Shown: positions 1-64,000, numbered from the stretch's first letter. The stretch: 64,000 nucleotides of DNA from an uncultured virus (IMG/VR IMGVR_UViG_3300035698_029539) (IMGVR_UViG_3300035698_029539); one strand, 5' to 3'. The notes: generated from the sequence alone by a model not told the origin. Program-made: numbers and translations.

Positions 1-409
1 CCACACTCGTAGCCTGAAGGTCAACCTTGCTATCAATCGTTGAAACCGCACCACTCTGCACATCAATCTTTGAGTCAACTGTTGAAATCGCACCGCTATC
101 ATTCCCAATATTATCTACCTTACTCTCTGTCGTACTCAAAGCCGTACTTGTCGCCTGTAAGTCAACCTTGCTGTCAATTACCGAAACTGCTCCGCTCTGT
201 ACATCAATCTTTGAATCAACCGTACTTATCGCACCGCTATCATTCCCAATATTATCTACCTTACTCTCTGTCGTACTCAAAGCCGTACTCGTAGCCTGTA
301 AGTCAACTTTCGAATTCACAGTTGAAATTGCAGCACTATCATCGCTGATATTATCTATCTTCGACTCAACCTCCGAAATCGCACCACTGTCATTGTCCTG
401 CAAACTCAT
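1..409 (-). CDS. Repeat-rich coiled-coil/fibre-like protein, runs off the window edge
   Basis: Not in ORF track. ATG at 409 with GGTGA RBS; reads MSLQDNDSGAISEVESKIDN... with a 47-aa tandem unit (SKVDLQATSTALSTTESKVDNIGNDSGAISTVDSKIDVQSGAVS); no stop before position 1. Confidence 0.8.
   Translation of the reverse strand, partial: MSLQDNDSGAISEVESKIDNISDDSAAISTVNSKVDLQATSTALSTTESKVDNIGNDSGAISTVDSKIDVQSGAVSVIDSKVDLQATSTALSTTESKVDNIGNDSGAISTVDSKIDVQSGAVSTIDSKVDLQATSV
10..307. repeat. 141-bp imperfect tandem repeat inside the fibre-like gene
   Basis: catcaatctttga at 61 and 202; gcaccgctatcattcccaatattatctaccttactctctgtcgtactcaaagccgtact occurs twice, 141 bp apart. Confidence 0.9.
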
Positions 410-417
410 ATTTTCAC

Positions 418-843
418 CTAATTTTCTCGAATATAACTAAAATCCACATCAACATTTATATCAGCAACATTGTTGGATTCCATTTCCACACGCAAATTAC
501 TAAATATAGCCAAAGACCCATTTATTACCGCTATTAAATCAGGATTATCATCCTTTATGAATTCAACATCATAAAATTTTGTTAATGCCGTATCACTATT
601 CTTCTTTTTCATATACATCCTGACCGTTATCGTAGCTCCAGCAGTACAATCATCCATAGCAACAGTCAAAATATGAATTCTTCTTGGATTATTAGATGAA
701 CTAATGCTCAAAATATCCGCTCCACCCTCTCCCGAAGTACCACCACCCACCGCAGTCAAATCCAAATTTTGGGCAGTACCGTCAACTGGAATCATAGAAC
801 TAACTATTCCTCCAACCTTAGTTGCCCATTTAATACCTGGCAT
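418..843 (-). CDS. Hypothetical beta-rich protein, possibly virion structural
   Basis: 141-aa ORF, RBS-like AGGTTGA, TATA box at ~904-912, directly upstream of the fibre-like gene. Confidence 0.6.
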   Translation of the reverse strand: MPGIKWATKVGGIVSSMIPVDGTAQNLDLTAVGGGTSGEGGADILSISSSNNPRRIHILTVAMDDCTAGATITVRMYMKKKNSDTALTKFYDVEFIKDDNPDLIAVINGSLAIFSNLRVEMESNNVADINVDVDFSYIREN

Positions 844-958
844 ACATCAACCTATCGTATTTTAGTAGAGTTTACTCTACCATACATAGCTCGATTTGTA
901 AAATATTTAATACTTCTCTATAAAAAAGCGTCTTGCTATAAAACAACCAGAAAAACGT

Positions 959-1075
959 TTATTTTTTCATAGCATCTTTGCAGGCTTTTTTTGTGACAAG
1001 ATACATAATAAAATATCCCACAGCTAAAGATACAAGTGCACCAAGTGCACCACCCGCTACTTTTGTATTATCCAT
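959..1075 (-). CDS. 38-aa single-TM microprotein
   Basis: Manual translation MDNTKVAGGALGALVSLAVGYFIMYLVTKKACKDAMKK; starts 2 nt after the upstream stop, GGAGG upstream. Confidence 0.65.
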   Translation of the reverse strand: MDNTKVAGGALGALVSLAVGYFIMYLVTKKACKDAMKK

Positions 1076-1077
1076 GT

Positions 1078-1740
1078 TTATTTCCTCCTACTAAGTATAA
1101 AATATGATAAAATACCTAAAGCTAAAACACTACCAGCAACTCCCGCCCATACCCCTTTATTTTCATACCACTCAGGAATATATTCAAGTGGAGGCGCAGC
1201 TTGTATTGGTTGTTGCACAATAACTATTTCCTGTGGCTCTTCCGCATCTGGATGATTTGCAGTTGGTTCCTCATCTCCAGTTTCTGGAGGGTCGTCAAGT
1301 GGCGGGGTGAAAGGGTCTTGCTCTGGCACAATTGGCTCGACATCTGGAACATATGGCTCGCTTGTGCCAGTCGTATCATCCGTATCAGCAGTCGTATCAG
1401 TATCTACATCAGTATCAGCCATTGCAGTCCCAGCATCCCCAGAAGCAGAGCCCAATTCTTCATTCAGATAGTTTCTAAAACTATTAATCCATTCAGGCGA
1501 AGGAGGGACCACAGGCGTAGGCATCTCATTTGGATGAGATTCAGACATTTTAGAAATAATAGTAAAAATCCTTCCTGCCCCATCATCACCATATTCCGAT
1601 AATATAACCCTTATCATAGCCGTTATATCCGCAGGCATCATATCCAATGGTAAAGCAAATTGCGATAATGATACATCTTCACCATCAGAAATTGTCTCAT
1701 CAGGAACCGTCGAATTATTTACTCCGTAAACCATTTTCAA
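1078..1740 (-). CDS. Acidic Pro-rich protein with C-terminal membrane anchor
   Basis: D/T/P-rich linker, then IPEWYENK, hydrophobic helix, SRRK. Confidence 0.8.
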   Translation of the reverse strand: MKMVYGVNNSTVPDETISDGEDVSLSQFALPLDMMPADITAMIRVILSEYGDDGAGRIFTIISKMSESHPNEMPTPVVPPSPEWINSFRNYLNEELGSASGDAGTAMADTDVDTDTTADTDDTTGTSEPYVPDVEPIVPEQDPFTPPLDDPPETGDEEPTANHPDAEEPQEIVIVQQPIQAAPPLEYIPEWYENKGVWAGVAGSVLALGILSYFILSRRK

Positions 1741-1744
1741 AAAA

Positions 1745-2755
1745 TCACCTCATCAAAAACCACGATAATAATCCAGTAGCGATAGCTATCCCACCACCAG
1801 CCATTGCCAACTTCTTCTTGTCCTCATACCACTCCGGTGGCGGTGGAACCTGACCAAGTTGCTGAGCCATCTTTGCATTATCAGTTTTCAAAACATGGTT
1901 ATTGTCCATTAACTGACTGTTTATATCTTTCTGATTGCTAATCTCATTTTTCAAATTTGTATTCGATTCACCACATGAAGCTAACTTCTGCTTATAATCT
2001 ACCGACGCACCATTACACGCAGTTAAATTACCTTTTAAATCTGCCAAATTCGCATCGGAATGTGCCAATTTTTCACCACATTGGCTTTTTAAACCCATAC
2101 ACTCCCCAAATTTAGCATCCAAAACAACCTTCCCTGTCATACAAGCATTTAAATTTCCCTTCAATCCATCCCTTTCCCCCTTAAGCGCATCACCCACTTT
2201 TCTCAATTTCACAATCTGAGCAACTCGCACTGCTTCATTATATTTCAACAGTCGCAACCTATCAATTTCATGCATATATTCTCTCAAAAACTTAATATAC
2301 TCATTATCCTTCCGACTCGTTGGCTTCGGCCACGCTAAATGTGAAGGTAAATTTGGTACATCATGACAAGCCCCACCATACCACCAATTTCGCTTTGCCA
2401 AACAACTTTGCTCTGTATCTTTTTTTGGAAGTGGGTCGTCTCCTCCACCATTTACTTCTTCCTCATTTCCTTCCTCAAGGCATTCATCATTATCCCAATA
2501 ATCTCCTTTTGACTCGCATTGACGTTGCCGTTCAGATTTGTTTGAATAACATCCACCGTCATACCAATAATGTCCTATTGATTTACATTGCTCCTCAGTA
2601 GTATGCTGTTGGCCTTCGTCATCATTAACAGAATCCCCTCCACCTACGCCAACACCTACTCCCACACCACCCAATGTTACACCGTAATAATAACTCCTCG
2701 GACCACTTATTGGACTCCCATATGGACTATATTTAACATCCAGCATAAATTGCAC
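1745..2755 (-). CDS. Cys-repeat/coiled-coil protein with C-terminal membrane anchor
   Basis: Three C-x6-W-x4-C repeats, Cys-containing coiled coil, PPEWYEDK plus TM helix; TATA box 25 nt upstream of GTG. Confidence 0.8.
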   Translation of the reverse strand: MQFMLDVKYSPYGSPISGPRSYYYGVTLGGVGVGVGVGGGDSVNDDEGQQHTTEEQCKSIGHYWYDGGCYSNKSERQRQCESKGDYWDNDECLEEGNEEEVNGGGDDPLPKKDTEQSCLAKRNWWYGGACHDVPNLPSHLAWPKPTSRKDNEYIKFLREYMHEIDRLRLLKYNEAVRVAQIVKLRKVGDALKGERDGLKGNLNACMTGKVVLDAKFGECMGLKSQCGEKLAHSDANLADLKGNLTACNGASVDYKQKLASCGESNTNLKNEISNQKDINSQLMDNNHVLKTDNAKMAQQLGQVPPPPEWYEDKKKLAMAGGGIAIATGLLSWFLMR

Positions 2756-2779
2756 CAGAATAAAACTCGTTATGCCAAA

Positions 2780-2788
2780 TATTTAATA
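2780..2788 (-). promoter_or_regulatory. Archaeal TATA box TATTAAATA
   Basis: 25 nt upstream of start 2755. Confidence 0.7.
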
Positions 2789-3216
2789 TTTTTCCTTTTT
2801 CAACAACAAAATCAATCCAATCAGTATCAAAATCAGAATAAACCAAACTCTTTTTCTTCTAATCCTTTCACCACTCCCACAATGCATTTCCACATTATCT
2901 GCCCATCTGATACACCCAAGTGACAACGCAGTAGCTACTTCAGAACTACTTTCAAGCCCAAACGTTTCATTACTATTTGCAATATTATAAAAACAATCAT
3001 TATTAACGTCCACAGGATAACATCTCGAATGAGCATCCTCCTCGGTTTATCCTCACCAACAAAACTCACGCCAGTTTTACTTTTATTCGGTGCTTGTAAT
3101 CCAATATGTTTACCATCGACTACAAAATATACATGCTTGGCAAAAGGCAAATATTCCATAATCGGAGAATCGTAAGGACGGTCGCACCTGTAAATCATCA
3201 GACAAAAATAAAACAA
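2783..3216 (-). pseudogene. Probable single C-terminally anchored membrane protein split by a 1-nt frameshift near 3044 (or sequencing error)
   Basis: ORFs 2935..3216 and 2783..3013 overlap; one extra base after GEDKP gives EEDAHSRCYPVDVNNDCFY... through to a TM helix and KKEKY. Confidence 0.45.
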
Positions 3217-3225
3217 GTAGAATAT

Positions 3226-3756
3226 TTAAAAGTTTTTCAAAACTTTGTATATCTCGCCGTATTTCATACAAGCAACTATCGCAGAACACGAATCAAATTG
3301 ATGTTCGCTTTCAACTTTGGTCTTGCTGAAAACATCCCCACCAAATCTATCTAAAATTGCCTGTTTCACCAAATCCTTAGAACCGTTTCTATTGCCCGTT
3401 GCTGCCTTTTTGCACTCATTGGGTGTAAAGTACTCAGCAGGATAATCCACAACCGTCAAGATACCACCCAATAGCCCTGTCGCCATTCCCATGCACCTGT
3501 TTGGTCTCGCACCCTGTGCGCCACCATGAGGTAATTCAACAGCGACCAATCCCCTATATTTCCGTAGAAAACCAATTATTCCAACCGACATCTCTTTACA
3601 ACGTCGCAAATCATCGTCAGCAATTCTCAAGCTCTTTTTCTTCTTGTCTTTCTGAGTCCTAATCGTTATGGCCTCAACCAATTCACCAGACTCAATATCC
3701 ATCACCGCAAGCCCAGTCGCCGCAAAACCGATATCAATACCAATAACGTATTTCAT
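3226..3756 (-). CDS. ruvC: RuvC-like Holliday junction resolvase
   Basis: VIGIDIGFAATGLAV, AVELP, KKAATGNRNGSKD, HQFDSCSA match the RuvC D/E/D catalytic layout. Confidence 0.85.
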   Translation of the reverse strand: MKYVIGIDIGFAATGLAVMDIESGELVEAITIRTQKDKKKKSLRIADDDLRRCKEMSVGIIGFLRKYRGLVAVELPHGGAQGARPNRCMGMATGLLGGILTVVDYPAEYFTPNECKKAATGNRNGSKDLVKQAILDRFGGDVFSKTKVESEHQFDSCSAIVACMKYGEIYKVLKNF

Positions 3757-3853
3757 ACATTATATTTGACATTATCTCTTATTTAAAATTAATCATTTAT
3801 TCTGCGAAACTATTAAATATTCACGAACAATTAGAAGGATTGAAGGTATAAAA

Positions 3854-4537
3854 ATGGATGCACCAGTATCAGAAGGAGAAGGATTAAAGCAAACAGAGCA
3901 AACACATGAATTTATCGAAAAACTTCAGCAAGGACCAGAAGCAATGGTTCAGCTTATGAATTGCAGAGGAGATTCCTCGCAACTAATAATGTTTCTCAGT
4001 GCACTTTTAGACCCAAAAGAAGGCAAAATATTTAGAGATACTATACCCGAATCTCAACAAAACTCATATCTTAAAGAAATAGCTAAAAAAACAATACTAA
4101 AATGTGCTTGGATGTGGCATACAAAAGATGAAAATAAGATGGCAGATGACATCAAACTTGGAAAATTCAGAATTGATAATCCCGAATCATATGAACTGAT
4201 GAAAAAAATTCTACTGTTATTTCCAACAGATTCAGATATCGCTAGTGGCGTTAATTATTCAGCAGAATTAATACAAGCACTGAACGAAACCTATCCACAA
4301 TTTGCACCCGTAATCATTCCATTGGAACCAGAGCCACCAGAAACCGTACATCCTGAAGAAGATAAGCCTGACGAAATATCAGATAAAAAAGAAAAAGTAT
4401 CTCAAGAATTACCTCAAGAATTACCTTCGGCAGCACCGTCCATGAGCCAAAAACCACCGATGAATATAAAAATGTTAATAGGCGGCATAGTATTACTTGG
4501 TAGTGGAATAATATATTTAGTGCTTAGAAAGAAATGA
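3854..4537 (+). CDS. Protein with acidic Pro-rich linker and C-terminal TM anchor
   Basis: 227 aa, ends MLIGGIVLLGSGIIYLVLRKK; TATTAAATA at 3811-3819. Confidence 0.8.
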   Translation: MDAPVSEGEGLKQTEQTHEFIEKLQQGPEAMVQLMNCRGDSSQLIMFLSALLDPKEGKIFRDTIPESQQNSYLKEIAKKTILKCAWMWHTKDENKMADDIKLGKFRIDNPESYELMKKILLLFPTDSDIASGVNYSAELIQALNETYPQFAPVIIPLEPEPPETVHPEEDKPDEISDKKEKVSQELPQELPSAAPSMSQKPPMNIKMLIGGIVLLGSGIIYLVLRKK

Positions 4538-4928
4538 TTTTTCTTCTGGGAACTGCCCCAAAGATGTCTATCTTCTTTAAAATTTTAAGTATCTCCATTT
4601 TTCTACCGCAAAATTCATGCCCAAAATATCCATGACCCTCAGCGGTAATTTGAGTCAATTTCACTTTCATTAAATAATTTCCCGGTATTTTTTCCACCGA
4701 ACTTCGTGTTGTTGAAATATGAAATCCTGAACGATATGTATCCCCATGATGGAATGCCAATGGCTTTCGAATATCAGTAGATTTGTCTTTTAATATTCTT
4801 CCTATTCTTCCTATGAATTTCTTTTCTGTGTATGGCAATTTAAAATTCTTTCCATCATTCGATTGAATTGATTTCCAACCAATAACACTATCAGGAAGAT
4901 TTTCTGTTGTAGCATTTTCAATACACAT
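4524..4928 (-). CDS. Hypothetical protein
   Basis: 134-aa ORF, GGTGG RBS, in gene chain. Confidence 0.65.
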   Translation of the reverse strand: MCIENATTENLPDSVIGWKSIQSNDGKNFKLPYTEKKFIGRIGRILKDKSTDIRKPLAFHHGDTYRSGFHISTTRSSVEKIPGNYLMKVKLTQITAEGHGYFGHEFCGRKMEILKILKKIDIFGAVPRRKIISF

Positions 4929-4940
4929 TTTAAAACCACC

Positions 4941-5240
4941 CTATTTGAATCCCATTCCCTTATAATATTTACTATCCTTTGGCTCAGTACAAAGTACGCC
5001 TAACATAAATACTCTGCCTATAAACATACCAATCCCCTCTTCTTCGTTTCTATGCTCCCATTCGGCATGATACTCTTGTATAAGAGTCCTTAAAAATACC
5101 TCATATTCTCCAGCCGATGACTTATCAAATTCTCGCTCTTCATCAGTCATTTTTTTTCGTCTATCCCTATTCGCATACTTTTTAGCACTGTCCATAATTT
5201 CCCTGGCATTATCCACTTCTTCCTGATATATAAATCTCAT
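4941..5240 (-). CDS. Hypothetical protein
   Basis: 99-aa ORF, GAGGTGA RBS, ATGA overlap with upstream gene. Confidence 0.7.
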   Translation of the reverse strand: MRFIYQEEVDNAREIMDSAKKYANRDRRKKMTDEEREFDKSSAGEYEVFLRTLIQEYHAEWEHRNEEEGIGMFIGRVFMLGVLCTEPKDSKYYKGMGFK

Positions 5241-5458
5241 TTTTTCACCTCACACATAAAACATTTTCCCGTTAAATCTCTATTATCATCAAGCTCTAAA
5301 TGTACCTCTTTTAAACCACATCTGCCATTTCTCTTTTTATTTTTACAACCCTTTATACTACACGGTAACGGTGTCCTTTGAGGATATCTACAAAGACCCC
5401 TGTAATATACCTTACTCTTAATAATTATCCTTTTCATGCCACTTCCTTTTTCAAACAT
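5237..5458 (-). CDS. Small Cys-rich hypothetical protein
   Basis: GAGGTGG RBS; several Cys including CFMC. Confidence 0.6.
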   Translation of the reverse strand: MFEKGSGMKRIIIKSKVYYRGLCRYPQRTPLPCSIKGCKNKKRNGRCGLKEVHLELDDNRDLTGKCFMCEVKK

Positions 5459-5519
5459 CCGACCACCTCGTATAAATATTAAATTCTAACACATTTTTAC
5501 AATGTATTTGTAAAGCAAT

Positions 5520-6308
5520 TCATTTAGAACCGAGCATCATCTTTCTTATTTCTTGTTGTATCTCACACATCCTCGGAGATACAACATCATTCCAGTTATT
5601 TTCAAGGTCCGCCAAAATCTCGAAATCAGGAAGTTCACCATCAAATATAATTTCTAATTGGTCCTCAAAAGCCTCTCGTGCATCATTCTCGCTCTTAAAT
5701 CTGCTCGGACTTTCCTCGCCAATAATCATCCCAATGTAACTATCCCTAATGTCTTCACCTAATCCTAATTCTTTTGCCAACTTCCGCATTTCTTCAACCG
5801 CCAACTTAACATCAGGCTCTTCACATTTGATTTCCAATTCAATAAACTCACCTAATTCCATGACCTCATCAAAACAAATTTCTATTATATTTTTACAAGT
5901 TTGGAATGTCCGCATACCATAATTCAATTTGTATAATTTTCTCGATTTTTCCACAGTCCCAAATTTCGTAAATCCTAACCCCTTCAGAATATTACTCATC
6001 GCCAGAAAATTATCTCGCCCACCAGTCATATCATCATCAAATACCATCTCATGTTCCACCCTGGATTTACCAAGTTTGGCATCCAGTTTCGGACCCTTAT
6101 AAACCAAATAATATTTTTTTACTTTATTATTTAATTCCGTTCTTATCCTGCAACTCTCATCCGTTTCAGAAAAATTACGACTCGGATGAGCAAAATATTT
6201 ATCTATATCGTAAGTCGACCTGACAAATTCAGCACCCATATTTATCGCTTTTCGTTCTATCAATCGCATATCCTCATTTATATAAAATTTCAATTCCGCT
6301 TCAATCAT
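5520..6308 (-). CDS. cyaB: CYTH-domain (class IV adenylyl cyclase-like) protein with acidic C-terminal extension
   Basis: N-terminal ExExK (EAELK), YFAHPSRNF, RIR, YKGPK, RVEHE, VEKSR, FIELE. Confidence 0.88.
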   Translation of the reverse strand: MIEAELKFYINEDMRLIERKAINMGAEFVRSTYDIDKYFAHPSRNFSETDESCRIRTELNNKVKKYYLVYKGPKLDAKLGKSRVEHEMVFDDDMTGGRDNFLAMSNILKGLGFTKFGTVEKSRKLYKLNYGMRTFQTCKNIIEICFDEVMELGEFIELEIKCEEPDVKLAVEEMRKLAKELGLGEDIRDSYIGMIIGEESPSRFKSENDAREAFEDQLEIIFDGELPDFEILADLENNWNDVVSPRMCEIQQEIRKMMLGSK

Positions 6309-6609
6309 TTATTCCACCCTTTATCGTTTCATGTACATCGCAGTAGTCGCATCGGTATTTATCTTTGAAACAATCCGAAGGCCAACCAGTTATATTAACC
6401 CATTTATGCTCGCCACCGTTCAGACACGGTGCTTTATATGCTTCATAATGAAAACATATAGTAGTCCCATATGTAAAAATCTTATCACAATCACTACATT
6501 CCTGCTCAAATACCCCATCCTCCTCATAACCATATCCATCATCATGACATATTTCCTGCCACTTTCCGCAATACGGACACTCAACATCTTTCATACTCAT
6601 ATTTATCAC
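6301..6609 (-). CDS. Zinc-ribbon protein
   Basis: CPYC, CSDC, CDYC motifs. Confidence 0.7.
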   Translation of the reverse strand: MINMSMKDVECPYCGKWQEICHDDGYGYEEDGVFEQECSDCDKIFTYGTTICFHYEAYKAPCLNGGEHKWVNITGWPSDCFKDKYRCDYCDVHETIKGGIND

Positions 6610-6984
6610 CTAAATAATTTCCTGTTTCCAAACTTTTCCGGCTTGCTATTTTCCAATTCAAACCACAATTTTACCCAACCCATTGTTTTGCTATCCAATT
6701 TATTTGACCAATCGTAAAAATCATTATATTTTATTTTTTCATTGCCTATGCAACACCCACCAGCACCAATATGTGTATAATGATAAACAAGATTATGCTT
6801 CTAATCTCAATTGCTCTTTCATATTATTACCTCATTGCCAAATAAGCACCAATCAAAGCACCAGCAACGAATCCTATAAAAGCTCCTAAAAAGCCCCAAT
6901 TACATCCAATAATACCGCCAAGTACACATCCAACAAATACTCGGCCTCTCCTAAATTTATACTCTTCCATTATTCTCGCCACTC

Positions 6985-7389
6985 TTAATATCCCACTTCC
7001 TCCATCCCATCACACACGCATATATGCTTACCACAAGTAATACAATTCCCCTTTGCCAATTTGACATCATCCATATCTTTATACTCACTGAAATACAGAG
7101 GACAATCATATTGAGCCTTTATAAATGGACATGTGGAAATATCATCTTTAAATAAATGTTTGAATTTCGCAAATTTTTCTTGGATTTCTTTTACATATTT
7201 TGCTCGCTCATCATCCGTCAAATACTCTTTTCCATCCCTACGATAAGCCAAATTGGAAACTTCCCATCCCAACTCATCATTACCACCATGCACCGAACAA
7301 AACTCCGCATATCTAACAAACCAATGTATGCACGGTGGACACGTTATATCAAAATCGCCATAGTTCATTTTATACATTTCAATCCCCAT
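6985..7389 (-). CDS. Cys-rich hypothetical protein
   Basis: 134-aa ORF in chain, CPPC and CITC..CVC. Confidence 0.65.
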   Translation of the reverse strand: MGIEMYKMNYGDFDITCPPCIHWFVRYAEFCSVHGGNDELGWEVSNLAYRRDGKEYLTDDERAKYVKEIQEKFAKFKHLFKDDISTCPFIKAQYDCPLYFSEYKDMDDVKLAKGNCITCGKHICVCDGMEEVGY

Positions 7390-7565
7390 TTAACCATCAT
7401 AAATACCGATATCGGAAATCCTATAAAAATAAACGTCGTAACCCATGTCGAAACAAGCCATATATCCCATACTATTGCAAGTAAATTAAAAACGGCAAGA
7501 AATAAGGATGTTAAAATGAATATTGTCAGCCCAAGCTTTCCCTGCCATTTCCAGCCCTTAAGCAT
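7365..7565 (-). CDS. Small two-TM membrane protein
   Basis: Two hydrophobic stretches; TAATG coupling to upstream gene. Confidence 0.6.
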   Translation of the reverse strand: MLKGWKWQGKLGLTIFILTSLFLAVFNLLAIVWDIWLVSTWVTTFIFIGFPISVFMMVKWGLKCIK

Positions 7566-8779
7566 TAAAATACCCCTATCTTTCCTTCCATTAATAATAA
7601 TTTAATATTTCCTATATTATGTAAACCATCGTATACTATAGCCTCAATTAAAGACCTATTGAAATCCTTAGAATCATCTACCATATTTATCTGTATATGA
7701 GCTATAGATGGCTCGTCAATAGGTGAGCCTATCTTTGATACTATCCTTACAAATACCTCAGCTATATTATCATCAGCTTTATAAATTGTTTCGGCCATCT
7801 GTTTTGATAACAAATTATATGATTTCCCAACATGAGTTTCAGGATTTTTACCAGCGCAAGCCTCCATCGACATCGGCCTCATCGGAGTAATCAATCCATT
7901 ACACCTATTACCCCGACCAACACTGCCATCATCACCATTCTCCATCGAAAGACCCGATACCGTCAAATAACACGAATCCTCAGTATCAGCAGTATTTACA
8001 TTGACTATTAGCTTATGCGGCATATCCGTATCCAAACAAGTTCGAGCGATAATGACAACTTCCGCATGTATAGCTTCCCTGTAATGCTCATAATCACCCC
8101 TATCTTTGATATGCTTGGAAATCATTGCAACGGCCACAGTCAAATTTATTGTATCCTCGTTTCTAAATCCCATTATCTTTATATCCCGACCTATCGCTGG
8201 AATCTTTTTTCTAATTACATCACTATTCAGATGTGTTTCCACATCATATACCATTTGTTCCAACTCACTAAACGGAGCATATCCAGCACCAAATGACGTA
8301 TCATTAGCCCTGACTATTTCCTTTCCCTCAAAATTTGATTGCAAATCCATTGAGCCTTCACCAATACCAGTCTCCAGCATTATATCCTTGTCAAAATTCA
8401 AATCCTTAAAGTTGACTCTCAGATACTCCTCAGCAGCTTTCAAAGCTATTTCTCGTACTGGAATTATATTCTCATCCACATATTGAGTAGCCCGGCCAAC
8501 CAATATTATTCTGATAGGCTTCGTAATTTCGCCGCCGCCAAACTCAGGAGCCGACTGACCAGCAATTATCTGAACCTCATCCGTATTGTGATGAAGTACA
8601 CGACCAAAGTCAGCATAATAACGCTTTGATAATGCAACAGAAACAGACTCAGCCAACCCGTCCGCAATGGAATCAGGATGCCCAAAACCCTTTCTCTCAA
8701 CAATTTCAATCGGTTGCTTGTCCAGTATCAAACTGTCTATTTTTTCAATAAATACATTTTCCATGTCATTCGCTCCCAA
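7565..8779 (-). CDS. mat: Archaeal-type S-adenosylmethionine synthetase
   Basis: [59 protein letters not shown] are hallmark archaeal MAT motifs. Confidence 0.95.
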
Positions 8780-9224
8780 AGTTTAATTCCCTTTGAATAT
8801 CATAAAGTGAAACAGTATCTGTTAGATTCCCAAAACGTAATCGTCTTTCCCCCATCTCCTTATCAAAAGCCTTATCTATTTCTTCTCTAATATAATCATA
8901 ATCCAATACAGTAGCTTTCTTCAATATATCAACTATCACCGCATGGCCCACTATTGCCTCTTCATCTTTCTCATATCTCCATATCGGCTCTTCATCCATA
9001 CCAAAAACCATCGATTCATAATAACCGCCAGGATGTTCCATTTCCAAGCAAACAGTCGAAATTCGAAGCTTCCCCAATTTTGTGTCAATCGTATCCTGTA
9101 TTTGAAACCTATCATGGAAAAAACGTTTACCACAAACAATACAACCCTTGTTTTCTGCCAAACGGAAGATATATTCATCTACAGTATATTTAGTCTTACA
9201 TTTAGAACACATATGTCCAAGCAT
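8766..9224 (-). CDS. Hypothetical Zn-binding protein
   Basis: CSKC, CIVC; TATA box 25 nt upstream of ATG. Confidence 0.7.
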   Translation of the reverse strand: MLGHMCSKCKTKYTVDEYIFRLAENKGCIVCGKRFFHDRFQIQDTIDTKLGKLRISTVCLEMEHPGGYYESMVFGMDEEPIWRYEKDEEAIVGHAVIVDILKKATVLDYDYIREEIDKAFDKEMGERRLRFGNLTDTVSLYDIQRELNFGSE

Positions 9225-9257
9225 TAGCGTCCTATAATAGCTTGGGAGTATTTAATT

Positions 9258-9479
9258 TTATTCATCCGTATCGTTACCTAAAAACTCGTCAACATTAAAA
9301 TCCTGTGCCACCGTCTCATCCGACACACCATCAGGCATTTCAAAAACCGAATCACCAGAAATCTTCTGCATAGCATCCATATGACATTTCAGCTTGTGTA
9401 CATTCAATTTAGCTATCTTTACCTCAATGCCACAAACATCACATTTTGTAAAATCCGAACTCTTAACTCTCTTTGCCAT
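9258..9479 (-). CDS. Small C2H2-like zinc-finger protein
   Basis: CDVC-x9-H-x4-H pattern; coupled to upstream ORF. Confidence 0.65.
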   Translation of the reverse strand: MAKRVKSSDFTKCDVCGIEVKIAKLNVHKLKCHMDAMQKISGDSVFEMPDGVSDETVAQDFNVDEFLGNDTDE

Positions 9480-9676
9480 TATTTTTTCCCCAACAATGTC
9501 ATATCAAAAAAGTCACTGCAAACATGACTAAATAATTCTTCACTTGTTGTAAAAACCCTACCGCATTTTTTACAAACCTTTAATCCACCAATTTTCAAAT
9601 CAACATTCGATTTATCATCATATACACTTGTATCCATTTCAAGTCCTCCTGAATGTAACTTCTGTAAGATGCCCAT
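9479..9676 (-). CDS. Small zinc-finger protein
   Basis: CKKCGRVFTTSEELFSHVC; GAGGTG RBS. Confidence 0.65.
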   Translation of the reverse strand: MGILQKLHSGGLEMDTSVYDDKSNVDLKIGGLKVCKKCGRVFTTSEELFSHVCSDFFDMTLLGKK

Positions 9677-9699
9677 TGGAACACCTCACATCATAATTA

Positions 9700-9864
9700 G
9701 GATGCCAGCCGTTCCCTGAAACTTACCCATCTAAGTCATATACCCAAATAGTGTTCAATTCCTAATTCATCAAAGTCAGTTTCGCTTATTTCTGTGAATA
9801 AGCCAGAGCTTCCTTCTCCAAAGGCGTTTTAAGGTCTCCGGCAAACTGACGGCGACCGTATCAT
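9700..9864 (-). ncRNA. Candidate structured leader or non-coding RNA
   Basis: Starts 25 nt below TATA (9889); GTCAGTTT/AAACTGAC stem encloses GCTTATT/AATAAGC and GCCGGAG/CTCTGGC stems; no long ORF. Confidence 0.4.
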
Positions 9865-9888
9865 AAATCAAAAAACAAACGGGCAAAG

Positions 9889-9897
9889 TATTTAATA
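9889..9897 (-). promoter_or_regulatory. Archaeal TATA box TATTAAATA
   Basis: Exact motif; predicts a transcription start at ~9864. Confidence 0.65.
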
Positions 9898-9931
9898 TTA
9901 ACGATTTTTTAAAATAAAGACCAAAAACGTC

Positions 9932-9960
9932 TTTTCGCTACACCTTTTTCTAAAAGGTGT
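9932..9960. terminator. Palindromic hairpin element at gene 3' end
   Basis: TTTTCGCT followed by ACACCTTTT-tct-AAAAGGTGT. Confidence 0.6.
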
Positions 9961-10268
9961 TATCCAAACATCGCATCCATTACATCCACATCATTTTTTT
10001 TGGGTGAATCCTCAGAAACGCTACTATCTCCTGTTTCCAAAATTACATCATCAGGATTTTCTTTGGCATATCTGACAGCAGCAATAAATACCGACCGAAT
10101 TAAAAAACTTAGACCATCCTGTATCTCTTTATTCATACCCTCTATTTTACCCCGAATATAATGGAAGTGAGCCGCAGAAATACCATAGGATTCTAAATGT
10201 TGTCCCAGAATGTCATCTATCGTTTTACCCTTGATTACAACTGTCAACGGTCTCTCAATTTCGTCCAT
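9960..10268 (-). CDS. Hypothetical protein ending in AMFG
   Basis: 102-aa ORF with own TATA box (~10303). Confidence 0.7.
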   Translation of the reverse strand: MDEIERPLTVVIKGKTIDDILGQHLESYGISAAHFHYIRGKIEGMNKEIQDGLSFLIRSVFIAAVRYAKENPDDVILETGDSSVSEDSPKKNDVDVMDAMFG

Positions 10269-10320
10269 CTTTGTGCCTCAATAATCATAATCTTGTAAAT
10301 TATATTTAAAGATTATTGTC

Positions 10321-11370
10321 TCAAGTGAACATATTGTCCGTCTGAATATCACGATTGGTAGATAGCTCATCTTTTAAGTCATGCTCATAAAATAATTCCA
10401 ATGGGACATCAGGATAACTATAAGATGTACCACCCTTCCTCCAAACCATTATACCAAACAATCCCTTATCTGTGACAACACTTATTTTATTAAATTCAGC
10501 AATAGTCATATATTTAACACGCCTATCCAAAATAGCATCCATATTGGCATCAGGGTCAACCCCCAATATGTAACCATCCTCAGATAATTCAACGCCCATC
10601 TGGTTAAATATCTGCTCCAACATATTCAGACCAATACCACCACTCGGTATAATCCCACTTCTAACCTTATTCAATACTTTTGGGTCTATGCCTTGCAAAA
10701 ATTTATTAACATATCCAGAAGGCTGTTTTACAATTCCCTGAAGCAAAGGAAATGATATGTTACTCGTCTTCCCTGTTAATTCTCCCTGCAAAAAGTTAAA
10801 TATCCTATCTCGGTAAAAATCACCCACTTTATTCGCAGGAAGTGTAGTCCTAAATTTATCTATATCATACTGCCATTGTATACTTCCGTATCTCTGGTCC
10901 AGCTTACCATCATCAATATGCCTCGGATGTTGCAATGGAGTAGAGCCAGATATAGCATTTCCTAAATTTGATTCCAATTTACCATAGGCAACCACCGAAT
11001 ATTCACTTATTCTGATAACGTTGGATTTCCACCGCTTACCAACTTTTTTTATTATCGGTTCCCCACCAATAGTTCTTTTTATCATCGTCTTCAAAGCAGT
11101 ATTCAATTTCTTGCATCCCTTACTCGCCGAAACGCCATCCAGCATCAACTCAATTAACATCTTGGCTTTTTCGTCAAGAGAACGCTTTAAAATAATACTA
11201 CGGCCCTTTCCACCACTCCGCTTGTATTTGATTCCCCTATCATCCATTATACGCTTAAGTACCTTTACAGATACACGAGCAATACGCCTCGCATCATCAA
11301 GACCTAAACCCATTTTTTTCATTAGAGCCAATGCATAATCTGCCTTTTCAATCGTCTTTTTTGTTGGCAT
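10321..11370 (-). CDS. Basic hypothetical protein with possible N-terminal HTH-like segments
   Basis: 349 aa; GLGLDDARRIARVSVKVL and GVSASKGCKKLNT resemble HTH patterns. Confidence 0.65.
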   Translation of the reverse strand: MPTKKTIEKADYALALMKKMGLGLDDARRIARVSVKVLKRIMDDRGIKYKRSGGKGRSIILKRSLDEKAKMLIELMLDGVSASKGCKKLNTALKTMIKRTIGGEPIIKKVGKRWKSNVIRISEYSVVAYGKLESNLGNAISGSTPLQHPRHIDDGKLDQRYGSIQWQYDIDKFRTTLPANKVGDFYRDRIFNFLQGELTGKTSNISFPLLQGIVKQPSGYVNKFLQGIDPKVLNKVRSGIIPSGGIGLNMLEQIFNQMGVELSEDGYILGVDPDANMDAILDRRVKYMTIAEFNKISVVTDKGLFGIMVWRKGGTSYSYPDVPLELFYEHDLKDELSTNRDIQTDNMFT

Positions 11371-11707
11371 ATGACATACTCCTTAAATCATTCTGTAACA
11401 CGTGCAACCTATCTTTAATCATAAATAAATCATTATTCCTACTATAAGACATCTGAGCACAAGAAATCTTTTCCATTATCGTACTGCCCACTCCTATTAA
11501 TAAATATCCAATATCCAATTTATTTAAATCAATGAATACCCTATCCTTAGTATGACTTTTCATGTAACCAGTATATCCATATAATCTAAATTTCAATCTC
11601 TTCGCTCCGCTACATTTGCGACTATCCGGTTTACAATTTATACTATCAATCAACAAATTCAAAATCTTGTCGTTCACCTCTAATTTAATTTTTCGCATCA
11701 TCAACAT
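11348..11707 (-). CDS. Hypothetical protein
   Basis: 119-aa ORF in overlapping chain, GAGGT RBS. Confidence 0.6.
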   Translation of the reverse strand: MLMMRKIKLEVNDKILNLLIDSINCKPDSRKCSGAKRLKFRLYGYTGYMKSHTKDRVFIDLNKLDIGYLLIGVGSTIMEKISCAQMSYSRNNDLFMIKDRLHVLQNDLRSMSYANKKDD

Positions 11708-12504
11708 ACCTCAATTAATCCATCATACATTACCTTTAGATAGTTTTCGCTGCACAGCTTATTTAAATCTTCTCTAAAAAACCTAAAATCCATACCCCTA
11801 TTCAATTCCCAATAATCATACGCTTCACTTATAATCTTTTTCGCAAGTTTTGTTTTCTCTCGTAAAGTTGATATCGTCTGAACCTTACCACTCTGCATAG
11901 CCCTATTAACAACAGATGTATCTTCCTTAACTTTCTTACCTTTACTCTTCCCCTTCTCGCTATAAGGCTTCCAAGCCTTCATATCCTTCTGGAAATCCTT
12001 TGCAATCTTCTTACTTGCAGCAAATCTATCATATTCCATCGCCTCGCAAAAATCCCATTTTCCATTTCCACATTCCTCATTGTATACCTTCTCCAAATCA
12101 AAAGTAACAGTGAATTTATCATCAACAGTTTCTTTTAAAAATCCAAAATGAATACCAGCATCAAAAAATGATACACTATCATTCATATCAAACCAACCCA
12201 ATTTTATTGCCACAGTCGTAGCAAAGTCCCATTTTGTCATATCCCCATAATTTCTTCGATAAACCCATGCAATCCCCCTCTTAAATATATCATAATAAGG
12301 ATTCTTATCAGATTTCTTTTCGACTACTTCAGAAGGCGTTTCTTTGACTTCACTATCTATTACTCCCTCTTTTATTAAAAATGTAACAATCTCATCCAAA
12401 TCTTTTTTTTCAATACCACGAGCAAGCAATGCCTTTCTCGCATCAGCTTCCTTACTAATGCTGTATCGCTTCAAAAACCCAATCATCTGGTCCGTTCTAC
12501 TCAT
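11701..12504 (-). CDS. Protein with archaeal DUF2240-like central segment
   Basis: DFATTVAIKLGWFDMNDSVSFFDAGIHFGFLKE..FTVTFD resembles the DUF2240 pattern as recalled. Confidence 0.55.
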   Translation of the reverse strand: MSRTDQMIGFLKRYSISKEADARKALLARGIEKKDLDEIVTFLIKEGVIDSEVKETPSEVVEKKSDKNPYYDIFKRGIAWVYRRNYGDMTKWDFATTVAIKLGWFDMNDSVSFFDAGIHFGFLKETVDDKFTVTFDLEKVYNEECGNGKWDFCEAMEYDRFAASKKIAKDFQKDMKAWKPYSEKGKSKGKKVKEDTSVVNRAMQSGKVQTISTLREKTKLAKKIISEAYDYWELNRGMDFRFFREDLNKLCSENYLKVMYDGLIEVC

Positions 12505-12512
12505 TCAATACC

Positions 12513-12752
12513 TCATGTCTTTTTACCACAGTCAGAACATTTTCCTGAACCTAATTTAAACAGTTTCGCAACAGGAATATGATAAGCATAATAAATACCA
12601 ATATTAACAGCATTCCACGCAACTGCCGTCCAACTCGCAAATACCAAACTACCAGTAATCAGCCAAAAAAAGCCAATTTGAGCAATTATCACTATTAAGC
12701 GAAATACCAAACCACTAAGCAGAATCCTCGATGTCTTTATCTTTCTCCACAT
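12513..12752 (-). CDS. DUF2061-like small membrane protein
   Basis: R-x-L-L...FR...WLITGSL...IYYAYH two-helix pattern. Confidence 0.55.
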   Translation of the reverse strand: MWRKIKTSRILLSGLVFRLIVIIAQIGFFWLITGSLVFASWTAVAWNAVNIGIYYAYHIPVAKLFKLGSGKCSDCGKKT

Positions 12753-13443
12753 TTTCCTTCCTCCGTAAGTAGATTCCTGTTTCAGACTCTGGTTCAGTAT
12801 TTATAGGTTGCTCCTTCGCAAATAAATCTCTGTATTCATCATCTATTTCCTCTTCTACTGTATCATTTTCTACATATTCAACTTCTGCCCATTCCTCAAG
12901 TGCTTCCAAGGCAACTATCCGTGCTCGATAATCATCGATACGTTTTGCCGTAATCGGAGTCCATCCACGCTCTAAAAAAATATTACATATCATAGCATCT
13001 CTACCATCATATAACATATATGGTATGACAATCACAATATCATCTTTCATATCCATATCTCTATCCGAACAAATACGCCATCTATAATCTTGTCCTGGCA
13101 AAATATAAACATCAAACGAATCATTCTCTGTTTCCCTGCATCCACTTATCGGCAGACCCTCTTTAAAATATTCAGTATTACTTACATTAAACTTCATAAA
13201 TCCCTTCATATCCCCCGTTACAATAGGCAACGAATCATAAACTATAAATTGTGTTGCCCTACTAATATTCTCATAAATATCGCACCATATCCCCCTTTTC
13301 AATAAAATTGTTTCTTCTTTCAACCATAAAGACAATGGATACTTTGCACCATTGACATCAGTAAAATAAACACTTTCAAAAAATCCTTTACTCGGTGGAA
13401 ATCTCCAAGTATGATATTGTCTTCTAATTGCCATCAATCCCAC
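12715..13443 (-). CDS. Hypothetical protein downstream of MCM
   Basis: 242-aa ORF overlapping the MCM stop, acidic tail. Confidence 0.7.
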   Translation of the reverse strand: MGLMAIRRQYHTWRFPPSKGFFESVYFTDVNGAKYPLSLWLKEETILLKRGIWCDIYENISRATQFIVYDSLPIVTGDMKGFMKFNVSNTEYFKEGLPISGCRETENDSFDVYILPGQDYRWRICSDRDMDMKDDIVIVIPYMLYDGRDAMICNIFLERGWTPITAKRIDDYRARIVALEALEEWAEVEYVENDTVEEEIDDEYRDLFAKEQPINTEPESETGIYLRRKENVEKDKDIEDSA

Positions 13444-15476
13444 ACTCCATCGGGTATTTTATCCTCGACAACATCAACGCCTACAACATCAACGCTTTTT
13501 TCCTTGTCCACATTCACGCCCGTAGCCTTTAACCTGTCCTTGATGCTTACACTTACAGCATCTGCCCCATCAAATCCTAACCATTCCAATATAACTTTCC
13601 CCACCTTATCATCACGCACCCGATATCCATCATTACCAAGCGAAGCTATATATTCATTTTTTAATAAACGACTCATCAGATTATCATAAAATTGATAAGA
13701 CTTTTTACCAAGACCTAATTCATGTCTCAAAGCATCATCATCACAGCCAGGATTTTTCTTAATGTATTTTATCGCAATAAGCTCCGATGAACTCAATCCA
13801 CTCGTGATAACCGCCATAGGTAAATCTTTGTTTAATGTTTGAATCGATGTGTTGAAAATCTTTTCAGCCTCACCCAAATCATCCATCGTTATAAATGAAC
13901 GCCCATTCAACTTGGAGAAACTTCTTACTAAATTTATAAATTGTATACGCTTCCTGTTATCCCTGTGACCCTTCACAACCAAAATACCCTCATACTCATC
14001 ACGCTCGCACATAGCGTTAATAGTTCTTTCTATCATTGTCATTGAATCGTATATTTTTACCTGAATTTGTGATACATATTTCAAATATTCCCGAAAAAAC
14101 GACTGATATAATAACCTCTTTATATAATCCTCACCGTCGTTTACAGCAAAGCCCTGTGTCGCCGCCAACGTCCTCTTACGGTCCCTTATAGCCCTTCCAC
14201 GCAAAGCATTGTTCATAGAAGCATCAAACATCATAGCTCGTATTTCCTCATCCATTTCAAATAACTGATTTCCCTTACTCTTACTATCCGATTCTATATT
14301 CTTATAAATCTTTTTTATCATTTCTTCATCTTCTTGATTCAATTTCCACTTTGCAAATATAAGCGTCATCCTCGATACTATCTGAATCCTGTACTCATCC
14401 TTTCCAAATCCTTCCAACATCTTAAGCGATTCATTCTCATCACCCTGCATCAAACCCGTAGGAGGATTACCCATAAACCACATATTCAAACATGCAGGTC
14501 TCCTGATATCCTGCATCTGACCCTTAGATATTACAACCTCACCATTAGCTAACACTCCTAATATCGCACCCCACATACTGCCAGTCCACGTCTGCATCTC
14601 AGATACAACCATTCTCGCACCATTGTATTTCTGCAACGTGCCTATCCCAATCTTACTCAAATCATTAGAATCCATTGCACCAACCAAACTCGCAATCGTA
14701 GTCGTATGCTTTCCCTCAACCTTTCCACTTCTAACCAAAGGAGCCAAAACATAATCAGCCCAATAATCCTTACCCTCACCCTGCGCCGCAATCACACCAA
14801 CATGCATCTGCTCCTGCCGAGCAGTCGGAGACAACGCAAATAATAACGTCGCCTTCTTAAACCAATCCTCACATGAAAATATCGTAAATAATTCATCAAT
14901 CATAACATCAATAGGCCGCTTCCCAATGTCCCTGCATAACTTCATAAAAATTTCAAAATCCGTTTCTGTCATTAATGAACTGACAACATCCCTCTCTAAA
15001 CTCAATGTATCTACAAAAAATAATGTTTTCAAACTCGATTTAGCTTTACTGGTCTGGATATTTAAAAATTGACCCGTAACACGAAGTTTTACACCCATTT
15101 CCTTGCCCATTTGCAGAATTTTGACATTATTTTCAAATGTATCATCATCTTTACCGTATAAAAATATCGACGATAAATTAGGAATAGCCACATTATGAAT
15201 AAGACATGGCACACTATCCGTTTTATGCCCAATATCAAACACAACCATAACTCTCTGTCGTAAATACATTTCATCGCTTGGAGTCATACCACTCGGTATA
15301 AATGAAGGGAAATCCTTTAGACCTAAAACATACCCCTCAAATTCAATATCCATATCACGACGATGCTTCATAGCATAAGCATCTGATGCATTTCGAATCG
15401 TTGTCGGAAACTTATCAACAGTCTCCCTTATGAATTTGGTTATATCGTCAATTTGAGCATCATCATCAATATTCAT
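13434..15476 (-). CDS. mcm: Divergent MCM-family helicase
   Basis: MCM-ordered motifs: HVGVIAAQGEGKD (Walker A), TTIASLVG, IGTLQKYNG..VVSE (Walker B), VVISKG, MGNP, VSRMTLIF (Arg finger), R..IQFINLVRSFSKL..ITMDDLGEA, C-terminal wHTH-like region. Confidence 0.8.
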   Translation of the reverse strand: MNIDDDAQIDDITKFIRETVDKFPTTIRNASDAYAMKHRRDMDIEFEGYVLGLKDFPSFIPSGMTPSDEMYLRQRVMVVFDIGHKTDSVPCLIHNVAIPNLSSIFLYGKDDDTFENNVKILQMGKEMGVKLRVTGQFLNIQTSKAKSSLKTLFFVDTLSLERDVVSSLMTETDFEIFMKLCRDIGKRPIDVMIDELFTIFSCEDWFKKATLLFALSPTARQEQMHVGVIAAQGEGKDYWADYVLAPLVRSGKVEGKHTTTIASLVGAMDSNDLSKIGIGTLQKYNGARMVVSEMQTWTGSMWGAILGVLANGEVVISKGQMQDIRRPACLNMWFMGNPPTGLMQGDENESLKMLEGFGKDEYRIQIVSRMTLIFAKWKLNQEDEEMIKKIYKNIESDSKSKGNQLFEMDEEIRAMMFDASMNNALRGRAIRDRKRTLAATQGFAVNDGEDYIKRLLYQSFFREYLKYVSQIQVKIYDSMTMIERTINAMCERDEYEGILVVKGHRDNRKRIQFINLVRSFSKLNGRSFITMDDLGEAEKIFNTSIQTLNKDLPMAVITSGLSSSELIAIKYIKKNPGCDDDALRHELGLGKKSYQFYDNLMSRLLKNEYIASLGNDGYRVRDDKVGKVILEWLGFDGADAVSVSIKDRLKATGVNVDKEKSVDVVGVDVVEDKIPDGVWD

Positions 15477-15515
15477 TTTATACAGCCACGCCTATTCTAT
15501 AATTAAAAAAAGAAT

Positions 15516-15551
15516 GAAGTTCGGCTCTCACCGAACTTCTCAAGGCGAAAA
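15516..15551 (-). terminator. Hairpin after the 15558 gene
   Basis: GAAGTTCGG-ctctca-CCGAACTTC, T-tract downstream on minus strand, GGCGAAAA flank. Confidence 0.65.
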
Positions 15552-15557
15552 ACTAAT

Positions 15558-16529
15558 CTACTGTGGGCTAAAGGTCTCACCCTTCAACAGATAGTATTGC
15601 TTATCTTCCGGCTGTACTCGCACAAAGCGAACCCAAACACCCTCGGCAGGAATATCAGGAACTCCAACAAACTCAGGCTCTTTGGTTTCTTTGTTAAAAG
15701 CAACCTGTACCTGTGCGTCGCCTTCTTTAGCTGGTACGTTCTTTCCAAGTTTCAAAACATCCCGGTTGAATGTCCTCAACGAGTTACCGTTCAAAATCAT
15801 TCTGTCGTATGTTACAGTCTTGTCAAAGTTCGTAAAATCCAGTGTCTCTGCATCAAAATTGAAAACCATAAATTCCCCAGGTGAACCATCTTCAGTTCTT
15901 TGTGGGTATGCGCTTATGAGCTTCATCTCATAAAGTATGTTGTGCGCAAGCTTCAATTTCTCTCCAGATTCCTTATCCTGCGAATCCTTCCACTTCTGAT
16001 ACTCACTATGCATTCTATTCACAAATTCATCAGCATTCTCCCATGTATCCGCAAAGGAATCCACAGTCTCGCCGAAAATCTGCTTATATCTCTTTCCTTC
16101 CTCTTCTATCTGAACAAACTGAATGTTCAATCCACCTTCGGGTATTACAGGCACAATTATATTTACTGCTTTGCCCTGTTCTTTGTCCCAATAAACCATC
16201 AGCGGCTTGAAACTTTCGCTGTTGGGAAGTCCACGAAGCACACGAGCCCGGAAGTTCCTCAGTGAAATACCCGATAGGTAAAACACATTGGCCTTTTCCG
16301 TGTTCGTAAACCCCTGAGATACAGGTGAACCATCCACGCTGAACCTCGTACCCATGTAGTCTCCCTTCTTGTCGTCCACCTTTCCCCAAGCATCCTCAAC
16401 GTGAAATCTATATACTTTGCCCGATTCCAGACCAAGCTTAATAGTCTCCACATCATATTGCTTTTTCCGCTCCTCTCGCTCACCATCCAATTTAGTCAAA
16501 AAATCCGTTACACTCAATGTCGTTTTCAT
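15558..16529 (-). CDS. Protein with an internally duplicated domain; candidate ssDNA-binding protein
   Basis: Halves share LxGxSLRxF..VL, VP.IP..G..(I/V).FV and GET; strong GGAGGT RBS; directly upstream of MCM. The SSB role is inference. Confidence 0.6.
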   Translation of the reverse strand: MKTTLSVTDFLTKLDGEREERKKQYDVETIKLGLESGKVYRFHVEDAWGKVDDKKGDYMGTRFSVDGSPVSQGFTNTEKANVFYLSGISLRNFRARVLRGLPNSESFKPLMVYWDKEQGKAVNIIVPVIPEGGLNIQFVQIEEEGKRYKQIFGETVDSFADTWENADEFVNRMHSEYQKWKDSQDKESGEKLKLAHNILYEMKLISAYPQRTEDGSPGEFMVFNFDAETLDFTNFDKTVTYDRMILNGNSLRTFNRDVLKLGKNVPAKEGDAQVQVAFNKETKEPEFVGVPDIPAEGVWVRFVRVQPEDKQYYLLKGETFSPQ

Positions 16530-16846
16530 TTTTTATACCTCCCCTGATTCTCGGCTCCACGATAACCTAATCATATCATCGCCGTATTCAAGGTAAAAAG
16601 CTCAATATTGAAATCATTTATAAATCTTGCTATCTATACCTTTTCTCAATCCTTTTTCACTATTTAATATATAAAAGTAACCTATTACTCATTGCTAATT
16701 GCACCTAAAATAATACTGTATAATACGTTATACAAACTGTATAAAAATTAATGTTATATTTTAAATGATGTATAATGCGAAATGTTATATTTATGTAATT
16801 TTATTGAGAAAAAGGAATGTTTATAAGCTCCCAATTTTTATAGGTA

Positions 16847-16898
16847 GTACCTTTTTCAAAAAAAGGTACGGCGAAAAAAAAAGATGGCAAAAACCACC
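16847..16898. terminator. Palindromic hairpin element at gene 3' end
   Basis: GTACCTTTTT-caa-AAAAAGGTAC followed by GGCGAAAA and GGCAAAAACCACC. Confidence 0.6.
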
Positions 16899-16901
16899 AG
16901 A

Positions 16902-18251
16902 TTATTCTCGTTGTTCTATCCTGCCACCGACACTTATCCTAAAAATTACCATCGAACTCAAATCATCCTGAATAATATATCTAAGTTTATCCAAATCCTC
17001 AGATTTCAATATCTCTGGACTTGCGAATCTCGATTCAATAGTTATTAGTGTATTTGTTCCGTCATACATTCCATTTGATATTTCTACTTCAGGAAATTGT
17101 AGCCAATCTTTTATGCCTGTGGCCGTAACACTTAATCGAACCTCATCCCCCTGCACACGTTGATATATTAGTCCGTTGGCCAGCGTCACTCCCAATATAT
17201 CATCATAGGATAGGCCATACATCGTACCATCAGCTATCGTAGAATTATATGAAGCCCCCACTATTATTTTTAGTGTTTCAACATGAAACCATGTTCCTGT
17301 ATCTGGTTCCATTATATATATAATAGAAGCACCCGTCTCTTCGACCTGCATTAAATCAATCCAAAAATTATTACCCTTGTGTGTATTCAATAATCTAAAC
17401 CCATCCAAAATTGCCAATGTCAATCCCATATCAACAAGAGGTATGGCAAATTTCAACCAAGTGTTCTGTAAACCAGTATCAACGTAATCATTTATATTTA
17501 CCCTATTTCCAACCTGAGTACCACCCACGTCCCATCCATAAAACTCCAAGTCCTCATTATTCTTCCATTTTGTTACAAAGATATATCCCGTTATGGCAAC
17601 GTAATTCGATAAATCTATATTCACTCCTCTATCAAATTGGGCAACATTATTAGCATCAGTCGCCGTAGCATCTATTGATTGTGCTGAACTCGTAAGATTT
17701 ACAGCATCACTCGTAGTTATTGCAGTTATATCATTACCCCTATCAATAACAACAGTAACAACTGCACCACTCGCACTCGCACTTACTCCAGCCAAGCCAT
17801 CAATGGCTACTGCCAAAGCTGTTGCCGTTGCAGGATTTGAAACCGCCGCAGCCCAATCAATACCCTCAGTAAGAATCGTTGGAACGCCATTTATCGTAAT
17901 TGTAAGCGTATCACCAGCAAGTAACGCAAAATTCACAACCTCTGCAACCGCATCAGCAGCATGAGTATCAGCGTCAACAAAATCCCATTTGGCACCGCCA
18001 ACTATCGCACTCGGAGTCCATTGAACCTTATCCCCACCATCATAAATTCCGTCTGGTGTACCACCAAATCCCGCCTCCTGATTCATATCAACCCCATAAA
18101 TATCATTCGAAAAAAATTCAACGCCACTCGTATAACTTTTCAATTGCCTCGTTGCGACTACCAATGCCTGTTTTTCACCACTGGTCGCATCAACTTCGGC
18201 ACTCTTGCCCGTACCACTATCCGTTATACTATTCTTCAACATCAGCCTCAC
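16902..18251 (-). CDS. Putative virion/tail protein, Ala/Thr-rich, with a possible carbohydrate-binding-like segment
   Basis: GDTLTITING...ATATALAVAID pattern typical of tail/sheath-type repeats; NTWLKFAIPL..FWIDLMQV. Confidence 0.55.
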   Translation of the reverse strand: MRLMLKNSITDSGTGKSAEVDATSGEKQALVVATRQLKSYTSGVEFFSNDIYGVDMNQEAGFGGTPDGIYDGGDKVQWTPSAIVGGAKWDFVDADTHAADAVAEVVNFALLAGDTLTITINGVPTILTEGIDWAAAVSNPATATALAVAIDGLAGVSASASGAVVTVVIDRGNDITAITTSDAVNLTSSAQSIDATATDANNVAQFDRGVNIDLSNYVAITGYIFVTKWKNNEDLEFYGWDVGGTQVGNRVNINDYVDTGLQNTWLKFAIPLVDMGLTLAILDGFRLLNTHKGNNFWIDLMQVEETGASIIYIMEPDTGTWFHVETLKIIVGASYNSTIADGTMYGLSYDDILGVTLANGLIYQRVQGDEVRLSVTATGIKDWLQFPEVEISNGMYDGTNTLITIESRFASPEILKSEDLDKLRYIIQDDLSSMVIFRISVGGRIEQRE

Positions 18252-18808
18252 TCATCATGGGTATGATAATACATATCTAAAAATCCTGCCAATGCCGCCG
18301 TCCCCGTTTGTACATACATCGTAAGTGTCGTATTTTTGGAAAGTACAACATCCATTTCGAAATTTGTGTAATCCGTTCCCGTTGAACTTGTATGATATAT
18401 ACGATATATTGTCCTGCCACCATCCAAACCCGTAATATCATTTCCATGCTGGAATGTACCACTCGCCGTTTTTCCGCTTCCAGCATTTAAATTTCCAGGT
18501 ACTATATCCGTTCCACCCAAAGGCGTTCCCGCATCGGTTATTACCACATCAACATATTCATCTGCCAACAGATACAATCCAAAACCCTCTATTATCAAAT
18601 CTTTTTCGTCTTCATTTTTAAGATACAAAAAACAATCCGCAGGAGCAGCCGGTGTGGCACTGAACAACAATGAATACGCATCACCGTGGTCCAAATTCGT
18701 ATGACTTTCTAAACTACGGCTAACACTATCGGACAATAATCTATTTTCAGAATCAACACCAGCACTCTTACCTGAACCTGTGCCATCTTCTATTTTCATC
18801 TTATTCAC
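18248..18808 (-). CDS. Putative virion structural protein
   Basis: Acidic beta-rich 186 aa; N-terminus resembles that of the downstream gene. Confidence 0.55.
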   Translation of the reverse strand: MNKMKIEDGTGSGKSAGVDSENRLLSDSVSRSLESHTNLDHGDAYSLLFSATPAAPADCFLYLKNEDEKDLIIEGFGLYLLADEYVDVVITDAGTPLGGTDIVPGNLNAGSGKTASGTFQHGNDITGLDGGRTIYRIYHTSSTGTDYTNFEMDVVLSKNTTLTMYVQTGTAALAGFLDMYYHTHDE

Positions 18809-18920
18809 TCTCCACTAAATGCCGAGTAGTCGGAACAAATCCCATGAATACATCATCCCCAAAATAGAGATATAACTGAATATCTCAAGAATCGGAATGA
18901 AAAATATTTAATATTTTCGT

Positions 18921-19859
18921 TTATGAGATTTTTGCCACGGACAATTCATCAACACTCATCTTTTTACTGATGCCTAAACTCTCAATGTCCCTATACCTAT
19001 TCCGTATAGTTACCTCAGTCACCGATGCAACTTGGCTTATATCCTTCTGTGTCCGCTTTTCATGGTTGATTTGACACGACATATAAATACTCGCCGCAGT
19101 CATACCCAAAGGACCACCCTTGATAAGCCTCGCCTCTTCACATTTTTTCAGAATTTTCTTGGCAGTGTCGCAAGTAATATTCGCTAAATGTAACTCAGAA
19201 CAAAACCTGTCAACATAATTTTCTGCCGTGGAAGGCTGATAAAATAAATTTAAAGATGAAGCCATAAATCTATAAACTCGACCAATATCCTTTTTACTAA
19301 TTCTCGTATGCCGAGCTATTTCATCCAAAGTCCTCGGTACAGAATTGGAACGACAAGCAGCGTAAATACTTCCAGCGACAACCGCTATTATACTTCTGCC
19401 CCTGATGAGATTCTTTTTTACCGCCTTACGATATATCATACACGCACTTTCACGAATCAATCTCGGTAATCCTAACTTACTGGATATCTTGTCAATCTCC
19501 GTAAAAGCATAAGTCAAATTACGCTCAGTCGCATTGGATATCCTTATTCTCCTCTGCCATTTCCTGAGCCTGTGTATTCGACCCTTATCTCCCCTAATAA
19601 TTCCACCAGCACCATCCCTATTCCCATATGAAATTTCAGTTGATAACCCCTTGTCATGTAACATTATATTACTTTTCGAACCAATATGAGACTTCTGCTT
19701 TGCATCTTCACTATCATATATTCTGTATTCTGGATGCTCAAAATCAATACATCCATCTTCTATTACAACACCACAATCAGAACAATAATATTCTGCCCTA
19801 TCAGAATCCTTAATCACTTTGGTGCAAGCACAATCAGGACACACCATTGTTTCAGTCAT
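18921..19859 (-). CDS. tfb: Archaeal transcription initiation factor IIB
   Basis: Zn ribbon CPDC/CSDC, PEYR, HDKGLSTEI, RLRKWQRR, ERNL, IRGRS, PRTLDEI, TQKDI..VTEVTIRNRY. Confidence 0.96.
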   Translation of the reverse strand: MTETMVCPDCACTKVIKDSDRAEYYCSDCGVVIEDGCIDFEHPEYRIYDSEDAKQKSHIGSKSNIMLHDKGLSTEISYGNRDGAGGIIRGDKGRIHRLRKWQRRIRISNATERNLTYAFTEIDKISSKLGLPRLIRESACMIYRKAVKKNLIRGRSIIAVVAGSIYAACRSNSVPRTLDEIARHTRISKKDIGRVYRFMASSLNLFYQPSTAENYVDRFCSELHLANITCDTAKKILKKCEEARLIKGGPLGMTAASIYMSCQINHEKRTQKDISQVASVTEVTIRNRYRDIESLGISKKMSVDELSVAKIS

Positions 19860-19883
19860 ATTTCACTACCTATCACTATATAG

Positions 19884-19892
19884 TATTTAATA
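19884..19892 (-). promoter_or_regulatory. TATA box of tfb
   Basis: TATTAAATA 25 nt upstream of ATG 19859. Confidence 0.75.
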
Positions 19893-19955
19893 GTTACGTT
19901 TTCTTAAAATATATCGACCTCAACAAATAAATACATATAACACAATTTCACGGCA

Positions 19956-20201
19956 ATGACCAATGAATCAGAATTAATTCAGAAAATAGATTTCAACAAA
20001 AAATATGACGGCAAAACATTCAACGAATTAGCAACAGCTTTTCAAATGGCAATTCTCATCAATAAAATGCATGAAGTCATAGATGAAGTTAATAAACTTT
20101 CAATGAAAATTGCCGTCAGTAAAACAAAGAAAAAACAAAAATCTGATACCAAATATTATAAATTAAATTCACCAGAAAAGCTTAAAAACGCCTTTTTATG
20201 A
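19956..20201 (+). CDS. Hypothetical protein divergent from tfb
   Basis: 81-aa ORF with AATAAATA box ~23 nt upstream. Confidence 0.55.
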   Translation: MTNESELIQKIDFNKKYDGKTFNELATAFQMAILINKMHEVIDEVNKLSMKIAVSKTKKKQKSDTKYYKLNSPEKLKNAFL

Positions 20202-20480
20202 TTCAAGCATAAAAATCAGGTCACGTTTTCCTGCATAAATTTTTATGCCTTGGTATATCCACCACGTTGGCATCCAACAGAATAAAATCATAATCCAACC
20301 AAATATAGAAATCCAAAAAGTGCAACCAACAGCTATAATTATACCTATAAGTACCAAAGCCATGCATACTATAACCATAACTATCAGCAGAGCAACAACA
20401 ATAACCTTCTGAATATATTTTTCGTTTTTTTCATAGTTCTTCCTGAACTGCATCCAATCAGGTATCCATTGTATTGCCAT
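20196..20480 (-). CDS. Small membrane protein
   Basis: Two hydrophobic helices. Confidence 0.6.
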   Translation of the reverse strand: MAIQWIPDWMQFRKNYEKNEKYIQKVIVVALLIVMVIVCMALVLIGIIIAVGCTFWISIFGWIMILFCWMPTWWIYQGIKIYAGKRDLIFMLES

Positions 20481-20540
20481 ATAATTACCATCTTGAGTAA
20501 ATGAGTAAATGTTTTACACCAAAAAAAATTAGAGAGTCGT

Positions 20541-20675
20541 TTAATTACAAATGTCCCAACAAAAAGGCATTACATCTTCAGGCTCTACTTCAAAACCAAG
20601 TTCTTTTAGCTTTGGTAATATAGCATCAAGAACAGCATCGGGCGTTACAGCCGTTTTTTGCACTTCATCTTTCAT
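20541..20675 (-). CDS. 44-aa hypothetical protein
   Basis: Manual translation MKDEVQKTAVTPDAVLDAILPKLKELGFEVEPEDVMPFCWDICN fills the gap. Confidence 0.5.
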   Translation of the reverse strand: MKDEVQKTAVTPDAVLDAILPKLKELGFEVEPEDVMPFCWDICN

Positions 20676-20695
20676 GCATCCCTATAACTGCATGA

Positions 20696-21307
20696 TTATT
20701 TAAATAGTTTTTTGATGAATCTCACAGCTATTACTATTCCTATAAATCCAAACAGCACATACGCCACATATTTCAATGGTATCATACCGCTTATAAAGTC
20801 CGAAAAATAAGCCATACCAACACATCCCACAAATGCCCCAAGAATAATTGCCAACAAAGTATGCCTTCCATTCAAACCAATGCTCCTACCAAATATAAAC
20901 CCGCCAACGCCTCCCGAACCACGAGAAGGGAATATTACAAATAAAATCGTCAGCAAGAATGCCAATTTCCGTAAAAATGGCTTCCTATCGAAATATTCAG
21001 TATTCTTTTTTTCAAATTTTGTAATCCAATTACCAACATAAGGTATATTTTTGGAATATTCGAAATTGTGATGCAAAAACACAGCAACCACAACATCAAT
21101 CTGAGCAACACATATCCCAACCAGTAAAGGATGCAAATCGTAATGAACAACAGCCAAAGGAATAATGCTTTCTTTGCCAGCTACAGGAACCAAATATATT
21201 CCTATTACCTTAGTTATATAAATAAAATCTTCTCGCACAAAAATTAATAACGTCAAAATAATCAAAAATTCAGCAACTATCGGTGACAAAAACCATCGTA
21301 ATTTCAT
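20696..21307 (-). CDS. Small multidrug-export-like membrane protein (Sm_multidrug_ex-like)
   Basis: GKESIIP, LFVIFP..GSGGVGG, multiple TM helices; ATG 21307 sits ~24 nt below TTTATAAA. Confidence 0.7.
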   Translation of the reverse strand: MKLRWFLSPIVAEFLIILTLLIFVREDFIYITKVIGIYLVPVAGKESIIPLAVVHYDLHPLLVGICVAQIDVVVAVFLHHNFEYSKNIPYVGNWITKFEKKNTEYFDRKPFLRKLAFLLTILFVIFPSRGSGGVGGFIFGRSIGLNGRHTLLAIILGAFVGCVGMAYFSDFISGMIPLKYVAYVLFGFIGIVIAVRFIKKLFK

Positions 21308-21340
21308 CGTACCTATATACCCCTGCAACTTTTATAAAGT

Positions 21341-22012
21341 TTAATATGTAAATTTTATTTTTTCATGCTGTGGATAAGTCGGACCACAAGTAGTATATAT
21401 TTTCCCCTTTGATTCCCATTTCGCCTGTAGCTTTTCTTGATTTTCTTTGAGCTGCCCATCCCCCGCAGAAGCACCATGCGACTCGTGATATATACCTATG
21501 TTAGTAACATATGAAGTCAATCCAAGCTCAGTAATCGCAATGGAATAATCACATCCATAACAATGCCATCCGTCAAAAGTTTTCTCGTCAAATTTTATTT
21601 TATCAAAAACAACCTTCGGAGTAACCAAAATCAGTTCATCTATTGTCTGCACAGGCAAAAGCTTCGCATTGAAATTGTAACTCTGATTACAAACACCACA
21701 ATAAATTTTATGTGGAGTCGCACCAGCACAGCCTACCGCACCGATGGATTTGTTAGCCCTCAGAATAGTATACATATCATCAAGCCATCCAAATATATGT
21801 AATCTAATATCCTGATGAGCGAATATCAAATATTCGCCTTTTGCACGAGCCGCACCAAAATTCAAAGCAGATGATGCAGATTTGAAATAATTTTTTCGAT
21901 TGTCTATAAATATTGTTTCAAAATCCTGACAAGTCTGCTGCTTCAGAGTAGAGCCAAGCCATTCAGTAAGAATATCCAAATCGTTGAATACGCAAATAAT
22001 ACTGAATTTCAT
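21341..22012 (-). CDS. GT2-like glycosyltransferase
   Basis: FSIICVFN, LNFGA..AKGEYLIFAHQDI, FDGWHCYGCDYS. Confidence 0.85.
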   Translation of the reverse strand: MKFSIICVFNDLDILTEWLGSTLKQQTCQDFETIFIDNRKNYFKSASSALNFGAARAKGEYLIFAHQDIRLHIFGWLDDMYTILRANKSIGAVGCAGATPHKIYCGVCNQSYNFNAKLLPVQTIDELILVTPKVVFDKIKFDEKTFDGWHCYGCDYSIAITELGLTSYVTNIGIYHESHGASAGDGQLKENQEKLQAKWESKGKIYTTCGPTYPQHEKIKFTY

Positions 22013-22077
22013 TCTTCAACGCCTCAAAGGGCAGAAAGTGAGAAACCTAATAAACATACTCTGATAAATCATTTTTG

Positions 22078-23043
22078 CTAAGGAGTCCACAAAAAAGCAC
22101 GATTATTAATCCATTTCGCAACTTCTTCCACATTATATCTGTCATCAACCCATAACCAACCAGTAAGACGAATCCAATTTTTCTTGGTATCTTCAAGCTC
22201 AATAAATGTTTTGCCCCTCGGCGTATCCTTCCATTCACCATCATTAGGCAAAACTAAAAATGATACTTTTCTAATATTAAAAATACCCTGCCATTTTTCA
22301 GGCTTCAGTAATTTCATTTCCCTAATCATAAGACCATAACCACTCCCCGGCTCATCCTTCCAATTGCCATCGCTTCTCTTCCTAAACCATAAATCATCTT
22401 CCAATTTATAATCAACCACTTGCCAACTCTTTGGAGCTATCACCCAATACCTATTATTTCTAAAATATACATCAGAATTTTTATAACCCAATTTTCGCAA
22501 TTTTTGATTTTCTTCATGCGCAGGCTCTTTATGCTCATAACTCCTTCGAATTGTTCCAGACAAAGAAAGACCTATGATAATTTTATTCGGATTTTTAGCA
22601 ATATCCTTCTCCCACTCATGAACAGCACCAGTCAAAGTATCTATATCAAGAAAACCATAACGGTTTTTACTCCTAAAAACCGTGGGAAAAACCCGCCCCG
22701 AAGATGAGCCAAATTTTTGAATCGGTGGTTTAGACAACACATCATATTTCCAAAGATTTGCCAATACCTTCTGCCAACTATCCTGCTTCAAAGAAATACG
22801 ATTATCAGCAACATTTCCATATTGTACATCATCCCATTTCATAGGCTCCCAGCCCATCATCCTCATCACAAATATTCTAAATTCGTTTGGGATTCTATTA
22901 CCACCTGAATAATCTTTTACCAACAATACAATATAAGGTCTCTTGCCCGTTCGGCTTTTGGTACGTCGAAAACCCGCCCACCCGTTGAAACAGACCCATA
23001 CTTCTCTTGACCAACTTTGTATTTGTAATATATATACTTCCAA
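22078..23043 (-). CDS. C-terminal part of the modular polyprotein-like gene (-1 frame)
   Basis: Contains the same GRVFPTVFxxKNRYGFLDI linker as the upstream giant ORF and overlaps it. Confidence 0.7.
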   Translation of the reverse strand: MEVYILQIQSWSREVWVCFNGWAGFRRTKSRTGKRPYIVLLVKDYSGGNRIPNEFRIFVMRMMGWEPMKWDDVQYGNVADNRISLKQDSWQKVLANLWKYDVLSKPPIQKFGSSSGRVFPTVFRSKNRYGFLDIDTLTGAVHEWEKDIAKNPNKIIIGLSLSGTIRRSYEHKEPAHEENQKLRKLGYKNSDVYFRNNRYWVIAPKSWQVVDYKLEDDLWFRKRSDGNWKDEPGSGYGLMIREMKLLKPEKWQGIFNIRKVSFLVLPNDGEWKDTPRGKTFIELEDTKKNWIRLTGWLWVDDRYNVEEVAKWINNRAFLWTP

Positions 23044-26000
23044 AACGCATCAAGGTCATCTTTCTCACCCCTTGGCGAACCACCAGCCAATCCAACCCTG
23101 AATCGTGGACCCATCTTGTTTTTTATAATTCCCTTAGAAGTCAAATTGCGTCTTAATGTTGAAACCACAGTAAATCCACTATTTGCCCTGTATGCTTCGA
23201 GGTCTACGTCATATTTCACCGACTCCCAACCACCCTTTTCAGTCGCATCAGCATCCAATTCCTTTCCCATTTCCATAATCATCTCTTCAACCGTTTTTTC
23301 TTCCCGAAATTTGGATATGTCTAAAAAACCATAACGAGTACCCTTTAAAAAAGGGTACGGCCCAAATTTATTGACCCGCCCCGATGAATACTTTTTAGAA
23401 TCTTTCCCGTGCCAATCCTTCCAATCCAAACTTTTACTGTAATTTCTCATTACTGTCTTGATGTCCTTTCCTTTACTAAATGCATCCTTAAGCTCAGCCT
23501 CGAAAAAACCCGTATTAAATTTCGAATGCGGAAGCGGTAAAAAATTTGATAGAGCTTCTGGAATATTCTTATGATTCCAAGCCGAAACCGTAATTTCCCC
23601 CTCCTCTCTGAAAACACCAACATAATGCTTATTTCCAAACACATCATCAGCCATAATAACCTGAGATTCAGGTTTAAAATCCATTTTGGATATATCCAAG
23701 AATCCAAATTTTTGTTTTCCACTAAAATAATAATTTTTAACCTCTTTGTGATTGAAATGACCAGCTTTCATTCGACCGTATGGAGTACTAAGCGACGTTT
23801 TATCCCTTATTAGAATATCATTATTCTTCATTAATATCATCGCATAGTATTTTGACTTCTTTTTTCCCTTCATTTTTGCCTTTATAAAAGCAATCTTATC
23901 GCCCCACGGACTGCTAACATTCGCCTTAGACAACTTCTCCTCAGCAACACGCACATTATCATTTTCACTCATATATATATTATAATCATCCGTTCCCCAT
24001 TCATTCTTAAAATCAACGACTTTCACATCAACAAATTCTGACTTCTTAACAAATCCTGCCTTTTTATTGCCCTTATCCCATATCTCACAATTGATATTCG
24101 GAGGTTTTTCAAGCAAATTCGCTTTACTTATATCCAAAAATGAATACTTTTTAGAATCTCTTTTTAAATGACCGACATTAGACGCAACTTTATCAAAAAA
24201 CTCATTAGATGAAACCGTCACATACACATCAGTACCCTCAAGCTTCTCAAAATACTTATTACCATCCATTGACAAACCATAAGCACCGCCCTCTAATACA
24301 ACCATATCCCCCGCCTGCAATTCTTTCGGTCCATCATCGAATTTATACCCAACCCTACTAATGTTCGATATTATTTCCTTTGTTTTTTCTATAATATCGT
24401 CTGTACTCGTTAATCGATGCAATGTTATCATCCTACCAATCACCGACTCAATCTCCGCATATGAATACCAGTTCTCCCAAAAACAAAAATCCCCACTATG
24501 AATAAGTTTTATATCCCTTTCGGCAGGAATAGGCACATTGGCTATATCCAAAAATCCATAACGGTTTTTCGGTCCAAAAACCGTGGGAAAAACCCCACCC
24601 GTTGCTCCATATTTTTCACTGGAATGCTTTTCAACAAGTCCATCTTTTTTTGGGTCAAAGCCTTTTTTAAAGGCTTTTCGTACCATCTCCCAAAGAGCCT
24701 TCACAGCCTGGTTTCTCGCCCCATTATAATAAGCGTCCACGCCTTCCACCTTATCATCGTCTATTCTTACCCACCATCTCCAGCCACGCTTACCAACCGT
24801 ATCAACGCCCGTATCAACCATTTTCATACTCTCTTTTTTCAATGCCTCTTTCGTAAATATGGTCAATTCACCTTTTACTCCCTGAGAATTAAATCTATCA
24901 ACCATCGTTTCCTTTAATAATTTTAAACCCTCAAAATAATCTATGCCCCTGATGGCATACCAAGTTCTCGAACCTTCAGGCCGAAAACAGAGATAGTACC
25001 TTTTTCTAAAAGGTTTATCGGGAACCCACCCCGTCTCAGAAGAATAATATTTTACTTGTGAAATTTTGGTCTTTTTATATAAAATATTGTTATCATTCAA
25101 TGTTTGCAATACCTTTTCCAAGTCCAAATCTGAAGCAATTGTCAAAAAATAATTGCCTTTAATCTCCCCTCCTCCTATATAATCCCCATAGCCAAATTTA
25201 TCATATAATATAGCCGTCGCCTTATTGAATATCGAAAAATTACCATAAAGAGGTATTGTTATTTTCAATGGAAATTTATCTTTTCCAGTATACAATTTTA
25301 TAGGCGTTTTATCTTTAGACTTCAAAATAGCATTAGTCGATAGTAAAATAAATTCATTAAACGCTTGTTCTGAAATGCTATACCAATACCCTTCATATTC
25401 AAAGAAATAACGGTCGCTATATATAAAAATAGGAATCTTGATATCATCAATATAAATAAATCCTTCCTTCGCCCCTTCAGCACTCACAAGCCAAGGCTTG
25501 CCAGGTCTTTTATTGACATCTATACTCTTAATCACTTTGTCAGAGCCAGGCAACGAAAATAATTTTTTTATTTTTCTTTTGGGTAATAAATTTGCTTTGG
25601 AAATGTCTAAAAAAGAATAACGGTTTCTCGTTCCATCTTTTTTTGGGTCATAGGCTATTTGCCCCGAATATTTTACAGCATAAGGCTTTTCATAGCTCAT
25701 GCCATTATCCCCCATTAGCTTCAATACTCGCTTCAAATCTGGGGTATCTATTTCTAAATCAAATCTTGTAACCGTTCCCTGTGGGAATTTTATATTCTCA
25801 ATTCCAGCGGCATTTAAAAAAACAAATATTTTAGATGTGTTTGTATTAACAAGAGGTATTGTTGTCCTCGATGGAAATTTTTCTTTTCCAGTATACAATT
25901 CGATATTTTTCGATTTTAAAATAGTATCCACTGACATAATCAAAAAATTTTGCAACGCATTCAATTCAATATTATACCAATTCCCCTCATATTTAAAAAC

Positions 26001-26274
26001 AAATCGGTCAAATAAACCCCTATCATCAACCGCTATAAAGAATTGAGTTCTTTCACCATTTAAAAAAATAACTACATTTTTAATTATATTTCCATCCTTC
26101 ATTTGCACCGCCAGAGGAAATTCTCTCTCCCAATACACCGGAACACTTCTTATTCCAAAACCAATCTCCGGAATCAAATATAATTTTCGTATGTGAGATT
26201 CTATCTTTAAATTAGAAATGTCTAAAAACCCATAACGGTTTTTCGTTCCAAAAACCGTGGCAAAAACCCGCCCC
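22660..26274. repeat. Intragenic palindromic repeat family at domain boundaries
   Basis: Hairpins at 22660-22683, 23338-23358, 24561-24584, 24658-24676, 24998-25014 and 26235-26258; most are followed on + by a GG-A-tract-CCCGCCC/CCCACCC-type flank. Confidence 0.85.
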
Positions 26275-26639
26275 GTATCATCTTTTTTGACACTCTGCAA
26301 ATCCCAAATCTTTTTAAATTTGTCTTTATAAATTTCGACATTCCCAAAAACGGCCATCGAATTAGTTTTTTTAAGACTTTTCTCCCACGTTATTTCTTTA
26401 TTTGAAAAGTCAGCATATGCGCTATCTGACATCCATTCCAATTCTTTCAAATCGTATAAATTCACAGAAAAAACTACTGGTAGAGGCTCATGCCCCAATT
26501 CTTCATCACTCACTGCACTTTCAAACGCATATTTTTTTGCCTCGTCCAAATCATCACTCAATGAAAGTAATGTTTCATCTTTGTTTATGTCATGCCAACG
26601 AAGTTCAGTTGTACCATGATATAATTTTAGATTGGACAT
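22917..26639 (-). CDS. Large modular (polyvalent-type) protein with N-terminal ART-like domain and repeated linkers
   Basis: ATG 26639 is 25 nt below TTTATATA; LYHGT..LSDDLDEAKKYA; six [KR][YF][GS]FLDI motifs separate domains. Confidence 0.85.
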   Translation of the reverse strand: MSNLKLYHGTTELRWHDINKDETLLSLSDDLDEAKKYAFESAVSDEELGHEPLPVVFSVNLYDLKELEWMSDSAYADFSNKEITWEKSLKKTNSMAVFGNVEIYKDKFKKIWDLQSVKKDDTGRVFATVFGTKNRYGFLDISNLKIESHIRKLYLIPEIGFGIRSVPVYWEREFPLAVQMKDGNIIKNVVIFLNGERTQFFIAVDDRGLFDRFVFKYEGNWYNIELNALQNFLIMSVDTILKSKNIELYTGKEKFPSRTTIPLVNTNTSKIFVFLNAAGIENIKFPQGTVTRFDLEIDTPDLKRVLKLMGDNGMSYEKPYAVKYSGQIAYDPKKDGTRNRYSFLDISKANLLPKRKIKKLFSLPGSDKVIKSIDVNKRPGKPWLVSAEGAKEGFIYIDDIKIPIFIYSDRYFFEYEGYWYSISEQAFNEFILLSTNAILKSKDKTPIKLYTGKDKFPLKITIPLYGNFSIFNKATAILYDKFGYGDYIGGGEIKGNYFLTIASDLDLEKVLQTLNDNNILYKKTKISQVKYYSSETGWVPDKPFRKRYYLCFRPEGSRTWYAIRGIDYFEGLKLLKETMVDRFNSQGVKGELTIFTKEALKKESMKMVDTGVDTVGKRGWRWWVRIDDDKVEGVDAYYNGARNQAVKALWEMVRKAFKKGFDPKKDGLVEKHSSEKYGATGGVFPTVFGPKNRYGFLDIANVPIPAERDIKLIHSGDFCFWENWYSYAEIESVIGRMITLHRLTSTDDIIEKTKEIISNISRVGYKFDDGPKELQAGDMVVLEGGAYGLSMDGNKYFEKLEGTDVYVTVSSNEFFDKVASNVGHLKRDSKKYSFLDISKANLLEKPPNINCEIWDKGNKKAGFVKKSEFVDVKVVDFKNEWGTDDYNIYMSENDNVRVAEEKLSKANVSSPWGDKIAFIKAKMKGKKKSKYYAMILMKNNDILIRDKTSLSTPYGRMKAGHFNHKEVKNYYFSGKQKFGFLDISKMDFKPESQVIMADDVFGNKHYVGVFREEGEITVSAWNHKNIPEALSNFLPLPHSKFNTGFFEAELKDAFSKGKDIKTVMRNYSKSLDWKDWHGKDSKKYSSGRVNKFGPYPFLKGTRYGFLDISKFREEKTVEEMIMEMGKELDADATEKGGWESVKYDVDLEAYRANSGFTVVSTLRRNLTSKGIIKNKMGPRFRVGLAGGSPRGEKDDLDAFWKYIYYKYKVGQEKYGSVSTGGRVFDVPKAERARDLILYCW

Positions 26640-26661
26640 GCTTTTATAAACCACAGTAAAA

Positions 26662-26677
26662 AATATATAAAAGTAAC
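26662..26677 (-). promoter_or_regulatory. Promoter GTTACTTTTATATATT of the modular gene
   Basis: Identical 16-mer at 16666-16681; TATA box 25 nt above ATG 26639. Confidence 0.6.
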
Positions 26678-26681
26678 TATT

Positions 26682-26804
26682 TTAATCAATATAATGATAC
26701 GCCTTCTTGTGGTTACGCAAAGCGTCATCAAGCAAAAACCAAAGACCACAAAGGTCACACTGAAATTCACCATCATGAATAATATCAGAATCAATCTCGC
26801 TCAT
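26682..26804 (-). CDS. 40-aa classical C2H2 zinc-finger microprotein
   Basis: Manual translation MSEIDSDIIHDGEFQCDLCGLWFLLDDALRNHKKAYHYID fits C-x2-C-x3-F-x5-L-x2-H-x4-H; TATA box 25 nt upstream. Confidence 0.75.
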   Translation of the reverse strand: MSEIDSDIIHDGEFQCDLCGLWFLLDDALRNHKKAYHYID

Positions 26805-26845
26805 ATAAATAAAAATATGGCGACTTAGTATTTATTAGTTACTAA

Positions 26846-27265
26846 TTACTCGCCCAAAATTATTACTTTTGCCGTTCTCCCCTTGTGATTTTTACAGTAT
26901 ATCCTTCCATCACCCGAAACCGTAGCCCTGAAAGTTTCTATTACATTATTGTCCACGTTTATCTCAATTGACTCGTTTATTAATGCCTCATTTCGCACAA
27001 TCAAATTCAGTTTAGTACCACGCTTGACAGTCGTATTATGACCATCCCTAACTATTATAGTGCAACTATCATTTTGAGCATAGTACATCTTCTCAAATTG
27101 AGCAAACATATCACTCCTAAAGTCTAAGGATTTACCATCCATAGCATAAGCAATCGCAACAAACGCCATCTTGTATATAAAATTAGATAACCCAAAATCT
27201 TTTATACCATCCACCATCAATTCTAACTCTGTCTTGATTTCCCCTATCCGACTCTCAATATCCAT
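26846..27265 (-). CDS. Hypothetical protein with possible DUF2080/AbrB-like C-terminus
   Basis: VSGDGRIYCKNHKGRTAKVIIL tail; TATA box 25 nt upstream. Confidence 0.6.
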   Translation of the reverse strand: MDIESRIGEIKTELELMVDGIKDFGLSNFIYKMAFVAIAYAMDGKSLDFRSDMFAQFEKMYYAQNDSCTIIVRDGHNTTVKRGTKLNLIVRNEALINESIEINVDNNVIETFRATVSGDGRIYCKNHKGRTAKVIILGE

Positions 27266-27289
27266 ACAATACCTATATATTCTTGTTTA

Positions 27290-27298
27290 TATTTAATA
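27290..27298 (-). promoter_or_regulatory. TATA box TATTAAATA
   Basis: 25 nt upstream of ATG 27265. Confidence 0.7.
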
Positions 27299-27326
27299 TT
27301 ATTGTATAAAAACCCTTTTAAAACCA

Positions 27327-28340
27327 TTACTGAATTGATTTCAAAGCATTGACTATCTTTTCACAAGCATCACCATTTCCATAATGATTTCTAATAGATT
27401 CCCTTTCCAAATCAAGCTTATTCCTGATAACATCCAATCCAGCCAAGTTCGGCAATATATCTTCAGGCTCCGACAAAACGTTCCACCCGTCAATAACCGT
27501 CTCAACCCAAGCAGTAGCTTTCAGTATCGTCAGACATGGAGTTTCCAGTAAATACGCTTCCTTCTCAATTCCACCACTATCCGTAACAACAGCATCCGCA
27601 TATTTGATATAACTCAAACTTATACCATGACCCAATGGTTTTAAATCTATTACATTATCCGGCAATTCTATTCCATATTCAGCTATGCGTTTCCTCGTTC
27701 TCGGATGTAATGGCAATATAACAGCCTTTCCACATTTCTCAAAAGCATCCATTATAATACGAAACCGTCTTTCTGAATCAACATTCAGTCCACGATGCAA
27801 TGTAGCGTAAATATATCCACTATCACAATTGTAAATCTTCCTCAATTTCGGTTTCGTTTTTTGAAGCAAATCATTCATTATATCCCCAACAAAATAATTT
27901 CCAGCCAGCAGTCCCTCCATCTCCAAATTTTTCACAGCCGTCTTCGTTGGACATAATCTTATATCGCATAAATGGTCTAATATCATCCTTATTATCTCTT
28001 CAACTAAACTAAAGTCTCCAGCCCTCACGCCAGCCTCAACATGACACGTTTTATACTTACACGAACTTATATATCCCAATGCCGATGAAAACGTATCACC
28101 ATAAAGCAAAATAAAGTCAGGATTGAAATCGTCAACTATTTTTCGCATTTCAGGAATATTTTTGGTCGTGTGATGAACATCTATCCCCAATTCTTTGATA
28201 AATATTTTACTCATGTCATGGTCATAATGCTGACCAGTATCCAAATTCAAATATTCTATATCATCACGTCGCAAAATATCTAATATCGCACCAACTTTAA
28301 TATATTGCGGCCTCGTACCAAAAATATTACAAATTTTCAT
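27327..28340 (-). CDS. wecB: UDP-N-acetylglucosamine 2-epimerase
   Basis: GTRPQYIK, TGQHYD, GDT, HVEAG, TLHR, HPRT, TDSGG..KEA. Confidence 0.93.
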   Translation of the reverse strand: MKICNIFGTRPQYIKVGAILDILRRDDIEYLNLDTGQHYDHDMSKIFIKELGIDVHHTTKNIPEMRKIVDDFNPDFILLYGDTFSSALGYISSCKYKTCHVEAGVRAGDFSLVEEIIRMILDHLCDIRLCPTKTAVKNLEMEGLLAGNYFVGDIMNDLLQKTKPKLRKIYNCDSGYIYATLHRGLNVDSERRFRIIMDAFEKCGKAVILPLHPRTRKRIAEYGIELPDNVIDLKPLGHGISLSYIKYADAVVTDSGGIEKEAYLLETPCLTILKATAWVETVIDGWNVLSEPEDILPNLAGLDVIRNKLDLERESIRNHYGNGDACEKIVNALKSIQ

Positions 28341-28384
28341 ATATGAAATTCTTTATTACACTATATTTAAAACTTACGAAAGTA

Positions 28385-29035
28385 TCATTTATGCATCCCA
28401 CATTCTCCACCAATATTGCAAGTTCCAGCCCATCTACCACTTCGACTGTCGCCTTTGGGTATCGTAGTGCATGGCTCACACCCTACACTCGTATAGCCCA
28501 TGTCATACAAAGCGTTATAAGGTAAATCATGTTCACTTATGAAATCCAGCACTTCTTTGCCAGTCCAATTCGCCATAGGACTTATCTTCAACTTTATTCG
28601 CTCATCTCTATCATCAATTATCCTAATCCCTTTTCGCTTTTCAGTCTGATTTTTTCGTATCGCCGACATCCAGATATCGCAGCCACTTAAAATATCTTCA
28701 ATCGGAATTACCTTTCGCTCGAAACAACACCTGTACTGCTGAAACGGTTTAGTAGAGCTTTCGTTACTAATATCTATAATATTCAAATTCCATTCCCTTT
28801 TCAACCTGTCCCTCAGTTCTAAGGTCTCCATGAAATGGTATCCAGTATCAATAAAATATATCGGCATATCAGGAAATATCTTCTTAACGTGATACAAAAG
28901 AACAATACCACTATTCCCAAAAGCCGACGTCATCATCATTATCATGCCAGTATTAGAATATTCATCACGCACATATTCCAATATATCAAGCACATTACAT
29001 TCATTTTTTTTCAAACTTTTTTGCTGGAACCCCAA
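28385..29035 (-). CDS. cysH: PAPS/APS reductase
   Basis: TSAFG, IDTGYHF, CC..RKV.P, GYTSVGCEPCT, RSGRW, ECGMH. Confidence 0.9.
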   Translation of the reverse strand: MGFQQKSLKKNECNVLDILEYVRDEYSNTGMIMMMTSAFGNSGIVLLYHVKKIFPDMPIYFIDTGYHFMETLELRDRLKREWNLNIIDISNESSTKPFQQYRCCFERKVIPIEDILSGCDIWMSAIRKNQTEKRKGIRIIDDRDERIKLKISPMANWTGKEVLDFISEHDLPYNALYDMGYTSVGCEPCTTIPKGDSRSGRWAGTCNIGGECGMHK

Positions 29036-29642
29036 AATATATCCCCTCTTCTTTCAAGTCTTTTGAAACAAACGAACATGAGCCAACAACCACATTATCA
29101 ACTATTTCAAGTCCAGCACCCAATACCGTCTGAGTGCCAATGAAACAATCCTTACCAACATGTGCACCACCAACCGATTCCCTATTGTGATTCAAATTAT
29201 TCGTCATAACCTGTGGACAGATATATGTATTATCTCCAATGACACAACCTCTTGCGATTATAGAATCATATCTCAAAGTAACCTTATTTCCTATACTATT
29301 CTTTCCAGAAGATTTGGCATAACTATCAATATAACAATCATCACCCATCACAGTCTCAGGTCTCAATTCCACAAATGACCTGATTAGATTATTTTTACCA
29401 ATCCTACAACCCGGATGAATAACACAATTATTTTCAATAACAGTCCCATCACCTATTTCAACATCTCCCAAAATCGTATTGTGATGAGCTATCTTCACAC
29501 CCCTTCCTATCTTAACTTTTTCACCTATGAAATTAAAACATCCAATCTCACAGTCGCCACGAACAAAATCCAAAGCAATATAATTGCTCATATTTTTTTC
29601 ATAATTAGCATCGTATATATCATCCATCGTACTCACGCCCAA
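29001..29642 (-). CDS. Hexapeptide-repeat (left-handed beta-helix) acyltransferase
   Basis: Repeated xxIGxx hexapeptides, GIYFGVPAK end. Confidence 0.88.
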   Translation of the reverse strand: MGVSTMDDIYDANYEKNMSNYIALDFVRGDCEIGCFNFIGEKVKIGRGVKIAHHNTILGDVEIGDGTVIENNCVIHPGCRIGKNNLIRSFVELRPETVMGDDCYIDSYAKSSGKNSIGNKVTLRYDSIIARGCVIGDNTYICPQVMTNNLNHNRESVGGAHVGKDCFIGTQTVLGAGLEIVDNVVVGSCSFVSKDLKEEGIYFGVPAKKFEKK

Positions 29643-29667
29643 TGACGCTTTTTAACGGACAAAATAT

Positions 29668-30432
29668 TTAAAGCTTTGGAAATCTTGAATTATTTAATAG
29701 TGACTTTATATTCCTAAAAAAAACATATCCAATCTCACTATCAGAAAATCCCATATCACTCATACACTTATCCAAAATATATTTCTGTATTTCAAAATCG
29801 TGAAATGGTTCATCTGAACCAAAAATAAATCGTTTATACCCAATCACCCTTAGCCCCTCTTTCAACAATTTAGGATTATATACACCAGAATTATCAAAAT
29901 ATAAATTTTCATATCTCATTATATCATTTTTCTCGATGTAATCCAAAGTTTCAAAAATCAATTCTGTTGCCATACCACCCAGATGAGCAACAATAAAAGG
30001 ATTATGATATCTTTTAGCAACCGTCAGTATATGTTCAAATCGGCTTTTTTCACCACGCCCACAATGAACAAGCACAGGAATATTATATTCATCAGCTATT
30101 TTCAACAACGGCCCAAATCCATCATCGTCAATCCTCATCTGACTAATGCTCGGATGAACCTTAAAACCATAAATTATATATTTTTTCATAAACTCTGAAA
30201 TTTTATCTCCACTAATTGGATGACAAAACATAAACGGATAGATGTTTTCCATTCCGATTATCGAATCCATAAATTCAGTATTAATCTTCATACAGTCATC
30301 ATATTGTTTTACCGAAGGAATCAAAACTATTTCAGCATTGCAATATATATCATTTATATATTGTATTGTCGAGCACATGCCAATATATTCGCCCTCTTGC
30401 ACAATAAAAACATGACTGTCGATAACTCGCAT
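29668..30432 (-). CDS. Amidohydrolase_2-family TIM-barrel metallohydrolase
   Basis: IDSHV, GFKVHP, PVLVHCG, VAHLGG, IFGSDEP. Confidence 0.88.
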   Translation of the reverse strand: MRVIDSHVFIVQEGEYIGMCSTIQYINDIYCNAEIVLIPSVKQYDDCMKINTEFMDSIIGMENIYPFMFCHPISGDKISEFMKKYIIYGFKVHPSISQMRIDDDGFGPLLKIADEYNIPVLVHCGRGEKSRFEHILTVAKRYHNPFIVAHLGGMATELIFETLDYIEKNDIMRYENLYFDNSGVYNPKLLKEGLRVIGYKRFIFGSDEPFHDFEIQKYILDKCMSDMGFSDSEIGYVFFRNIKSLLNNSRFPKL

Positions 30433-30456
30433 TAACCAATTTTTTGATTTGTATCA

Positions 30457-30465
30457 TATTTAATA
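30457..30465 (-). promoter_or_regulatory. TATA box TATTAAATA
   Basis: 25 nt upstream of ATG 30432. Confidence 0.7.
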
Positions 30466-31005
30466 TTATCCATAAATGAGCAAACCAGAATCCTTGCATT
30501 TCAAGTCTTTGACATTCCCCATTACTTTGAACGGGTGACCAAATCCATAACTATTCTTTGGCACAGACTTCGTTACCAAGCTCCCCGCACCAATCAAAGC
30601 ATTATCACCTATTTTAACGCCAGCCAAAATCGTACAATTAACCCCTATTTTCACATTATCACCTATTTCCACTGGAGCAATACATTCCTTATCACAATCA
30701 CCCTCATCCCTATGTTGACACATCAATTGCCTCGTATTGGCAACAACCGTACCCATAGAAATAAAACATCCAGAGCCCACCTTCGTCATCCTGGCTAAAT
30801 GAACGCCCGAAGTAAACCTCGTATTATCACCAACAATACATTCTCCCTCCAGTCTCGAATGACTACCAATATTGCAATTCTTACCAATTCTCGAACCATT
30901 TCGGATTATGACAAAATGCCAAACATTAGTCCCCTCGCCAATCTCAACATCATCATATATTATTGCCGTTTCATCTATCATATGTATACTGAATATCCAA
31001 GTCAT
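30466..31005 (-). CDS. Sugar N-acetyltransferase (WbpD-like hexapeptide repeat)
   Basis: IGEGTNVWHF..IGKNCNIG, IGAGSLVTKSV. Confidence 0.85.
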   Translation of the reverse strand: MTWIFSIHMIDETAIIYDDVEIGEGTNVWHFVIIRNGSRIGKNCNIGSHSRLEGECIVGDNTRFTSGVHLARMTKVGSGCFISMGTVVANTRQLMCQHRDEGDCDKECIAPVEIGDNVKIGVNCTILAGVKIGDNALIGAGSLVTKSVPKNSYGFGHPFKVMGNVKDLKCKDSGLLIYG

Positions 31006-31067
31006 ATAAATAAAATTTGGATAATTTTGGATAATTTTAAATATAAATACTATTCAATGACATAAAC

Positions 31068-32120
31068 ATGATAGGAATCATAGTAGGCGCACGACCAAAT
31101 TTTATAAAAGTTGCTCCCTTATTCAAATTCATAAGAGAACATAATTTACCTAAGCCAATATTGATACATACAGGACAACACTATAACGAAATGTCGGATA
31201 TATTTTTTGATAAACTAAAACTTCCAGCACCTATCACCAATTTCAACGTAGGTTCATCATCCCATGCCATTCAAACAGCAAACATAATGATTAAATTTGA
31301 TAAATTTCTTGATGAAAACAAACTGAACAGCATTATAGTTGTAGGTGATGTCAATTCAACATTGTCATGTGCATTGACAGCTTCCAAAAGAAATATTCCA
31401 GTTATACATTTCGAAGCTGGTTCACGAACTGGAAATAAAAACACAGCAGAAGAAATCAACCGCATACTCACAGACCACCTTTCAAGTATCCTATTTGCCA
31501 CCGATATAGATGCCTATAATAATCTAATAAATGAAAATCTTCCAGATAGTAATATTCACATTGTCGGAAATATTATGGTAGATGCAATAAAAATGTTCTA
31601 TAATGATATCATATCTGCCAAAAAATTGACAACAGCATATAACTATTTTTTAATAACTTTTCACCATCCGCATAATGTAGATAACAAAAAGGCATTGAAC
31701 GAAATAGCCAGTATATTAAAAGCATTATCCAAAATTCACACAACCATATTTCCCATGCATCCTCGAACTAAAACAATGATAGAAAAATTTAATCTAACTC
31801 AACAATTCAATATACATAATTGTCATATCATATCACCTCTCGGATATTTCCAATTTCTTAAACTGCTTTCCAATGCCAAAGCAGTAATAACAGATTCAGG
31901 TTCAATACAGTGCGAATCATCATACTTTAATATTCCATGCCTCTCTGTTCGCAATGAAACCGGAATGCCAATTACAATAAGAGAAGGTACAAATCGCCTT
32001 GTAAAAAGAAACATTAATAGTATAATGGAAGCACTTTCTGAACCTCCAAAAAAACACACTATGCCCGATAAATGGGATGGTAAAACATCAGAACGCATCT
32101 GTAATATTATATGGAAGTAA
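31068..32120 (+). CDS. wecB: Second UDP-GlcNAc 2-epimerase
   Basis: GARPNFIK, HTGQHY, GDVNST, HFEAG, EEINR, TDSG; TTTAAATA 25 nt upstream. Confidence 0.92.
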   Translation: MIGIIVGARPNFIKVAPLFKFIREHNLPKPILIHTGQHYNEMSDIFFDKLKLPAPITNFNVGSSSHAIQTANIMIKFDKFLDENKLNSIIVVGDVNSTLSCALTASKRNIPVIHFEAGSRTGNKNTAEEINRILTDHLSSILFATDIDAYNNLINENLPDSNIHIVGNIMVDAIKMFYNDIISAKKLTTAYNYFLITFHHPHNVDNKKALNEIASILKALSKIHTTIFPMHPRTKTMIEKFNLTQQFNIHNCHIISPLGYFQFLKLLSNAKAVITDSGSIQCESSYFNIPCLSVRNETGMPITIREGTNRLVKRNINSIMEALSEPPKKHTMPDKWDGKTSERICNIIWK

Positions 32121-33261
32121 TACCATGAATATTTTTTATTTATCAGCATCAGACCCCAATTCGCACGGTAATATTCTCAAATTCTATTATGAAAAAATGG
32201 GATACGGCAAATATAATCAAATAAGTCGAAAACGCCCAACAAAAAAAGCCGTAGATATAACATATGAATTTTATAAAAAACCAATCATACATCTATCAAA
32301 TGGAAAAACTATCGTTGGAAATAAATCAATGGAATACATCGGCAAATTGGCAGACAGGGCTGACATTATTCATGTTGATAGACCAACAATGAATAACCTT
32401 TTTCCAAAAAACAATAAACAAAGTAATTTATATCTTCATATTATAAAAAATGGAAAAAAGATATTATGGGGAGATTATCTTAAAACCAAACCATGTGTTT
32501 TTAATTATAGAGGCTCAACACTAATGATGAACTTTGATACACCCAATATCTCAAAACTTTGGGAAACATATAAACACGCTGTCCCCATATTTTGCAATCC
32601 ACATCTATCATATTGCCTACCAAAAACAGCACAAATGCTGCCATTTTGCGGAAACGAAGAAGTGTGGAAAAATTTTCAATCGAATCCATCCACATTTTCA
32701 ATATCCCTATCAGCAACACACACACAAAAACAACATTCCAATTATCCCAAATGGCTGAACACCCAATTTGATAAATTGCCATCATTGGTAAATAAAAAAG
32801 ATTTCGCATATGGAGTCGATGGAAATACGAATTTAGCTCTATCCCAACTACCATCGTGGATACGTCAAAATAATTTTAATATAAAAATAAACAATATAGT
32901 CAACAATACATATCATCAATCATTACAAAAAATAGCACAATCATCCTGTCATTTTGACAATTTCATCGGTTTTGGAAGTTATGGATGGGGAGCAGTCGAA
33001 GCTATGTATTTTAAAAAACCCGTATTAAACGGTATATCTTATCCATTTCAAAAAAATATGGGCGAAAATCCTTTCCTGCAAACTGAAAACATGAAGACGC
33101 TTAAAGCCAACATAAAGAAAATTTATAATAGCAAATTGGAATATGAAAAGTACAAAGTAAAATCAATGTCTTTTTACGAAAAATATCACAAGCCTGAAAA
33201 TGTAATAAACAATTATCTTATCCCCATCTATGAAAAAGCATTAGACAATTTTATTGGTTAA
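32077..33261 (+). CDS. Putative GT-B glycosyltransferase (start may be ATG ~32125)
   Basis: FDNF..GSYGWGAVEAMYFKKPVL C-terminal GT-B motif. Confidence 0.65.
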   Translation: MVKHQNASVILYGSNTMNIFYLSASDPNSHGNILKFYYEKMGYGKYNQISRKRPTKKAVDITYEFYKKPIIHLSNGKTIVGNKSMEYIGKLADRADIIHVDRPTMNNLFPKNNKQSNLYLHIIKNGKKILWGDYLKTKPCVFNYRGSTLMMNFDTPNISKLWETYKHAVPIFCNPHLSYCLPKTAQMLPFCGNEEVWKNFQSNPSTFSISLSATHTQKQHSNYPKWLNTQFDKLPSLVNKKDFAYGVDGNTNLALSQLPSWIRQNNFNIKINNIVNNTYHQSLQKIAQSSCHFDNFIGFGSYGWGAVEAMYFKKPVLNGISYPFQKNMGENPFLQTENMKTLKANIKKIYNSKLEYEKYKVKSMSFYEKYHKPENVINNYLIPIYEKALDNFIG

Positions 33262-34419
33262 TATTTTAAAAAATTTATCATAATTCCTATCCGACAATTC
33301 AGGGACGTCCCCCTCAAAAGTTTCAAGATGTTCGGAATATATTTTTATAAGTTTATCCCTCAAATTTTCAGGGAGATACTTTATCTTATTTTTGTATATT
33401 TTATCGCCCCATCCATCCCCTTCAAATCCAGGTAAAAAAGTTTTAATGTCATCCCAATAATATTTACTTCCTTCTATCATAAATTCAGGATTATGTTCCA
33501 ATATATAATTGAAATGTTTCGGGTCAATGCCAGCATCTAATAGATTTCCACCATTATATAATACAAAGGCAGATATTCTCAAATATTTAGGATTATAGTA
33601 TACTCCATTCTTTAACAATCCCGGCATCATGTCCGGCCCAGGAACAGAGTGTATTTCTTTCCACCAATCCCCGTATCTTTCCATCAATATTTTCATACCA
33701 GCGCCCGGAGGAAGACACGATATTATTGAAGTCAATTTAAAATTAATTCCAAGTTTATCTATTAGATAATTTATTACCATCTGATATAACGGAGTATAGG
33801 CATAGTATCGCATATATCCATTAATATCTGTATGATGACCAACGTCAGAACCGAGTATTGTATTCCCTGCTCCAGTTATATATGACAACAATAATGGAAT
33901 TGCGATATATTGCAATCTTGGAAAACGATGATTGATTTTTATAAAATATTTTTCACATTCAATATTATACCAAGTTTTCAAAGGATTATACTTTTTTTCC
34001 GTATCGTCTTGCACATAAAATAAAACAGGTTTAATCCCTATCTCCTTTAGTAACTTATATTGTAATATGCTTTCTTTTCCACCTGTATATCCCAATAAAT
34101 ATTTATCTTTATCAGTTTTCCAATTATATGTATTTTCATTTTTATAACATAATATATTAAAATTCAAATTACGCCATATTACTTCATTTTTTATGTAACG
34201 ATACACATTTTTTGATATGGATGGTAAACAAATATGATTTATTTTATTTAATCTCATATTCCCATCCCAAGTCATTCCCAGTCCAAGTACAAGATGAAGT
34301 ATTCGTTTTGGAATTTCATCAAAATTAATATTATCACATTCAATAAAAACTTTTTCATTTCCACGCAAACAAACATGAGTAAATTCTATACGATGTTTAC
34401 CAATATTTTTTATTTGCAA
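33241..34419 (-). CDS. PP-loop-like (HUP-fold) enzyme of unknown function
   Basis: LLGYTGGKES resembles the SGGKDS loop. Confidence 0.5.
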   Translation of the reverse strand: MQIKNIGKHRIEFTHVCLRGNEKVFIECDNINFDEIPKRILHLVLGLGMTWDGNMRLNKINHICLPSISKNVYRYIKNEVIWRNLNFNILCYKNENTYNWKTDKDKYLLGYTGGKESILQYKLLKEIGIKPVLFYVQDDTEKKYNPLKTWYNIECEKYFIKINHRFPRLQYIAIPLLLSYITGAGNTILGSDVGHHTDINGYMRYYAYTPLYQMVINYLIDKLGINFKLTSIISCLPPGAGMKILMERYGDWWKEIHSVPGPDMMPGLLKNGVYYNPKYLRISAFVLYNGGNLLDAGIDPKHFNYILEHNPEFMIEGSKYYWDDIKTFLPGFEGDGWGDKIYKNKIKYLPENLRDKLIKIYSEHLETFEGDVPELSDRNYDKFFKILTNKIV

Positions 34420-35681
34420 TCAAACCCATCCTTAATCAATTCATATAATTTGCTTATTTCATTGTTCATTGTATATTTTTTTCTAACATTTTCAACATTT
34501 TTTCTTTTATCATCCAGTATATCTTTCAAATCTCTAATATTCATATTCTTATCAACTGATACCCCCACATCGTTATCAATTACGAATTCACTGGCTTTTT
34601 CAAAACAATCCATAGTAACAATTGGAATACCAGCAGCAAGATAATCAAATATCTTATTCCCCAAACCAAATTTACAAAACAAATCTCCATTGCTATTATA
34701 TACTGGTTCATATCCAAAAAATCCCGCCGTATTTTCGGAATAATAATCAAGCACTTCCGAAAATGTAAACTTTCCATGATACACATAATTATTATTTGGT
34801 ATCTCTTCATAAGTGTACCCAACGCCACTATAATGATTCAATCTAACAGATTGTGAAACTATTCTATTGAATATTTTTCTATAATCACGATATCTTCTAC
34901 GTTCTGACACACCACCATATACCAATGAATATTCTTCTGGCGCAACTTTCATTTTTTTGAAAAATTCTTTGCATGTATACAAATTCATATGTATTCCTAA
35001 CTTTTTTCCACCATAAACTTTGTTTATCCTATCAATAGCGTATTCACTCGGAGTTACCATTGCATCGCATAAATTATACAATTGATTTTCACGCCTAAAA
35101 GCTACTTCTCTTGATTTAGTTCTATTCGCAAGTGTTGCCATCGAATCATTAAAACTTTGGATTATTTTTCCTTTCATTCCTGTGCATCTCATATATTCCA
35201 ATGTTTCCCAATATTTTTGATTCACATGAAAAAACACAGTTCTCGGACTGTCAACATATTTCATAAACTTAATCAAATTAGGCGAATGTAATGGAGCATT
35301 AAATATAGAAATATTTTTCATATAATTATCTTCAAGGTCCATGCGTAATCGCCTGTTTATGTTCGCCACAGAATAAACATCTACGTCTTCATATTTTGAT
35401 AATGCTATTATCTTTTTTATTGTACTTGCAGATAAGCCATTCTGCATAAATACGACCTTCATATTATCATTATTTGCTATATATTTTTTGAAATTCTTTA
35501 TTGGAATATATTTCTTAGAAATTGTTTTTTCTATTAGCTTTTTATTTTTCCCTATCCGTCTTTTCGGTGCTATCCGTCTTTTCGGTGCTATCCGTGCTAT
35601 CGGTTTTGGTTTTGATATTTTTGCTATCGGTTTTATATCCCCATAAATTATTTTATGAGGTTTAGTCTTTTGAATACTCAT
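34410..35681 (-). CDS. GT-B (GT4-like) glycosyltransferase with basic N-terminal extension
   Basis: LVYGG, NKIFDYLAAGIPIV; K/R/P-rich leader. Confidence 0.8.
   Translation of the reverse strand: MSIQKTKPHKIIYGDIKPIAKISKPKPIARIAPKRRIAPKRRIGKNKKLIEKTISKKYIPIKNFKKYIANNDNMKVVFMQNGLSASTIKKIIALSKYEDVDVYSVANINRRLRMDLEDNYMKNISIFNAPLHSPNLIKFMKYVDSPRTVFFHVNQKYWETLEYMRCTGMKGKIIQSFNDSMATLANRTKSREVAFRRENQLYNLCDAMVTPSEYAIDRINKVYGGKKLGIHMNLYTCKEFFKKMKVAPEEYSLVYGGVSERRRYRDYRKIFNRIVSQSVRLNHYSGVGYTYEEIPNNNYVYHGKFTFSEVLDYYSENTAGFFGYEPVYNSNGDLFCKFGLGNKIFDYLAAGIPIVTMDCFEKASEFVIDNDVGVSVDKNMNIRDLKDILDDKRKNVENVRKKYTMNNEISKLYELIKDGFDCK
35552..35595. repeat. 18-bp in-frame tandem repeat encoding RIAPKR
   Basis: ctatccgtcttttcggtg twice plus a partial copy. 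Confidence 0.85.
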
Positions 35682-35682
35682 T

Positions 35683-36345
35683 TTATCTCCTCACTCCACT
35701 CACAATATAAAAACAATAAGTACGCTTTTTGAAATGTCTATTTCCCTTATTATTTATCTCATTAAATCTTACTTTTATAAAACTAATAGCCCTAATTCTA
35801 TCCAAAAATTTACCATATCTCTTTAACACATCTTTCATTTCTGAAAACCATCTAACATGACCAGATGCAGGATAATTTGGTACTGAAAAAACAACTAATT
35901 TTCCAGATGGTATTCTCTTAATTATATTTATATCATTCTTCAAATGCTCTAACGTTTCACACAAAACAACTATATCATAATCCTTTTTTACTATTTTTGA
36001 AATGTTCTTTTCTATATCATCGCAATATAATTCATATCTTTTATTATCTTTATTTTTTAATATGTTTCTTGCCAAAGAAATCGCTTTCTTTGAAAAATCA
36101 ATACCAATATATCTATATCCTCTGCTTAATGCCATATGACCAAACTGACCAGTGCCACAACCCAAATCTAATATTTTGACCCTTTTTATCCCTTTCTTTT
36201 TTTTATGTTTTTTTAAAAGTTGAAAAATCTCATGCCACAGTGAAAAATATCGGGAATGCATCGGCATTTTATGATATTCAACTTTTTCATTATATCCAAT
36301 ATCATAATTCACACTATTCTTATATTTCGTTTTATCTACATTCAT
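35683..36345 (-). CDS. Class I SAM-dependent methyltransferase
   Basis: ILDLGCGTG, GIDFS, YDIVVLCETLEHL. Confidence 0.9.
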   Translation of the reverse strand: MNVDKTKYKNSVNYDIGYNEKVEYHKMPMHSRYFSLWHEIFQLLKKHKKKKGIKRVKILDLGCGTGQFGHMALSRGYRYIGIDFSKKAISLARNILKNKDNKRYELYCDDIEKNISKIVKKDYDIVVLCETLEHLKNDINIIKRIPSGKLVVFSVPNYPASGHVRWFSEMKDVLKRYGKFLDRIRAISFIKVRFNEINNKGNRHFKKRTYCFYIVSGVRR

Positions 36346-36348
36346 ATA

Positions 36349-37176
36349 TCATTCACCTACTCTCTGCGAATCCAAGTTTCCTGGGCCAGTTAGATTTTTC
36401 TTTGAACCAATATTTAATTTATTATTTACCTTTTTACAGGCACTCCTTATATTTCTATTGCCCACACATACCCCACAAAAATCCCAATTATATTTATCAT
36501 CTATCTTTTCAAAATAACTAACAAAATCACCGCCATCAACTGGCATCAATAAATCGCCAAATGTTTCACTTTTATTTTCAGGAGGTAAAAATCCCATAGT
36601 CCTAACTGGACTACAAAAACTAATCTGACCATTAAATAACGTCACCCCAACACAACCGCATTTCGCAGGAAGTGAATTTTCAATCGGTGCATTCGGTGTA
36701 ACACTTCTATATTTTGTATTTTTCAAAATAGTTACTTTGTGTTCACTTAGAAATACACTTTTAAAATATTCAATATTCTTTTCATTCCCATAATATGAAG
36801 AAAGACTAAATGATGATGGCTCGGTAAGATAATTTAATACTTTTTCTACTAAGTCATGGTTTTCTTTTGTTATTGACAATCCATTTGTAACTATATGTAT
36901 ATCATCGCAAATACCTGACTCTTTTATCATTTTCATACCTAAAATGATATTATCCCATAAAAAAGGCTCGCCACCTATTAAACTTACAATATCATAATGA
37001 TAATCAAATTTTTTGGAGCAATCAATCAACTTTTCAACCTCATTCATGCTCATTTGATAAGGTGCATCTTTATGGTAACTCATCCACGGTATCACACTAC
37101 AATAAGTGCAACCACCATCACATTCAGTCGTAACCAACATTTTCATTCGTTTTATTTGTTTCATTTGTACCACCAA
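36349..37176 (-). CDS. Radical SAM protein
   Basis: CDGGCTYC, GGEP, IVTNG, C-terminal Cys cluster. Confidence 0.88.
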   Translation of the reverse strand: MVVQMKQIKRMKMLVTTECDGGCTYCSVIPWMSYHKDAPYQMSMNEVEKLIDCSKKFDYHYDIVSLIGGEPFLWDNIILGMKMIKESGICDDIHIVTNGLSITKENHDLVEKVLNYLTEPSSFSLSSYYGNEKNIEYFKSVFLSEHKVTILKNTKYRSVTPNAPIENSLPAKCGCVGVTLFNGQISFCSPVRTMGFLPPENKSETFGDLLMPVDGGDFVSYFEKIDDKYNWDFCGVCVGNRNIRSACKKVNNKLNIGSKKNLTGPGNLDSQRVGE

Positions 37177-38191
37177 TATTATCCACTATATTAACAAAAG
37201 AATCCATATTATGATTTTTCAATATCATTTCCTTGCATTTACTTGCTATCGTTTCTCGCTCATCTTCATGTTTTATATAATATAAAATTTTATCTTTCAA
37301 CATCTCTATATTTTTTATTTCACAAATTGTTACTCCATCAATAAAAACATCTTCTTCCTTATATGGTATTTCACCCATCAGCATCGCTCCACAAACAGCC
37401 CCCTCAAGATATTTCTGAACCATAACGTCCCGCCCAGAACCATCAACAATAAATATTTTGCATCTGTTTAATATGTTGATATATTCTTCATCAAAAAAAT
37501 TACCTACCCTTATATTTATATTAATATTCTCCAAAATCTTTTTTATTTTAATCCTTTTCTTGTGGTATTTGTATTTTTCCCCAATGGAACATACTAATGC
37601 AATATCAATATCACGTTCAAAACTTCCACAATATCTCTCATCTATACACCACGGCGCATATATTATTTTTGAATTTTTATAATTCACATCTATAAAATTA
37701 CCCAATGCTTTCACATCTTTATGACCCTCACGCATTCTCACTACAAAAAAATCAATATTCATATCTCTGATTGATTTGAATTTTGAATCATTTAGCATTT
37801 TTTTTATCTTTTTACTTTTAATCATCCACATGCTATTTTTTTTCTTATTCTTATATTCGCAATATCCAATTTTTTTTCTAAATGTATCTATCGTATCCAA
37901 TCTTCTCAAAAATGATGAATTATCGACTACATCTATAATTATTTTAATATCCTTACCAGCCAAATATTTATCTAAATTAATTAATCCTTTTCCTTTGTTA
38001 AAACCAATCCATAAATAATTCGGCATTTTTCCATCTAATCTTTCATTAATTATATCCTCAACAGACATATCAACCCTAAAATCTATTATAACATCAAAAA
38101 CTTTCGATTTCTCTTTCAAATAATCAAAAGCATATTTCCCCCAAACAGCCCTATGTCTATCCCCACTTATTACCAACATAGTAGGATTCAA
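37124..38191 (-). CDS. Glycosyltransferase (Glyco_trans_1_2/CgeB-like)
   Basis: YINILNRCKI, KYLEGAVCGAML, YYIKHEDERETIA. Confidence 0.75.
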   Translation of the reverse strand: MNPTMLVISGDRHRAVWGKYAFDYLKEKSKVFDVIIDFRVDMSVEDIINERLDGKMPNYLWIGFNKGKGLINLDKYLAGKDIKIIIDVVDNSSFLRRLDTIDTFRKKIGYCEYKNKKKNSMWMIKSKKIKKMLNDSKFKSIRDMNIDFFVVRMREGHKDVKALGNFIDVNYKNSKIIYAPWCIDERYCGSFERDIDIALVCSIGEKYKYHKKRIKIKKILENININIRVGNFFDEEYINILNRCKIFIVDGSGRDVMVQKYLEGAVCGAMLMGEIPYKEEDVFIDGVTICEIKNIEMLKDKILYYIKHEDERETIASKCKEMILKNHNMDSFVNIVDNIGGTNETNKTNENVGYD

Positions 38192-38724
38192 TCATTACAC
38201 CTCTTCCATGCCAATATGTTACTTCCATTCATATTCTTTTCGCCCAAACACGATACCTCAAATCCTATCTTCCTAAAATCATCATCATAAAAAGCAGAAA
38301 TATTGGGATATTTTTGTTTCTTTAAAAATTTCTTACTGTTGTAATTATATGCCCCCCACGGACACATCATAATACATAATTTATCGCATATATCAAATAA
38401 TTCAAATATTAATTTTTGAAACTGCTCTTTTTTTATTGTTTCAGGTCCATGCGACCAAAAAATCACATCATATTTTTCATTAACCAAATCCGCTATGTTG
38501 ATTACGTTTTCACAGAAAACATTTCTTATCCACGGCAAAGTCCGTAAATAATCACAATCGCCAGCATCAATCTCCAGAACATCAACTATATTAAAATGCT
38601 TTTTCAACTTATCTTTAAAATGAAATCTCTTTTCATTAGCACCAATATACAAAACCGACTTGAATGTCCAAACTTCAGGCACATGTTCTTCCAATTGCTT
38701 CAATCTATCATATTGCCATGTCAT
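38188..38724 (-). CDS. Methyltransferase-like protein
   Basis: SVLYIGA, LEID, YDVIFWSHGPE. Confidence 0.65.
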   Translation of the reverse strand: MTWQYDRLKQLEEHVPEVWTFKSVLYIGANEKRFHFKDKLKKHFNIVDVLEIDAGDCDYLRTLPWIRNVFCENVINIADLVNEKYDVIFWSHGPETIKKEQFQKLIFELFDICDKLCIMMCPWGAYNYNSKKFLKKQKYPNISAFYDDDFRKIGFEVSCLGEKNMNGSNILAWKRCND

Positions 38725-39161
38725 TCATCATTCCTCCAGCCAACCAATAATATAATCACAGGTTTTTCACATCCTAATAATTCCATAACCTCTTCAGGTC
38801 TAAAATGACCTATCCAGCAAGTCCCCAAACCCAAATCAACAGCTTTCAAATCCATACACATCGCACACGCAATACAATCGTGAATATGTTTGGCAATTCC
38901 AGATTTCAAAATACGTTCATCCTTCCCACAGACCACAAACGCCATACTGCATTCCCCAACATATCTTTGATTACAACAAGCCTTTTGAAGTCTATCTTTC
39001 AATACACCCACCACACATATGACATCCCTTCTCGGACCTCCACTCGCATAAGGAGCCCTCTCACCAGCCCATAATATTTGCTCAGCAATATCATTACCTA
39101 TTTTCTTCTTCAAATATTTTCGGCAACTCCTTCTCTCATTCAGCACATCATCCAGTTTCAT
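38721..39161 (-). CDS. Nitroreductase-family protein
   Basis: RRSCRKY, APYA, AVDLGLGTCWIG. Confidence 0.9.
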   Translation of the reverse strand: MKLDDVLNERRSCRKYLKKKIGNDIAEQILWAGERAPYASGGPRRDVICVVGVLKDRLQKACCNQRYVGECSMAFVVCGKDERILKSGIAKHIHDCIACAMCMDLKAVDLGLGTCWIGHFRPEEVMELLGCEKPVIILLVGWRNDE

Positions 39162-39997
39162 GTAATCACATCACATGCCACCCTACAAGAAATCATAGCA
39201 TAATCTCGCAATTGCTTTTTCGATAGCCCACAATTATCCATTAAATCTAAATATTTTTCGTTATAAATAATATCATCCGTCGCATAGAAAATGGGTATTT
39301 TTCCAGATAAAATACAAGCACATCCAGCATGATATCTCGCCGTATGTACTTCGTCCACCGAATCTATTATCCCAAAATTTTCTTCCACACTTCCACAAAA
39401 TTTTTCTATTGGTAATTCAGCCTCAAAAACCTTTTTCCCCTCCGGTTTCCATATTACTTGCACATCGCCAGCATCGCACAAGTCAAACATCTTTGAAAAA
39501 TTCTTTTTTTGCCCATGCGTACAAAATGCCCGTTTATATGACCGACCATTCCATTTTTTAGGCTCGATGAGAAACGACAAATCCCCACCTATTTCAGCAT
39601 CCAATCCCAAATCAGTAATCATTTTTGCCGACCTTTTGCCACGAGCCACTATATGAGTTCCATCTAATAATTTCCTATCCACACCTTTGAAACTCTGACT
39701 CATCCAAACATACGGCTTATTAAATTTCTTTCTCAATCTCAGCCACTCATACTTATTCTTCTGGCAATTACACAATCCACCCACATCCAATATTCCATCT
39801 GCCCACTTAAAAGCCTTCAAATTATCATTCGGCTCCATAAATGAATCACACCCATCTACCTTTTTATCGTGTATTTTTCTATGCAACGAACAAAATACAG
39901 CATCATCATCCAAAGTTTTAATACCGTTCATCGCCCCCTGTATCATCGCAAGCCCTGCCCCATCATATAACGTCCCTGATACAAATAAATATTTCAT
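39158..39997 (-). CDS. Polysaccharide pyruvyl-transferase-like protein
   Basis: GG, SQS, ARGKRS, DLSF, ARYHA motifs. Confidence 0.7.
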   Translation of the reverse strand: MKYLFVSGTLYDGAGLAMIQGAMNGIKTLDDDAVFCSLHRKIHDKKVDGCDSFMEPNDNLKAFKWADGILDVGGLCNCQKNKYEWLRLRKKFNKPYVWMSQSFKGVDRKLLDGTHIVARGKRSAKMITDLGLDAEIGGDLSFLIEPKKWNGRSYKRAFCTHGQKKNFSKMFDLCDAGDVQVIWKPEGKKVFEAELPIEKFCGSVEENFGIIDSVDEVHTARYHAGCACILSGKIPIFYATDDIIYNEKYLDLMDNCGLSKKQLRDYAMISCRVACDVIT

Positions 39998-40734
39998 ATA
40001 TTATCCCTCCAATACTTTGGATGCGTAGCAACCTGAATCACACTATCGCCCTTTAAATCTTTTATAAATTTATAAAAATCAACATCTTCTTTATCCCGTA
40101 TTCTCCCATTCCATTCATCATCCTCATCAATCCAAAAATGCCATTTTCCCTTTCCACTATCACTCAAATAATAATCCCTCTGTAAAAAATAAGCCTCATA
40201 TAATCCATAATCCAACAAATTAATACTATGCAACTTAATATTATCAATCTGTTCCATCTTATTCTTTTTATACTTGGGAACGCACCCCTTGAAAATTTCA
40301 TAATTTCTAAAATCTAATTTCCTGCATAAGGCATCCCCATGCGACGAAGTTCCGTATATCCTTATGCCATTTCCCCTCAAATATCTAATCTCCCTCCTAA
40401 AAATACTAATTGGTAACTTTTTGTTTTCCAAGCAAAAAGTTAAAATATTATTATGTAATCCAACCTCATGTCCTAAATTCGTTAATACTTTACATTTATT
40501 AATAAAATCCTTTTCTCCATAATATTCACTCGTATGAAGCATAAAAAAAGTCGAATGAATACCCAAATTATTTTCTATTTTGCCCATTTCAATAGCCATA
40601 TCAATATCATGGTCGACATCATGCCTCAACAAGCAAACGCCTTTTTCATTTTTATAATCGCAAATTCTTATAATATTGAAATATTTTTTTATGTGTAATA
40701 AAAATCCATCATAATCCACCACATCACCACCCAT
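39994..40734 (-). CDS. Polysaccharide deacetylase-like protein
   Basis: LRHDVDHD, STFF, GHEVGLH, SSHG, YLSDS, THP.YW. Confidence 0.75.
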   Translation of the reverse strand: MGGDVVDYDGFLLHIKKYFNIIRICDYKNEKGVCLLRHDVDHDIDMAIEMGKIENNLGIHSTFFMLHTSEYYGEKDFINKCKVLTNLGHEVGLHNNILTFCLENKKLPISIFRREIRYLRGNGIRIYGTSSHGDALCRKLDFRNYEIFKGCVPKYKKNKMEQIDNIKLHSINLLDYGLYEAYFLQRDYYLSDSGKGKWHFWIDEDDEWNGRIRDKEDVDFYKFIKDLKGDSVIQVATHPKYWRDNI

Positions 40735-41989
40735 ATATCTGCATCAGTTTATGTGTCTGCGTTTCCATCATATAATCTTTTCTTTTTTCAATTACCAATT
40801 TTCTAACCCTTTCAATATCCTTCTTTTTAAATCCCAACTTCATACTATCAGCAACAATAAATCCCAATTTCGTATTATTAACAAATTTCCTCATATGGTT
40901 AAATCTCATCACCATCGCAGGCAATCCAGCTACTATATATTCATAAATTTTATTTGGTAATGCCCTATCACCAATATATTCATTACCAACCCCACGAACC
41001 CTGTTATATCCACAAAAACCTATATCATAATTCGTCAACGCTGGTATTAATTTATCATAATTCATCCTATTATGAATTCTCACTCTCGTATGCTTACCAT
41101 ATTTCTTTTTTAAGAAGCTGTAAAATTCATTGGCAGGATGTATATGTAAAAAAACATTAGTATTATTCTTCAAAAGCCTATCAAATATCTCGTTATAATA
41201 TCTATGTCCACCGCCATGAGTTTTTGAAACAATACCTCCCTGATACACAACATTCACCATACTATTATTCGTTTTCTTTATCTCTGGAAAATTTACATAA
41301 TTTACAAGCAACTTAATCGTCTCAGTTCTTTTATGAAAGTAATTCTTCACAAATTTAGAAGTCATGACATTAGGCGTTATCAACACATCAGCCACGCTAC
41401 ACATTATAGTCTCAGCTGACCGAGCCGTGGAACACTTCTCCCCAGTCGGATATTGTATCGCCACAACATCATGCAAATCATAAATTACCTTTTTAATGTT
41501 TTTCCTTTGCCTGTTGATAATTCCAACCAATTTAGTAGCAATGTTCGCAAATCTTATATCATGTATATGTAGTATGCATTTTGACTTTTTGGAATTTGCT
41601 TTGATTATATTTTCCAATCTTACAAAATTATCATTAATAACGTAAATCTCATCAGAAAAATCCATTACAAGTTGACTATGATTTTTAGATATCGCATTAT
41701 AAGTACAAACCGATACAATCTTTTTTATACACGGTTTAACCGCTATTAATTTCTTTATATTCGCAATACAAAACAATGGCTGAAAAATAATAAGTGTAGC
41801 ATCCTTCATATCTGGAAGGCTCAAATCATTGCGCATCTTTTCTATTAAATCTGTTCTCATCTTCGGAACAATTTTTTTTGCTTTCAAATTAACTGGATTA
41901 ATTACTTTAGGTCTTCTCATCGGTCTAACCATATTCATACTGTGTATTGCCCCACGATGACGTTTTGTCGACTTTCTCAAACTCGGCAT
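40724..41989 (-). CDS. GT-B (GT4-like) glycosyltransferase with basic N-terminal extension; paralog of 34410
   Basis: IYDLHD, VYQGG, PNKIYEYIVAGLP. Confidence 0.82.
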   Translation of the reverse strand: MPSLRKSTKRHRGAIHSMNMVRPMRRPKVINPVNLKAKKIVPKMRTDLIEKMRNDLSLPDMKDATLIIFQPLFCIANIKKLIAVKPCIKKIVSVCTYNAISKNHSQLVMDFSDEIYVINDNFVRLENIIKANSKKSKCILHIHDIRFANIATKLVGIINRQRKNIKKVIYDLHDVVAIQYPTGEKCSTARSAETIMCSVADVLITPNVMTSKFVKNYFHKRTETIKLLVNYVNFPEIKKTNNSMVNVVYQGGIVSKTHGGGHRYYNEIFDRLLKNNTNVFLHIHPANEFYSFLKKKYGKHTRVRIHNRMNYDKLIPALTNYDIGFCGYNRVRGVGNEYIGDRALPNKIYEYIVAGLPAMVMRFNHMRKFVNNTKLGFIVADSMKLGFKKKDIERVRKLVIEKRKDYMMETQTHKLMQIYGW

Positions 41990-42002
41990 AATATCATTCC
42001 TA

Positions 42003-42905
42003 TTAGTGTATAAACTGTTTACAATCCCTAAACCGTTTCATAATATCATTTCCAATATATGCATCAATATTACCCCTCCATCTCCTATAAGGCATAGCAC
42101 ATCTTCTGATTTTATCGTTTCTATTCGATAAATTATTAAGTCCATCAATTGCCACACCATGAGCCCAATTTTTAGAATCATTATAAGCCACCTTCAGAGT
42201 CCCTCCTTTCACCTTTTCCAAGCTCCGAAATAGCCACAAATCCACACATCTCTTTTTACTTTCATTGGGTAATTTCCTCGCCAGTGCTGTCTTAAACGCA
42301 ACATTGACACCGCATGGATGGTCGAAAGTATAATAATCCATATCCAATATAACAGTTTTGTTCAAAGGAATACTATAATAAAACGTTTTCTTTGATTGAA
42401 TCCAATCCGGCTTTTTTCCCATGAAAATATTGTATGTTTCCTTCAATCGATGCGGTTGATAAAAAGTATCCGCAACATACAACATATATATCTCAGAAGA
42501 AGACGAACTATTCAAAGCAATCTTTTTCCATTTCCTCGATAATGGTATCCAGTGAAGCAACGGAATATATTCAAATCGTTTGCATCCAATCTTTTTTAAT
42601 CTCGGCAAATATTCTAAAATTCTTTCCTCGCCAAACGGCCTGTATTTAGCTCGTATTTCTTCACAAACAATCAATTCCCAATTAAATTTCACACCCTTCT
42701 GACGTACCAAAGATTCCAGACTTGCCCAAGCGATATCCTTCCCTCTGTACAAAGGCATCGCTATCGTCATCTCTATTTTATCACTCGATACAACGATAGG
42801 ATGAAGTTTCTGCTTTTTCTTTGCCACCTTTCTACTCAAATTTTCAAAACTCGGAACCCTCATACCACATCTATTCATCAAGTTGATTTCGTCTTTGATA
42901 CTCAT
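42003..42905 (-). CDS. GT2-like glycosyltransferase
   Basis: TIAMPLY..LESLVRQ..WELIV, VADTFYQPHRL; ATG 42905 is 25 nt below TATA. Confidence 0.7.
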   Translation of the reverse strand: MSIKDEINLMNRCGMRVPSFENLSRKVAKKKQKLHPIVVSSDKIEMTIAMPLYRGKDIAWASLESLVRQKGVKFNWELIVCEEIRAKYRPFGEERILEYLPRLKKIGCKRFEYIPLLHWIPLSRKWKKIALNSSSSSEIYMLYVADTFYQPHRLKETYNIFMGKKPDWIQSKKTFYYSIPLNKTVILDMDYYTFDHPCGVNVAFKTALARKLPNESKKRCVDLWLFRSLEKVKGGTLKVAYNDSKNWAHGVAIDGLNNLSNRNDKIRRCAMPYRRWRGNIDAYIGNDIMKRFRDCKQFIH

Positions 42906-42994
42906 TAGTTCCCAATCATACACACTCAATATTTAAAACCTCAGTATTATACAATGCCAACCTTTAAATATTCAAAAATCATCAATCCACAACC

Positions 42995-43825
42995 ATGTTA
43001 GGAAAAGTAGTATGGCTTACTGGTCTACCATGCAGTGGTAAAACAACAATTGCAAACGAATTATCCAAACATCTATCCAATCCCCTTCTTTTAGATGGTG
43101 ATGTCATCAGAAATACACACATATCATCCGATGTTGGTTTCTCACCCGAAGATAGAAAAAAGCACATTCTGAGAATGGGTTCAATAGCTCAAATTGTAGC
43201 CCAAACAGGAAAAAATGTAATTTGCTCATTCGTTTCTCCCAACCGAGCAGTCCGAGAACAACTAAAATCCGAGATACCAGCATTTGTCGAAGTTTATGTA
43301 GATGTTTCAGCCAAACTTTGCGCTGAAAGAGATGTAAAAGGCATGTGGGCAAAAGCAAAATCCGGCATCATAAAAAGTTTCACCGGATATAACGCACCCT
43401 ACGAAGCACCCCAAAATCCCGACGTAGTATGCGATGCCGAAAATGAATCACTCGAAGAAAGCGTCAATGTAATTCTCAAATTTCTAAATGTCAGATTTGC
43501 AAGAGCTTTATACATTGGAAGATGGCAAACTCCCGACGGCTTACACGATGGGCATAAACACATCATTAGACAATCATTAGACAAAGGAATTCCAGTAGCT
43601 ATCGGAATTCGTGACACATTCCAAGCCAGCGACAATCCTAATTCTGCATACTATTTAAAGAAGAAAATTGAAAATCAAATGATTGATGAGGATGTCGAAG
43701 TATTTGTAATGAGTAATATAAGGTCAGTAAATTATGGTCGTGGAGTCGGATACGAGCTTTTAGAAATAGAAGCACCCAAAGAAATAAAAGATATTTCTGC
43801 CACCAAAATAAGAAATCAAAAATAG
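42995..43825 (+). CDS. cysC: Adenylyl-sulfate kinase fused to an HxGH nucleotidyltransferase domain
   Basis: WLTGLPCSGKTT, LDGDVIR, FVSP, RDVKG, FTG..PYEAP; then YIGRWQ..LHDGH..ISATKIR. Confidence 0.9.
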   Translation: MLGKVVWLTGLPCSGKTTIANELSKHLSNPLLLDGDVIRNTHISSDVGFSPEDRKKHILRMGSIAQIVAQTGKNVICSFVSPNRAVREQLKSEIPAFVEVYVDVSAKLCAERDVKGMWAKAKSGIIKSFTGYNAPYEAPQNPDVVCDAENESLEESVNVILKFLNVRFARALYIGRWQTPDGLHDGHKHIIRQSLDKGIPVAIGIRDTFQASDNPNSAYYLKKKIENQMIDEDVEVFVMSNIRSVNYGRGVGYELLEIEAPKEIKDISATKIRNQK

Positions 43826-43826
43826 C

Positions 43827-44795
43827 TCATTTCATATCGAAAATTTCTTTTACCTTATTTAATTGCCTGTCCGATTGCTCATCATTTTCAACTATTCTCG
43901 GAGGTGTCTGTCCAAGCTTCTGTTTTCCTTTATAAATGTATGAACCAAAATCCGACCATTCATCTGGAGATATGTATTTGCGAACTATCTGTTCACGTCC
44001 CAACGAAGGCGTTTTTCTACGATAATCATACATCTTTTTTCCAATATATTTGTCAACATAACCATCTTCAGTATAATACGGAACTTTGAAATGTTGCCTA
44101 TTCGCCTTATTGAACATACTGTATCTTTTACGACCACGACCAATAAAATAATAATTATAATCCATTATAGAACCAATTCCCTCAAATGCCTCTATTATCA
44201 GTTTTCCCGTAGCAAACATAACCCCGCAATCTCCAATTCCCTTAGTAATAACCGCAGAAAAAGTATCATCGTCATACTCCTCTATCTGCAATAAATACCT
44301 CGTACCCTCATGCTCAGCCATAGCATAAACATTTAAATCATCCTGCCTCCACCAATACCGCCATTTAGCCTCAAATCCACTATTTCTCAATAAAAAAGTT
44401 ACATCATCAGCAATACCATCAAAAGGCACAATATCCACCTTTTCCTTTTCCTTTGCCCTATCAAAACAACCAATATGAAACCTGTAATTGTATTTTATAG
44501 AACGCCTCAAATCGCCACCACGGTTGTAATATTTCTCCCCAACCTCAATATACCTATTGCATTTACCACACATCTGACGCTTACGACATCTTGATATACG
44601 CAAATGCCTCCCATAAGCGCAAATATGACAACCATTATGAATATGACCCAAATCAGTCTCAAATTCATGACCGTTTGGACACAGCAATTTTAATGGAGTC
44701 GAAGAATTAACATATTCACCCAACAATTCAAAACCAGCATCCTCTATCTTTTGAACCGAATGCAATTTCCACTCATCATCAATAAATCCAGTCAT
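43827..44795 (-). CDS. Zinc-finger protein with homing-endonuclease-like N-terminal Zn module
   Basis: YVNSSTPLKLLCPNGHEF..GCHIC, CGKC..HIGC. Confidence 0.55.
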   Translation of the reverse strand: MTGFIDDEWKLHSVQKIEDAGFELLGEYVNSSTPLKLLCPNGHEFETDLGHIHNGCHICAYGRHLRISRCRKRQMCGKCNRYIEVGEKYYNRGGDLRRSIKYNYRFHIGCFDRAKEKEKVDIVPFDGIADDVTFLLRNSGFEAKWRYWWRQDDLNVYAMAEHEGTRYLLQIEEYDDDTFSAVITKGIGDCGVMFATGKLIIEAFEGIGSIMDYNYYFIGRGRKRYSMFNKANRQHFKVPYYTEDGYVDKYIGKKMYDYRRKTPSLGREQIVRKYISPDEWSDFGSYIYKGKQKLGQTPPRIVENDEQSDRQLNKVKEIFDMK

Positions 44796-45010
44796 CCAAT
44801 CCTATATATCTGTGGTAGTATTTCATATTTACTATAATATTCCCCAATGACCACTTCCACCCCGTCCTTCTTTTGTAAATGGGTCACAATTACTGCAATA
44901 CCATACCAAATTACCAAATTACCCCCATCATCCTTGCCATAATACTCCATAGCATTTTTGACATACTGAACACAATTTCGGATTATAAGGTATATGGTCC
45001 ATGATAACAC

Positions 45011-45268
45011 CTAAAATTTAATCGTTTTCGGAGTTTCAATTGGCAATTTCTTTATCTTTATAGACCTTTTGTGATTCATCCAGACACCAGCCATCTTATT
45101 CATTTCAACAGACGACAATAATATCTCATATCCAGTCTCATCAACAATTTTTATTTTCTCTTTCTCGTAATACCATCCACTAATCTTGCCAAAACGAGAT
45201 TCCCATTCATTCCCACATATAGAACAATAAAGAATTCGGTCACCCGACTCGCCCTTCTTGCCCAACAA
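45011..45268 (-). CDS. Hypothetical protein
   Basis: 85-aa ORF, CSIC. Confidence 0.5.
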   Translation of the reverse strand: MLGKKGESGDRILYCSICGNEWESRFGKISGWYYEKEKIKIVDETGYEILLSSVEMNKMAGVWMNHKRSIKIKKLPIETPKTIKF

Positions 45269-45429
45269 CTCATGTGCAAATTTACGTCCATGTTCGCATT
45301 GTCGTATGATAACAACTCCTATTAATACTATGAGGTACAGTTTTCGACAGCCTTACTATAAATTGATTCTATATATAAAGATTTGTAATTCAGTAACCTT
45401 TAAATATTTTCAACTCAAATTTATAAGCA

Positions 45430-45738
45430 ATGCCAGACTTTAAAATCGATAGAGGATGGAAGGAAGACGAGAAATGTGAAGAGGAAGAGGATTTAGAAAA
45501 AGAGGACTTAAAAGAAGAAGAAGAGCCCGAACCTGAAGACAATTCCTTTCGCTTTGAAATGCCAGAGACTCGTATGAATTTTGACTTTCCTCAAGGTGCG
45601 TTTTCCGAATCAATCGGCAGTTATTTTTCCTCAATTCCAAATATTAATATAGATAATAAACAATCTGGTAAAATGCTAATCGGTATCGGAGCTATAACAC
45701 TCGGCGTAGGATTGTATCTTTACTACAAAAAAAGTTAA
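45430..45738 (+). CDS. Acidic tail-anchored membrane protein
   Basis: E-rich N-terminus, C-terminal TM plus KKS; TTTAAATA 25 nt upstream. Confidence 0.75.
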   Translation: MPDFKIDRGWKEDEKCEEEEDLEKEDLKEEEEPEPEDNSFRFEMPETRMNFDFPQGAFSESIGSYFSSIPNINIDNKQSGKMLIGIGAITLGVGLYLYYKKS

Positions 45739-45777
45739 TGAAGATTATTTATATTGCCAATGCCATTATAGGGACAC

Positions 45778-46518
45778 ATGAAATGGCTGATTGTTGGGGA
45801 TGTTCATGGCAAACTGAAAGCGTTTAATTATGCTTTAAATCATACAAAGTTAGATTATGATTTAGTCATACAGTTGGGTGATTTTGGATTCTGGAAAAGC
45901 TGTCTTTTGCACAGTCATAAAAAATTTAAAGAGATGTGTAAAAAACCTATTTTCTTTGTGAGAGGAAACCATGAGGAATATTCTCGGCGACATGAACCTT
46001 TTTTTGACGATTATGAAAATGTGATAGCTCCGATATATTTTAAGGATTGTGACTATATTCCAAGGCACATTAACGATGAGATGATTGACATAGGCGGTCT
46101 AAGCGTTTTAGGCGTTGGTGGTGCGTTTTCGATAGATAGGTCATACCGTAAGCTGGATGAATCGTGGTGGCGACAGGAGATGGTTAATGCGGCTAATGTT
46201 GAACGTATCATACATGAGAGATTAAGACCTGATATAATACTTAGTCATGATGGTCCTCATCAATTTTTCAAGGCGTATAAAAGACCTCAATTGGATGTTA
46301 TGACTGATAATTTTTATGGAAAGCCAGGCGATGCGCAATTAACATTATTATATAATCATATAAAACCGAGATATTGGTTTTTTGGTCATCATCACAAACT
46401 GATGAGGTGGACTGATAAGGAAAGCGGTACGCATTTTATTGCTTTTCCTATCCATGATGAACAGATAGGGATATTTGATACAGAATTTATGGATTTGGAA
46501 ATTACTCCTTGGTGGTAA
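45778..46518 (+). CDS. Calcineurin-like metallophosphoesterase
   Basis: GDVHG, GDFG, GNHE, SHD, GHHH. Confidence 0.92.
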   Translation: MKWLIVGDVHGKLKAFNYALNHTKLDYDLVIQLGDFGFWKSCLLHSHKKFKEMCKKPIFFVRGNHEEYSRRHEPFFDDYENVIAPIYFKDCDYIPRHINDEMIDIGGLSVLGVGGAFSIDRSYRKLDESWWRQEMVNAANVERIIHERLRPDIILSHDGPHQFFKAYKRPQLDVMTDNFYGKPGDAQLTLLYNHIKPRYWFFGHHHKLMRWTDKESGTHFIAFPIHDEQIGIFDTEFMDLEITPWW

Positions 46519-46554
46519 ATAGTTTTACTCCAAAAACTATGGCAAAACCACCCG
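46519..46554. terminator. Palindromic hairpin element between convergent genes
   Basis: ATAGTTTT-actcca-AAAACTAT followed by GGCAAAACCACCCG. Confidence 0.65.
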
Positions 46555-47004
46555 TCAATCCAAACACGAAGCAACAAGCCAACTAACAAATAGAAATACA
46601 ATAACACCTATAAAAAAACACCAAAAAGAACCAGAGGATTCATCTTCCTCTACCATTATAGGTCTCTCAATTTCCTTATCATTGTATCTTATTAATATAT
46701 GAACTATATCAGCATCTATGACACGCAACTCAATTAAAATAGAATCCATCAATTTGGTAATAGATGCATCAGATTGCTTCTCATCAAACAGTTCAAATAC
46801 AGTAAAATTATCAACAGAATTTCGAACAGCTATTTCCAATTCAATATCCGTAACATCTACATCAACTTCCAACATAACGTAAATAGTCGTTCCATCCTCA
46901 TCAGCCGTCCGTACTTCGTGATATTCTGCGCCATATGCACTTACGTTTGGCATCAAAATTATTGCCGACATTATAAATATAATAATAAATATATTCTTTT
47001 TCAT
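46555..47004 (-). CDS. Exported SPFH-like domain protein with C-terminal TM (paralog 1)
   Basis: Signal peptide, AVRNSVDNFTVFELFD core, C-terminal TM. Confidence 0.75.
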   Translation of the reverse strand: MKKNIFIIIFIMSAIILMPNVSAYGAEYHEVRTADEDGTTIYVMLEVDVDVTDIELEIAVRNSVDNFTVFELFDEKQSDASITKLMDSILIELRVIDADIVHILIRYNDKEIERPIMVEEDESSGSFWCFFIGVIVFLFVSWLVASCLD

Positions 47005-47008
47005 TGCA

Positions 47009-47482
47009 TCACTCCAAAATGAACATAAGTATCATAATTATTATAATTGCTAATATTAACACAATAATAAGCACCAAATAAAAAGTATTATCATCTTCCT
47101 CTTCAATTATAGGTCTTTCAATCTCCTTATCATTGTATCTTATCATTATGTGAGTAATTTCCGCATCTATAACTTGTATTTCACCCAAAATCATTCGCAT
47201 CAAATTATCAATAGATACATTAGATTGTAGATTATCAAACAGTTCAAATACCGTAAAATTATCAACAGAATCCCGTACCGCACACTCTAATTCATAATCT
47301 TCCACATATACATTAACCTCTATCGTAACATATATACTCGTCCCATCTTCATTACCTGTCTGTACTTCATGATATTCGCCACCAGTCGGTTCACCACTCA
47401 CTACCACAAACAACAACGATACAATCACTAATATTATACTCATCCCTATTAATATATTCAAATATTTCAGTTTCATATTCAT
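47009..47482 (-). CDS. Exported SPFH-like domain protein with C-terminal TM (paralog 2)
   Basis: AVRDSVDNFTVFELFD and IRYNDKEIERPI, nearly identical to paralog 1. Confidence 0.75.
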   Translation of the reverse strand: MNMKLKYLNILIGMSIILVIVSLLFVVVSGEPTGGEYHEVQTGNEDGTSIYVTIEVNVYVEDYELECAVRDSVDNFTVFELFDNLQSNVSIDNLMRMILGEIQVIDAEITHIMIRYNDKEIERPIIEEEDDNTFYLVLIIVLILAIIIIMILMFILE

Positions 47483-47485
47483 ACC

Positions 47486-47941
47486 TCATATGGCTCGTTC
47501 TCGTGATAATACAATAAATAAAATCATAGCAAAAATCATCAATGTTACAACAATTAGTAATGCAAATGATGTATCGGGAATTGCCTTATCTTCTACAGGA
47601 GTCGCCCACGCAACCCGATTACCCTCATATTCTAAAACTATATTTTCAACTTCGGCATTTATAATGTTAATCTCAGTCCGAATATCATTGAGCAAACTTT
47701 CCATAGTTTCTTCCCATTTGTTATTATCAAACAGTTCAAACGCTGTAAAATTATCAACAGAATTATGTACTGCCAACTCCAAATCAGACGTATGGACACT
47801 GACTTTTATTTGAACGTGAATCATTTTACCATCACTACTCAGTACATTATATTCCCCTTCGGTCGGTTCGGCATTCGCTATCGTTACTAACAGCAACAAA
47901 ACTAATACCATCCCTATCATAATTCGTCCTATCGTTTTCAT
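47486..47941 (-). CDS. Exported SPFH-like domain protein with C-terminal TM (paralog 3)
   Basis: Likely start MKTIGR; VLSSDGKMIHV, AVHNSVDNFTAFELFD. Confidence 0.75.
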   Translation of the reverse strand: MKTIGRIMIGMVLVLLLLVTIANAEPTEGEYNVLSSDGKMIHVQIKVSVHTSDLELAVHNSVDNFTAFELFDNNKWEETMESLLNDIRTEINIINAEVENIVLEYEGNRVAWATPVEDKAIPDTSFALLIVVTLMIFAMILFIVLSRERAI

Positions 47942-48476
47942 AATAACATCCCAATTTTTCTCCGTTTTACCAAAGCAACCACGCAAACTATTCCAATTAC
48001 ATAAACTATACCCCAATCTGGAACGCTCAACTCCTTCTCCTGCCATACTCCAGTTTCATTCTGCCATTTTATCTTCGTAATGTCCATGCTGTAATATTCG
48101 TAGTATTCATCAGACATAAAATCCTCATACTCATTAATGGCCTTCTCCTCAATCTTTTCCGTGTTGTTTATAATATAGGATTGAGTATAATCTTCAGCTA
48201 TTACAGCGATTGCATCTGCCGTGTAATATTTGTGACCATTACAAGTGAATTCAAAATTCATAGTTTGATTGTCAATGGTAATTACGTCCACACTAAAATC
48301 CTCAAAGTAGCGCTACCGCCATAATAAGTTCCACGGTTTCCCGTTCCTCCCCTACCACCGCTTCCACCTCCCTTGGCAGAAGCCAATGGAAGCAATGCAA
48401 CAATCAAGATTATGCCCATTATCATAAATAATGATAATATCATAATAAAATCATCGTAGTCAATTTGTTTTTTCAT
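47938..48476 (-). pseudogene. Fourth SPFH-like surface protein split by a 1-nt frameshift near 48311 (or sequencing error)
   Basis: Signal-peptide half (ATG 48476, GGTGA RBS) joins RYFEDFSVDVITIDN...VPDWG-TM-KRRK in the -1 frame. Confidence 0.55.
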
Positions 48477-48744
48477 TTTTTTCACCTGTATCACAGCAAC
48501 TATCGTTATAAAATCTTCCGCATTTTTCGCACCTATTCGGTTTGATACCATCACCCGCCTTAATCCTTACCACTCTACCAATAAACCTCGCAATGTCAAA
48601 GCTTCTTTGTTTAGCACAAACTCGGCAATATATTTCATTTTCACCATCGTCGACATCGTCAATAGGAAAAACATATGCCTTCTTTGGAAGTTCTTTAAAA
48701 CACTTTATACAATATTTCATTTTTTTCACCTCAAGTAGCACCAA
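48460..48744 (-). CDS. Zinc-finger protein
   Basis: CIKC, CRVC, CEKC. Confidence 0.65.
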   Translation of the reverse strand: MVLLEVKKMKYCIKCFKELPKKAYVFPIDDVDDGENEIYCRVCAKQRSFDIARFIGRVVRIKAGDGIKPNRCEKCGRFYNDSCCDTGEKNEKTN

Positions 48745-49154
48745 TTCCCAATAGCACCAATACTCCCGAATTCTTGCTGTAGCTTTTTTTCAATTTTTTT
48801 CGCCAATTCTTCAATCGTTACATAGTATACAAGTTTACCCGTATCCATAACCACTATTTCCTTATACCATTTTATGATTTCAAAATATACACTCATAATT
48901 CGCCTAAATGAACGAACATCCATTTTTTCATAAATCACGTCTGTTACATAACATACACATTTAGTAGAATGAATTTTTCTTCCATTAAAAGATACTGGAA
49001 AACCGCACCAATTACAGTTAATATAATTTTCTTTTGTTCCTTTTTTAGATATATCCCACCAATCCGTTAAAATTTTTAGAATATCTTTAATTCTATATTC
49101 TAATAATACCTCCTCGGTTTCTGCATCATCCTCTTTCCATCCACGGTCTATCAT
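48726..49154 (-). CDS. Hypothetical protein starting MIDRGWKED
   Basis: GGGTGA RBS, CNWC..H..C. Confidence 0.7.
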   Translation of the reverse strand: MIDRGWKEDDAETEEVLLEYRIKDILKILTDWWDISKKGTKENYINCNWCGFPVSFNGRKIHSTKCVCYVTDVIYEKMDVRSFRRIMSVYFEIIKWYKEIVVMDTGKLVYYVTIEELAKKIEKKLQQEFGSIGAIGNWCYLR

Positions 49155-49461
49155 TATTCACCCATATAAATATTCCAAATAAACGGCCACTGACATAAAT
49201 ACCACATAAATCAATAAAGTAGTTATAATTGCTGTACTAATCTTAATTCTCATAATTTTTCTCCCATTCTGCTATAATATGATAAATATTCAAATCAACT
49301 TTCATCATACTTATTTTTTTCGGACCTGACCTTAATATTATATGCTTTCCTTTTGATTGCACATTTATATAATCATTAACTTCAACCCTATCACTATAAG
49401 GTGCTTCGATTTCTATCCTTTCAATAATCTTTCTCTTTATCTTCATATGCCTCAAAAATCC

Positions 49462-50934
49462 TTAGAAAAATTTATCTGCATGCTCAAACTTGAATCCACA
49501 CCGCTTGGCGAATGTTTTATCAAGCGTCTGGTCACCAACCATGATACACTTACTCGGGTCCAACTTGTATTTACAAATTAACCAAGCACCCATGCCTGGG
49601 TGTGGTTTCCTACAATAACACGTCACTGGTGGAACCTTATGAGGACAAAATACATAATCAATATCATATCCAAGTAATTCGTTGGTTCTATCAAAACATT
49701 CTATTGCCTTTCCTATCGGTAATCCTTTAGCTATCGGAGCCTGATTTGAAGCACCCAACAGTAAATATCCCCTTCTCGCATATTCCCCTATCGTTCCGCT
49801 CCTGTTAGGTAATATCTTAACATCATCCACCTTCTGAGGCCACTTCTCATCACCAACACTCTCCCTAACCGTACCATCATAATCAAGAATCAAAGCCTTA
49901 TTTTTATAATCACTCGAATATACCCTCACAAAATTCCTTGTCTCAACACCATCAAATCCCTCAGCCGTTGTAGGTTTCTGAAATTTCTTTCTGTATGAAA
50001 ACAATGCCACTGGAGGAAACAAATTCGGGTCTTTCAGTTTGGCAAAATCTTCTGGCTGTAATAATCTACCAGTCTTTTCTATCATCCGAAAACACGCATT
50101 CAATTGAGCATCCTCAAAAGATGTTTTTAGCCAAACACACTTAATCCGAGCACTCAAATTGTGCGCAGCCTCAATAATCCCTGCCCTACTCACCCTATCA
50201 GGATATGTATTATCCAACACAATTAGCCTATTTCCAGCCGAAAGTGCATTCCTCGCCAATTCAGCCTGCCCCTGTATCGAACCACCAGTCTCATCACGAT
50301 TAATACGATAATAACCCTTATCCACAAACTCCTTTACAAGAGTCGATTTACCCGCAGCGTTATATCCCATAATAATAACTACTTCGCTCTCATCACTAAC
50401 ACTCACATCCTGTTTTAAATCAGCTTCACTCACTATATCGTCATCTTTAGTTTCCCCAGGATGATAATACCCCTCATCATCAAAAGCCAATTCTCGCTTA
50501 TATTCAAAACCACATCCCACCAGATAATTATGATAATCTTCAAGCGAACCCTCAACGTAATTTCGGTGTTCATAAACACTATCCATCGTATCAATTAATC
50601 CATAACCACTTAAAAAAGAATTTAAGTCCCCCGTATCATCCATGCAGTGATGCCTTATCCAATATTTTTCAGACACCATAGTTGCCACAGCATAATTCTC
50701 ATCATCGCCAAGATTCAACGGACCAACACAGAAAAATATTTTCTTTGAAGGCTTCGATATATCATCAATAGATATTATCTTCGGTAAGTCATAATCTTGC
50801 ACTTTGTCCTGCTTCAATAAATCATCCACCACTCCCTCAATATCACCCTCAAGCTTATCCGACAATTCCTCGTCACCAATTAACGAATCCAAAACCATCT
50901 CAACTATTATTTTTTTCTTTACCATTACAATCAC
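49462..50934 (-). CDS. Polynucleotide 5'-kinase/3'-phosphatase with extra N-terminal domain
   Basis: GYNAAGKS, RINRD, VLDNT kinase motifs; LDYDGT, SNQ, CRKP.PGM, MVGD..D HAD motifs. Confidence 0.88.
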   Translation of the reverse strand: MIVMVKKKIIVEMVLDSLIGDEELSDKLEGDIEGVVDDLLKQDKVQDYDLPKIISIDDISKPSKKIFFCVGPLNLGDDENYAVATMVSEKYWIRHHCMDDTGDLNSFLSGYGLIDTMDSVYEHRNYVEGSLEDYHNYLVGCGFEYKRELAFDDEGYYHPGETKDDDIVSEADLKQDVSVSDESEVVIIMGYNAAGKSTLVKEFVDKGYYRINRDETGGSIQGQAELARNALSAGNRLIVLDNTYPDRVSRAGIIEAAHNLSARIKCVWLKTSFEDAQLNACFRMIEKTGRLLQPEDFAKLKDPNLFPPVALFSYRKKFQKPTTAEGFDGVETRNFVRVYSSDYKNKALILDYDGTVRESVGDEKWPQKVDDVKILPNRSGTIGEYARRGYLLLGASNQAPIAKGLPIGKAIECFDRTNELLGYDIDYVFCPHKVPPVTCYCRKPHPGMGAWLICKYKLDPSKCIMVGDQTLDKTFAKRCGFKFEHADKFF

Positions 50935-51177
50935 ACCTATACATGAAGCTCCATTCCACCAAACTTGTCGCAGCTAATATTCTTCCCGTACCCATCTCTA
51001 AACAATTCAATAGCCACACGAATCACAGTATGAAGCTCCAACCCACAACAAAGATAAAGAGAAGTACACTCCGTTTTATAAGTTTTCTTGCTTCAGCAAT
51101 GCATTTTACCATCCTTTCTGAAATTTGTTCATCTTCCATGTTACCACATACCTATATACTATTGGAAGTATAAATAA

Positions 51178-51561
51178 CTATTGCCTTTTTTTATAATTGC
51201 AATCCTGTAATCCTACATATTCAAATCCCGTAATATTCGACAATAAGTCCGCAAATGAATGGCAACTCGCAAAGTTACTAAACATCACACTTGCACAAAA
51301 AATCTCAAAAGTTTCTTCATCATCCGGTTCATGCCCAATCATAACACCATATTCTTTTTCATTTGCAGTTTTATATATCCATATTTCAACGCTTTTTCCT
51401 TTATTTTTCATATTAAGGTGTAATTCGTAATCAAACGAATCCCAATACATATGAAAACCGTCATTTTTAATCGTATCCCAAATCAAATCTTTGCTAATCT
51501 CTTTTGTTCGAGTTCGCATCTGATTTATCAAAACCGCTATTTCATCTTCTTTGTTTTCCAT
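51178..51561 (-). CDS. Hypothetical protein
   Basis: 127-aa ORF in chain. Confidence 0.6.
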   Translation of the reverse strand: MENKEDEIAVLINQMRTRTKEISKDLIWDTIKNDGFHMYWDSFDYELHLNMKNKGKSVEIWIYKTANEKEYGVMIGHEPDDEETFEIFCASVMFSNFASCHSFADLLSNITGFEYVGLQDCNYKKRQ

Positions 51562-51575
51562 ATTTATCCCTAATC

Positions 51576-51833
51576 CTATATCGCCATATTAAGCCAAGAA
51601 GCCTTCCACTCAAACCATCCAAATCGTCCCATTTCAGCGACCTCATCTTCGGTCATTTTAGCAACGGTCTTTACAAAGTCACTGACATATATATCATCGT
51701 CTTCAGCATAAATATTCATATCATCATCATCATCATATTTATATAAAATAGACAACCCTCTAAAAATTCGGTTTTTTAACGATAAATCCGTTACCATTTC
51801 ACCAAGCATTATTTTTGCATCTTCAATTTCCAT
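51576..51833 (-). CDS. Hypothetical acidic protein
   Basis: 85-aa ORF, GGGGTGA RBS. Confidence 0.65.
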   Translation of the reverse strand: MEIEDAKIMLGEMVTDLSLKNRIFRGLSILYKYDDDDDMNIYAEDDDIYVSDFVKTVAKMTEDEVAEMGRFGWFEWKASWLNMAI

Positions 51834-51858
51834 TATATTTCACCCCCTCTATTTTATA

Positions 51859-52050
51859 TCATCGCATCCTTTTTAATAATAGACGGATTGAAATAATAAT
51901 AAATACGACAGCAACAACTATTGACACTGCCACAAAAATATTTGGATTTTCACTGTCCCAACCTAATTTATCACAAATGTCGTTTATTGACGTACCAAGT
52001 AACATACTCGATGCTACTAAGAATCCAAAAAGCTTATATTTGCTTATCAT
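51859..52050 (-). CDS. Small membrane protein
   Basis: Hydrophobic helices, ATGA coupling to the ligase gene. Confidence 0.55.
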   Translation of the reverse strand: MISKYKLFGFLVASSMLLGTSINDICDKLGWDSENPNIFVAVSIVVAVVFIIISIRLLLKRMR

Positions 52051-53543
52051 ATCACCTTCACCCCCCTTCGGCCTCGTCCAGATATTATACCCTGAGTTCT
52101 CAGAAGCTTACTGTTGTGCTTGTGAAAATGAATCATTTTCAAAATATCGTAATGTTCGATTTTGTTGCCAATTTCGTACTTGTCATATATTTCCTTTTTG
52201 ACCCTTAACGGTGAAACATCCTGTTCCGCAGTACTTTTGGATATCCTTTCAGTCATTTCCATTCCTAACTTCAAGATATAGAATTCCTCGTCATATTTTC
52301 CCGATTTATCTTTACCCTGAACAGCATATTTCTTTTCAACCGTATAGACTTCCTCTATGTATTCGTTCCACAGATATGAAAAGACCTTTCCCGATATTTT
52401 CCTTTCAAGCTTCTTACCAAAATGCCTCATGCATTCTCCCCTATCAAATAAGATATCAAACTTGAATTTATTGTAATCCCCAAACAGCATCGCCTTGGTC
52501 TTTCGCTCGAAAAATACCTCATCCATCATTTTCAAAATCCTGTATCGGCTGTTTTCGATTATCTGCTCCAGATATTCCTCCAAAAGCAGGTCTTTAACCA
52601 ATTCATACTCAGGAGTATCTACCTCTTCATAAGCGTTTATAATTGTTATATAAATCGAATGAGCCGGAATCTTTTTCGGAGACCAATGTACCTCTAAAAC
52701 CAAATCAGGTTTACATTTATACATATCGCCACTTTCGCTCACAATGTACCAGACCTGTCCTTCCATTCCATCCAGGCTATCATCTTCTTCATTCTTGGTA
52801 ATGTTTGCATTCAAATAATCCCGCATCTCCTCGTAAACCTCATCAAATTTATTTTCCGACCTGAATGTCCTAAACAATCTCGGTACAGGTAGCCCGTCAA
52901 GTTCCATCTGCTCAGGACTTAATATCCTGTCTGGCGTAATCCCAAAAATTACAACCATGTCCAACAAGTCAGCGTAATTTACCAGAATATGGTTTCGCTT
53001 TCCATACATCTCAAATGCCATATTACAATCGTTCTTTCTGATAACAGTAGGAATCTGAGGATACTTGACCAACATCTCCTTCCACATATTTCCAAAATCA
53101 CCATATTTAGATTCTTTCAGAAAAGGATTCATTCTCGTTTTGTAACTGATAAAAGAATTTCCATCAGCATCAAAATATGTAAAAGCCGTTACGTTTGTTC
53201 CATCGAACTTCTCCCATACCTGAATCTCATGGTCAAATTCCAAATCCTTTTTTAATTTCCCATCAACGTCATGAGGATATCTAAGTTTAGGAGTACAGTA
53301 AATCCACTGGTCACATTCAACGCCATTAACGTGAGTTATGTTCAAAGCCCCATAAGTACGTCCCGACGGCTTTCTCTGAAGGTATCCCCTAACTATGTTA
53401 TCAGGATTGAATGGGTCACGCTCGTCGAATTCCTTTATCCCCTTTGCCAGCATCTTCTGACCATCTTCGCCCAATATCAATTCCCCTGTATCTGGGTCTT
53501 CTCTGTATCCAACCTTAAATATCGGTTCTTTTATTATTTCCAT
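52047..53543 (-). CDS. ATP-dependent RNA ligase-like nucleotidyltransferase
   Basis: TPKLRY, EKFDGTN (motif I), FEMYG (III), EGQV (IV), YKCK (V). Confidence 0.8.
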   Translation of the reverse strand: MEIIKEPIFKVGYREDPDTGELILGEDGQKMLAKGIKEFDERDPFNPDNIVRGYLQRKPSGRTYGALNITHVNGVECDQWIYCTPKLRYPHDVDGKLKKDLEFDHEIQVWEKFDGTNVTAFTYFDADGNSFISYKTRMNPFLKESKYGDFGNMWKEMLVKYPQIPTVIRKNDCNMAFEMYGKRNHILVNYADLLDMVVIFGITPDRILSPEQMELDGLPVPRLFRTFRSENKFDEVYEEMRDYLNANITKNEEDDSLDGMEGQVWYIVSESGDMYKCKPDLVLEVHWSPKKIPAHSIYITIINAYEEVDTPEYELVKDLLLEEYLEQIIENSRYRILKMMDEVFFERKTKAMLFGDYNKFKFDILFDRGECMRHFGKKLERKISGKVFSYLWNEYIEEVYTVEKKYAVQGKDKSGKYDEEFYILKLGMEMTERISKSTAEQDVSPLRVKKEIYDKYEIGNKIEHYDILKMIHFHKHNSKLLRTQGIISGRGRRGVKVI

Positions 53544-53548
53544 TCAAA

Positions 53549-53767
53549 TCACTTCCATGAAATTTTAATTTCAATATCTTTTAGAATTGAAATTTCGTCT
53601 CCTAATTCCTCGCTGCCTATTTCCCCCGTACCATCTGGATGTTGTTGATACCACTTAAAAGGTAAAATTCCCTGAATTTCATAAACATCATCAAGACCAA
53701 GATTCTCACCCTTCCTGAATGTGTAAGTTACTGACTTTTTTAATCTTTTTGTTTTCATTATCACCAC
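53549..53767 (-). CDS. Hypothetical protein
   Basis: 72-aa ORF in chain. Confidence 0.55.
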   Translation of the reverse strand: MVIMKTKRLKKSVTYTFRKGENLGLDDVYEIQGILPFKWYQQHPDGTGEIGSEELGDEISILKDIEIKISWK

Positions 53768-54612
53768 TCCATTCTCTTAATTTCTTTTTTATCATATTTA
53801 TTTCCAACTATCTCAATATCAATATCCAAATCATCACCCATTTCATTAAACTCAAATTCAAATTCTTTATCTGCAATATTCATTAATTTTAATCTGTAAT
53901 CGTGCCATACCACACGGTAAATATTATCATCAATTTTTACATGGTCATTTTGGCAAATACGCTTTCCATTTACATCCAGACTTCCGCTAAATATATCTCT
54001 GGAAATTACTATTCGACCAGCACCTCCACGAGGATGGCTCATGTGGCGCATATCGGAAAGACAAACAAACTCCTCGATAGCATCGTCTGCCCCCGCTGTA
54101 TATGACGACGACAATCTCTCTCTAAATAGAATATCTCTGTCCCCTTCACCTTCCACACGCTTTACTTCCTCCCGATGCCAATCCCGACTCAATTCATCGC
54201 CACTTTTACTTGTGTTTTCAACGTTTCCTGACGAATGCATCCACATACTACACTCATTTATATATTCGACATCTTTACCACAAAATTTACATTTGCCATT
54301 ATCTGGATAAATCAACATTCCATCCATATCAGTACAAATCTTTGAACTCGGATACGCACCCTTGCCATTACCACAAATACTCGACCCACCGTCATGATGA
54401 CGCCAAGCCTTATTCCCATGATAATATATTCGCCCCCCACAATTATGGCATTTATCATAAATCATACAATACCTATATAGGATAGCGAGTATATATAATT
54501 TATTACGATTTTTACATCCGTGTTTTACCTTTGCCACCCATGCAACTTCTTGCATATGTATAGCCTTCCACCATATACTTGCAAACAGAATTATGGCATA
54601 CAAAACCATCAA
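53761..54612 (-). CDS. Zn-finger repeat protein with YopX-like C-terminus (true start probably ~54463)
   Basis: CHNC..W.H, CKFC..W.H; DVNGKRICQNDHV..IEIVGNKYD. Confidence 0.6.
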   Translation of the reverse strand: MMVLYAIILFASIWWKAIHMQEVAWVAKVKHGCKNRNKLYILAILYRYCMIYDKCHNCGGRIYYHGNKAWRHHDGGSSICGNGKGAYPSSKICTDMDGMLIYPDNGKCKFCGKDVEYINECSMWMHSSGNVENTSKSGDELSRDWHREEVKRVEGEGDRDILFRERLSSSYTAGADDAIEEFVCLSDMRHMSHPRGGAGRIVISRDIFSGSLDVNGKRICQNDHVKIDDNIYRVVWHDYRLKLMNIADKEFEFEFNEMGDDLDIDIEIVGNKYDKKEIKRMEW

Positions 54613-54656
54613 AAGTCACACATTTACATTTCGGGCATTTTGAAATCATAACCATA

Positions 54657-55109
54657 TTATTCATCCCTGAACTTTAAAACCCTATTAACCAATTTATCAT
54701 CGTAATCCCCTAAATCAAAAATCTCAAACCAACGCAAAAGAGCCTTTTTCAAAGTGTGAGGACTCATCGACATTAGCTCTTTTAAAAATGCTATCACATC
54801 GCCATCCTCACCCAGCTTTTCACATTCCAACAACGAATCATACATTTTCAATAGTCTGAGAATATCCTCTTTATCCCACGCTAATATAAAATTCCAAATC
54901 CTATTGTCATTATTGTGATTGTCTATAAAATCTATAATCTTTTCTATATCATGTGGCGATTTATTTTTCATAAAATTCTTTAATCGTCTTTCACGTTCAC
55001 CATCAACTGTAGATATTCCACCAGTAGCTGTTACGTTTAATATATCATAATCGAAAAAAGGCGTAGCTATATTAGTAGCATCCATATTATTAATCCAAGG
55101 TGAAGGCAT
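54657..55109 (-). CDS. Helical paralog family member A
   Basis: IEKIIDFI, F..L..M..LKKAL..W shared with neighbours. Confidence 0.7.
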   Translation of the reverse strand: MPSPWINNMDATNIATPFFDYDILNVTATGGISTVDGERERRLKNFMKNKSPHDIEKIIDFIDNHNNDNRIWNFILAWDKEDILRLLKMYDSLLECEKLGEDGDVIAFLKELMSMSPHTLKKALLRWFEIFDLGDYDDKLVNRVLKFRDE

Positions 55110-55110
55110 A

Positions 55111-55887
55111 TCAATCCCTGAAGTCTAATTGTCGACCATCATTATTACTTTTTTCCTTCATATGTGCTTCCATCCAAGATAATAACCCTTTTTTCAATGC
55201 TTCTTTATTTCCAGGCTTGTTTATATCTGCTAACATTTCAAAAAATATATGTACCTCATCTGCAGATTTTTTCACACACAAATGACGATACAATAGTAAA
55301 ATTTCCTTAATAACCGTCCAATCTTTACTCAAATTTCCAATCGTATAAGCACCAAACATTTTCAAAAAATTCGATGTCTGTTTAAGAGTCTCCAAAGTTT
55401 CCCCCTCTTTCATACATGACATCACATCTTTTAGTTGCGGCCAATCTCTTGCAAAAAAGTCGACCATTATCATAAAATTCTCATCATGAAAAGTATCCAT
55501 ACACTCAATTATACGCTCCATTTCCTCAGTCGGCTTATTCAAAAAAACTTCCATTACATCCTTATTTTTCATAGTCATCCATTTTTTAAAAAACGCTGTT
55601 AATTTCGACGACGGATATGTACTCAAAAATCTAAAAGTATCCTTTATCTCATCATCAGCCATATCGCAAAATATATCATCTATCCTCTTCAATCTCGCAT
55701 CCGAAATAACATCGTCAGATACCCCACCACTCTCAGCCAAAAACTCGCAAACCCTACTCGTTATATCCTTTGCCATCATATCTGCTTGTTCGTCAGACAG
55801 AGTGAGCTTCATAGCTCTTTTAGCCTCAGTAGAACACATAACACCCGAACCATTATTATAGCTTGGCATCTTCAAGTCTCCCCTCAA
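55111..55887 (-). CDS. Helical paralog family member B
   Basis: LY..LC.KK..D...FF..LAD.....LKKGL.SW. Confidence 0.7.
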   Translation of the reverse strand: MRGDLKMPSYNNGSGVMCSTEAKRAMKLTLSDEQADMMAKDITSRVCEFLAESGGVSDDVISDARLKRIDDIFCDMADDEIKDTFRFLSTYPSSKLTAFFKKWMTMKNKDVMEVFLNKPTEEMERIIECMDTFHDENFMIMVDFFARDWPQLKDVMSCMKEGETLETLKQTSNFLKMFGAYTIGNLSKDWTVIKEILLLYRHLCVKKSADEVHIFFEMLADINKPGNKEALKKGLLSWMEAHMKEKSNNDGRQLDFRD

Positions 55888-56690
55888 AATAATCTCCTCT
55901 CATTATAACTTTCATTCTCATCATCCCCATTTGAACTATCAAACCAATTACTCATTATACGTTTGAATTCCGAATTACCCTTCCTATCCATATCAGCCAA
56001 TCCCTTGAAAAATCTGTAGGCATCACCCCTATTTTTTCTATCGCAAATATATCCGTATAATTCTAAAAACGATTTTAAATTTTCAGCACCAACACCGTTT
56101 GCCATTTTGAACATATCGCCCTTTTCAAACAAAGCAAATGCACTCATGAAATTCCCGATAATATGAGCCAATCGTTTTCCAGCAAATTTGTGTTCATAAA
56201 ATAAATCCATTATCTCAATCATCTGCTCATAATGCTTCTCATCGAACAAATCCACAAGTACACCCATTGGATGCTTCTCTAAAAACTTGTAAACTTTTCT
56301 TACATCTTTACTCTCCCAACCACCAAATATAGTTTCCAAAGTATCCAACGTCCGCACAGTATTGGTCCATCCCCCTAATGTAGCAAGTTTATCATAACTA
56401 TCATCAAACATATCAAAATATTTTATTACATCCCTAATATGATGTTTCTTACAACCTTTAAAAATTTCTTTTAACTTCATCAATCTTTTATACTCCGCAA
56501 TATCCTTTCGTGCCGCCTTTTTAGTACCATTACAAACAGGACATTGACAATCCTTTCGTATTTCAACCTCACTCTTGAATCTAATATCCAACTCCTCGCC
56601 AAACATATCTTGGACAGTATCCAACAAATCCCATTTGTCCATGTCTTTGTAATTACAAATACCTGAATCTTCCCAATCACTGTTGACCAT
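55884..56690 (-). CDS. Helical paralog family member C with CxxCxG motif
   Basis: CPVCNGT; LY.YIC.RK..DA..FF..LADM. Confidence 0.7.
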   Translation of the reverse strand: MVNSDWEDSGICNYKDMDKWDLLDTVQDMFGEELDIRFKSEVEIRKDCQCPVCNGTKKAARKDIAEYKRLMKLKEIFKGCKKHHIRDVIKYFDMFDDSYDKLATLGGWTNTVRTLDTLETIFGGWESKDVRKVYKFLEKHPMGVLVDLFDEKHYEQMIEIMDLFYEHKFAGKRLAHIIGNFMSAFALFEKGDMFKMANGVGAENLKSFLELYGYICDRKNRGDAYRFFKGLADMDRKGNSEFKRIMSNWFDSSNGDDENESYNERRLF

Positions 56691-56694
56691 ATCG

Positions 56695-57201
56695 TCACCT
56701 GAAAATCAATTTTCTGCCTTCATCCTCGTCCTCATCCTTATCATATACTTTCAACCAACCCTTCAATGCCTTTTCAAATTTGCCAGGACTATTTGCTCGC
56801 ATGTCCACCATATAAACGAAAAATTCATGAGCATCTTCCATCATTTGCCAATTTCCCATATCATCAGAATGCTCCCTATAAACATTTATAAAATCTATTA
56901 TACGCTTTATCTCATCAGCAGTTCTGCCCTCAAACGCATGTATCACATCTCTCGCCTGTTCAAATTCCCGTATGCCCATTTCATGCGCCATTCCAACACC
57001 CTGACAAGAAGGACACGGCTTATCCTTTATCCATCTCTTATCAACTTCTTCTGGCTCTTTTTCAGGAGAAGTAATATATTCATCGTAAAATCTCAATATT
57101 TCAGGTCCAGTAGTCGAATATTCTGAAATTCCAGAAACTAAATCACATAAATCTGTTGTTTTCATATGATAAGGTTGATATTTATATTCCAAAGGTTGCA
57201 T
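56695..57201 (-). CDS. Helical paralog family member D with CxxCxGxG motif
   Basis: CPSCQGVG; IKRIIDFI, DAHEFF..FEKALKGW. Confidence 0.7.
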   Translation of the reverse strand: MQPLEYKYQPYHMKTTDLCDLVSGISEYSTTGPEILRFYDEYITSPEKEPEEVDKRWIKDKPCPSCQGVGMAHEMGIREFEQARDVIHAFEGRTADEIKRIIDFINVYREHSDDMGNWQMMEDAHEFFVYMVDMRANSPGKFEKALKGWLKVYDKDEDEDEGRKLIFR

Positions 57202-57216
57202 ATCATCATCTCCACA

Positions 57217-57522
57217 TTACATATCATCCCAATAATCTGAACTTTGCCTTCGCCAAGATGTGCTTACCAAATCAGGAGATGTAGGAGATACTCCATCATT
57301 TCCTCCGTTTCTTCCCTTGTGGACCTCACATCCACAAAGAGGACAGGTAAAACATTTGAAAAATTCAAGTTTTTCAATACCGAAAGGAATATCAACTCCT
57401 TCCACAAGATTGAAGCAATTATCGCATATTGTATTGGCTTTATAGGTTACTACCTTAACTTCCACTTTTGAACCCTTACCATCAATATCTAATATCCTAT
57501 CTATCGGCATCGGACTTGCCAT
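57217..57522 (-). CDS. Zinc-ribbon protein
   Basis: CDNC, CPLCGC; GGAGGT RBS. Confidence 0.65.
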   Translation of the reverse strand: MASPMPIDRILDIDGKGSKVEVKVVTYKANTICDNCFNLVEGVDIPFGIEKLEFFKCFTCPLCGCEVHKGRNGGNDGVSPTSPDLVSTSWRRQSSDYWDDM

Positions 57523-57532
57523 TTTTTACCTC

Positions 57533-57907
57533 CTACAAATAAACATTCTTTGTTATAACAGAACCCTTTTCCTTATTACATTCTCCAGAATATATATCCC
57601 AAGCCTCGCTACAACTCATCTCATCTACATCATCATATTCTTCATCATAATCAGAACTTGGTGGCATTTTGCCATCGTAATCGGGGTCCATACCTTCAAA
57701 ATTATCATTCCCACCAGCATCTGAATATGTCGAAAAAATCATAACCTCGTTGCCCATGAAAATCTCTTCGCCTGGTTCCATTTCCTTTACCACCGCTTTT
57801 ATATAACCATGAACCCTGCCCAACACTCGCTCATGTGCCGCCTTCGTTATGACCAATACAAAACTCGAACTACTCGAATTGCTTACAAATCCTTTTCGTA
57901 TCTTCAT
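57533..57907 (-). CDS. MKIRxGFVSNSSSSSF-motif protein
   Basis: Distinctive N-terminus, recalled from phage hypothetical proteins. Confidence 0.75.
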   Translation of the reverse strand: MKIRKGFVSNSSSSSFVLVITKAAHERVLGRVHGYIKAVVKEMEPGEEIFMGNEVMIFSTYSDAGGNDNFEGMDPDYDGKMPPSSDYDEEYDDVDEMSCSEAWDIYSGECNKEKGSVITKNVYL

Positions 57908-58323
57908 TCTAACACCCTATACTCCATTTCTTCTTTTTTTACGACTTTCTTTTTTGGTTTATTTTTTGACTTGGAAAGAACTCCACTATGCATAGAATCC
58001 ATCGCATCATTCAGAACTTTTTCAATTTTTTTTTTCGTTTTATCCTCTATCGCCGTAATGCGTTTTTTCAGTTCAGCCGAACACTTTTTACAAGCTCTTA
58101 ATTTCAATTCTTTTTTTGATATTTTAATATATGAACCGGAATAATTTGTCACCGCCTGACCCAATCTTCCAAACTTCGCTGACAACTTTCCTTTGAAATT
58201 CTGTGAATGAGTCCCACAAACATCCTTTCCACATACGATACATACGAAATCAGCAACTCTATCCTTTGTACAAAAGTCGCATGTATTAACTTGTTTTAAT
58301 GTCATGACTTCACCAATCTTCAA
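57904..58323 (-). CDS. Zinc-finger protein
   Basis: CDFC, CIVC..CGTH, CKKC. Confidence 0.65.
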   Translation of the reverse strand: MKIGEVMTLKQVNTCDFCTKDRVADFVCIVCGKDVCGTHSQNFKGKLSAKFGRLGQAVTNYSGSYIKISKKELKLRACKKCSAELKKRITAIEDKTKKKIEKVLNDAMDSMHSGVLSKSKNKPKKKVVKKEEMEYRVLE

Positions 58324-58651
58324 TTATTTCCCAAGTATTAATCCAATCAATTTCTTTTATCTCGTCAAGTTCATACCCAACCATAAATAACGCTATTGGT
58401 ATATGTGCAATGTCACACGGAACTTTATTGTATCCAAAAACCGCCACTTCTTCTATTCCTGGCATACGTTTCTCTAATCGTAACACATTATAAGTATCCG
58501 CATACTTTACAGCCTCCTTTAAGCTCAAAGCGCATTCCAAAAGATTTTTGGAAAATCTTCCAATTTGGAACTTCACTCGGAAATCTTTTGTTACGCCGAT
58601 TATCAATAATATTTTTGCATACGCCTCAGCCGAAACCATAATTTCACCCAA
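58310..58651 (-). CDS. Hypothetical protein
   Basis: 113-aa ORF in chain. Confidence 0.6.
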   Translation of the reverse strand: MGEIMVSAEAYAKILLIIGVTKDFRVKFQIGRFSKNLLECALSLKEAVKYADTYNVLRLEKRMPGIEEVAVFGYNKVPCDIAHIPIALFMVGYELDEIKEIDWINTWEIIEDW

Positions 58652-59858
58652 ACATCGCCTTTTGACCCTCTGTTTTCTTTTCGTTGTTAAGCTCCTTAAT
58701 ACGCTTTATCAAAATCTCCTCGGTAAATTCATCTTCAAATATTAATACATCCTCTATGGCCGACCGAATATGAGCACCAGACCATTTCTTCATCATCATA
58801 ACAATTCTATCCGCATTGTCCACTTTTAAATCATGATGACCTAAATAATATTCAAATATTTCCTTTCTATCTTCCTTTTCAGGATATTTTATTTTATAAA
58901 CAGTAAATCTTTCAGGTCTTATTAAAGCATCATCAATCATTGCCAATCTATTAGTCGTCGCCAACATAAATACATTGTCCAGTTCCACAACACCATTCAT
59001 CAATCGCAGAAATTCATACGTTCTAGCACCCTGTTCCCTCGTCAAACAAAACTCGTCTATCTCGTCAATTAAAATAATCAATGGCAAATCTATGGACTTA
59101 GCCAATTCAGATAAAATCGGAATCCATTTTTCAAATTCAGAATTACCTCGTAATCCTATAATGCAAATATCATCGCCACTATATTTATTGGCTATTGCCT
59201 TTAAAATCATACTCTTTCCCGTTCCAGGCGGACCAGCCAATAATATATTTCGAGATGCCAATTTGAGATTTTTTAATTGTACATCAATAGTACGAGCAAT
59301 CCTATGCTTCTCATCCTTCATTCCCATAATACTATCAAAAGAAACTTTCAAGTCGATATCGTTCATAAATATATTTTTCAAATAAAACGCAATAAGTTTC
59401 GGAATTTTTTTACCCTTATCTAAAATCAGCAAGTTTATCATTAATGCTACCAATTCAGTAAATGCATTATCGCAAGCGTGTCCAACATCTATAAATGTTT
59501 TCTTTGCACGAAGAAGTCCAGATGCCATTACCCTGTTATTAAGTATCAACTCATAATATGTCTGATATTTATCTTTTTTTTCGTGGTGTATATGCATTGA
59601 ATTTGATGAGTACGCACTTAGCTTCAGACCTGGACCCATTGCTCCAATCTTATACAACGTATTATGAACACCGTTATGATGCTTACTCAAATCGTTATCA
59701 TTTTTCCTCTTTTTTGAATCCAGATGTATTCGTATAACATTTGCTCTCTTTTTAAAATAAGGAATAGTTTCCTTAGTCATCTGCACCAAGCCAAATTCTT
59801 TCGTAAAATATTCTAAATCCAACATTTTTAATCCCCTAATTTTTGCGTTATATATCAA
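58644..59858 (-). CDS. Classic-clade AAA+ ATPase
   Basis: GPPGTGKS, ILIDEID, ATTNR..IDDALIRPERF (SRH), SGAHI; ends AMFG. Confidence 0.92.
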   Translation of the reverse strand: MIYNAKIRGLKMLDLEYFTKEFGLVQMTKETIPYFKKRANVIRIHLDSKKRKNDNDLSKHHNGVHNTLYKIGAMGPGLKLSAYSSNSMHIHHEKKDKYQTYYELILNNRVMASGLLRAKKTFIDVGHACDNAFTELVALMINLLILDKGKKIPKLIAFYLKNIFMNDIDLKVSFDSIMGMKDEKHRIARTIDVQLKNLKLASRNILLAGPPGTGKSMILKAIANKYSGDDICIIGLRGNSEFEKWIPILSELAKSIDLPLIILIDEIDEFCLTREQGARTYEFLRLMNGVVELDNVFMLATTNRLAMIDDALIRPERFTVYKIKYPEKEDRKEIFEYYLGHHDLKVDNADRIVMMMKKWSGAHIRSAIEDVLIFEDEFTEEILIKRIKELNNEKKTEGQKAMFG

Positions 59859-61110
59859 ATACCGGACACGACCGGCAAATACTATTTTCTAATGTATCGG
59901 ACAATTTTTTTCTGAATTCTTTTGCCATTTTTCCAAACCAGATATCATTAATAAAATCTTTACAGTTTACTATATCCACCCCCTCTACATATCCATCCTC
60001 ACCCTCACAAAAACTACACGGAAATGATTTACCTTCAACATTAACATAAAAACTAAATGAACACGATTCACACGGCTCACAACACATTTCCAACTGCTCA
60101 TAATTATCCCTATCCTTCACACATTCCAAAAATTTGGGACCACTGCAACTATCCATCCCAATCGATATATTACTGTCAAGCCCCTTATCAATCAATTTCT
60201 TGTATTTATCAATACCTAATGGATGAAACTTATTTCTGTCACCTTTACTCTTTAACATCAAAAATACAATAGCATTCAGCTTCTCCAGCCTCTCGTCATT
60301 TTCAGCATCATCCAATACCTCCAGACAATCCTCATAGGTTTCCTCCGAAGCTAACATGTGAATATTTATCTGCGACATGCCCCTATCAGTCAACGTTTTA
60401 ACTGCATTATAACATATGTCCTTTGGCTTGTATCTTGATATCGCAACAGCCCCACAAACACGTTTCAAGCTGTCCGCCATTTCGTCAGTCAATCCATGAC
60501 CATTAATCGTTATATTAGGCACAATCTTATTCTGCCTGCAATAAATCATCATATCCAATAAATCAGGATTCCCTTCTATATCACCTACACCAAAAGCGAC
60601 CTGCATCAAATTGCCCTTAATATTATCCAATATCTTTTTGAAAGTATTCAAACTCATATTTTCGCCACAGCCCGTATTGCTTTTATAACACCACGAGCAC
60701 GGCACAGGTTTACCTTTACCCTCCGCATCTTTTGGGATACCGTGACACACGGTAGAAACCTCTATATCAAGTATTTCCGGGCCTATTGGACTGTACGAAG
60801 GGTCGTCATCCTCAGTTTTACCCCATCGAGCAAAAAATCCATCATCATATCTAAATATATAATTGTAATCATGACTTCGAAATTTCTTTTTCCTGTTTTT
60901 ACCCTTGCCTTCGTAAGACATTAAACCCATACACTTCTCATGAATCATAACGCCTTTGCTTTTTTCTTTTTTATCAGAAACTTCATCCGACCGTACTGAC
61001 TTTTGACCAATATTACTTCGAGTTATTACACTATCCGATACATTGACATAGTCACCATTCACCGTGATATTAATTACAGGCTTTTTTTCATCATCATTCA
61101 TTTCCACCAC
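59848..61110 (-). CDS. Radical SAM/SPASM protein with extended Cys motif
   Basis: C-x15-CSWC, PNITING, CESCSFSFYVNVEG..PCSF, CRSCP. Confidence 0.85.
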   Translation of the reverse strand: MVEMNDDEKKPVINITVNGDYVNVSDSVITRSNIGQKSVRSDEVSDKKEKSKGVMIHEKCMGLMSYEGKGKNRKKKFRSHDYNYIFRYDDGFFARWGKTEDDDPSYSPIGPEILDIEVSTVCHGIPKDAEGKGKPVPCSWCYKSNTGCGENMSLNTFKKILDNIKGNLMQVAFGVGDIEGNPDLLDMMIYCRQNKIVPNITINGHGLTDEMADSLKRVCGAVAISRYKPKDICYNAVKTLTDRGMSQINIHMLASEETYEDCLEVLDDAENDERLEKLNAIVFLMLKSKGDRNKFHPLGIDKYKKLIDKGLDSNISIGMDSCSGPKFLECVKDRDNYEQLEMCCEPCESCSFSFYVNVEGKSFPCSFCEGEDGYVEGVDIVNCKDFINDIWFGKMAKEFRKKLSDTLENSICRSCPVFDI

Positions 61111-62317
61111 TCCATCTTACTAATTCCATTTTTCCATTATCTTTTACAATAGCTTCTTTGACATTATCGTTATCACTGTCGTCATCTTTTATAAGCGAAA
61201 TATAATCTTCAATAGGCATCACATAATCACACTCATCGCAAATACGCCCAAATATCAATGCATCACATTCAGGACAACGCCTCGTCTGACCACTCTCGTC
61301 AAGAGAAGTATCAAGAGGATATATCCATGAATCTGGAAGACGACTCAAACGCTCTCTTACAATTTGCTCATGATTATCCCACCACGGCTGATTTATACTT
61401 ATATCACGGCGAAAATCAAATCCACATTCAGGACACTCATCAAATCCAAAAACGACCTCCGATTTACAATCAGGGCATTCCCAATTCTCTGGATTCTCAA
61501 AAATACGATTAGTATCTACATCGCTCTGGTCTACACCGTAAAATGCACTATAATCTTGACCACATTCAGAACATTCATCATCTCTAATATTTATAATATT
61601 AGAACATTCATCATGAATGCAATAAAAGGAATCATCATCTATTATTTCTACAACAGACTGCCCCGTTCTCGCTAATCTCCCCAACATCACCCTTCTATCA
61701 CCCGTATCCGCATCCTCAGCTAAACGTTGATAAGCATCAACCTCAAATGTATCTTGACAGTGTGAACACAAATCACCACTGTTTGAATTACTTAAAAGCC
61801 TCGCACATTCCGCACACTCCCTTCTCTCAACTGCGAGTAAAGTTTTATTTTTTGAATTTCTTAAAACAACCTTCAAAGAAATCATACAAATGTTGAAAGC
61901 AACAGCAGCAACCACTATCCAATAAACCCAATAATAACTTTCCCCCTCCGTTTCAACAACACTCTTAGCCCAAATACCCGACCTAAAATTATTGGATTCA
62001 TTCATTTTATAGACTATTTTTGTAATTTTCAAACCACTAAAATTTAAGTTATCTAATTTATCTTCCAATTCAAACACAAAAACATCATCTATCCCACCAG
62101 ACATATTATCCCTTAAAACTATACGCAATTCCTCCTTTAATTTCAAATCATCTATATCCGTAGCAGTTTCAAAATAAACACTCAGTACCTCATCACCGTT
62201 GGCAGTATTAATACCAGGATTATACTTTATTGGCGTTACCTCCCCACAGACAACAGGAATTAGCATAAGAAAAATTAACATTATTAATAGTATCACTCGT
62301 TTCATTCTATCCCGCAC
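61094..62317 (-). CDS. Single-pass membrane protein: exported domain, TM, cytoplasmic multi-zinc-ribbon region
   Basis: Signal peptide, TM YWIVVAAVAFNICMI, about eight CxxC-type pairs. Confidence 0.75.
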   Translation of the reverse strand: MRDRMKRVILLIMLIFLMLIPVVCGEVTPIKYNPGINTANGDEVLSVYFETATDIDDLKLKEELRIVLRDNMSGGIDDVFVFELEDKLDNLNFSGLKITKIVYKMNESNNFRSGIWAKSVVETEGESYYWVYWIVVAAVAFNICMISLKVVLRNSKNKTLLAVERRECAECARLLSNSNSGDLCSHCQDTFEVDAYQRLAEDADTGDRRVMLGRLARTGQSVVEIIDDDSFYCIHDECSNIINIRDDECSECGQDYSAFYGVDQSDVDTNRIFENPENWECPDCKSEVVFGFDECPECGFDFRRDISINQPWWDNHEQIVRERLSRLPDSWIYPLDTSLDESGQTRRCPECDALIFGRICDECDYVMPIEDYISLIKDDDSDNDNVKEAIVKDNGKMELVRWSGGNE

Positions 62318-62345
62318 CTATATTGTATAGCTGAGTATATAATAC

Positions 62346-62942
62346 TTATGATTCAATCCTCTTCAAATCGAGTTTTTCTTTTACTGCTTTTTGCAAATAT
62401 CCATTACTATGCATAATTGCCTTTTCCAACAATACAAATGCCTTGATATGTTTCCCCTCAATCATAAGTTCCCTTACTTTTTCCAAATCACTTTTAAGTC
62501 CGCATTCTTTAAAACAAATATCCCAAAGCTTCCAAGACAAATGTTTTCCTGTAGTCTCCATGAAAATAGGACGGAATCCATTACGACCTTCATCCTTTCT
62601 AAATAAAGCAAGTTCTATTTCCCTTATTAACTTATCATTATATGTCTTAACGGGAAACCATTCGCAATATAAATCATGGTCATTCCAATCCGTTATTTTT
62701 TCACTATCCATAGCCAAATGTTCTACTTGAACACCCTGCCTTTCTTCACATTCAGCCGATGGGTGAAACATAACCTCAATAGGTTCTTTATCAAATCGTC
62801 CAATGTTAAATCGTCCATAATTTATGCATGTTACATAGCCTCGTGTACCCTTTTTAACAAAATCCCCATTCGCAAAATGCAAATCCATGCTCGCTTTAAC
62901 AAAACGATGGAAATCGTCAACACAATATTTTTTATCACTCAT
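62346..62942 (-). CDS. Hypothetical protein
   Basis: 198-aa ORF, GGTGA upstream. Confidence 0.65.
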   Translation of the reverse strand: MSDKKYCVDDFHRFVKASMDLHFANGDFVKKGTRGYVTCINYGRFNIGRFDKEPIEVMFHPSAECEERQGVQVEHLAMDSEKITDWNDHDLYCEWFPVKTYNDKLIREIELALFRKDEGRNGFRPIFMETTGKHLSWKLWDICFKECGLKSDLEKVRELMIEGKHIKAFVLLEKAIMHSNGYLQKAVKEKLDLKRIES

Positions 62943-63756
62943 CCTGTTTCACCTTTTCACCATGACCATCCCAATGACCATTTTCTTTTCCCCATTTTCG
63001 CCACTGGTCAATTATCCTATCAAAGCATTTTATTACCGAATCTTTTTCAACCAAATGACCATAAGGATACGGACCCATACCCATATATTTTGCCAAATAC
63101 TCCAACATTTCCTGGTCTACCGCTTTTGGTATTTCATACTTACAATCAATACTATAACCCTTACCCTTGCCACCTGGCTCAGTCACATCATAAATAATTC
63201 CCGTTGATTCTGCTCTTTTCTTTGCCATCTCCTGTACAGCTTCCAGATTACCAAAAGGCATTTCAAAATCGTTAATAAAATCAGTATCTATTTCCATTAA
63301 CTTTTCAACCTTTTTACCCACCCCTAAAAGTACATTCAACTCAGCAGTCCTAAAATAATTAATCATTCTTTTAGCAGCATCGGACCGTTTATCTTCGTCC
63401 ATTTTCGCCCATATGGGAATCATTTCCTTTTCATGCTTTTCACTATCTTCAAATACTTTTTCACGTTGTTCCCGCATTGAATTATTCGTTTCAAAAATTA
63501 AAGGACTGAGCATAAACAAAATTGAAAATCCAATAACAGTCACGCCACCAATCATTATATAACCATCATACCCACTCATATTTGTCATGCTTTCGTTTAC
63601 CGATACATTAACCGTTTCACCCGTTACCTCATCCATAAACTCGTGATTTTTCAATTCAACTGACTCATCCTTGATGGCATACCGTATGCCAACCGCACCC
63701 GAAATAAATAATATTATTCCAAATATCACAACCCATTTGTAGTATTTTCTTTCCAT
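62935..63756 (-). CDS. Two-TM membrane protein
   Basis: GGAGGAG RBS, two hydrophobic helices. Confidence 0.75.
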   Translation of the reverse strand: MERKYYKWVVIFGIILFISGAVGIRYAIKDESVELKNHEFMDEVTGETVNVSVNESMTNMSGYDGYIMIGGVTVIGFSILFMLSPLIFETNNSMREQREKVFEDSEKHEKEMIPIWAKMDEDKRSDAAKRMINYFRTAELNVLLGVGKKVEKLMEIDTDFINDFEMPFGNLEAVQEMAKKRAESTGIIYDVTEPGGKGKGYSIDCKYEIPKAVDQEMLEYLAKYMGMGPYPYGHLVEKDSVIKCFDRIIDQWRKWGKENGHWDGHGEKVKQDE

Positions 63757-64000
63757 CCTTACTCCTCCTTATTTTGGATATTTTTTATTGGTTCAGCCTC
63801 TACCAATTCTATTTCCTGTCCAGTAGCCTCGCTCAATATATTCTCCAATTTTTTATGCTGGTAATCAGCCAATGGAATCGAAAATATACCATTTCAATCC
63901 AATCCCTCCGCAACTTCAACTTTCCATGTAATTCCAAAAGTTTGTTTCAGATATTCCAAGAAACTTTTATCCCTACACATCGATTTTCCACTACTATCCG

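Follow-up and report, generated by a model that had tools for sequence, protein, structure and literature searches.

We propose that the DNA hairpins at the domain boundaries of a large mosaic gene are translated, in-frame copies of a dispersed, terminator-like repeat of the REP/RPE kind, a reading to which we give somewhat better than an even chance. The gene lies on the minus strand of a 64,000-nucleotide stretch of DNA (the window) deposited as an uncultured virus (IMGVR_UViG_3300035698_029539). The organism is archaeal, since TFIIB and an archaeal AdoMet synthetase are found among the window genes; no viral contig matched the stretch, and no phage or plasmid marker was seen in the window. 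Sixty-four of the 74 window ORFs are on one strand and most are orphans, and the neighbors of the gene are glycosylation and sulfation genes.

The gene spans 4.6 kb and comprises about 10 modules whose joints are K[YF][GS]-FLDIS linkers. Its main ORF (P0001; 22917..26654, minus strand, 1245 aa) probably starts at the ATG at residue 6 and had no match in Pfam, PHROG, PADLOC or NCBIfam. A second ORF (P0002; 22078..23043, minus strand, 321 aa) overlaps it in the -1 frame, holds junction c9 and the last module, and is probably the 3′ portion of this gene, either broken or separate. The frame break falls at the degenerate junction c8, where the two ORFs overlap, and was seen again in a metagenome contig (L001) and in Logan contigs spanning 22671-23207 and 22963-23306. 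The modules are mutually unrelated save for one paralogous pair (family D4). No relative of the whole gene was found in any collection searched, and the stems were compared within this DNA and the metagenomes.

The full repeat unit is 46 nt long and is almost identical in three linkers. It consists of a G-box (CGGGGYGGG), T5 and [GC]CCA followed by a 9-bp hairpin, ACGGTTTTT-N6-AAAAACCGT, and, over some 45 nt of its sense strand, carries three T5 tracts. The three copies are c1 (26233..26278, minus strand; hairpin 26235-26258, with GCCA after the T5), c4 (24559..24604, minus strand; hairpin 24561-24584) and c9 (22658..22703, minus strand; hairpin 22660-22683, in the second ORF). They score 71.2, 70.6 and 70.2 bits, respectively, with R1, a covariance model built only from these three copies. 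The c1 unit encodes TGRVFATVFGTKNR, followed by YGFLDIS, while c4 is flanked by a perfect 6-nt direct repeat, TATGGA. A previous sequence-only reading had described three such hairpins just before the RYGFLDI codons; all three are present and, because the gene is on the minus strand, they precede RYGFLDI in the coding direction, which corrects that reading in this respect.

Two further junctions combine a G-box with a different stem. In c7 (23336..23386, minus strand; R1 11.8 bits, E 0.17), the G-box (TCGGGGCGGG) and a spacer precede a perfect stem, GTACCCTTT-ttt-AAAGGGTAC (23338-23358), that encodes YPFLKGT; it is the stem that the earlier reading gave for the opposite strand as GTACCCTTT-aaa-AAAGGGTAC. 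In c3 (24997..25036, minus strand; R1 10.9 bits, E 0.33), the G-box (ACGGGGTGGG) is followed by ACCTTTT-aga-AAAAGGT, and RYYLCF stands in place of FLDIS. On the given strand the c3 stem reads ACCTTTT-tct-AAAAGGT at about 24998-25014, as had been claimed, and the additional stem noted near 24658 was likewise found, as a perfect AAAGCCTTT-N3-AAAGGCTTT hairpin with a ttt loop (24657..24677, minus strand) that encodes KAFKKGF 25 codons upstream of c4.

The remaining junctions hold less or nothing of the unit. The half unit at c2 (25620..25634, minus strand) retains the loop and the 3′ arm (GGAACGAGAAACCGT) but not the G-box or the 5′ arm, and in the codon comparison it differs from c1 by 30 nt. 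At c8 (22940..22985, minus strand) the unit is degenerate, with a G-box at 22969-22980 and no clean hairpin; the frame breaks here, and the stop codon TAA lies at 22917-22919. The short forms c5 (24129..24149, minus strand; KKYS-FLDIS) and c6 (23691..23711, minus strand; KFG-FLDIS) have no unit; the 20 nt upstream of c5 are identical to those of c7, but c5 lacks the 57-nt insert. The nine junctions thus comprise three full units, two with a G-box and another stem, one half unit, one degenerate unit and two without a unit. In c1, c3, c4, c7 and c9 the copy keeps the reading frame and contains no stop codon. Patches shared between junctions, also part of the earlier reading, were recovered as a 20-nt family (D15; 100% identical, at 23384 and 24140) and a 29-nt family (D7; 90% identical, at 24639 and 25632).

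The stems are a feature of the nucleotide sequence and no by-product of the peptide, in agreement with the earlier claim that structure rather than peptide is conserved. Within the window, 16 hairpin entries with a perfect stem of at least 9 bp (14 distinct) were found, while 30 Markov shuffles gave 4.0 entries on average, and five of the 14 distinct hairpins fall inside the 4.6-kb gene. The 60 nt before each junction were shuffled among synonymous codons 1000 times and scored by folding energy, with c3 excluded because its 60-nt window missed the hairpin. The observed fold was equaled by 0/1000 shuffles for c1, 2/1000 for c7, 6/1000 for c9 and 73/1000 for c4, and the fold at the short junctions c2, c5 and c6 was unremarkable. 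Among the three full copies, none of the 11 variable columns lies in the 18 stem columns and all 11 are among the other 28 (hypergeometric P 0.0016, or 0.0075 once the first three flank columns are removed). The stem codons ACG, AAC and CGT are the same in all three, and two of these are rare in the gene (AAC, 13 of 85 Asn codons; CGT, 13 of 76 Arg codons). In the neighboring YGFLDI, 4 of 6 codons differ between copies and the adjacent synonymous sites are saturated. The youth of the three full copies alone may nevertheless explain their identity without selection on structure.

These results bear on the possibility that the palindromes arose by chance or were driven by the peptide, such that the codons of TVF..KNR happen to be complementary and the copies are alike by descent. 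The three full copies clearly share descent, and palindromes of T/A runs are abundant in AT-rich DNA. Against this stand the retention of rare codons, the conservation of stems between saturated flanks, and the fact that c7 and c3 have other stems in this position. Since c7 and c3 differ in both stem and peptide behind the same G-box, it is not the peptide that is kept. Together with the compensatory changes in a non-coding copy described next, these points make a chance or peptide-driven origin the most improbable of all the explanations that we considered, with a next to negligible likelihood.

Members of the family also occur outside the gene. An intergenic copy (46517..46557, minus strand; R1 21.2 bits, E 2.5e-4) starts at the stop codon of the ORF at 46555-47004 and fills the gap up to the convergent ORF at 45778-46518. 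Its stem, ATAGTTTT/AAAACTAT, is changed on both sides relative to that of the gene, i.e. in a compensatory manner. The best R1 score in a 4.4-Mb archaeal genome used as control was 16.2 bits. The remaining intergenic matches have E values from 0.058 to 4, and only 46517-46557 is statistically clear among them. When 11 R1 matches are aligned, pairing holds in 96.5% of cells and both sides have changed in 6 of the 9 main-helix pairs, with a covariation score reached by 0/500 shuffles; this alignment was fitted to the structure and three of its rows are the reverse strand of palindromes. The presence of the 46517-46557 copy and of further metagenome contexts upholds the earlier comparison to REP-like elements, insofar as these are a dispersed family of palindromic repeats, the census of which covers one 64-kb window and metagenome contigs that sum all organisms.

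Three weaker look-alikes share this placement. Behind the ORF at 16902-18251 (16845..16903, minus strand; R1 7.3 bits, E 4), a TGGTGGTTTTTGCCA box and T9 are followed by a hairpin, GTACCTTTTT-N3-AAAAAGGTAC (16847-16869), that resembles c7, GGC flank included. Directly 3′ of the stop codon of a small ORF (9960-10277) lies a hairpin (9940..9960, minus strand) that shares 16 identical nt, CCTTTTAGAAAAAGGT, with c3. A post-stop hairpin at 15516..15539 (minus strand), GAAGTTCGG-N6-CCGAACTTC with TTTTTCGCC before and T7 after it, looks like a terminator from its sequence. All four copies and look-alikes (46517, 16847, 15516 and 9940) lie no more than 45 nt after a stop codon, and the intergenic copies show no evident target-site duplication. 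The earlier suggestion that the hairpins are former terminators is borne out to the extent of their kinship to terminator-like post-stop hairpins in the same window (16847, 9940 and 46517).

As we picture it, the repeat would form two hairpins, a small one from the G-box, a T-loop and [GC]CC, and then a T/A-run hairpin with variable outer pairs. Its usual site in this archaeal DNA would be directly behind stop codons in sense orientation, where it has the look of a terminator or 3′-end element. In the gene, copies occupy the flexible linkers (K[YF][GS]...RYG-FLDIS) that join unrelated modules, where they add 13-19 residues whose identity would matter little (TVFGxKNR, YPFLKGT, KPFRKR). The most likely route is that family members supplied them by gene conversion or copy-and-paste, the mode seen in Rickettsia palindromic elements (RPEs) and REP-type repeats, so that copies entered or were refreshed in linkers that tolerate them, with only the in-frame, stop-free ones surviving. 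Complementarity of the arms could be kept by selection on pairing, by correction of one arm against the other, or by both. Later decay by deletion would account for the half unit of c2, the lack of a unit in c5 and c6 and the degenerate c8. Since the TATGGA repeats overlap a repeated peptide motif (KYG/RYG), deletion fits them as well as insertion.

An alternative with an appreciable, if minority, chance of being correct is that the linkers are relics of fusion: separate neighboring genes with post-stop units would have lost their stops by point mutation or frame change. Each unit lies where its module ends at the C-terminal side, the place expected for a stop codon, and is oriented like the post-stop copies; this fits the fusion explanation and the one that we favor equally well. 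The 46517-46557 unit begins at a stop codon and one frame over reads TGGFAIVFGVK; c3 contains an out-of-frame TAA in a GATAA context shared with the stop before the 9940 hairpin; the gene has a true stop and restart at c8; and the modules are unrelated to each other apart from the one pair. On the other hand, neither a start codon nor a ribosome-binding site follows the junction of any module, and six in-frame, stop-free fusions would be six separate lucky events. Moreover, the same FLDIS peptide follows seven junctions with unrelated modules. Because these include short junctions without a unit, the linker looks older than, or independent of, the unit.

The units could instead be working RNA signals, with the hairpin and U-tracts pausing or partly ending transcription, or pausing ribosomes, at each boundary and thereby setting the ratio of short to long products or aiding folding. 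Archaeal terminators are reported to be U-tract dependent (PMC8716108), each full unit has its three T5 tracts, and the gene contains 29 tracts of T5 or longer, or 6.3 per kb versus 3.7 per kb on the same strand of the window. The first, small hairpin of the 16847 element depends on G-U pairing, which only RNA of that strand allows. All four full-length R1 matches at E <= 0.001 are in sense orientation, but three are the training copies and the orientation is confounded by the 64 of 74 ORFs on that strand. T5 tracts are also common inside genes of this AT-rich DNA, and truncated messages would lack stop codons. In addition, the hairpin is absent from three of the nine junctions (c5, c6 and c8) and c2 has only half a unit, so it is dispensable at some boundaries. 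We consider a dedicated RNA function distinctly improbable. Under the dispersed-repeat reading, each unit may still cause some internal termination through its three T5 tracts.

Metagenome contigs were examined for the contexts in which the units occur. In 4/4 salt-lake metagenome runs, unit-bearing bins showed higher summed contig depth; the bin at 26100-26263 had depths of 14.4, 11.1, 19.8 and 18.2 compared to 0.6-5.7 in adjacent bins. In these runs contigs continue into unrelated sequence from the unit edges. At c1, excess depth and loose ends (26233-26241 and 26276-26277) were seen in 4/4 runs, c9 showed loose ends and joints at 22699-22706, and the hairpin at 24657-24677 had loose ends at 24647 and 24675-24678 with a depth of 19.4 in run X1. 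A head-to-head joint from 22701 to 26275, on opposite strands, appeared in two runs. In one contig form, found in 2/4 runs, the tail before c4 is fused in frame to the head after c9 (M3-to-M9), giving ...KGFDPKKDG-TKNRYGFLDID... and omitting five modules as well as the frame break; the joint rests on a 31-nt side with 88% likeness and was flagged unreliable by the tool. The shuffling of modules that had been proposed from the sequence is therefore only hinted at: this in-frame c4-c9 form speaks for it, and two other reconstructed joints are out of frame.

These observations are relevant to the idea of dedicated recombination sites, attC-like or recognized by an HUH nuclease, at which a site-specific enzyme would insert, excise and reorder module cassettes. 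The c4-c9 form, exact 18-20-nt patches common to junctions and the head-to-head dimer elsewhere in the metagenomes could be read in its favor. The c4-c9 form has its own junction sequence, however, and hence is no simple excision product, quite apart from the flagged joint and the two out-of-frame ones. A Pfam scan of 64 window proteins found no integrase, transposase, HUH or RAYT family, in accord with the earlier remark that no recombinase is visible in the window. Integron attC sites carry paired core sites, R''/L'' and L'/R', with a GTTRRRY-type consensus. The units resemble them as hairpin-forming sites that mark the 3′ end of every element in a series of unrelated modules, but they are translated in frame within one ORF rather than lying between promoterless cassettes. 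The 3′ end of the unit reads AAAAACCGTTATGG, and inspection against this consensus revealed no core on either strand. The comparison with attC is thus not supported. Homologous recombination between the 46-84-nt repeats would be enough, and we regard dedicated sites as very improbable.

A broader version, which treats the units as functional joints between in-frame cassettes, appears rather doubtful to us. Here polyvalent-type modules would be lost, gained and reordered by recombination, the population would carry many module combinations with the M3-to-M9 junction as one such variant, and the units might double as internal transcription stop signals. The dispersed-repeat reading makes a smaller claim, namely that near-identical junctions of 46-84 nt would offer homology for the loss, gain or exchange of modules. 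If this reading is true, these boundary patches would be a physical basis for domain shuffling.

T4 gene 60 and the yeast mitochondrial 'byp' elements are mobile translational-bypass inserts, which are short, hairpin-forming, located in coding sequence and bounded by matching codons. The c4 copy is bounded in a similar way (TAT GGA ... TAT GGA). Such an insert was rejected because every unit keeps the frame and lacks stops, leaving nothing to bypass, and the matched codons are perfect in one of the four long junctions (c4).

In-frame palindromic repeats and dispersed terminator-like repeats both have documented precedents. The former are the Rickettsia palindromic elements (Ogata et al. 2000, 2002), as documented in the accessible part of PMC10969869. 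Like the repeat here, RPEs are dispersed palindromic repeats found both intergenically and in frame within ORFs, with a peptide segment tolerated by the host protein; our counterparts are the in-frame, stop-free c1, c3, c4, c7 and c9 and the extragenic 46517-46557. RPEs are bacterial, about 100-150 bp long and spread over unrelated housekeeping genes, whereas the unit here is 46 nt long and archaeal, with at least six copies concentrated in the linkers of one gene and intergenic relatives right at stop codons. Membership in a described RPE family found no support: no Rfam family reached threshold in the region or the 64-kb window, and the organism is archaeal.

The latter precedent is SPRITE, a set of dispersed terminator-like repeats near CDS 3′ ends (available portion of PMC3049150). 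Both are small, interspersed and terminator-shaped, without a clear target-site duplication or an identified mobilizing enzyme, and the T/U-rich hairpins no more than 45 nt after stops at 46517, 16847, 15516 and 9940 match SPRITE placement. SPRITEs are enriched between convergent genes, where 46517-46557 lies as well. They have an 18-bp duplex with a long U-rich tail, and in-gene, in-frame copies are not described in that portion; the repeat here instead has two short hairpins, with T-tracts inside and before the stems.

REP and REPIN elements, which are mobilized by RAYT, are named in the accessible part of PMC3184786. Our units share with them the form of short, imperfect palindromes present in several copies, and a head-to-head pair is hinted at in the metagenomes. 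REPs are extragenic by definition and accompanied by a RAYT gene. In the 64-kb window there are four clear R1 copies plus the weaker look-alikes, and in contrast to REPs three of these four (E <= 0.001) are genic and in frame, and no RAYT is present in the window.

If the dispersed-repeat reading holds, archaeal terminator-like repeats can be translated in frame at most domain boundaries of one mosaic protein, and the idea of selfish DNA in coding sequence, known from Rickettsia, would gain an archaeal example in a new setting, namely the linkers within a multi-module protein. For annotation, it would follow that conserved 'motifs' such as GRVFPTVFGxKNR can be read-through repeat DNA rather than functional peptide.

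The protein itself is reminiscent of the polyvalent proteins of phages and conjugative elements (Iyer et al. 2017, PMC5512222), in which unrelated modules are likewise numerous within a single chain and mosaicism is strong. It differs in its archaeal context among glycosylation genes and in having no peptidase domain, and no phage or plasmid marker was seen in its surroundings. The available portion of that survey mentions neither a repeated linker peptide nor boundary hairpins, and the word 'linker' occurs 0 times. Relatives were found for the N-terminal domain (26307..26627, minus strand; residues 10-116) alone, the other modules being orphans in domain-family and sequence searches. An AF2 model of this domain has a pLDDT of 90.8 (23 sequences), and the top Foldseek rows were Tpt1/KptA and ART toxins at E 0.018-0.13, with 0 at E <= 0.001; this is weak evidence that the fold may be ADP-ribosyltransferase-like. 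The 28 phmmer matches to the domain are all confined to residues 4-121, and two of these relatives carry PF18760 ART-PolyVal elsewhere in the chain.

The multi-module gene lies on the minus strand as two overlapping ORFs, P0001 at 22917-26654 (1245 aa) and P0002 at 22078-23043 (321 aa, -1 frame), and its roughly ten modules meet at nine linker junctions, here called c1 to c9 in the coding direction. The motif [RK][YF][GS]FLDI occurs seven times in the window, every time inside this gene. A codon-by-codon reading placed the nine junctions in five groups. Junctions c1, c4 and c9 carry a near-identical 46-nt unit consisting of a G-box CGGGGYGGG, T5, [GC]CCA and the hairpin ACGGTTTTT-N6-AAAAACCGT, with a mean column identity of 92%. 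The same G-box is followed by other stems at c7 (GTACCCTTT-ttt-AAAGGGTAC) and c3 (ACCTTTT-aga-AAAAGGT). Junction c2 has the loop and the 3' arm only, with a clean 30-nt gap relative to c1; c8, the site of a frame break, has the G-box and no clean hairpin; c5 (KKYS-FLDIS) and c6 (KFG-FLDIS) are bare. At least five units lie in frame and free of stops in the linkers of this gene. The 20 nt upstream of c5 and c7 are identical (family D15), and the 57-nt insert of c7 is absent from c5. The c4 unit is flanked by a perfect direct repeat, TATGGA, and an extra perfect hairpin is found at 24657-24677, 25 codons before c4. An origin of FLDI (TTTTTRGAYATW) from a TATA box was considered and dropped, since no start codon is suitably spaced from it.

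The sequence-only reading had held that these hairpins are conserved by structure rather than by the encoded peptide, and the nucleotide-level analysis bore this out. Perfect stems of at least 9 bp gave 16 hairpin entries (14 distinct) in the window compared to 4.0 entries expected, and 5 of the 14 are inside the multi-module gene. When the 60 nt before each junction were shuffled synonymously, the observed folding energy was matched by 0 of 1000 shuffles at c1, 2 at c7, 6 at c9 and 73 at c4; the short junctions were ordinary in this test, and the window used for c3 missed the c3 hairpin. None of the 18 stem columns is among the 11 columns that vary between c1, c4 and c9 (P 0.0016; 0.0075 with the leading flank dropped). 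The stem codons AAC and CGT, which make up 13 of the 85 Asn and 13 of the 76 Arg codons, respectively, are used in all three, and four of the six neighbouring YGFLDI codons vary among them. At the corresponding place, c7 and c3 code for peptides that are quite different. Because of the hairpin excess, the shuffles, the invariant stem columns, the codon choice and the differing c7 and c3 peptides, we conclude that pairing, not peptide, is what the in-frame units keep. A chance origin of the hairpins is scarcely credible.

Stable hairpins outside the multi-module gene were few among the 3' flanks of all minus-strand ORFs. They lie just behind stop codons at 9940, 15516, 16847 and 46519, and they resemble the units of the gene. 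The clearest example follows ORF 46555-47004 and reads tga-CGGGTGG-TTTT-GCCA-TAGTTTT-TGGAGT-AAAACTA; its G-box, T-tract, GCCA and loop are like those of the gene's unit, and its stem is altered on both sides. This copy fills the whole 36-nt gap (46519-46554) between the convergent ORFs 45778-46518 (+) and 46555-47004 (-). The covariance model R1, trained on c1, c4 and c9 alone, found it on the same strand with 21.2 bits (E 2.5e-4), and the best score in a control archaeal genome of 4.4 Mb was 16.2 bits among the 150 of 207 first-look candidates that were scored. Weaker matches were obtained at 3227-3262 (E 0.058), c7 (E 0.17), c3 (E 0.33) and 16845-16903 (E 4). By eye, c7 matches the hairpin at 16847, flank included (GTACC...GGTAC-GGC), and both CCTTTTAGAAAAAGGT and a GATAA lead-in are common to c3 and the hairpin at 9940. 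In an alignment of the 11 best R1 matches, 96.5% of the cells pair and six of the nine main-helix pairs change on both sides, figures that lean towards pairing since the alignment was fitted to the structure and contains the reverse strands of palindromes. The hairpins belong to a family of short two-hairpin units whose usual place in this DNA is right behind stop codons in sense orientation. The G-box of the 46519 copy can also pair with ACCACC downstream, giving a longer two-tier hairpin. The match at 3227-3262 (13.4 bits) falls within the final 12 codons of ORF 3226-3756 and runs up to the stop codon; this ORF has a faint RuvC-like NCBIfam match (22 bits against a cut-off of 163).

The position and orientation of the units would be accounted for if the modules had once been separate genes and the units were their former post-stop elements. 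This main rival explanation leaves the shared FLDIS linker, the bare junctions and the missing start codons unexplained, and we consider it rather unlikely. Less likely again is a putative function of the units as partial terminators or ribosome pause sites: each unit has three sense-strand T5 tracts, and PMC8716108 reports a dependence of archaeal terminators on U-tracts, but an intact hairpin is absent from four of the nine junctions.

Nine salt-lake metagenome runs contain part of the stretch, and four of the nine were analysed, all as Logan contigs. The bin 26100-26263, which contains a unit, had depths of 14.4, 11.1, 19.8 and 18.2 in the four runs compared to 0.6-5.7 beside it, and the unit bin 22656-22819 had 13.3, 4.1, 9.0 and 7.2 compared to 0.2-5.4, each depth being a sum over organisms because the runs are Logan contigs. 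Contigs continue into unrelated sequence precisely at unit edges (26233-26241, 26276-26277, 24647, 24675-24678, 23337 and 22699-22706). As we read the 30-letter consensus strings, one loose end leads into a further junction of this type, also in frame (KFLPSSGRV...), and another has half a unit followed by a GAGGTGA-N6-ATG start region. Two runs contain a head-to-head joint of two units on opposite strands, 22701 with 26275. These observations speak well for the presence of the unit in other sequence contexts. A CRISPR repeat was dropped as an explanation, since the unique sequence into which the loose ends run has a median length of about 255 nt and does not come in spacer-sized intervals.

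The sequence-only reading had suggested, as one option, that modules are captured or shuffled through the hairpins. In runs X1 and X3, a joint of 22668, CGT and 24639 was reconstructed in frame (...VRKAFKKGFDPKKDG-TKNRYGFLDIDTLTGAVHEW...), passing from the frame of the first ORF to that of the second and bypassing five modules and the frame break; its shorter side is 31 nt at a likeness threshold of 88%, and the tool flagged it as unreliable. The other two reconstructed joints, 25579/24148 and 22699/24649, were out of frame and were rejected as module joins; we regard them as the repeat in different surroundings. Module polymorphism at the junctions is thus only hinted at. A dedicated recombinase system acting at the units is very improbable, with no candidate enzyme among the 64 window proteins scanned with Pfam and no core site seen by inspection. 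Of the earlier interpretation of the hairpins as attC/REP-like sites or former terminators, the REP-like repeat and the terminator-type relatives behind stop codons were supported, but the attC comparison was not.

REP elements are among the nearest described repeats. The others are the Rickettsia palindromic elements, which are inserted in frame in ORFs according to PMC10969869, and the pneumococcal terminator-like repeat SPRITE, which PMC3049150 describes as over-represented beside CDS 3' ends and in the gaps between convergent genes and as having no known mobilising enzyme. Compared with all three, the present unit is archaeal and very short, and its copies cluster in a single mosaic protein, at the majority of its domain boundaries. 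Full-text searches on in-frame palindromic elements in archaea, polyvalent proteins, archaeal termination and SPRITE found no matching description of such an arrangement. We propose, with modest confidence, that the units are repeats of the REP/RPE type, which entered permissive linkers by copying or conversion and are translated there as spacer. Selection or arm-to-arm correction would keep the arms paired, and c2, c5, c6 and c8 would have decayed by deletion. The 46-84 nt of homology at each boundary would be a side effect that could mediate module loss or gain. Coding palindromic repeats are an already known kind; interest would be high only with junctions that actively serve either to exchange modules or as internal stops.

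The stop codon of P0001 (TAA, 22917-22919) lies about 40 nt past the degenerate junction c8, where the frame breaks, and P0001 and P0002 overlap at 22917-23043. Since the independent metagenome contig L001 is identical to the window across the break and two Logan contigs span it with no differences, the break is real and not an assembly slip. It may mark the decay of a pseudogene or a true gene boundary, the latter in line with a recorded 260-aa product of the window that begins with MMGWEP. A third candidate is a frameshift site at CCAAAAG; a programmed -1 frameshift there was dropped, CCAAAAG being no canonical heptamer.

The DNA is archaeal, with a TFIIB (18921-19859) and an archaeal AdoMet synthetase (7565-8779) for which the search matched a single Asgard MAG at 42% identity. 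Its G+C content is 35.5%, and 64 of its 74 ORFs of at least 100 aa are on the minus strand, most without a Pfam family. A tRNA search of the window found none, and an Rfam scan of the region and the window gave only chance-level rows, none above the gathering thresholds. The stretch may derive from an archaeon with a small genome or from an extrachromosomal element of large size. Other genes in the window encode CYTH, PAPS reductase, APS kinase, two UDP-GlcNAc 2-epimerases and several glycosyltransferases. In the glycosyltransferase ORF 21341-22012, next to the multi-module gene, L001 (~1644) has one extra T in a T-run compared to the window (~21828).

The multi-module protein had no match in Pfam, PHROGs, PADLOC or NCBIfam, and a near-range search for homologous proteins returned nothing. 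A phmmer search against 1.8 billion representatives gave 28 matches, all confined to residues 4-121, and two of these N-terminal-domain relatives carry PF18760 ART-PolyVal in the same chain. A model of this domain built from 23 sequences had a pLDDT of 90.8; its best structural rows were Tpt1/KptA and ADP-ribosyltransferase toxins at E of only 0.018-0.13, and a PDB sequence search with its profile gave nothing meaningful. Because of these relatives and structural rows, the gene is similar to the polyvalent proteins described by Iyer et al. 2017 (PMC5512222), but nine of the roughly ten modules are orphans. With the junction-peptide profile, the longer-range search found only the window's own 260-aa product and the near-range search no candidate. 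Searches of genome contigs and viral contigs found no relatives, and that of metagenome contigs found only two identical fragments. The protein atlas gave one lead (0.79), under the atlas noise level.

The modules after c1 and c2 are paralogous, with a 55-nt patch that is 87% identical (25248-25302 and 25851-25905) and corresponding peptides FKYEGNWYNIELNALQNF and FEYEGYWYSISEQAFNEF; tandem duplication therefore produced at least one pair of modules. The single-sequence AF2 model of residues 1-1200 was unusable (mean pLDDT 30.9), and the sole part with a pLDDT of about 50 was the module after c3 (24990-25010; P0001 residues ~553-607; RYYLCFRPEGSRTWYAIRG...), which is predicted to fold as strand-strand-helix-strand. 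Its two hydrophobic Y-motifs may be loosely reminiscent of GIY-YIG.
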